DNA of 64,000 bases from Orbicella franksi (GCA_964199315.1 OZ116704.1:2542001-2606000); one strand, 5' to 3'. Shown: positions 1 through 64,000, counted from the first letter of the stretch. Numbers and translations: made by a program. The notes: generated from the sequence alone by a model not told the origin.

Positions 1-2
1 TC

Positions 3-736
3 TGTGGTTCAGAGGATCATTTTGTCTACATTTGGAGAACTCAACACGGATTTCCTTCCTCGAGGAGAGACAAAAACGAGTTTTATGAGAGCTTTTCAGG
101 TAAGACAAGAAATTGAAGACAAATCTCTCACCGTATGAAATTATGTGTCAGAAGAGAGTACCAACTTGAACACACGTGACCAGGGTCACAGTGATGAATT
201 GATCAGAATAAGAAGCAACACACACAGTCGGTAGAGCCGGCTCTGGAGGATGTGTTAACGATGCCAGTCGTGGAAAATCAAGAACGGGAGAGCATGTAAA
301 GGGTTGTAAGCATAGAAAAACATGTTACCTTTTGCTACAGCGCAGCGCCAGTTTAGAATGGTTGGCTATAAAAGCGAACCCCCTCCCACTCCTCCCAAAT
401 TTTGAGGAAGCAGACACATTTATCATTTTCAACAGTTAAATCCCGTCTATCGCCTCTGTAAGGTGAATGAGCCACCATATTTCCTTCTTTTAAAGCTCAG
501 ATTCGATTTCACGTACCAATTCTTAGTTTAAGGCATTAAATGGCGGTTACCTAGCTAAAACCAAATCACTTTTACTTTCTAATTTTCAAGCCCACGCGGT
601 TGTGGTAACTGCAGCAATGTTCGCCCCAGTTCCCTGGCTAATTATTCCACCCGACTCAAGCTGTCAGCCATTCACCACAGAGGTTCTGGTTACCGCTGAC
701 TGGAGCGGCGCCATCAAGTTATTCGTGAACAGATGA
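3..736 (+). CDS. WDR44: WD repeat-containing protein 44 (Rab11 effector), last two coding exons; gene begins upstream of the window
   Basis: Exons 3-99 and 591-736 joined by a GT-AG phase-1 intron give CGSEDHFVYIWRTQHGFPSSRRDKNEFYESFSAHAVVVTAAMFAP...EVLVTADWSGAIKLFVNR*. This matches the WDR44 C-terminus as I recall it (GSEDKYVYIW...RRDRNDFWEGIKAHNAVVTSAIFAP...EVLLSADFTGAIKVF). Confidence 0.9.
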
Positions 737-2633
737 CACGAGTGTGTCTGTAACTGACATCACCATGGAAACTCTTGGTGTAGAGAAGAGATCTGTCGGT
801 CAATCAGATGCTGACGTGATCCTGATCATCCAACTGGTCGCCATCTTTACACAGCCAGGCCAAGGATCCTGAAGTCAGCTGCTTGGCGTGACGCGATACA
901 GGACTGTTGTGGACCACTTCATTTACATGTGTTAAACAGCTTTGTAGAACAAGGCAGAGCAGTGCAATGAGATGTAAACACGTGGTCCTGTATCCTGAAG
1001 CTTTGCTGTCCCGAGAGTGAAGACAAGCTTGCGGACATTCTCTTGATCTATCAATAATTGTCAGAATTAAGAAATGTATGGTAACCAGTAAGGACATGGA
1101 AAAACTCAAACTCGCCGTTAATTGTTGATCAACTCTCCCCCCCCCCCCTCCCCTCCCCCCCAAAAAACCCCTGTCAAGCCAGTCAGATTGCGCGTTTACT
1201 TGATAGTCGGTCTGGGTTGCGCTAGAATTTATTAGCAGTCAGTTTCAAACTACTTGAGAGGAACTCATTATTAGGGGCTCTCTGACGGGTGTTGTCCTAG
1301 GCGACTTCAAATCGTGCTGAAGCTCCATCTTTGTACACTTGACATAATATGACTGAAACCTTGAATAATTTCGAACGGTGCTGTACAGAAAAAATAAATC
1401 ATTCCCCCGGTACATAATATAACAAGAAGGATGAAACTCGGTTGCAGCAATAATTATTCAGGGGTAGAGAAATTATTTTTGAGGAAGAGAAACAAAGATG
1501 TTTTCCTCTATTTGAATTGAATAGAGTCGGAATTTTGTGTGTACAGAATTTGGAATGCAAGGCTATGAATAGTGGCGTAGATAGAGTGAAAGGCCGCTCC
1601 TTGTGCTAAGTATTTGTGTGCTTTTGTTGCCGTGCAATGTGTAGTTTATTTTTTTGGCTGTTGGACGAAGTCTGTCGACCTGAAAATCTTAAGGTGTTTA
1701 TCTCTTTTCAGGTGAACTCTCAAACTGAATCGATTAGAGGTAACAAGATTATTTCAAATTCCAGCTAAGGTTCTAGAAAGTATTAAATATAAGAAGTAAA
1801 TACAGTGGTCACAAACTACAATACTTAGAAAATACATTGACAGTAAATCTATTTAATAGTGAATTATGCAGGGACATCGTTCGCTTGAAATGTTTTTGAA
1901 CGATTTAAATGAACTGAGTGATCTGCTGAAGGCTATGAGAAATAAAAGTTTTACTGAAAACAGCAATGTTTGCCAGTAGTCATTTAGTTATGTTAAATTG
2001 TAGTACGTGCAACAGTAATATTTCATTTACCCCACATTTTACCACCAAACAGTATTTTTTTTTTTGTCCGCAACTTGAAATTGAACCATCTCGTTGGGCG
2101 CGACCCCAGCGAATGGCTGAAATTCAAGATAGACATCAATTTGTTGGTTTTTCCATCGCTTGGCTAATCAAAGTCAAGGAAGCAGAGCATAATCGGGAGC
2201 TGGTACAGTGCACGTGGAGAGCTTGATATTCTTTGATTTGATTAGCTGAGATGTTGGAAAACCAACAAAACGTCTATACACCAGCGGGAGGCCATTCGTG
2301 GATAGAGTTTTCAAGGAAGACTATGGGCGTATCTAGACCGATTTAGCTCAACCCATTTTGCAGGGATGAGCAATTATTTACAAAACATGCAATTAAGAAT
2401 CTAATACATTTACTTTCACATGTATCTGTTCTTAAAGCAGCAATGTCACGACATTTTAAGTCATTTTCTGATTACTTTAGATAATTTCCTAAGACAATGA
2501 CTTCAAATTGTAATTTAAAAAACAAAAATGAATAAGGATGGTCACGACCGAGAAAGATTTACACGGATTACAATTAACAAACTTTAAAAAAGTTTTAAGA
2601 TGCGCGTTCTATGGCGTAGCTCCTTTAATACAC

Positions 2634-5322
2634 TCAGCCGGAAACTACAGTCAGCTCCTTCGTTTGCAGTTCACTTGTTTTCACTCCTAGTTCGATGTTC
2701 CATACTCCCTTTTCAACATCAACAGCATTACCTGAAATATAAAGATGAAAACTGTTAATCGGGGCGTTACCAGTCCTGGCTATCTGATGTTACCTCGCCT
2801 GGGATTTACTCACTGTTATCACAAACAAAAGCTAATTTTAATGTGTTAGAATAATTAATAATATACATGAAAAAGTTACTCGATTCTGACTGGCTGAGAG
2901 CAGTGCAGTTCACGTGTAACACCAGTGCAAAAAGTGTAACATCAGTGCAAATTACACATAATTCTAGATTATGATTGGCAGAAAGACAATAGGAAATTTT
3001 CTAAGCCAATGATATCACGTAAAATGATGACAAAAATTTTGTGCAGAAACTTTGAAAAAGGTTTTCTCGAATGAGAAAAAGTGGCTTCAAGAAAGATCTT
3101 CTGGCACTTCTACGCGAATTTTTTCATGTTTATACTATTAATAAGTAATAGCAGAGGTTTTAATATGGTGCACGTGCGTACCGATGAAAAAGCTACCTGA
3201 TAAAAGATATCAGTTAATTGTCAATTGAGAATTTATCTTTTGTGAGGATAGCGTAGATACCCTTCGTCCAATTTCTTGTCCCTTACACCTTCAGTGATAA
3301 CACTAAGGCTATGTTCACGCTTGGTGACTAGCACGGTGCTCCAGTACGATTCCATCTTTGCACTAATGTGAACACACCTTTATTCCAGGTACACACACCA
3401 GAATTCGGACACCGTGCCCGTGCCCGTGAACTCGATCATGACCTTGTACTCGGGCACTTGATGGTACTTGAGTACTTGGAGTTCCCAGTGTCTGAACGCA
3501 ACACCATTTTGTGCCGGGTGCCCAAGCACCATTGCTCGGACATCAAGTGTGAACACAGCCTACGTAATTTATAGGGAAATGTTTTAATTTAATTTAGAAT
3601 AGGGAAAGAATAAACGATAGGGTAAGTCATGTGGCGTTTTGTCTGTTGTGCATGGGGCCAAATAAGACAGCAAAAGATGAAACAACTGAGATTTTGTCAT
3701 AGGTTAAACTACAGAATGAAATAGACGGAATTACTCAAGCAACTTAAAGGTATGGCCACCTGTTAATGTTCTGATGCATATTTTGTTCCAAACGGACGTT
3801 TTTGTTGGATCGTGCAGGAATTTTAAGACCCTAAACGACTTTCATCTGTGCTGAACATATCATGACTGAAGAGACTCAGACATGACAGAGAACAAGTAAA
3901 AGGTTCGGCTTAAGTGATGGGTAACAAAAACTGAAGTCATTTTAATTATTTATGAGTGTAAAAGTCCAGTTTCGAGTTTGCCATGACCGCTGATTAAAAG
4001 CACTGAGAACGCATTTGCACAGGGTTAGCCTCGACCTAAAGTAAAATGTTCACAAATTCCAGCGAGAAGATGGCCTGTTTACAGCTCTGTGTATTGTTTA
4101 ATTTTCAAATTTGTGGCACCTTCCCGCCAGTATTTGTGAATATTTTTTTTTAGGTCGAGGCTAACCCTGTGCACATGCGTTTTCAGTGCTTTTATTGAGC
4201 GGTCATGGCGAACTCGAAACTGGGCTATTCTATTTCATCTGAAGGCTGAGATCTAAGATACAAACCAGCGGTGATTTCCATGTGTCTGACTCTGATGCTA
4301 ACATTCCACAGTGCTCCTATCGTCAACAAGATGATGATCAGAGCGCCACAGGCCAGCAGAACATGATCGATGAGTCCCAACCGGCGAGTAGATGAAGCCC
4401 GCTTCACATCTTGACGGTATTTCCCTCTGCTATGGTCTTTTAGGCAGCGGAACTAAAAAAAACACAAACAAGAAATCTAAATCATTTTGATTAATTGGTA
4501 GGCAATACCTACAGAGCAACCGCAATTTCATGTTCAGAACATCTCCGATATCAACGAAGAATTAAAGCCAAATTCAAAGGGGCTAATGTCCCAGCACTCC
4601 ACACCCTCCACTCCCTTGGTTTCAGCATTGCCCCAGCACTCCACACCCTCCACTCCCTTGGTTTCAGAAGTACCCTAGCGCTCCACACCCTCCACTCCCT
4701 TGGTTTCAGCAGTGCCCCAGCATTCCACGCCCTCCACTCCCTTGGTATTTGTTTACTCTATGTGCGGAGTTGTACTAAATAGCAAATGCACTGTGACATC
4801 TAGGAGTGTACATTCGTGTGGACCGACTAGCTTCAAAGACAGAAAATAGATATCTAACTAGTTATAATAAGCCATTTCAGGGTTACATTACGCTTCTGAT
4901 TTAAAACCACATGAAAGTGAACGTGCAAGTGAAACACATTTTCATATGACTGGTTTTGCACGAAGATTCGTTTTGACGCAGAAGCAAAAGGCAACTCGCA
5001 AATGGCCTATTGGACACCTCTAAAATTGGACAAACACGGGATTGCGCGCCAATATTACGTGACAAGTACACGCGCGGAGAACCAGTCGATAGGGAATGTT
5101 TGTAATAGATACGATTAAGTATCTAGGTTACTGATCTAAGCCGGTTATTATTATTTAAATGTTCTATTTTGACAATCCAAGCCTTTTGTTACTTTTCGAT
5201 GATGACTATGGATCGGAGAAACGTTGGGTGACAGCAAATAAGACAAAAATTCGCTAGGGAAAAGCAATGAAGTCAGTAAAATTAAACAATGCTTTCTTAC
5301 ATCCTGTTTCCAGAATAGATTG

Positions 5323-5355
<33 letters not shown>

Positions 5356-8300
5356 CGATCGTTATCATCATCGTCACCATCCATTTCCAAACATTCGGTA
5401 AAATTTTGATCGAAGTAGCTTCTGTTCAAGAATTGAACTCTTACTCCTATTGTAGGTTTCTGCCACATAAAGTCATCATCGAGAACGCTGACGATCGTGA
5501 AATCTGGACTTATTTCTTTATGATTAGCCTGGCAGCCAAACATCCAGACTTTATCTACAGTACCATTCTGCAAGCTTGTGAGGAGTTCACGCTCAGTTGA
5601 ATATTCTGCAATTAACAAACGTAGCAAAAACATAAGCTACGGTCATTCCAATAATCACGCTGCCGTCTTAGACATTTTAGACCGAGTAATTGCCCACATT
5701 TTTCCGTTTTTGCAAGTGATCACATTACGTTGGCGTTGACACCCCACGGAAGAGAGAATGCTATTTCTACTGTGGTTGATGAGCCACAACTAGCCTGCGA
5801 CCAAGCTCACCTTTGAGTCACGCGCGCGAGCGGCGAAGAGCAAAGCGATCCGGCGGGAAGAAGTCTGGTGAAGAGGCACCACTTACTCGTCTCTCGCGGC
5901 TTCGCCGCTCGATTTCGCGCTCGCGGCTACGCAGCGCGCGATTGTGCTCCAACATGAGCCTGCTCACCCTTCGTGGCTATCACGCTCTGAAATTAAGCTT
6001 CCAGTGTAACCAAATTCAAATCTCAGTTTAAGATTATATTTAGACTGGTTTCATTCCGAAATAGAGAATAATGTGAATTACGCGAGGAACTGCTATATTG
6101 TACACAGTTAGCTGAGTGAAAACACTCAATAACTGGATTAATACCTATCACTGATTCCGCTCCGTAGCAGTATTTCTGAAAGAAACTCTTGCTTCCTAAA
6201 GGTACACCAATCTGCAATAAATACACGGTATAGAGTGATTTTCAATCGAGTGTCGTAAAACCAAACCAAAGTAGTATATCTAGCCGATCACAAAGGACGC
6301 ATGTACAGACAATACAGTTATTTATTTAACTTCGCCTAACTAAAATACAGTACAACAAAATTCAGTAGCTAAAGCTACTCATATATAAACAAGAAGAGTC
6401 AAAAGGAAACAAAACAGAAGTTCAAATCGCTAGAAACAGCACGACGGCGGGCACAGAAGAGACCTCGCTGTGTTGAACCTGGGACAGATTGTTCTCCAGG
6501 TTCCTATGCTGTCAACGTCGTACAGATCTAGAGCCCTGTTGTAATTAAAGTGGTAAACGTTTAAATGAGGCTAGGGAGATGTGACTCGTGCGTACAGTGA
6601 ACCAATGAACCGTTTTTTAAGCCAATTGTGAAACTTAGTGATGCAAACCTAATTACTCTTCGACCCCCAAATGAAAACCGTTCTATACAAGCCGGGTATT
6701 TTGGGACAAATTAAATATCCGGCCGAGCCTGTGTACATCTGTGACATTTTTTCTGGCCCACAACAACAGTTCCAATGCTGTTGTTTATAGTGGTCAATGC
6801 GCTTAACTACACCTGGCTACTTCACAGGCATGGTCAAATTCAGTTGCAACGAGAATGGTTTTATCGAATCATAGCGCCATTTTTCTTTTCATATTATATT
6901 ATACTGCACATTAGTGCCGGATTTTACCTGCCAAGGGACAAGCGCAGCAAAGAAGACCGCATTCCTGGATTATCAGCTGCTCTTCCTTTGAGCAGTCAGG
7001 GAATGAGATAACATAGATGAAATACTGAATAGTTCATTTATTTAATGCAGAAAAGGTAGGGATTTACCGCTCTCCCGAACTAAGGGCACATAAAACGTTT
7101 GACAAATTGAAACTAATGTGCAATAAATAAAATGGATAAATTATAATAATAATGAAAAAGCTGATTACACATGCCAGTATCTGAAAAATCAGGATAACAA
7201 AGAGAACTTTGATGCACTTGGTTGTTAGCTAGTTTAGAATTCTAGCTTGTCTTTGTACATTAATCAAATGTTCCATGAAATACATATCTTATACCTTGTT
7301 TCCAAATATCTCGTTTAAAGGACTCAGTCCATCAGCCGTAATGGACGAGGAGATCTGGGCAGTAAAGGTTGACATTAACAGCATTCCTATTATCATCCAC
7401 AGTGAAGCGTAGGCTCGCGCCAGGAACGACCGCGGCGTCTTGTCACCATACCTACCAAACAAATATGCTAATTTGATTTACAATAAAAACTGTTGACATT
7501 TTGCACTCTTCATTCAAGTCAGCAAGTAAATTTTTCAGCTGTTGATGTTCCCGGGCAGAACACAAAGTTAGAATTTTCTTGGCTCGAATAATAAACTCTG
7601 GGATACACAAAGGAGAGCAATTACCGAGGCAGGGGAGTAGAACATAATGTTACTTATTATTCTTGCAGATATTGACAGGTTCTATATATACTTGAAAATT
7701 GATTTTCTTACCCCACTGTTGTCATGGTAACAATGGCCCACCACAAACCTTCCCGTATGCCGCTCCAAAATGAGTTTGGAAAGTGTCCAGAATTTGCTTT
7801 GTGATCCTGTTGAAAAAAAAAAGCGTAGATTATTTTCCTTTCACGGTGTAAACAAACCAACCTAATAAACTCAATATAGTTTTAAGTCTTAAAAAAATTG
7901 GAATTTTTCTTGGAGAAAAATGGAGAACAAAATGCTTATAAATGTAACAGATGGTATTAAAATAAAAATTTTTATTATTAATATATTTTCTATTATTCTT
8001 GTAAGAACTTAGTTTTTTTCTATCCATGTTATTTCTTTTCCACACATGTTTCCCCTTGTTTTGAATTTCGTCAGCAACTTTCAGTGGATAAATAAAACCA
8101 CACGAGTTCTTTTGACATAAGAATTGCGAATGACGCATATCTACCGTGGCTGAAGAACAGCTTTACATTAAATTCTAGGTCTTCATTTTAACTGTTCACT
8201 GCTTGGGGAAATATCTGACTGAAACAAGTGCTAGTAAAATTTGCAGTGTCTGAAACTAAAGACAGAGTTACTACGCTACTGGTTTTATTTCCATGCCTTG

Positions 8301-8854
8301 AAAGTGGTCCATTTAGCCGCGTCTTTCCTATCCACAAACCTTTATGCATCTTATTGTCTATAACGTTATACCTACGCTTATTAGTTTACTTAAAGACTGA
8401 TCCGTTATATGCCATATATAATTCTGAAAATACTCACAAAAAACCAGATCAGAATTCCTGATAACATGGCAGCCATTAGGCAGAGAATGAACAGTTGCCA
8501 TATCTTCTCAAACGCGCGCAGAATCTGACTTGCAGTGTTGGTAGAGGCTTCTTTTGTAGCCAAGACAGGTCTATGCAGCTTGTTCAACGTTATATTTGGA
8601 TCTCTAGAGATCAACGGAAATTTCACCGAAAGAGCTGGACAACTTTTTGTCCCAACTGCTGAATGATGTTGAAGGCAATTATTTGTTAAATTACGAACGT
8701 AGCCTTTCAATGAGTGGTTTTCCTTGGAGAAAAAACCGAATTCAAACCTACGATTCCAATGAAACTTCACACAAGAGTCATTTCGTTTATCCAAAGGATG
8801 AGCAACTTCAACATTTAAAATGATGAAGAAGAGGCAAAAGGCCCTGCACCGCAT
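2634..8854 (-). CDS. GluR0/iGluR-like membrane protein with K+ channel pore (signal peptide-S1-M1-P loop TVGYG-M2-S2-poly-Asp-TM), 7 exons, 441 aa
   Basis: Exons 8854-8438, 7806-7712, 7451-7295, 6211-6145, 5605-5301, 4452-4266, 2731-2634; all GT-AG, phases consistent, 1326 nt ending in TGA. Signal peptide MRCRAFCLFFIILNVEVA; M1 IWQLFILCLMAAMLSGILIWFF; pore LWWAIVTMTTVGYGDK; M2 ending STFTAQISSSIT; SBP-family-3-like GNKIGVPLGS...EYSTERELLTSLQNGTVDKV; last TM HVLLACGALIIILLTIGALW. Confidence 0.85.
2856..3149. repeat. Unclassified interspersed repeat, truncated copy; inverted copy at 34545-34863
   Basis: Reverse complement of 34545-34863 over ~290 bp (e.g. GAGAGCAGTGCAGTTCACGTGTAACACCAGTGCAAAAAGTGTAAC vs GTTACACTTTTTGCACTGGTGTTACACTTGAACTGCACTGCTCTC). 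Confidence 0.85.
3307..3560. mobile_element. MITE, probably PIF/Harbinger type
   Basis: TIRs GGCTATGTTCACGCTTGGTG / CATCAAGTGTGAACACAGCC; flanks TAA and TAC (degenerate TWA-like target); no ORF of substance. Confidence 0.7.
3961..4229. mobile_element. Foldback MITE with ~80-bp terminal inverted repeats
   Basis: CCAGTTTCGAGTTTGCCATGACCGCT...GGGTTAGCCTCGACCTAAA pairs with TTTAGGTCGAGGCTAACCC...AGCGGTCATGGCGAACTCGAAACTGG. Confidence 0.85.
4590..4746. repeat. 42-bp minisatellite, ~3.7 copies, intronic
   Basis: Unit CCCAGCACTCCACACCCTCCACTCCCTTGGTTTCAGCATTGC starting at 4590, 4632, 4674, 4716. Confidence 0.95.
4866..5011. mobile_element. Short MITE with AAT-AG..CT-ATT ends
   Basis: Ends AATAAGCCATTTCAGGGTT / AACTCGCAAATGGCCTATT; related to 39142-39310. 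Confidence 0.65.
5791..5967. mobile_element. GC-rich MITE-like repeat of the TAGCCTGC family
   Basis: Starts TAGCCTGCGACCAAGCTC, ends GAGCCTGCTCAC; internal inverted pair CGAGCGGCGAAG / CTTCGCCGCTCG; same termini at 17430 and 43133. Confidence 0.6.
6231..6685. mobile_element. TA-flanked MITE interrupted by a LINE fragment
   Basis: TIRs TAGAGTGATTTTCA / TGAAAACCGTTCTA flanked by TA; split at a TACAGT duplication (6313-6318, 6593-6598). Confidence 0.7.
6319..6592 (-). mobile_element. CR1/L2-group LINE 3' fragment with 6-bp TSD
   Basis: Minus strand encodes frameshifted SLASFKRL / YNRALDLYDVDSIGTWRTICPRFNTARSLLCPPSCCF*, then a 3' UTR and AAATAAATAA tail; TACAGT direct repeats on both sides. 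Confidence 0.75.
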
Positions 8855-9071
8855 TTCTCTGATCTGTCGAAGTTTCCGCCTTCTGACGTGTATTGAGCGA
8901 ACTGTTAGGAGCACGTACATGCGACAATTTTAATTCTAGTAATAGCATTACAACCAATAAGCCGCGCTCAAATCCCCGTCACTTGGCATTTATTTAACAT
9001 CTAACCACCAGATGTTTAGACACCAACCAATCTTATTGTGCAGAATGGAGACAAGACGTCTATGTGAACTC

Positions 9072-9335
9072 TTATTATATGGCTAGCCCCGTGATGAACC
9101 AAATACTGCGCCGTGGTTGGCTACCCAAGCGGACAAGACGGCACCATATTGCCAGCTCGGGATTGCGTACGCTCGTGTCCCGATCAAGCGCGAATAATTT
9201 TTTGGGTGTTTTTTATCCCATATAGTAAATCCTTTATTGACCAAGCTTGTTCGGTCGAGATGGTTGGATATGAATTAATCACGCTAAGAACTCGGCTAAT
9301 ATTCCGGCATCTTCTCGGCCAATAACCCAGATATA
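9072..9335. repeat. Interspersed repeat (TTATTATATGGC-terminated family)
   Basis: Starts TTATTATATGGCTAGC; the same terminal motif occurs at 15570-15581 and, degenerate, at 19966-19976. Family recognition is from memory of anthozoan repeats. Confidence 0.55.
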
Positions 9336-10554
9336 ATGAAAGTATGACAGACTTGCAAAGTTAGTGGTAGTCATTAACTGTCATAGTATTTAAAAATAGA
9401 AGATGAAATCGGTTTTCACATGTTGAGAAGACTCGTTTGCAGACAGAAAGTCACTACTGATCAAATCGAGACCCAATTCATCTGTAATCGATCTGTTATG
9501 GGGAAGCAGTTTGCCGTCAAAACAAACAAAATAAAGAAAACCGCGGAAAAAAAAAGACAACTCACAACCATGGGTCTAGTTACGACTAATTTCTGTGCGG
9601 ACCTAGATTATTTCAAGTAAACTCGTCACTGACGTTTCATATCATAGCTACTGGTCTGAAACCAGGGGTATCAGTACTTTGTCTTGTGCGATCGCCTGTT
9701 GTTAGTGACATGACGTTTCGACAACCTGAGCGTAAGTCATCTTCAGAATCAAACTGACTTCCAAGATTAAAAAGAGCTTGTGAAACTTCAGTAGTAAATC
9801 AGTGAAATTGTCGGTCATGTTCTTTAGGTGTTAATATTCGCGGAAAAATCTAGCTTTCAAAATCTGCCAAATTTCTGGTTGGCACAAGCGCCAATGAGCT
9901 CTTGCACTCTTTGTAAAATTATCCGTTCTTAAACCCACGTCGCACAAAAAGTATTCAGTACATCGGGTTCCAATTACTTGGGACAGTTAATCGTGCTATG
10001 CCCTGTCAATATCCATTACTTGATGAGAAACTGAATCGCCTGTGCAAATAATTTATTGTAAACAATATTTTGGGCGTACTATATTGTGGCGTTTTGGAAA
10101 AAATATCGCGAAAATTAACACGACGTTACACTTGCGAAAAAAAGAGCGCAAAAATTTAACACGATTAAACTCAGCAGATTATGCAAAAAAACAGTACACG
10201 GGTTTAAATGTTCTTCACGGGCTCGTCGATAGTTGTTCAATTTTTGTGCAGTCATCAATTTTCCATTTGTTGGCTCCTTGTAGTGAAACAAGGCCTTCGA
10301 ACCAGGATTTGAGAAAAGCTATGGCAAAAGCTTGGAATAAAATCACTTGTGTGGAGTTTTTTTCCAGGAATGACGAAAATTAATACTCTCGAAATACAGT
10401 TCTCGAATTTTCGCGAAAAGTAGCATAAATATTCAGTACGCCTCAGACCGTTACCAGCGCAATACTATTCCGAGTCATTTACATGACGTACCAGACACCA
10501 ATAGCACGTTGACCACCGAGTCCTACTGCTGAGTTGCTTGTCACGACTTGCGCT

Positions 10555-13500
10555 ATGGAGGGAAAAGCACAGTTTGGAAAAGTAGATTTTGCTGTTTTTG
10601 GAGTTATGTTGCTCCTGTCAACTTTCATTGGAATATACCATGCCTTTACTGGGGGAAGACAGCGAACAACGAAAGAATTTTTGTTCGCTAACCGCGGTAT
10701 GATGGCTGTACCTGTGGCGCTGTCTTTGTTGGCATCGTTCATGTCTGCGATTACAATTCTCGGTGTTCCCTCGGAGATTTACATCTTCGGGACACAATAC
10801 TGGCTTATTATCGCTTCTTACGTGATTCTTTTCCCATCTGTGGCGCTGATATTTGTTCCTGTGTTTCGTGCAGTGGACATTTCAAGTTCGTATGAAGTAA
10901 GTGCGTAACTTGTCAAGTCAAAACATCGCATGCATATGATGAATAAACCCATGATTTTTGTTAAAAAAAAAAACGAGTAATATGAATGGCCTTTTTCAAC
11001 TCAGTTTTGTTTTGGTTTTACTAGTTAATTAATCGTCAAATTTTTACTTTTTAGAAAATTTCGTGATTTGTTTAATAAATAGTTGGCAGTTTTCTGTACT
11101 TTTAGAGTTTTCTTTTACTCGCTAGCTAATTTATTAATCCACGTGGTAATCATTGACCAAAGTCCAGTTAAGTCTTTTGATGAGAGAAAGCGGGAACGCA
11201 AAGCAGTAACAAGGTCTAAATATGGTTTTGTTACAAACAACCTTTGATCTGAAATATATTTACATCCTTGTGGACCTTTTTATTTTTATTTTTATTTTTA
11301 TTTCGTTTTGTCCAGTGTCTATAATATTTGCAAAGTTCAGTATACCTTTAAACCCTATTCTTATCTGGAGTAATACAATGTTGGGTTATAAACCTCAGAG
11401 GCCTTCCAACTGTATATTGTTTGCGGAGATTCATCTCTTTAAAAGAAGCAATTTGTACCATTAGTGTTTTGATTATTGGGATTTCATGTGGTTGAACTTC
11501 TTTACAAATTGCATGCATGACCATGCATGTTCATCACTGGAATTGCTCCCTAACCCCTGAGCCATGTTGTATCAAAGTAGTCAAAAGTGGCCAACTGCCA
11601 GGTTATCTTGGCCAGCTTGTCTGTTGTGCTATTTGTCTGTCTCCTGTGACACAAAAAGGAAATATAAGCCATGTATACTCTAACAATAGCTACCTTCTTC
11701 AAAGTTGTGTGACAAACCTGACATATGATATATAATAGAGTAGGGGGTAGGAATGGGGTAAATTTTCCCTTCTCTTTCCCTAAATCCCCAGTTCCAACCT
11801 CTGTAGTGGTTCCTACCTCTTGATGCCTTTTCTGTTAAAAAAAATAGTGCAGTCACCAGTGTACTGTAGCATTAATTTTCTCATTTTCTTCCAGTTTCCA
11901 CTACTTTGTAAATTCTCCTTCCTGACCTCTCTTGTCCTGCTTTCTGTCCCCTTTACTCCTGTGTTCCCACCCATAGTCTCCCTCCACACATAAGTCCCCA
12001 TTAAAAGATTTCACAGGCTGGATAAATTGGTCCCATACCCAACCTGGGAACCTGGAGACCAGGACTTCACCAGGCTTTAACACTTGGCCGTTCCAGCATG
12101 GTTGGACCTGCCCGGGACTAAAGCTCCAGCTGGTATTATTGTTGAGATCATTAAGACATGCAAGGTGTCATGCCTGTAAGAAGTCACACTAATAACGTTT
12201 CTGTTTTAGTACTTAGAAAAGAGGTTTTCCACTGGAATTCGTAACATTGGAAGTTTGTGTTTTATAATCCAGACTGTGAGTTTCAAATGCATCATTCTTT
12301 TATTTGGAATTCTCTGTTTAATTGGTGTGACACTGAAATATATATTTTTAATATGCAAATGTAATTCAATTTCATTATAAAATGTTACCCTGTGATTGCT
12401 TCTTTTGCAGTCTCTGTATATGGCCATTGTGGTTTACGGCCCAGCCATAGCTTTGGAAGCAGGTAATTTGTGTAGCAATTAATAGCCTTGGTTAATTTAT
12501 CTTGATTGTCAAGTGTTTTGGATACAACTATATTGCTTTCCATGATGTCAGAAGGGTGAATTCCATGTACATAGAAGTTAACTAATTATTAGCTATCTTA
12601 GCTTGTTTATCATGGGAGGCACGGTGGCCTCATGAGTAGTGCGCTCAACTCCGGAGCGAGCAGTCTGGGTTCGAGCCCTAGCTGGGTACAATTACAGTGT
12701 TGTGTTCTTGGGCAAGACACTTTACTCTCATTGTGCCTCTCTCCACCTAGGTGTATAAATGGATACCAGTAAATTTAATGCTGGAGGTAACCCTGCAATG
12801 GACTAGCATCCCATCCAGGGGGGATTAGAAATACTCCTAGTTGCTTCATGCCACTGAAACTGGGATAAGCTCTGCCCTGATGAGCCACTTGGCTCGTATG
12901 CAGACTTTATCCCCCTAGCTTGTGCATTGGTTACCATGTCAACCTAACATACTAAGGCCAGTATCCTGTTGCATGCTTGTAATTGATTCATTTAAACTCA
13001 TCTCAGCTTGTTAATATTAACTGATTCTCGTGTTTTGGTTTCTTGTTTACCACAGTGACAGGATTTCCAGTGTGGGCCTCCATTATATCCATTGGCATCG
13101 TCTGTACTTTTTACACAACCATTGTAAGCTAATCTTGTGTTCATTAGTTATTTTCTTAATGAAAATAAGGTCCTGAGAGTAATGAAGTACACAAAAAAAT
13201 GACATGTACATGTCGAAACAGATTCCTTCCTTTTTATTCCAAGCCTTATCTTAATAGACTCGGGCAGCTTGTACAAACATGCTGTCAGCTAGCAAATGGT
13301 GATATCTGTGATTGCTGTTTGTAACATCTTTGAATTCTATTATAGTTCTTTTTTTTTTTTTCTATTATTTTGGAATGTACAGTGTATATGTTACACCTAT
13401 GTATAAGAATTGTTAATTATTTATTATTTTGTTGTATTTGGCTACTTTCCAGGGAGGCATGAAAGCTGTCATTTGGAATGATGTGTTTCAAGCCATAGTT

Positions 13501-16500
13501 ATGCTTGGTGGCTTAATTGCAGTGCTCATTGTTGGGACAGTCAAAGTTGGGGGATTTGGAAAAGTCTTTGATCTTTTGGAGAAAGGCCAAAGACTGAAGT
13601 TTATTGAGTAAGTTTATGCAATGACCTGACAGTGAAAGCTGAGAGGCTGTAGTGTAAATTAAATAATTAAGTAATGTACGAGTTTATTGTAGGGACTGCA
13701 ATGTAAAATAAATAATGAAAATCAAATGTATGTATTATTAGTGACAAAAAGTAATGTAAAGTGGGTTAAGCAATATATAAGATGGACGATGTACAAACTA
13801 GTAGCTCAGAAAATGAATAAGAAAGCTGAGAGGCCTAATGGTGTACTGGTGTTGACACTGCAGCAACTCTTGTCTTTGTAGTATGAAGCAGTAGAAGTAT
13901 TGAGCACTGCATTTACCCTTCTTGGATTAGGGGCTTGTGTCTATCCCAGGCTTAACCTCTGGGTGGTATTTTCCAGGATGCCTCAACAATTAACCATTAA
14001 TTTACCCACTCATTATGTTATAATCTGTGCTGGGGAGAGGCCCTGTGTGTCAAAGCTGGATTCCGGCTTTTCCAAAAACACACCACTCTTACATTTAGAT
14101 CTCTTGACCTGCTGTCCAGTTTTAATAAGTTAACCAATCTTTGCACCACTATGCTGACAAAATGTATGATATGTACTTGTCTTGATGAACAGCGCTATGT
14201 TCTGACTGGATCAAAGAGGAATGAACACTTAAACACATAACATTTCTTGCACCATATTTGTTTCTTGAATTCTAAGTTGTTCAACAATCTAAAATGTTAA
14301 CTTTATATCAATGATACTTACAGAACAGTCAGAGAGTTGCTACAGTGTAGATGTTTTGTATCTGTCATAAGCTATTTAATTAATAATATTTTCTTTCTTC
14401 AGTTTTAACCCAGATCCTACTCAGCGCCTGTCAATATGGAGTCTGATCATTGGGGGAGCATTTGGTTTGTTTCCTCTCTGGGCTGTCAATCAAACTGCAG
14501 TGCAAAGATTCTTGGCCGCCAAGTCAAACAAGGAGGCAAAACGGTGAATGTTCACATTTTTTTAAATACATGTTAATTAACACCAACTTCAAAACAATGA
14601 ATTAACTCTGAAGCTCAGCAGAATAGGACAAACAGTACATGTAGTGTGAACCGAGCAGAGCAAGGTCTGTATACAAATGACTGAGGGCCAGTGTTCCCAA
14701 GTACTGCTTGACCAATCTAGGTTAGAAGGTCGTTGTTCATATTGCATATTGCACATTGATGAGAAAGAACCCACCAGAATGCTTGGATTTACATCAAGAC
14801 TACCTTGTCATATAACAATTAAGCAACAGAGCACTTTTACCCTGTTTGCATAGCCTCATCTAACATGAAAAGGGTTGGGAGAATTTGAGACAGTTATGCA
14901 AACCCTTGACTACGTCTCAGGCTTGCATAACTTTCAAGAATTCTCCCAGCCCCCCGAGTGTTTGGATGAGGCTATGTGAACATGGAGAAAATGCTCTATT
15001 GCTTTTATAAAATAGTTCTCAAATATATGTGCAAATCTAAACCGTCCCAACCGTGATTACAATTACTCTTATCTTAGAAACACACCTATCAACTGGCACT
15101 TGAGAGTGCGGGTAGTAGCTCAGTTATTTTATAACTTACCTTATTTAAGGTCACTATTTTAGCAAAGAACTTTGCTTACTGATTGTAAGTGGTATTTTAA
15201 TCTGTTCATTTTCATTCTTTGTGCAGTGCTGTTTGGATCAACTTGCCTCTCAGTATATTTGCTGTTTCTCTTTGTGCTCTGTGTGGATGTGTGATTTATG
15301 CATTTTACGCTGACTGTGACCCCATCTCAGCTGAACGCATCAAAAAGGGTGACCAGGTAAATTGGGTGCAAATTTATTTTTAACATGTAGAATAGAAACT
15401 AACGTAATTATTTCTAATACTAACTACTTAATAACCGAGAGTGAGGTCGTTACGGGAAAATCTCAAACTGAGGTCTTGCCGTATTGACCGAGCGATAGCG
15501 AGGTCAATACAGTAGGCCGAGGTTTGAGATTTTCGCAGAACGACCGAACGGTCGAGGTTATTAAGTTGTTTATTATATGGCTCATCAATAAAGAGAAAAA
15601 TCATTCGAGCGGAAGTTGTCAATTTACATCCAGCGATGCGTGCATTTACCGATTCATTCATCATCTCAAACCTAGGGCAAAACTACACAGTCAGTGAATT
15701 TCACCACTGTATTACGTATTCCGTTAAAAACGCTCATTTCTTTACGGAAAAGTCACTGTCACAGCCTCAAAAACGTATTTTAGTATCGTGGTACCACAAG
15801 TTTATGGGGAAGTTTTTCCGACTTTTGGGGCGAAACGTCAACACATATAGAAAAGACAGCAAGTGCTTCAAAATTGTCCAAACCAACCGTCTTTTCGGTG
15901 AAAGAAAATACTAATGCTTCAGAATGCACTGCTCAAAACAAGCTTAACTCGATCTTCGCATTCGCTTTCGACAACATATCTTCGCCTTCTTCATTCTGGG
16001 ATTTATGAATGAACATTTCAAGCCTTGTGAACGTCTGCAGTTATCAGAAACACTGCTACCGACAGAAACCGCCCGATTGTTTACATCTGATGATCCTGGA
16101 AGCTGATTTACACTTGCTTGTGTCAAAGCGAGGGAATCTATTTGACGAGAACTTTGACAGAGTTCAATACTTCAGTAATTGCTGTGACTAAGATGATAAC
16201 TTATAAGTTTCTTTGTGGTGTTCTGCTCAGGATGCATGGCAGATCTGTTGATGGTGTTTTTTACTTAGCGATTTTAGCTTTACTTAAGACTAGGCAAACT
16301 TTGATTGTTTTTCACTAGTGCCCGCCAAGGTTACCGACTGGTAAGTCATCTATAAAATTTTTATTAAAGAAATATGCCTAAACTTTTAGCTACTGATATT
16401 CTCGTACTGATTTTAATCGGCTTTCGTCGCTTCAATGTGCTTGAATTTTCAGAACCGGGCTCTTCCTAATTTGCATAATCTGTAATCGGCCCGTGGGCAT

Positions 16501-19500
16501 TACGGGAGAATAATGCCCTACAATTCAGTGACAATTAACCAATCAGAGCGCGCATTATATCGGCCACAAGCCAAAGCCATATATTTATTAATACATGTAT
16601 AATCTTCTCAAACGGCTATAGATGTCATTGTCTACATTAGATGCAGGGCAAACTATTTCTGATAGGTTGGGGCGAGATTGATACAAATTGATAGCTCACA
16701 GAATGGAAGGAGTTGGTCTGCATGGACCTCAGTAGAATACAATTGAAACCTTGCTACAGTGTAACTATTAACTACATGTAATTGGAGCTTAGTAAAAACC
16801 TATGAACTGAAATGGCTATCAATCAGCTATGAAAAACATAGCTGAAAAACCCCCACTGTGATGAGTTACAAAGAATGCATCTTAGTTGCTCATTGTTGTT
16901 CCACAGATCCTGCCATATTTTGTGATGCATGTGTTGGGATCACTGTATGGAGTACCTGGTTTATTTGTGGCCTGTCTTTTCAGTGGGACTCTCAGGTATT
17001 ATACTATAATTTTATTCTCATCATGGCTGTGCTCTAGAAGTGCCTGGGTGTCCCAGGCAACTGGAAAAGCTTACTTTTACCATATGAGCTTAAGTGCTTG
17101 GCACCAGGATTTCAGGGTTAGGAACCTTTGAGCTCCTTGTAATTTTTCCAAGACCACAGCCTTGTTCATCTACTTCTAACACTTGCCAATGCCGATTTAT
17201 TGGTCACTCTCTTTTGTTGACTATTCTTAGTCTTATACACGCACCTATTACCTTGTTTTGTTCTAGTACGGTGTCATCAGGTCTAAACTCATTAGCAGCC
17301 GTTGTGTTGGAAGACTTTATCAGGCCATGGTGCAGAAATAGACAGATGCAGCTCTCTGAGATACGTGCTACATTGTACTCAAAACTTCTAGGTAAGTGAA
17401 TTTCTTGAGAACATTCTTAAATAAGATGGTAGCCTGCATTGAAGGTATTCATTTATTTGCAAAAGCATGCAAAGGGAACGAAACTGCATGTGAGTGCAAA
17501 AAAATAAGCACCCCTCCCACTTCATTTTTTGCTCACCCCCTCCCCACTTCTCCTCCTTTTATGCTCACCCCAGGCACATTCCTTTGCTTGGTCGCTTTCT
17601 TGATCTCCCCGCCTGGAAATTGGAAAGGAAACATCTGCTACACAGTGTCATAAGATGTTTATTTTTCCTGATAAACCTGAATAAGCAGGTGCCTGAGATT
17701 TGGCTCGCAAATGTCCATGCTTGAATATTGGCTCTGATTGGTGGCTCCTTGTCCACAAAAATTGATAGCCAAACTTGATACCAATTTGGAATAGTACCTG
17801 TACATCATGCTCTTGTCAGCAGGGACATCAGTACGGAATGTTCTCCTCTAAGGCTGGTATGATCCAGACCAGCTCCCACTCTCCTCTTGCAGTATAATAC
17901 CGTACACAGCATTTTAACAATACCAGTTATGGTGATTATTCTGGGTTGTAACTTATCCAACCTTGTGTGCATTTTTTTTTTGCAGCTTTTGGATTTGGAG
18001 TATTGACTATTGGCCTGTCTTTTCTTGCCACTAGGCTGGGTGCCCTTCTACAGGTGTGACATGAATCACAGTTACGTGAAAAATTATATTAAATATGACC
18101 TCACGTGATGTTTACATGACCTTACATACAAGTTTATTCAAATTCAAAAGTACAAAAAAAAAAATAATTATATAAATTCGAAAAGGGGAGTTTGGAGGTC
18201 AACCTTAGGTCTTAATTGTCAGCCAGTTAATTTCAAGGTTTTTCTGGGTCAAATGCAATCCTTTTTTTAATGTAATTCCTGTTTTACAACAGCAACAAAA
18301 CTGCACACTCTGCTCCTGATAATTTGAATGGCAGTTTTAAACTGTATGAATTCGCTTTTTATATACTTTGGCCAAAGCAGTTGTTATTCTACCAATGAAT
18401 GTTTCTATGTACACATATATGTAACTGTTTGTAGCACCTGCTTTAATCACATACAGTATTCTATTCAACAAAAACTGTCCACGTACTCCGCATCTTTTTC
18501 ACTGTCCAGTTGTACCGGACCTTTCGTGCTGTATTGCGGCTTATCGTTTTCTTTTGGCAGTTATTTTACAGCGTCTTCGGTGTTGTTGGTGGACCTGTTG
18601 TAGGTGCATTTTGTCTTGGAATGTTCACGCGGCGAGCTCATTCAAGGGTAAATAATTAACTCTGTAAGATTTGGTTTTTGTTTTCTTTGTTGTAGTTTTC
18701 CTGTCATGACCAGCACTGTTGATTGTTGTGTGTTTCATTTTGTTAGGGTGTGTATATCGGTCTATTGCTTGGCTTTGCTGTTGGTCTGTGGATAGGTATT
18801 GGTGCTAAGGTGTATCCCCCACCCGTCACTAAGGCCCCTCTCTCCACGGAGGGCTGTAAAGTCAATGTTATGTCCATTAACAGCACAGTTAATTCAACAA
18901 GGTACATTTATAATGACACCTAATTTCTCCGTAGAGTATAATTTTAGGGAGCTTAAGCAGTGACAACGGCGACCCCGAGGACAACGCCTAGTGAAAAATG
19001 AATTTATATTTTACCTTCGAATTTCGCAATTGTCTTGATGCAATCATTGCGCCTGGAACGGCAACGAAAACGTCACCAAACAAAAGGTTTAATGAGTAGA
19101 ACACTGGCTGTGCACGTGGGTTATGAATCTTGGAATATTTCTTTGCCGTCCTCTGAAAACAACAAAGTCGAGTGACAAAGTTCTGCGTACTTTAGAGAAC
19201 GCGAACGACGGCGGATAATTTTTGCTATTTCCTTTTGCAATTGAACGCCGGCATTACATATTTAGCTTGAGCAACTTCTGAGACCGTCGTCGTGGTTTAC
19301 GTAAGCTCCCCAATGTGTTCCTAATGTTGAATAGCAACACAACGTAGCTGCCCTTCTCTATTACATGTACTGTTACATTTCAAACCTTTGTTAGTCAATA
19401 TATGCTCTAGTTAGTGGTGAGAAGCCATTGCAATACCATTAGTAATAAGAGGTTGTCGGAATTGATTCTTTTTGAGGAGGGAGGTCCTTATAATTTAGCA

Positions 19501-21443
19501 GGAAATATTATTAAGTTTTCTGATTTTCTGACTTGCTTTTGATGTGTTATGTTGCCATGTTGACGGGATAAACGTTAATGTACTCCACCGTAAATTAACG
19601 AGAATCCAACTCATTTTTTCATGATCGCTGCCCGAACAGACTTCATCAGAAAAGAATTTATTCGTGCTCATTTTTAATGATACGCGTGTTTAAAAAGGTT
19701 TAGATCTAATACTCCCGCACCACTATAGTTTTTAATTTGATTTTAAGAATTGGAATTGCGTCAGAAATGTTTCCAAAAAAACGACTCGCACTTTATCCAA
19801 GAGAGTGCAATAGTGTCTTCTTACTGACGGACCGTGAGGGCCGTATTGGGAAATATTGGCCCGAGTTCGTGGTCGTACGGACCGAGCGTAACGGAGTCCG
19901 AACAAAAAGGACCAAGGGCTAATATCACCCAGTACGTTTCGAGTAAGCTAGGTTAGTAAGTAGTTTATTACATGGCCCACGGGCCATGCTCGCTTATTTG
20001 AGTTTGCCGGCTTTCAGAAACAAAAAGTACACGGCAATCAGAACCTGGTAGATATATGAATCATACTTATGTTGTTGTTATTTGTTCCGTTCACTAGTGC
20101 TCCGCCACCAAAGGAGTATGAAGGTCATATATTGTACAGAATATCCTGGTTATGGTACAGCGCCGTGTGCTTTGCAGTAACGTATATCACAGGACTTCTT
20201 GTTAGCGTCTTATGGCGTGGTACGTCATGTTCTCAGTCACTTTAAACAAATCTTACGTGCAACCAAAGCATAGGAAGTTGTTTGAATCGCTATAACACCT
20301 GTGGGACTTGCTAGGCTTGTTTTCATCCTGGATTGCAAAAAGAGTAGGCGGGAAGTAACTATTTTCCAAGCGATATAACTTCAATTATTTGGAAATGCGT
20401 CTTCTTTTCCATCATTCGACTCAGTCACGTTTGAGTATTCCAACTTGTTTTGCGTAAGCAAGTATCCTAACTCGTTCGATCAGTGTAATGGAATCTCCGT
20501 TGTAAGTATTTGACAGTGTTGTTTAATGGAATCTCGTTGTAAGTGTTTGACAGTGTTGTTTAATGGAATCTCGTTGTAAGTGTTTGACAGTGTTGTTTAA
20601 TGGAATCTCCGTTGTAAGTGTTTGACAGTGTTGTTTAATGGAATCTCGTAAGTGTTTGACAGTGTTGTTTAATGGAATCTCCGTTGTAAGTGTTTGACAG
20701 TGTTGTTTAATGGAATCTCCGTTGTGAGTGTTTGACAGTGTTGTTTAATGGAATCTCCGTTGTAAGTGTTTGACAATGTTGTTTAATGGAATCTCCGTTG
20801 TAAGTGTTTGACAGTGTTGTTTAATGGAATCTCCGTTGTAAGTGTTTGACAGTGTTGTTTAATGGAATCTCCGTTGTAAGTGTTTGACAATGTTGTTTAA
20901 TGGAATCTCCGTTGTAAGTGTCTGACAGTGTTGTTTAATGGAATCTCCGTTGTAAGTGTTTGACAGTGTTGTTTAATGGAATCTCCGTTGTAAGTGTTTG
21001 ACAGTGTTGTTTAATGGAATCTCCGTTGTAAGTGTCTGACAGTGTTGTTTGTGTCCAAGGTAATCATGATGGTAACGAGATAGACGCGCGTCTACTGTTC
21101 AGAATTGATTACTGTTTACCAAATTGCACGAGGAAAAGTTCTGAAGGAAAACAGGACGAACAACAACAGCTAAACAAGGTGAGCCAAGACATGAACTAAT
21201 ATTACTTTTGAGAATTTGAGACTATGTAAGGTAAGTTTCCTAATTGTCATCACTGCCTGCTTAACCTTGATCATGTGATGGGCAGAAATACGATTTCAGT
21301 AACTCAGCATGTTCCTTCCCTTTTTGTTACAGGCTGAAAGCGAAGAAACTAAACAGAATGGCGAGGCTTCAAAATCAGGACCACAAATTGACGACGAACA
21401 GGTGTACCCAGAGGGTCCCTTGTTAATGACGACAAGGATGTGA
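10555..21443 (+). CDS. Sodium:solute symporter SLC5A, SMCT (SLC5A8/A12) / NIS / SMVT subfamily, 15 exons, 609 aa
   Basis: Exons 10555-10896, 12210-12275, 12411-12462, 13056-13123, 13453-13607, 14403-14543, 15227-15356, 16907-16995, 17267-17391, 17986-18053, 18561-18647, 18747-18901, 20098-20219, 21060-21178, 21333-21443; 1830 nt, phases consistent. Motifs SLLASFMSAITILGVPSE, SSYEYLEKRF, GGMKAVIWNDVFQ, NQTAVQRFL, PGLFVACLFSGTLSTVSSGLNSLAAV. The exact vertebrate paralog cannot be resolved without a tree. Confidence 0.93.
12614..12910 (+). mobile_element. tRNA-derived SINE with CORE(MIR)-like central domain
   Basis: A-box-like TGGCCTCATGA (12625), B box GGTTCGAGCCC (12668-12678), then TTGGGCAAGACACTTTACTCTCATTGTGCCTC resembling the CORE-SINE domain. 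Confidence 0.8.
14843..14982. mobile_element. Foldback repeat
   Basis: TGTTTGCATAGCCTCATCTAAC pairs with GTTTGGATGAGGCTATGTGAACA; inner pairs GGGAGAATT/AATTCTCCC and AGTTATGCAA/TTGCATAACT. Confidence 0.8.
15421..16590. mobile_element. ~1.17-kb non-autonomous element headed by a ~150-bp hairpin, class uncertain
   Basis: Hairpin 15422-15570 (AACTACTTAATAACC/GGTTATTAAGTTGTT; GAAAATCTCAAAC/GTTTGAGATTTTC; GTATTGACC/GGTCAATAC). Ends TTATTATATGGC (inner left) and GCCATATA (right). CpG-richer than the host intron. Confidence 0.55.
17430..17646. mobile_element. TAGCCTGC-family MITE-like repeat
   Basis: Starts TAGCCTGCA, ends CTGCTACACAG; compare 43133-43238. Confidence 0.5.
18945..19311. mobile_element. 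MITE-like element with GGGAGCTTA termini
   Basis: TAGGGAGCTTAAGCA ... CGTAAGCTCCCC inverted termini. Confidence 0.65.
19811..19980. repeat. Imperfect hairpin repeat related to the head of 15421-16590
   Basis: Ends TAAGTAGTTTATTACATGGC vs TAAGTTGTTTATTATATGGC in the 15.5-kb element. Confidence 0.5.
20487..21050. repeat. 38-bp minisatellite, 15 copies, in SLC5A intron 13
   Basis: Unit AATGGAATCTCCGTTGTAAGTGTTTGACAGTGTTGTTT; starts at 20487, 20525, 20562, 20599, 20637, 20671, 20709, 20747, 20785, 20823, 20861, 20899, 20937, 20975, 21013. Confidence 0.97.
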
Positions 21444-47900: not shown

Positions 47901-50900
47901 GACCCCAGCTGCAAAGGGCCTATTGCAGTCTTTCAAGGTATCCTTGTTTTGTGGTGAATGTTCTTACCAGTTTTAAATGGAATGAGTCCTCTCCAAGGCT
48001 TTCTGCTCCCAAGATGTCACATACAGGAATGTGTCCAAGAGTAGCTTTGGTCTTGTCCTTGGAGTACGAAAGACCTTTGTTTGTCAAAACAAAGAACCTC
48101 TTTTTGAAATTTTTAAATCCTAACCTGCTTCGTCCTTGGGCTCGCTTTATCAACATCCTGATGAAGGAATCGCAGTACAATTTAGAATTATCATTAGTCA
48201 GTAAAGAATAAAACGTGCCGTGTTAATGGCTCTGGAAACGTGCTTCAAGTTATTGGGTCAATGACACAACATACAATCTTACTTCTTGTCAAGATAAAAC
48301 TTGTTTTGCTTTTATCCCTCGTATATTTTATCTTGCTAGTTAACACAGTATTAGCAAAAATAATTGTTGTCGTCATTGTCTTTGTCATCATTGTCGTCAT
48401 CATCGTCATTGTCACTGTCATCGTCATCGTCATCGTCATAATCGTCGTCATCACCTTTGTCATTGACATCATCATCACATTAATTTTGCCACAATAAAGA
48501 AAGATGTACTGTATGTACAAGTACAGTTTGAGCTCTGAAATGTCAAAGTTGTTGAGCATATAAATATCATCATAATTATTATCTTTATAATTCAGCCAGC
48601 TCACAAGTTACGAAGTGAATGTGCAACTCTATAACAGTGTGAGTGTGCAACTCACCCCTCCTTGAGAACAATGGTAGAGTCTACAGGCAGCCCTTGTGCT
48701 CTACTGGGTGATGAGATGATCTCCAAGAACTGAAAAGTTTAACAAAATAAGTTATTACAGATTAAAACTTAATTCTTCAACATGCTAAACACCGATGAGT
48801 GCCCTCCTAAAGAAATTCTCAACTGAGTATCATAAAGCCATAACTCAAGTAATCAGTTCGACCAATCACAAAGGAGGTAGAAAATCCATTAAAGCTATAA
48901 GAAGTAGAAGCAAATTCATGTAGCTGATGCAAAGTACAGCGCATGTGTGGCAGGTCATATCCTCCTTTTTTAACAATAATTATTGCATACAGCCCGTTAC
49001 TGTAACATAGTAAGTTGCATAGTTGCATCCTGAATAAGCATGTAACTTACCCTTTTGACAGCAGTTATGTGTTCCTGATCAAGAATTAATGACTTCAATG
49101 TTTCCATATAAGGTTCTTTCACCTGTCCACACTTTTTTAAGAAATAAAACACACCAGTAGTTAAGGATTTAATTTGTCTTTCTCAGTTATCCATACAGTG
49201 CTCTTGATTTTAAGGGGAAAAAATGTATATCAACCTACCAGGACAGAACTCACAACATTTCCTAAACTTTGTATTGCCTTGGATATAAGTGTTAGAGTCC
49301 TTGCTGTCTGTGCATCCTAACACAACAACAAACAACAAAATACATCAACAGATTGTTTCATTGCACTTTGCATTGGACAAGAAATACGAATGCAAAGCAT
49401 TCCTCATACTGTCAGCAGCAAAAACAGGTTCACACACATTCACTAGCAGACTTCCAGTATTCTTCAATCTGTGTCACATGGTATGACAAAAGTCTTACTA
49501 CAGCCTAAGGAAAGAGCAATGCCATAGCTAGGCTTTTAACTCTTCCTATGTTGTACCAGCAGTTGTAACAGGCTACTCTCTTAACAAAGTGGATACATAT
49601 CAAACTGCAGAGTCAGGGGATTATAAGCAGGCTTAAAAGACTGAACAGAAAAGTCAATGATTAAATAGTAATAGTTATTAATAGCAATATCAAAATAAAA
49701 TGAAATAATCAAGAGAAATTAAAATTTCTGTAATGTGAAGTCACTTACCGGGTGTTCATTTCTCATCTGAAATAATTTAGGGTTTAAAATAGCAGGGGCA
49801 AAGAATCTCAGGAACACAAAACCACTCACTGATGTGTAACAGACATCCTCATCATCTGAATTAAAACAAAAGATAGACAGTTTGTCAGTACGACAGAAAG
49901 ATATGTAATACATTGCAAACATAGGCATCCCATGGTAAACAGATGGATGGAATATGAAAACAAGCACAGAAACATCATGAGCACTCACTTTAATATTACC
50001 ATAAAAATATTTAACATAGTTTACACAGCATGACATTAACACTGAACAACTGCAAACAACAATGTTGCTGTGGTAACAACGACCAAAAGAAACATTTCTT
50101 GCTTTGAACGTCTAACTTTGACTTTTAGGATGTTTTGCAGTGAACACTTTCCATATAGACAGCTGCATAATTTATAGTATATTATGTCATTACATGTATG
50201 GACAGAATAATAAGTCCTGACAAAGTTTGGTTACATTTTCTAATAATTCATTGTCAACTGTTGTGCCAAAGAGTTCTTTCTAACTTTGCAGACTCCCCAG
50301 AGAATTATGTGGTCTGTCCCTTTTCTCTCTGTGGCACTGTACTGACCTTTCCATTTAGTGAATAAAACAAAAAAAAACCTCAATTTAGACACAGCATAGC
50401 ACAAGACAGAATCCTTTGGAATGGAGTGTGACTTTAACATATCATACAGACACATCTCCAGAACCAACATTTTGGCATGTCCCTCTGATGTCCATATTAG
50501 AGAGGTAGGTTCAAATGTATTTCAGTCATAAATTTAAATGTTACAGAGCATCTTACTTGGAAACTTCCAAGCAGCAGCTTCTCTAATGTTGTGGAACACC
50601 TGACACATGACAGTTGGGCATGCCATGGCTGAACAAGTGATGGCTGCAAATAATCTGTTCACATACCCTCGGAGATGAACCTGTCAATAAAACATTACAC
50701 AACAACACTCAGTAATGCAATATGCTGTACAGAGGAGATACCTTTTGTAAGAAGCATGTTTCATTGGGAGGATATCAATCACTATCCAGGTATTGAGAAC
50801 TCCCTTTTGGGGAGTTTGGGAAGTTACTGCACTATACTAATAGCTACTAGATACTAGTCAAGGCCAGAAAGGACTCCAAAATCTACCCACAACAGCCATC

Positions 50901-53900
50901 ATTTTACACCTCTGCTGGCATTAATTGATATCACTGTAAAAAATAAATAAAATAAAATAAATATTTTTAAGTACGATTTAGCAAACTGCCAGCTTACCAA
51001 ATTTGCTTCTAACGATTCTCCTTCTCTCAGTTTTGCTGGGTCAATTTCACAGCGTTTGTGGTCTTCAAAAATCTGCAAAAATTAAGCTTGGTGTCATAAA
51101 CCATTTCTCTATCTACAAATATGATGCTAACTTTTCCAACAGCAACCAAAGGCAGTGTTATATTCAATCGTCAAATAAAGCTTTGGGCTGTTTCGCTTCA
51201 ATCTCTTGGGAAGATAGTCAGAAATAGACAGATGTTAAGTAAAATGCCTATGTTTGAGAGAAGTTCATGAGCTAATGGGTTAAAATTTCAGTGGACATAT
51301 AGAGCTGACTCACCTCATCTACAAGACATTTGATGGTATCATGAAGGTAGTACATGCCAGCATGTTTCATGAATTCATCAACTGACTTGGTTGCTACTGA
51401 ATTGCCTCTAAAAAGTGTATTGGGATCTCTGAAGGAAAAACGTAATTTTGTGGATAAGCTTATCAATGAACATATGTCTTAGTTCACAGATTGATACACA
51501 AACTTACCACAGAAGCTAAAAACCCAGCTAAATCATCCTCTCCTCTTTAAAAATACCACACAAATTTTATAGTACCGGTAATAATGGAGAATCGATCAAT
51601 CATCAATCAATCAGTCAATCAAACAATCAATTATCAGGATTTGTCTTTCATACAACTTTCTGCAACAGCTAGACCAAAAGGAAAGACAATTTGACAAAGG
51701 GGTAAATTACTCACTTTGTATTTTGGACTTCATGATCTACAACCAGCTTAATGAAGTCTACAACCTGCAATTATCAACAACATAATGTATAGTATTAGAC
51801 CAAAAAAATTATGTTTATTAATACCTAGCTTGAGATGCACATTAGTCAAGGTTAAACTGTGATGAACAGGTGAGAAGTAACACATAATACAAACAACTAC
51901 TCATGAAGAACCACAGGAACATAACCTGTTTTATGTATTCTGCACTTGGGTCAAAGTGGCCAGTGTTTTCTCTGTTCTCTAGTGTCAAGCAGGAGTATTG
52001 TTACCATGATTCTCTGGATCTTAAATTCCCCCAGCAATTTGTAAGGCTACTGTTAAGCAGTTATGATAAAAGTAGCTATTATCTACTTCTGGATGAAGAG
52101 AGTAATTTCTTGTATAGCTACCCAAAGCTGGACTGAAAAGGTTTTCAATCAAATTATCCGATGGACATTTTTGAACCCAAAGAAGGCCTTGCAGATACTT
52201 AGTGAAAGGTGTAAATTAAACTTTTCTGGTTATCAACATTTAAATCATTTTGAGAAAACTAAAAGAGCAGAGCAAACCTGATTATGATGAGAGAAAACCC
52301 TAACAAGTGACCTCGCCACTGAAGCCTTGTCCTTCACAAGATCACCAAGGATATGAGCAGCAGTGGGCTGCACATCCTATTAAAAAAAACAAACCAAACA
52401 ATATAACACGTACATTCAAATTATTGGTCAAAAAGTTATTCCTTCAACTTGGTTTCAAAAAACAAAAAAAACTGCTAGAGATAAATGATCACAGCTATAA
52501 TGGCTTGTAGTTGTTGTTGTTTTGTTTTTGCATGTTATTGCAATTGTGCATTAATTAACTTCTGTACCTGACCATCCTTGATGCCTAAAATTGTTTCCCT
52601 CAAAGGATCATAAAAACTTGAAGGGAAGACATAGTCTTGAGTGTGGCACACTCTAAGTCTCAATGAGCCTAGTTCTTGTTTGCTGGGAGGGTCATTTTTA
52701 TCCTCACGAGGTCCAAGCCAATACCTGCAAGAGCAAGCAAGAAAAAACAGCAACATGATGATCAGAATCTCAACTTAGTTTGTTGTTGTTGTTGTTCTTG
52801 TAAAATTCCAACTTGTTTAAACAACAGTGCAGTACATGTATTTGACTTTCACAGCTAGTGTACAAGCCATGTTTAAAAAAAAACAAATGGTCAGATTACA
52901 TCACAATTTTTTAGTCCCACTGTACAAAGTCTTCTAGGAAAAAGATTAGAACAAGTAAAACTGTAAATTTACTATCAAGCATTTTAAAGGAATATTTACT
53001 GCAAGTAATTTCATCAACTACCGTTTGGTTTACAATTTTAATCACATGTTATGGGACAGATGTGTATCTCACTACTACGTAACACTCACCATCCTTCGTG
53101 CGTTGATGACAAGTCACATTTACTTAGAGGAACCCTGACCTACAGGTCGATAAGAACAATGGCACATTAAAATCTGGCATCAAACTAAAATATGCTAACT
53201 TATCACTAGCTTGACGTATGTTGTGACTGATTTCTTAATAAAGACTTCTACTACTACTACTAAGCCATTGCAACTAAAAATCTTGACACAACCATGTCAT
53301 TTAAAACCAGAGCTAATGTTTAATTTTCTTGGACTTTTCAAGTAAATAGCCTAACTTTCCATGCTCCTGTCTTTCACTTAAGACAATTTACTGTAGGTAC
53401 CACTTATAAATTAAATCACCACCACTTACTTCTCCTAAGAAGATATCTTCTCCTATAAGACTTGCACTCCATGCTGCACATCTAAAATGTCAATCAAAAG
53501 AAAACTTATTTACAACTGCATGTTTCTTTTAAATTAATAATAAGTTTATGACTAAAAATACTATGGCATTATCGTGATAGTTTATGATCTGATATCAGCA
53601 TACATGAATACTATTGTAATTATATTATAACACACCTCAAGACCAAACTTTCAACATCATCATCAGGTATCTGCAAAACAGAAATTTTAACAATGATAAT
53701 GGAGTCTGGCTGAGGAACACTTTGATTTGGATAATGCAATTAAAGAGTAATTTTTTGGGATATTTTTATTTTCATTTTGTTTTAGTTTTCTATATTTTGG
53801 GGAAGTTTTTTATAAATAAAAATATATTCCACTTGCACTCATTTGATACGAGATGATTGTCGCAACTTGGTGAAACGTGCCTCTTTGGCTCATATCCAAA

Positions 53901-56900
53901 GCATGCCTGTTGAATAAATTGTTAATTACTATTGTTATACATCCTTTAACGCTTGCTTTACAAGAGGCACAGTCTCTACATACAGGTATTTTCTGCTGTT
54001 GGCGGTTATTGCATACCTCAAAGAGAAATGATTCTTCAAACTGAGGATTTAAAGTTCTCTTCTTGACTTTGGTCTTTTTAGGCTCTGACCTGCAGAAGCA
54101 ATTAAAAAAGCAGGTACGTTATGTGACATCTTGCAAATTATAATACAGTTGGATCCTGCTAATTTGTACTCAGTTATTTCAAATTCCCCATTATTTTGAA
54201 CTCGAAACCCTGGGATTTGCCCTTCACAGGTCTTCTGATAGGGTGCAATAATAACACAGAAATGACGCAAAATTTTCGGGGCAGATTATGCCACAAGAAC
54301 GGGTTATTATGTGATAAAATATGCAAATTATGCAATATTTTCCAAGCTATTTTAAGCTTGTTTTACTAGGTTTAAGAACAAGAAAACCATTTTTGGGCTG
54401 CTCCAAAGACAAATTGAACATCAAGGAACAATAATTAAACATCTATGGGCATATGGAATAAGAAAAGACTTGAGGTGCTTGCCACCACAGAATTCCCAAG
54501 ATGATCTATTACAACGACGAACAAACCCTCTTGAACAGCTTATCATCCAAGTGAAAGAGGTATCTTTTTCAATCTTTTAAAATTAAATTTGGCAGGAAGT
54601 GCCACTCAGTCTTTTCAGTCTAAGAAACAGCAGGCATTTTCACTTATCCGCAAGCGGCATTTGTTTCATTCCACAAATTCCACTGAAATAAACATTGCTT
54701 GGACCACATAAATAAATAAATAAATAAATAAATATACATTTATATAGCGCCATTTTCCATTAATTGTCCATGGCGCTTTACAATACTTTAAAATTAAAAT
54801 CCTAAGTTTAAAATCCTAAAATTAAAATCCTAATCCTTTAAAAACCAAAAATCCTAAATCCTAAAAGTTAAAATCCTAAGAATTAAATACGCTATATAAT
54901 ACAATTAGACTACAAATAAAAAGTAAAAAACTACAAATCAAATGAACGCTTAAAAAGATAAGTCTTAAGATTAGCCTTAAAAACTGCCTCTGATGATGAA
55001 AGTCTGATCTGGAGGGGTAGTTTGTTCCAGAGCCTTGGTGCCACCACGGAAAAAGCCCTTTCACCACACATTTTAAGATTTGCTCTAAGCTCATCAAGCA
55101 ACCTGTTGTTTGAAGATCTTAGTGTGCAACCAGAAATGTTAAATCGCAGTAGGTCTCTAATGTAATCAGGGGCCAGCCCATTCAGAGCTTTGTAAGTTAA
55201 CAACAATATTTTGAAAATAATCCTAAAATGAACTGGCAACCAATGTAAGCTCCTTAGTATTGGTGTGATGTGTTCCTGCCTTCTAGTCAAGGTAACATGC
55301 TGCTGATATGCCAAAAATTCTGATTGACCAAACCAAAGAAAGGGATTGTTTGCGTTACACCAATAGACTATTCTTTGAGAATATTCACTTCGATTGTTTA
55401 CAAAATCAAAGATTGTAGAAGGTTTTCGAGGCTTTTTCAAAGGAAAATCAACTTGAAATGACGTGTAGATATGGGATTTTTCCTGATAAAGTGTCAAGTA
55501 AACGTTTATTTTGTTAAATTTGTGCTATTTTTTCATGAATTGTGCCATTTTTCATGAATTGTGCCATCGGATATGCGATTTGAGGTCAATTGTGAGAAAT
55601 TGCACCATCGCATAATATCAGAAGGCCTGCCTTCAGTCAATTTGCTATCAGCTTTTTTGAACTCCCACTATTTCGAACTTTTTTTTTTTTTTTCGTTTCC
55701 CAAGTGTTCGAAATAGCAGGATTCAACTGTACTATTAACTACACATTGAAAGGACTACAGTAATCACGTATGATCAGACGTGTTGGAGAGTTGCTATCAT
55801 TGGCCTAAGTACCTTGAGAGCGACCCATGTACAGTGATACTGACATAAGGATCAGAAAATGTTCCATTTCCATTGCATCCATACAAATCAGCGCATTCTA
55901 AAATCCTAAAAGAAAACAAACAAAACATATTCACACAAAGCACATTCACCAACAATTTGGAATCACACCTTTAATTATTTTGTGGTCTCTTTTTCATTTT
56001 CCACTTCTTCTCTTTTTTTAGTAAGTGGGAAGGGGGTGTTACACGTTCTACTGGAGGGGTTTTTCCATCCAAGATATCATTAAGGAGAGGTGTGTTTTTA
56101 ATAAAAATGAATAAACTGTCTTATCAAATTTCCAAAGCTCTACAATTTACAATGTTTCAGTCCTATGAAGCCGTTTAAATCAGACAAGCAAACCATAAAG
56201 TTTGCATGCATTATCCATGCAATTTACGGGCTGCAACAAAAACAAATCTTCGGGAGCTTGCCATTTAGGCAAGATCTAAATATGATGTACTAGCCTGAAA
56301 ATCATTCTCTGTAGCTCCCAAAACACTTCCCCATAAATGCAGTACCAAGAAACATCACTTGCCCAGAGGGCAATTGACAGACAGAAGTCACAATCTGACT
56401 AGACAGTCCACTAGCCCTGGGCTAGGACTTTCTTTGCACACTGCTTTAAAATAATGCTACACGTAATTTCAAATACATTTAAAACATACCTTATACTGAT
56501 TTTGGGTGTACTAGAGTATTCATCATCATCTGTATCAGGTATAAATTCATAATGTTTGATTTCTAAATGTATTCTTCCTTGAACTTCAGTATCAGGTTCA
56601 ACCTGAACCAGAGGAAACCACGAGTCTGATGGGTAATTATGGACACTGCCTTTCTTTATTGCAACCTAAAAGAGCAAAACAAATTAATTTAATTTACACA
56701 ACAATCTGGAAAATAACATGTAGCATTCTAGCATTGCAAATTCTCAAAATGATTTTCCCACAACTGTATTGTTTTGATCTCATATCAATAAGACCAGTGA
56801 CATTATAATTTTGCACCTTCTCCCTCCCACACAGGGCCTGATTTTCTTATTAAACAACAATATTTCAGACGAAGTGTGTGTCTTACTTAATTGATATGAA

Positions 56901-59238
56901 ATAATTAGCTTAAACATCAGAATGCAATTAAAAATTTTAACAACTGACAACAACTCAAGAAATGTAACAAAAGGGACTCCATTTGCTTGTTCAACACATT
57001 ATAGTTTATGTTCAGATGAGAACGTAGACAACATAATTCACTTGTCTTATTATTAGTCTACTGTACCAATATCAGCCTGAAAAACATGTAGCAAGGTCTG
57101 TTTTATCCCCCCAGGCTATGAGCTAGTACATGTACCATTGGTTTGTGCCAGATTGGACAAAAATGCAGTTACTTAGGCAAACAAAGCACAGAATAATACA
57201 ACTTAAATAAGCACACAAACAGCTTTAATTGAGAAAGGACAAATGAATACCATTTGGGAAAAGAAAATAAGATAAATAAATACACTTACCTTTCCTAACA
57301 CTGTATCCTTTCCTATAAGGTCAGTGTCAAACAGATAGAAACACAATGTCCTAAAGTCTCTGGGAACTTCAAAATGTACATCTTCACCGAAGAATGGGCT
57401 GTCAACAGAAAAAAAAAACACACAACCAACAAGCAGTTCATCTACATGTATTAAAGAATCTTTTTATCACTCTTTGCTTTCTTAATTAAAGAGCTACTAA
57501 CAGTATAATTCCAATTTTTTGCAACCTCAATTCTTTCTTACCTTTTGATTATTTGAATCAATTTTTTGATCCTCGGCAAAAAGGTTATGAGAAACCAGTA
57601 TCCTTGATTTTTGAACCTTCCAATTTTCTGAGATGGTTCAAAAATCAGGATATATTTTCACTGTATGTCACACATGACACTGAACAGAATTACTTTCAAA
57701 TTGAAGGAAACCTTAAACTTACAAATTATTTTCTAAAGCAGAAAAACTCCAAAGAAGTAATAACAAACTGAAAATACAAGGACAGTTATGATGTGATTGA
57801 TATTACAAGGGAATTGAAAAAAATTGCCAATTTTTTTTTTTTTTTTTTGAAATTCTAACAAGAGTCACACTACCTTCCCATCACTCACAGGTCCTCAGAG
57901 GAGATAGCATTTACAATTTGTCAAGTTTCACAAAATTTGACAGGTAAAGATCTGTATTAATTAACATAATAATCAATGATGGTTTCTTTCAAGAACGTGA
58001 AGGGTAAATTATTCATATTAGTTCAGAAAAAAATTGAGACATGTTTCTTTTATATATTACCACACATTAGTTTGAGAAATTGAACATATTGAAAAATCAA
58101 TAAAGCTTCTTCTAGACTCTTGGAAATATAAGAATTTAACTCAGTTAAAAAACTCAAAATATGTAGAAGTAGCAGGAACGTAGTTATCTTGAAAACTGAG
58201 TTTGCATGATTAATTAAATAATTGAAAATGCTTAAACCAATTAGTTTGAAATATCAAAATTAACATGCCCTCAAACCTTAGAATTTAAAGAACACTTCCA
58301 CCACAATTTAGAAAAAAAAACAATACTCCACTCAGATTTCAAGAGTAAGATAAATTACGTTAGCGAAGAGTAAGTATTTACGATCGATTTAAATACACTA
58401 ACAAAACATTCTCTTGCGTGAGTTAAGCTAACAGGAACAATTAAGTTTTCAAGTTCCTGATTTAAATAGACGCCGGAAAATTAAGCACGGTAGAAGCAGC
58501 ATCGTAACTGCATTTTGCATCAATCAAATCTTAGCAGATCTGTTTTCTCTTAGACTCCGCCTCGTGTGCCATGTATCACACGCTTTGAAAGTAGCTGCTA
58601 ATGTAACCTTAATCAAATATCTGTCTGCCGCGTAAACGAGATTTCTGTGCAATTTCGTATGCAAACCACGTAAAACCACTTAACCGTTTTTTTCAGTACA
58701 AGATAAAAATCTAAAACATGGGCTCCAAGGCTCAAATATTACGACAACAAAGTAAATGAAAATTTTAAGGTCAAACAGGGGTAAAACACACACAACCGCG
58801 TGCTGACGTTACGTTGGACTAGTAAAAAACTACAACCTCAGCCCGACAAGACGAAACATAACTTAACCAGTGTTGCAAGTTCTATCAAATAAGCCTCAGA
58901 ATTAAAATATGATATCTTTTGATATGCCATGAGTCTGTGAAATTATTAAAATATAAGGCCGCTTAGGAAATACAAAATTTATTACAGGAACTCACCACAA
59001 ACTTTTCTCCACTGTCGAGGTCCTAAATACTTGTTCTTGATCGAGTGTCACAACACAATAGCAGTTTCGTAAATATCTCGGTTCTTTTCTCGGTTGCAGG
59101 TTTTTCGCTTCCCCTAGAAAATCACACGGTTAACGTGAAGCAATTCGTGAATGGATTCGATGCTGTTGTGGGCTTACCTATCCTTATTTTGAGTGTTTCT
59201 TCAATCCGTACATCACACAAGTTCACACCAGCCGCCAT
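44949..59238 (-). CDS. RASA3: GAP1-family Ras GTPase-activating protein (C2-C2-RasGAP-PH-BTK), RASA2/RASA3 type, 26 exons, ~814 aa
   Basis: Exons 59238-59178, 59113-58996, 57398-57290, 56665-56490, 55905-55813, 54089-54017, 53670-53636, 53481-53430, 53139-53090, 52724-52568, 52376-52278, 51764-51715, 51428-51314, 51072-50998, 50680-50557, 49855-49749, 49316-49254, 49122-49051, 48729-48656, 48157-47968, 47288-47218, 46843-46754, 46401-46354, 45866-45760, 45543-45375, 45015-44949 (2445 nt, phases consistent). Motifs [58 protein letters not shown]. The last exon is the least certain. Confidence 0.93.
47491..47924. mobile_element. 434-bp full-length foldback element with AAT-AG..CT-ATT ends
   Basis: Imperfect palindrome over its whole length, centred on GTTGCTGGAGAGCAAG-AC-CTTGCTCTCCAGCAAC (loop 47703-47704); ends AATAGGCCCTTTGCAGCT / AGCTGCAAAGGGCCTATT. 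Confidence 0.92.
48365..48478. repeat. Degenerate (RTC)n trinucleotide microsatellite in a RASA3 intron
   Basis: GTCATCGTCATCGTCATCGTCATAATC-type run. Confidence 0.85.
54227..55629. mobile_element. 1.4-kb non-autonomous DNA transposon (14-bp TIR, apparent 6-bp TSD)
   Basis: CAGGTCTTCTGATA at 54227 and TATCAGAAGGCCTG ending 55629; CCTTCA at 54221-54226 and 55630-55635. Confidence 0.7.
54708..55300 (-). mobile_element. L2 LINE 3' fragment
   Basis: Encodes [46 protein letters not shown]...[17 protein letters not shown]...[10 protein letters not shown] (classic L2 ORF2 C-terminus); 3' stem GCGCCAT..ATGGCGC and (TTTA)n tail. Confidence 0.92.
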
Positions 59239-59300
59239 GTCGAAGCCATCCTTGTCACATGACCCCAAAATGTAAATTTTGATTGGATAACCGCTTCCGG
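59231..59300 (-). promoter_or_regulatory. RASA3 proximal motifs: ETS, CCAAT, YY1-like over the ATG
   Basis: CCGGAAGCGG (59300-59291), CCAAT (59286-59282), ACATGGCGGC overlapping the start codon. Confidence 0.4.
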
Positions 59301-60574
59301 TAACATCTTGATTTAATTTCCGGTTTAGTCTTCTTTTCCCGCGCTTTCTGATTCCTGATTGATATTTTATCCCCTTCATTTTGAAAAACAAGCCCTTTCT
59401 TCACTGGCAAAGCCTTGTATTTCATACAACCCTCTGAATTGTCCCGAGGCAATCTATGTAATACATCTTTTGCGGCTAGAAAGGATATTAAATAAAGATG
59501 AAAAAGATAAGGGAATTTACGATACTGGCGCTGTCATTTTATTTATAACAATACTGAAAATTACATTATGCATGGTGAATTTATGTTGCAAAATATTAAA
59601 CTGAGCACTTTTCAGAGCAATGAAATATGGTGCGCAGCACAGATTCGTAAGAACAGTTCTCAAATCTTTTATCTGATGGGGCCGATTGAATAATTTAATG
59701 AGCTCTGGACCAAAATTATCCTAATTTTTTTTAATAACTTAATATTCGCCGTGCCGTTGTTAGGATATTTTTGAACATGGAGTCTCTCCAATTCTAGTAC
59801 TTTTCAGTAAACTCACTGAGGGCTGCTGTTACACAAAGAGCCTTGGTTACATTGTATATGTAAACATAGTTTATTAACTATCTTCCAATCACGCTACCAA
59901 CTACAACTGTTCATAAATAAAACACCTGCCTCTTAGTCATGAGGATGAGATCGGCGAGCCAAAGATCAAAGGATGTGACGCAGAAAATACTGAACTAAAT
60001 ATGCGTCACGGCGGTAATTTTGTGTTATATTTATCGGGTATTGTCCCCAAAGTGTTTGCCATGGGCTCAGTTGTGGGAGACTTAACGGTAATTTGTAAGC
60101 TTAGATTCTTATTTATCATTGGTTGATCTTGATAAGACCAGCGCTTTCTAAAGTGCTGATACATTAGTTTTCTAGGATACTGATACAGCGGAAGTTATTG
60201 TTATTATTATTATTACTATTTTACTCCTTGACCCAGGTGTAGATGGAGTTAGGGATTTTCCACTAAGGCTCCACGTTCCCTCCCTGTTTCCTCGTTTAAC
60301 CTTTCCCGACAACTCGGTCGTTTAACGTCTTTTTTACAACGGGCTTCAGAGTGTTATTTGTGATTCGACAATAGCAATCTGAAAGCCTTCGGATATTCTG
60401 CGAATTGCCGAAGATGAGCCCTTAATTTACAAACGGTCCTCAATAATAAACGGCCCAACTATTGCAACAGCCAAAGCACTTGTAAATGTGTTCTGAACTT
60501 GGTGCCCGACCCTATTCTGTCCTATTCTATCTTGCTTTTCTACACTCTCCTTTGACTTTACTTCACTTCAATTT

Positions 60575-60750
60575 CTCTACTCTACTCTACTCTACTCGAC
60601 TCTACTCTACTCGACTCGACTCGACTCGACTCGACTCGACTCGACTCGACTCGACTCGACTCGACTCGACTCGACTCGACTCTATTCTACTCTATTGTAC
60701 GTATACTCTACTCTACGTATACTCTACTCTACTCTACTCTACCGTACTCT
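60575..60750. repeat. Pentanucleotide microsatellite (CTCTA)n/(CTCGA)n
   Basis: Pure CTCGA run at about 60611-60680 flanked by CTCTA units. Confidence 0.95.
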
Positions 60751-60866
60751 TTACCACTCCACTTAACTCTATCGTAGTCTGCTCTTTTTACACTGTTCTA
60801 CACTACTTTACTATGTACTGCCCTGTTCTAATCTGTTCTTCTCCAATGTATTCCATTGCAGTCTAT

Positions 60867-63174
60867 TCACTCATTAATAAAATCGCAGCCATAAAGCTCG
60901 ATTCGTAAAGCAGAACGGCCGTATTTAGTAAGAGGAACAACTCGTATGAATGATGCCTTGATAGATGGCGAGATGGCGTGTTTCACAACCGAATTGACGT
61001 CTGAGTTACCAAGGAAAACCTGCAATTGAGAGGAAATGATCACGTGATGATCAGTCTTCATAATAAGTGTCTAATAATTTCTTAAGCTAATTACTTATTA
61101 ATCGCTTTGGTTTTCAGACCAAAGCACAGTCAATGGGACCTGCTCAGAGTGGGTTTTGAAAGCGGCAGAGTATTTACTGCATGTGTCATGTAAAATTGGT
61201 CGGGCGAAGACTAGTCACTTTACAGCATTAGACATCACGTGGTAAGTTTCAGGCTCGATTACCAGCCACTGTGCAGGAAAGAAGCTTGCGCTCACAAGGC
61301 AGCCATGGGAATCGAGCCTAGGTAAAGTTTGGAAACAAGAAATTTTTTAATCATGCCCATTATGTCCCTATTTTTTAATGTTTCAACAGTACCCTTCCCT
61401 ATTAAAATCCTGTGCATTTCTTCAATGTTACTGAGTATTGATATTGACAATTTGACGACTTTCTTAATTCTCAGCATCTGTCTGGATACTGCGTATTGAT
61501 AATTTATGGGGAAATTGGAGGCTGATCACTCTTGCTAGCCGCTATTTTGTCAGTATTTACTCGTATTCACCTTGCGTACCACTTCAAACCCTTCTTTTTC
61601 ATAATCCCGCCATATTTTTCCCGTCATGCTATATTTCAGGGTGTAGCTTGTAGTCCACCAGTCATGTGACGGGTTTCCCTGAGTAGCAATACCGCTGATA
61701 ATTTTGATTTCAGGCGCAAAGCTGACTTGTAACCATGGACTAAAATCCAAAATAGCACTGACCCAGGAAAGTGACTGGTGCCTCAGACGGGCATCCTTGG
61801 CTTTAAAAGACTGGAGAGTTATTATCCACATTCCATCTGATGAGGCAGTTAATTGATGATTTAGGATCCGACCATCTTGCATTCCTAGGGGAGGAGAACT
61901 GCAAACTAGTAGGAAAGCAAAATTCCATGGTCAAGTTAGAATTCTATATCTATGGAATAGAATTGATCTAGATAAGAGCGAGGAAAATATTCATGTTTAA
62001 ACAATACTTTGTTTTCAGGATAACACATTCCCGCAACACTTCGCATTAGTTTTACACAGTCAAATTGCTCGATATTACAGTGATGCCAACGCCAATTTTT
62101 GAATGGTATGTTCTAAACACATCGTATTTACACGAGAAAGCGCCTATCCCGATTAGGTCGTCTGGGATGAAAAGAAAATACTCACCAGCACCGCCCTTGG
62201 ATAAACACACACCATCTCTACTTCAACAACAACGTGGCAGCGCTTATTCAGTTGAGCTCCGGTGAATTGAATTGTCTCCGATCGGGAAAACACCTAACCT
62301 AAAATTATCGTTTTGAACTGGTAGTTGGTTATTATTGCAGTCCCAACTGGATAATGAAGAGTTCATATGATCATATAAACTTTATTTTTATCAGTAGACT
62401 TTTCTGAGCGCTCTCAACCAAACAACCACCACATCAGAGAGACGCCGTCATCTAATACATCTTCACAGATTTCTATGTTTATTACGCCATTTGAAAGCTA
62501 AGTGACAGCGCTTTTTTTAAATTACTTTTCGACACAATTTCATAATGAGATGACTCAGCTCGCCAATATTTAATAGTGAAATCTAGTATTGATTCTGACA
62601 GTTGAAGAAAAAAATTTCATAGCCATAATTGGTAAATTTGACATAATCTGTTTGCTTGTAACATCAAAGACAACAAAAGTTAAAGAAAGTTACTTTCAGA
62701 AACTACGTCCGGTTGACCGTGAATCGGCTTATTTCCAATATTTATGATTTTACCTTCACACTTATCTCCTGTGTAGTCATGCTGACATTCACATTTATAT
62801 CCTGGGGCTCTTGCGACATTCATGCACTTCCCCTTGTTTTTACACGGCCGGTCACCCGAGCATGATCCCGAGGGACGGGACGGGTGGTCAAAATAAATAG
62901 CACCGGAGGAGGTGACAAATTCTAGAGGATGTAGAGATCGAGTCACGTTGTTCAGCTCGCACGTTTTGGCGGGAAACTTGTAATTGAAGCTATAGCAGTT
63001 TGTGTCCTGGTCACACGAGATGATACAAGTCATAAGAGATTTCCCGGATGTTGTCTTATAAGAGTGACCAATCAGAGAGTAGTCTTTAATGGAGGAAACA
63101 GTGATGCAATCTTCATAACCAGCGGTGATTGAAACAAATATGGACAGTAAGCCGAGTGTTTGGTTTTGTAGCAT
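60867..63174 (-). CDS. Secreted PAN/Apple-EGF-F5/8 type C (discoidin) protein, 3 coding exons, 302 aa
   Basis: Exons 63174-62754, 61905-61571, 61019-60867 (909 nt). Signal peptide; PAN (CIISCDQDTNCYSFNY..CELN); EGF (CSGDRPCKNKGKC..YKCECQHDYTGDKC); FA58C (PLGMQDGRI..TASS..WLQV..IATQG..SYTLKYS..VFLGNSD..SFIRVVP..LRIELYGC). An acceptor 8 nt before the ATG implies an upstream non-coding exon. Confidence 0.9.
61251..61319. mobile_element. Miniature inverted-repeat element
   Basis: AGGCTCGATT / AATCGAGCCT termini, 69 bp. Confidence 0.55.
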
Positions 63175-64000
63175 GGTGTATCCTGATAAAAGAATGGAAA
63201 AGCAATGTTTAGCGTTCTTAAGTACAACACCAGCATTTTTTAAAATCGTTTCAGGTGATCATAGAACATGAGCAATATGATAAGGGTTATTCTAAGCTCT
63301 GTTCGAAGTCAAACGATTGAGTATCATGTAAGCGAGGGGATTAAAACGCACATGATGTTTCTTCATAGAAGAAAAAACCTCCTAAAGATTTAATTTTTGT
63401 AACTCACATGTACAAACGGAGGTTTCACCTCGTTTCTTCTAGTTTACACCCTTCATAGAAACCAGTTACGTACATTTATACCAGATTTTAGGATTGCATC
63501 TCACAATGTTAAACATTACATGTAATACTTGTGTGGTTGATTTGATTAGTTCTTCCATTGTTTAAGGTGCTAAAATACTGAGTCTGTTGTTGAAAATAAA
63601 AATAAATCAACTGACCTGACTTGATATTTCATGTCACATGGTTGATCGATGAATTATGAACGAAAAGCCTCTATCAATTCACTTGCGGCAGGCGAGCTCA
63701 AACCAAACGATGTAAGATTACACAAAAGTCTAAAAAGCGAGCAATTCGTTGATTTTGAAAAAACAAACCGATTGCCCGAGAAAATATGATCCGTTTACTT
63801 AGCTGTCCAGCTGTGGTCGTTAAATTAAGGCAGGAAATTTATCAGAGACAAAAGCAGCCAAGCTTAAGTTGATTCTCATTATCAAGCTGTTCTGTTTTGT
63901 GTTTGCTTTAATTTACAAACAGAAAAGAACACAATAGGACCAATAGGGGGATTCTTTTACCATGTTGACAAAAATGGCTAACGTGTAATTAATTTTCTTT

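What the first reader, a model, noticed from the sequence alone, without database searches (positions are those of the whole stretch)
2634..8854. Animal gene for a GluR0-like receptor-channel: K+ selectivity filter, SBP-like clamshell, iGluR-type gate and M4, no ATD
Seen: the spliced protein has a signal peptide, ~95 aa, M1, a Kv-like pore WWAIVTMTTVGYGDK, a second helix ending TFTAQISSSIT, a lobe GNKIGVPLGS..GAESVIEYSTERELLTSLQNGTVDKV, and a final TM helix. Established: TFTAQISSSIT aligns with the iGluR gate SYTANLAAFLT. The lobe follows the bacterial amino-acid-binding SBP family 3 pattern (gk.igv..gt...a.iv.y....l.aL.nG.vD). Cyanobacterial GluR0 has S1-M1-P(GYG)-M2-S2 without M4; animal iGluRs have ATD and M4 but no GYG; rotifer AvGluR1 combines a GYG-type filter with M4. 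Inference: this is an inverted-pore, extracellular-ligand-gated K+ channel, structurally intermediate between prokaryotic GluR0 and animal iGluRs, and possibly an inhibitory chemoreceptor class in anthozoans. Homologues probably exist as 'uncharacterized' coral proteins, so the novelty is in function and evolution.
Basis: partly seen in the sequence, partly recalled or inferred. Interest (0 to 1): 0.85.

Follow-up and report, generated by a model that had tools for sequence, protein, structure and literature searches.

The report
Coral potassium-pore glutamate-receptor-like channel gene
This is a real, expressed coral gene for an ion channel that joins a potassium-channel pore to part of a glutamate-receptor-type sensor; its cnidarian family appears unstudied, and this copy has lost much of the usual ligand-binding half.

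Summary
A seven-exon minus-strand gene (CDS 8854 to 2634, all GT-AG introns) encodes 441 aa. An independent 2,235-nt metatranscriptome contig aligns in seven blocks that end at the predicted junctions. RefSeq XP_020601485.1 (Orbicella faveolata, "uncharacterized protein") falls in the same 90% cluster.

The domain order is: signal-like segment, about 95 aa N-terminal ectodomain, M1, pore helix with TTVGYGD, M3 ending TFTAQISSSIT, S2 lobe, poly-Asp linker, M4, short tail. Pfam gives Ion_trans_2 and Lig_chan above cut-off. The AlphaFold model matches iGluRs collinearly from late S1 through M4.

S2 is homologous to bacterial GluR0-type S2 (HMM-HMM E 6e-7). The N-terminal domain of this scleractinian subfamily is too short for a full S1 and undetectable by sequence. 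The canonical ligand Arg and acidic residue are not kept here (Asn-Ile-Thr and Gly).

The family spans Anthozoa, Hydrozoa and Scyphozoa. Other branches keep a complete S1. The nearest outside relatives found are bacterial GluR0-like channels. K+ selectivity is likely; ligand gating is untested.

Earlier notes of this scan flagged the same family elsewhere in this genome. No paper describing it was found.

The parts
8855..8893 (-). 5' UTR as far as the transcript contig reaches. An alternative in-frame ATG lies upstream at 8920-8918.
   Evidence: L001 block 1 aligns to 8893-8437. The RefSeq-type model P0317 starts 22 residues upstream.
8438..8854 (-). Exon 1 (residues 1-139). It holds the signal-like hydrophobic segment (8798-8854), the N-terminal ectodomain taken as a reduced S1 remnant with three family-conserved Cys and the FP[LV]IS and RPxLATKE motifs, and M1 (about 8438-8506).
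   Evidence: AlphaFold: strand 29-33, helix 46-65, strands 75-83, 88-92 and 96-101, then helix 107-140.
7712..7806 (-). Exon 2. It holds the M1-P linker, the pore helix (GLWWAIVTM) and the first half of the filter (TTVG, 7712-7722). The intron splits the Gly171 codon.
   Evidence: Alignment to the Shaker pore.
7295..7451 (-). Exon 3. It holds YGD (7442-7450), M3 with the hinge Gly, the gate TFTAQISSSIT (7337-7369) and the M3-S2 linker.
   Evidence: This exon alone hits Lig_chan (E 1.6e-5) and Ion_trans_2 (E 3.2e-5)..
6145..6211 (-). Exon 4. It holds the first strand and helix of S2 (IGVPLGSKSFF...).
   Evidence: HMM-HMM alignment to bacterial S2.
5301..5605 (-). Exon 5. It holds the rest of the S2 lobe (EYSTERELL..GTVDKVWMFGC..), two invariant Cys and the poly-Asp tract (5322-5381).
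4266..4452 (-). Exon 6. It holds the third invariant S2 Cys, the conserved basic pre-M4 motif (C..HSRGKYR) and M4 (about 4294-4362).
   Evidence: The model helix 372-410 aligns to iGluR M4.
2634..2731 (-). Exon 7. It holds the cytoplasmic tail with the conserved VD[VI]EKG motif and the stop codon.
   Evidence: The same C-terminus is present in Oculina P0017.
1758..2633 (-). 3' UTR as covered by the transcript contig.
   Evidence: L001 block 7 aligns to 2732-1758.

Best explanation
The locus is an intact, transcribed coral gene. It is Orbicella-type and corresponds to RefSeq LOC110040577.

It encodes one subunit of a presumably tetrameric channel of the GluR0/iGluR superfamily. The domain order is: signal-like segment, small Cys-rich glycosylated N-terminal ectodomain, M1, re-entrant pore loop with an intact K+-channel filter (TTVGYGD behind a WW pore helix), M3 with a GluR0-type bundle-crossing gate, S2 lobe of the periplasmic-binding-protein fold, acidic (poly-Asp) linker, M4, 45-aa cytoplasmic tail.

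The topology is inferred to be inverted relative to KcsA, as in GluR0 and iGluRs. The filter would face the cytoplasm and the gate and lobes would face outside.

The gene belongs to a scleractinian subfamily (clade A) of a pan-cnidarian family. Other branches of that family keep a complete S1-M1-P-M3-S2 collinear with bacterial GluR0-like channels, plus M4.

In clade A the S1 half is cut down by roughly 35-50 residues. In this gene the canonical alpha-carboxylate Arg position is an N-glycosylation sequon and the alpha-amino acidic position is Gly.

Most likely mechanism (inferred, not shown): a K+-selective pore (about 0.7) whose M3 gate is pulled by the short M3-S2 linker when the remodelled ectodomain changes conformation. 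The trigger is not a classical alpha-amino acid. Real extracellular ligand gating is about 0.35. A constitutive or otherwise regulated K+ conductance is about as likely.
For: Gene model and transcript.

Pfam: Ion_trans_2 49.9 bits and Lig_chan 38.7 bits against a cut-off of 30.8.

Pore: identical to Shaker over MTTVGYGD. VIA-align gives Z 12-13 at 2.1-2.8 A to K+-channel pores.

Whole model: pLDDT 79.6. The best Foldseek hits are AMPA and NMDA receptors and plant GLRs, probability 1.00, collinear from query residue about 77 to 426-438, which includes M4. TM-score is 0.44-0.54 to bacterial GluR0-like models over query 37-350.

HMM-HMM comparison: clade A against bacterial GluR0-like gives E 6e-42 over residues 113-320. 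S2 alone gives E 6e-7, probability 92%. The S2-only model hits only type-II binding-protein lobes.

Family: the filter is conserved in 19 of 20 members and M4 is present in all. All 27 eukaryotic sequences lie on one side of a branch, SH-aLRT 98. The long-S1 branch aligns to the bacterial profile over residues 26-326, E 8.5e-46.

Constraint: dN/dS against the closest homologue is 0.19 in the TM core.

Outside-facing N-terminus: NxS/T sequons run at 3.0 per 100 aa there against 0.9 elsewhere, Cys residues are conserved, and post-M4 K/R exceeds pre-M4 in most members. The inverted topology of GluR0 was shown experimentally (PMC13099474).
Against: There is no functional data of any kind.

No SBP_bac_3 or Lig_chan-Glu_bd hit was found in any cnidarian member tested. 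The N-terminal domain shows no sequence similarity to S1, so calling it an S1 remnant rests on position, a structure-prediction overlap of TM about 0.5 and a motif spacing recalled from memory.

In this particular protein K/R is higher before M4 than after it (4 against 2).

N-terminal dN/dS is about 1.6 and S2 about 0.56, from one pair and few sites. This could mean relaxed constraint rather than a working sensor.

A K+ signature sequence alone does not prove selectivity.

Tetramer assembly and M4 packing were not modelled.
Confidence: 0.72

Rival explanations
1. The protein is a fully competent amino-acid (glutamate-type) gated K+ channel working like GluR0, with a complete two-lobed clamshell.
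For: S2 keeps the GVPxGS turn that corresponds to the helix-F Ser/Thr site, and the in-register SBP pattern. Most clade A relatives keep an acidic residue (LFDC) and several keep Arg seven residues after the FP motif. The long-S1 relatives look complete.
Against: This gene has Gly at the acidic position and Asn-Ile-Thr at the candidate Arg position. About 35-50 residues of S1 are missing. There is no SBP_bac_3 hit and no S1 profile similarity.
Confidence: 0.1
2. The protein is a background or otherwise regulated K+ channel in which the ectodomain is a structural, assembly or trafficking module and not a ligand sensor. It could be a leak channel, or one modulated by Ca2+ or pH through the acidic linker, or by partner proteins.
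For: The pore is strongly constrained while the ectodomain evolves fast. The canonical ligand residues are lost. An acidic S2-M4 linker recurs across clade A with different sequences. Sister architectures replace S1 with Ig or FN3 arrays.
Against: The S2 fold, three invariant S2 Cys, the short M3-S2 linker and the N-terminal motifs are conserved across many coral species. That argues for a working extracellular module coupled to the gate.
Confidence: 0.3
3. The gene is decaying or encodes a non-conducting subunit, that is, a pseudogenising paralogue or an auxiliary subunit.
For: Overall dN/dS is 0.62 and the ligand residues are lost. Transcript variants carry Cys-to-Arg at an invariant Cys, and the poly-Asp length varies.
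Against: The 441-codon frame is intact across seven exons. Transcripts are spliced. TM-core dN/dS is 0.19. The filter and hinge Gly are intact.
Confidence: 0.05
4. The protein is an ordinary 2-TM or Kv-type K+ channel that happens to carry an unrelated C-terminal domain, or the sequence is bacterial contamination or a very recent transfer.
For: Single-sequence search of solved structures ranks Kv pores first, E about 5e-9. The closest non-animal sequences are bacterial.
Against: The Kv match is confined to residues 111-199. There is only one TM helix before the pore and no sensor or RCK domain. The Lig_chan hit, the S2 homology and the collinear iGluR fold match all argue otherwise. Six spliceosomal introns, coral transcripts and orthologues in at least nine cnidarian genera exclude contamination.
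Confidence: 0.02

Closest known systems
GluR0 (Synechocystis slr1257) and the many bacterial GluR0-like channels (SBP_bac_3 + Lig_chan + Ion_trans_2, about 350-380 aa)
   Same: The pore consensus is the same (WWAxVTMTTVGYGDKTPK). The gate consensus is the same (FTAxIxSSLT). The M3-S2 linker and S2 lobe are shared and there is no ATD. HMM-HMM E is 6e-42. These are the best non-cnidarian hits in three searches. The inverted topology of GluR0 has been shown (PMC13099474).
   Different: The coral protein has a C-terminal M4 and cytoplasmic tail, a eukaryotic signal segment, N-glycan sequons, conserved Cys and introns. Its S1 is truncated with no SBP_bac_3 hit. The ligand Arg and acidic residue are not kept in this gene.
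[quoted passage not shown] 2011, as cited in PMC12332018 and PMC12226733)
   Same: It is an animal iGluR-superfamily channel with the TxVGYG signature and an M4. The cited papers describe it as resembling bacterial iGluRs and as a putative link between prokaryotic and modern receptors.
   Different: PMC12332018 describes AvGluR1 as having the architecture of eukaryotic iGluRs, and it is amino-acid gated with a solved, complete LBD. The coral protein lacks an ATD, has a reduced S1 and has no known ligand.
Animal iGluRs (AMPA, kainate, NMDA, delta, epsilon) and plant GLRs
   Same: These are the best structural matches of the whole model (Foldseek E 1e-8 to 1e-10, probability 1.00). The matches are collinear through late S1, M1, P, M3, S2 and M4. 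The Lig_chan profile is above cut-off.
   Different: The coral protein has no ATD and has a K+ filter in place of the Q/R/N pore loop. Its gate is TFTAQISSS rather than SYTANLAAF. Its S1 is half-size. None of these receptors appeared among 141 hits at E <= 1e-8 even when lengths up to 970 aa were allowed.
Protostome Ionotropic Receptors (IRs; PMC2924276)
   Same: They are ATD-less iGluR derivatives with divergent ligand-binding residues that serve as chemoreceptors. This is an analogy for what a remodelled LBD can become.
   Different: IRs derive from the AKDF iGluR lineage, have non-selective cation pores and have full-length S1. No specific sequence relation was seen here. An arthropod IR cluster appeared only as a low-ranking feature-based neighbour.
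Kv/KcsA-type K+ channel pore module
   Same: The pore helix and filter are the same, with Z 12-13 and 2.1-2.8 A rmsd over about 105 residues. Ion_trans_2 scores 49.9 bits.
   Different: The membrane orientation is inferred to be opposite. There is no voltage sensor. Extracellular lobes flank the pore and a third TM helix follows.

Membership tests
iGluR superfamily (Pfam Lig_chan, PF00060) | Lig_chan profile match above the curated cut-off | tested here: met
   P0027 (98.6% identical to the window product) scores 38.7 bits against a cut-off of 30.8. In paralogue P0028 the match runs to profile position 131 of 146, that is, into M4.
iGluR superfamily | Collinear S1-M1-P-M3-S2-M4 with a two-lobed binding-protein-fold LBD | tested here: inconclusive
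   M1-P-M3-S2-M4 is collinear with iGluR structures, and S2 is homologous to SBP lobe 2. The S1 half is about 80 aa, with no sequence signal and only a TM of about 0.5 overlap with bacterial models.
iGluR superfamily | SYTANLAAF gate motif in M3 | tested here: not met
   The sequence is TFTAQISSSIT. It matches the bacterial GluR0-like consensus FTAxIxSSLT.
Eukaryotic iGluRs proper (AKDF, NMDA, epsilon, lambda, GLR) | Amino-terminal domain (ANF_receptor type) before S1 | tested here: not met
   Only about 97 residues lie between the signal segment and M1, and there is no ANF_receptor hit.
Amino-acid-binding LBD (GluR0, iGluR, SBP family 3) | S1 Arg binding the alpha-carboxylate and S2 Asp/Glu binding the alpha-amino group | tested here: not met
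   In the window protein the acidic position is Gly (MFGC against the family LFDC). The candidate Arg position (FP + 7) is Asn in an NIT sequon, while some relatives have Arg. The S1 register is uncertain.
GluR0-type prokaryotic channels | SBP_bac_3 domain split by a 2-TM K+ pore, with no third TM helix | tested here: not met
   There is no SBP_bac_3 hit at E <= 1. A strongly hydrophobic M4 (mean hydropathy 2.66) follows S2.
K+ channels (Ion_trans_2, PF07885) | Profile match and TxxTxGYGD filter with an aromatic pore helix | tested here: met
   The score is 49.9 bits against a cut-off of 22.5. WWAIVTMTTVGYGD is present. The filter columns M167, T168, T169, G171, Y172 and D174 are invariant in 80 sequences, with V170 and G173 at 90% or more.
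K+ channels | K+ over Na+ selectivity | not testable with these tools
   This needs electrophysiology.
Voltage-gated K+ channels (Kv) | S1-S4 voltage sensor before the pore | tested here: not met
   A single TM helix precedes the pore, and the Kv matches cover only residues 111-199.

The most novel reading that the evidence does not exclude
Cnidarians possess a whole, unstudied class of extracellularly gated K+ channels, which would act as fast inhibitory or chemosensory ionotropic receptors. These would descend from a GluR0-like ancestor that gained M4. In reef corals one branch, including this gene, has rebuilt the sensor: a half-size, glycan- or Arg-variable S1 remnant plus an acidic S2-M4 linker. 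That branch would respond to something other than an amino acid, for example Ca2+ or carbonate chemistry, or a microbial or prey cue.
Probability: 0.25. Interest if true: 0.85.

Novelty: new variant of a known kind. Interest (0 to 1): 0.62.

Why it matters
In the papers read here, GluR0 and the single rotifer receptor AvGluR1 are treated as the links between K+ channels, bacterial binding proteins and animal glutamate receptors.

This work points to a large family in Anthozoa, Hydrozoa and Scyphozoa that combines a canonical K+ filter, a GluR0-type gate, an SBP-type lobe and an iGluR-like M4. That gives a second and much richer animal data set for two questions: how M4 was acquired, and how the pore lost K+ selectivity.

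If the channels are ligand-gated and K+-selective, they would be a direct ionotropic inhibitory receptor type not known from bilaterian nervous systems.

This gene is also a natural experiment. It shows how far the S1 half and the ligand-contact residues can be removed while the pore stays under strong purifying selection.

Tried and rejected
1. Pfam scans of the single exons gave only weak pore and gate hits on exon 3 and low-complexity noise on exon 5. A full-length reference was needed, and it was reached through an exon-1 search of the representative library.

2. Sequence search of solved structures found no hit for the N-terminal domain. For S2 it found only non-significant SBP hits, E 0.05-0.09, in the right register. 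The profile of alignment A4 hit SBPs strongly, but bacterial rows dominate it, so it says nothing about the coral protein.

3. HMM-HMM comparison of the clade A or clade B N-terminal domains with bacterial S1, or with the long-S1 cnidarian branch, found nothing. The MAFFT pairing of FPLIS with the bacterial DFSxP motif is therefore not reliable. An alternative register (FP strand plus Arg at +7) rests on my memory of the GluA2 P478...R485 spacing and is only a lead.

4. A rooted tree with animal iGluRs, plant GLRs and AvGluR1 could not be built. So 'intermediate between GluR0 and iGluRs' and 'ancient versus transferred from bacteria' remain open.

5. The Kv/SK/BK, contamination and pseudogene readings were rejected, as set out under the rivals.

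6. Literature: seven full-text searches and reads of six papers found no description of a cnidarian K+-filter iGluR-like family. None of the locus or protein identifiers appears in any held paper. PMC4096996 is not held.

7. The S2-only AlphaFold model was confident only for its first 60 residues or so, and its best Z was 6.6. That is supportive but not decisive alone.

8. Model coordinates are not exposed, so lobe-1 packing of the N-terminal strands could not be inspected.
Full report
**Observation.** The minus strand between 8854 and 2634 carries seven open segments. They join through canonical GT...AG introns with consistent phases into a 1,326-nt CDS of 441 aa. The exons are 8438-8854, 7712-7806, 7295-7451, 6145-6211, 5301-5605, 4266-4452 and 2634-2731. 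The intron after exon 2 splits the filter (TTVG | YGD).

A search of the 1.8-billion representative library with exon 1 gave 25 hits. Most were exon-1-sized ORF fragments. One was a partial spliced Oculina patagonica protein (P0017) whose C-terminus already confirmed use of exon 7. Searching with P0017 returned P0027 (439 aa, JGI), which is 98.6% identical to my model over its whole length. Its contig (L001, 2,235 nt, sample 3300008040) has no introns. It aligns to the window in seven blocks at 98-100% identity, and the block ends coincide with the predicted junctions. So the spliced mRNA exists, with UTRs reaching 8893 and 1758.

The same 90% cluster holds RefSeq XP_020601485.1, 'uncharacterized protein LOC110040577 [Orbicella faveolata]'. 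That model starts at an upstream in-frame ATG (8920). The ATG is absent from the closest homologue, whose reading frame upstream has no Met. Either start leaves the hydrophobic segment at the N-terminus and does not change the topology argument.

**What the protein is.** On P0027, Pfam gives Ion_trans_2 (49.9 bits, cut-off 22.5) and Lig_chan (38.7 bits, cut-off 30.8). It gives no SBP_bac_3, Lig_chan-Glu_bd or ANF_receptor hit. The pore helix and filter are identical to Shaker over MTTVGYGD.

An AlphaFold2 model built on an 80-sequence alignment has mean pLDDT 79.6 and pTM 0.67. Its elements in order are: strand 29-33, helix 46-65, three strands at 75-101, M1 helix 107-140, pore helix 152-167, M3 helix 180-213, an alternating strand/helix S2 region at 223-352, and M4 helix 372-410.

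- Foldseek against the PDB ranks NMDA and AMPA receptors first (E about 1e-8, probability 1.00, 340-420 aligned columns).
- Against Swiss-Prot models it ranks plant GLRs and animal iGluRs first. These are aligned from query residue about 77-82 to 426-438, for example to GluA2 509-868. That range covers late S1 through M4.
- TM-scores are low (about 0.3) because the lobes and the TMD are oriented differently in the monomer model.
- VIA-align shows that the TMD alone superposes on K+-channel pores at Z 12-13 and 2.1-2.8 A.
- The ESM-Atlas shape search gives TM 0.44-0.54 to bacterial SBP_bac_3 + Lig_chan + Ion_trans_2 proteins over query 37-350.

**The two halves of the sensor.** S2 is supported independently of the pore.
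- A clade A profile of residues 214-335 aligns to S2 of a bacterial GluR0-like profile with E 5.9e-7 and probability 92%, in register.
- The only hits among solved structures, though not significant, are amino-acid-binding proteins in the same register.
- An S2-only model hits only type-II binding-protein lobes. With Foldseek the probability is 0.99-1.00 at about 2 A over roughly 50 residues. With VIA-align, Z is up to 6.6 over model residues 3-96 against SBP lobe 2.
- Three Cys are invariant in S2 across two coral subfamilies.

The N-terminal half is a different matter.
- It has no hit among solved structures.
- It shows no profile similarity to bacterial S1 or to the long S1 of other cnidarian branches.
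- The full-length HMM-HMM alignment of clade A with the bacterial profile (E 6e-42) starts only at residue 113.
- By contrast, the branch holding the Nematostella, Clytia and Rhopilema proteins aligns with the bacterial profile from residue 26 to 326. That covers all of S1, at E 8.5e-46.

So the family as a whole has the complete GluR0 layout plus M4, and the window's subfamily has lost roughly 35-50 residues of S1. What remains is well conserved among about 26 coral sequences. It comprises three Cys, FP[LV]IS and RPxLATKE.

Ligand contacts are not kept in this gene.
- The S2 acidic position reads LFDC in most relatives but MFGC here.
- Seven residues after the FP motif, relatives carry either Arg or a glycosylation sequon. 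The window has N-I-T.
- The mapping of that position onto the iGluR ligand Arg rests on spacing recalled from memory, so it is a lead and not a result.

**Topology.** This is inferred, from several observations.
- The N-terminal segment is hydrophobic.
- NxS/T sequons are three times denser in the N-terminal domains of 20 family members (3.0 per 100 aa) than in S2 or the tail.
- Cys residues are conserved in both ectodomain halves.
- In most members there are more K/R after M4 than before it. This gene is an exception, with 2 against 4.
- GluR0 itself has been shown experimentally to be inverted relative to canonical K+ channels (PMC13099474).

**Family and relatives.** Named members come from Oculina, Stylophora, Pocillopora, Porites, Orbicella, Desmophyllum, Montipora, Nematostella, Clytia and Rhopilema. 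There are also many unnamed transcript contigs. The ESM Atlas holds several cnidarian clusters of 76-154 members.

In all three word-indexed searches the next-best hits after cnidarians are bacterial GluR0-like proteins. With the family profile their E-values are about 1e-37. No animal iGluR or plant GLR appeared among 141 hits at E <= 1e-8, even with lengths up to 970 aa allowed. The word filter may contribute to that result.

A maximum-likelihood tree of M1 through S2 puts all 27 eukaryotic sequences on one side of a branch (SH-aLRT 98). The window's protein sits in a scleractinian clade A (99), sister (93) to a second scleractinian clade B (100). The tree is unrooted in effect, so the direction of descent is open.

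AlphaFold DB cluster hits show the same channel module behind Ig, FN3 or 'sidekick-like' ectodomains in other proteins, and EF-hand-bearing relatives as well. Earlier notes of this scan (s1-240377, s1-207769) had flagged the same family elsewhere in this genome. They are AI notes. My results agree with them but were obtained independently.

**Constraint.** Against the closest homologue with DNA (L002), Nei-Gojobori dN/dS is 0.19 for the TM core, 0.56 for S2, about 1.6 for the N-terminal domain (4.5 synonymous against 25.5 non-synonymous changes) and 0.62 overall. This is one pair with small counts, and the linker is partly unalignable. The pore is clearly under purifying selection. The ectodomain is either diversifying or relaxed.

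**Mechanism.**
- Shown: the gene, the transcript, the domain order, the pore and gate motifs, S2 homology, and family distribution.
- Inferred: tetramer, inverted topology and K+ selectivity (about 0.7, from the intact TTVGYGD, the WW pore helix, the hinge Gly and conservation in 19 of 20 members).
- Also inferred: coupling of the ectodomain to the M3 gate through the 13-residue M3-S2 linker.
- Open: whether there is an extracellular agonist at all. A classical amino-acid ligand is unlikely for this gene.
- The acidic S2-M4 linker could concentrate cations or bind Ca2+ next to the outer gate. Here it is 17 Asp in 20 residues, encoded by a (GAT)n repeat that is two codons longer than in the transcripts. 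Other clade A members have an acidic linker of different sequence. That role is speculation.

**Novelty.** The gene is annotated only as 'uncharacterized'. Papers on iGluR evolution that I could read either do not mention K+-filter animal receptors at all (PMC6307864) or mention only AvGluR1 (PMC12226733, PMC12332018, 10.1101/2021.01.27.428399). I rate this a new variant of a known kind: the iGluR/GluR0 superfamily, in an ATD-less, M4-bearing, K+-filter form with a reduced S1.

Noticed in passing
window 25098-26162 (-): A single-exon 354-aa ORF is a rhodopsin-family GPCR (7tm_1, E 1.1e-34, full-length profile match).
   Followed up: partly
window 3960-4229: A 113-nt inverted repeat (arms 3960-4072 and 4117-4229, 87% complementary, 44-nt loop), looking like a MITE or fold-back element, lies in intron 6. 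One arm overlaps the stop (near 4225) of the frame that would be read if intron 6 were retained.
   Followed up: no
window 4590-4746: A 42-bp tandem repeat, 3.7 copies at 90% match, lies in intron 5.
   Followed up: no
window 5322-5381 and proteins P0317, P0320, P0324-P0326, P0328: The poly-Asp tract is a trinucleotide repeat. The window allele has two more Asp than all transcript or RefSeq versions. Some transcript variants also carry Cys-to-Arg at a Cys that is invariant across both coral subfamilies (TECLE to TERLE), plus N/D, S/P, S/G and W/R differences. All four coding differences between the window and L001 are non-synonymous.
   Followed up: partly
window 8918-8920 (-): An in-frame upstream ATG, used by the RefSeq model, adds 22 basic residues before the hydrophobic segment. 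Its context is weaker (C at -3) than that of the conserved ATG at 8854 (G at -3). A Logan transcript-like contig (P0327) includes it.
   Followed up: partly
protein P0031 (Stylophora pistillata LOC111331402): This is the only family member seen with an altered filter (TTVGYSD). Its Lig_chan score also falls below the cut-off.
   Followed up: no
AlphaFold DB clusters A0A6P8IQF3, A0A3M6TLF6, A0A3M6UNU5, A0A7I8VUK0, L1JY27: The same pore + S2 + M4 module appears behind sidekick-like, Ig or FN3 ectodomains. It also appears in a protein named DgyrCDS8581 and in EF-hand-bearing proteins. Organism names were masked in the output.
   Followed up: no
ENA contig of P0148 (ERZ26222911, 28 kb): A long-S1 family member is encoded as a single 1,485-nt exon in a eukaryote-like contig with reverse-transcriptase and integrase ORFs nearby. 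Its organism is unknown.
   Followed up: no
window 2140-2269: A 33-nt inverted repeat (79% complementary, 64 nt apart) lies inside the 3' UTR of the channel transcript.
   Followed up: no
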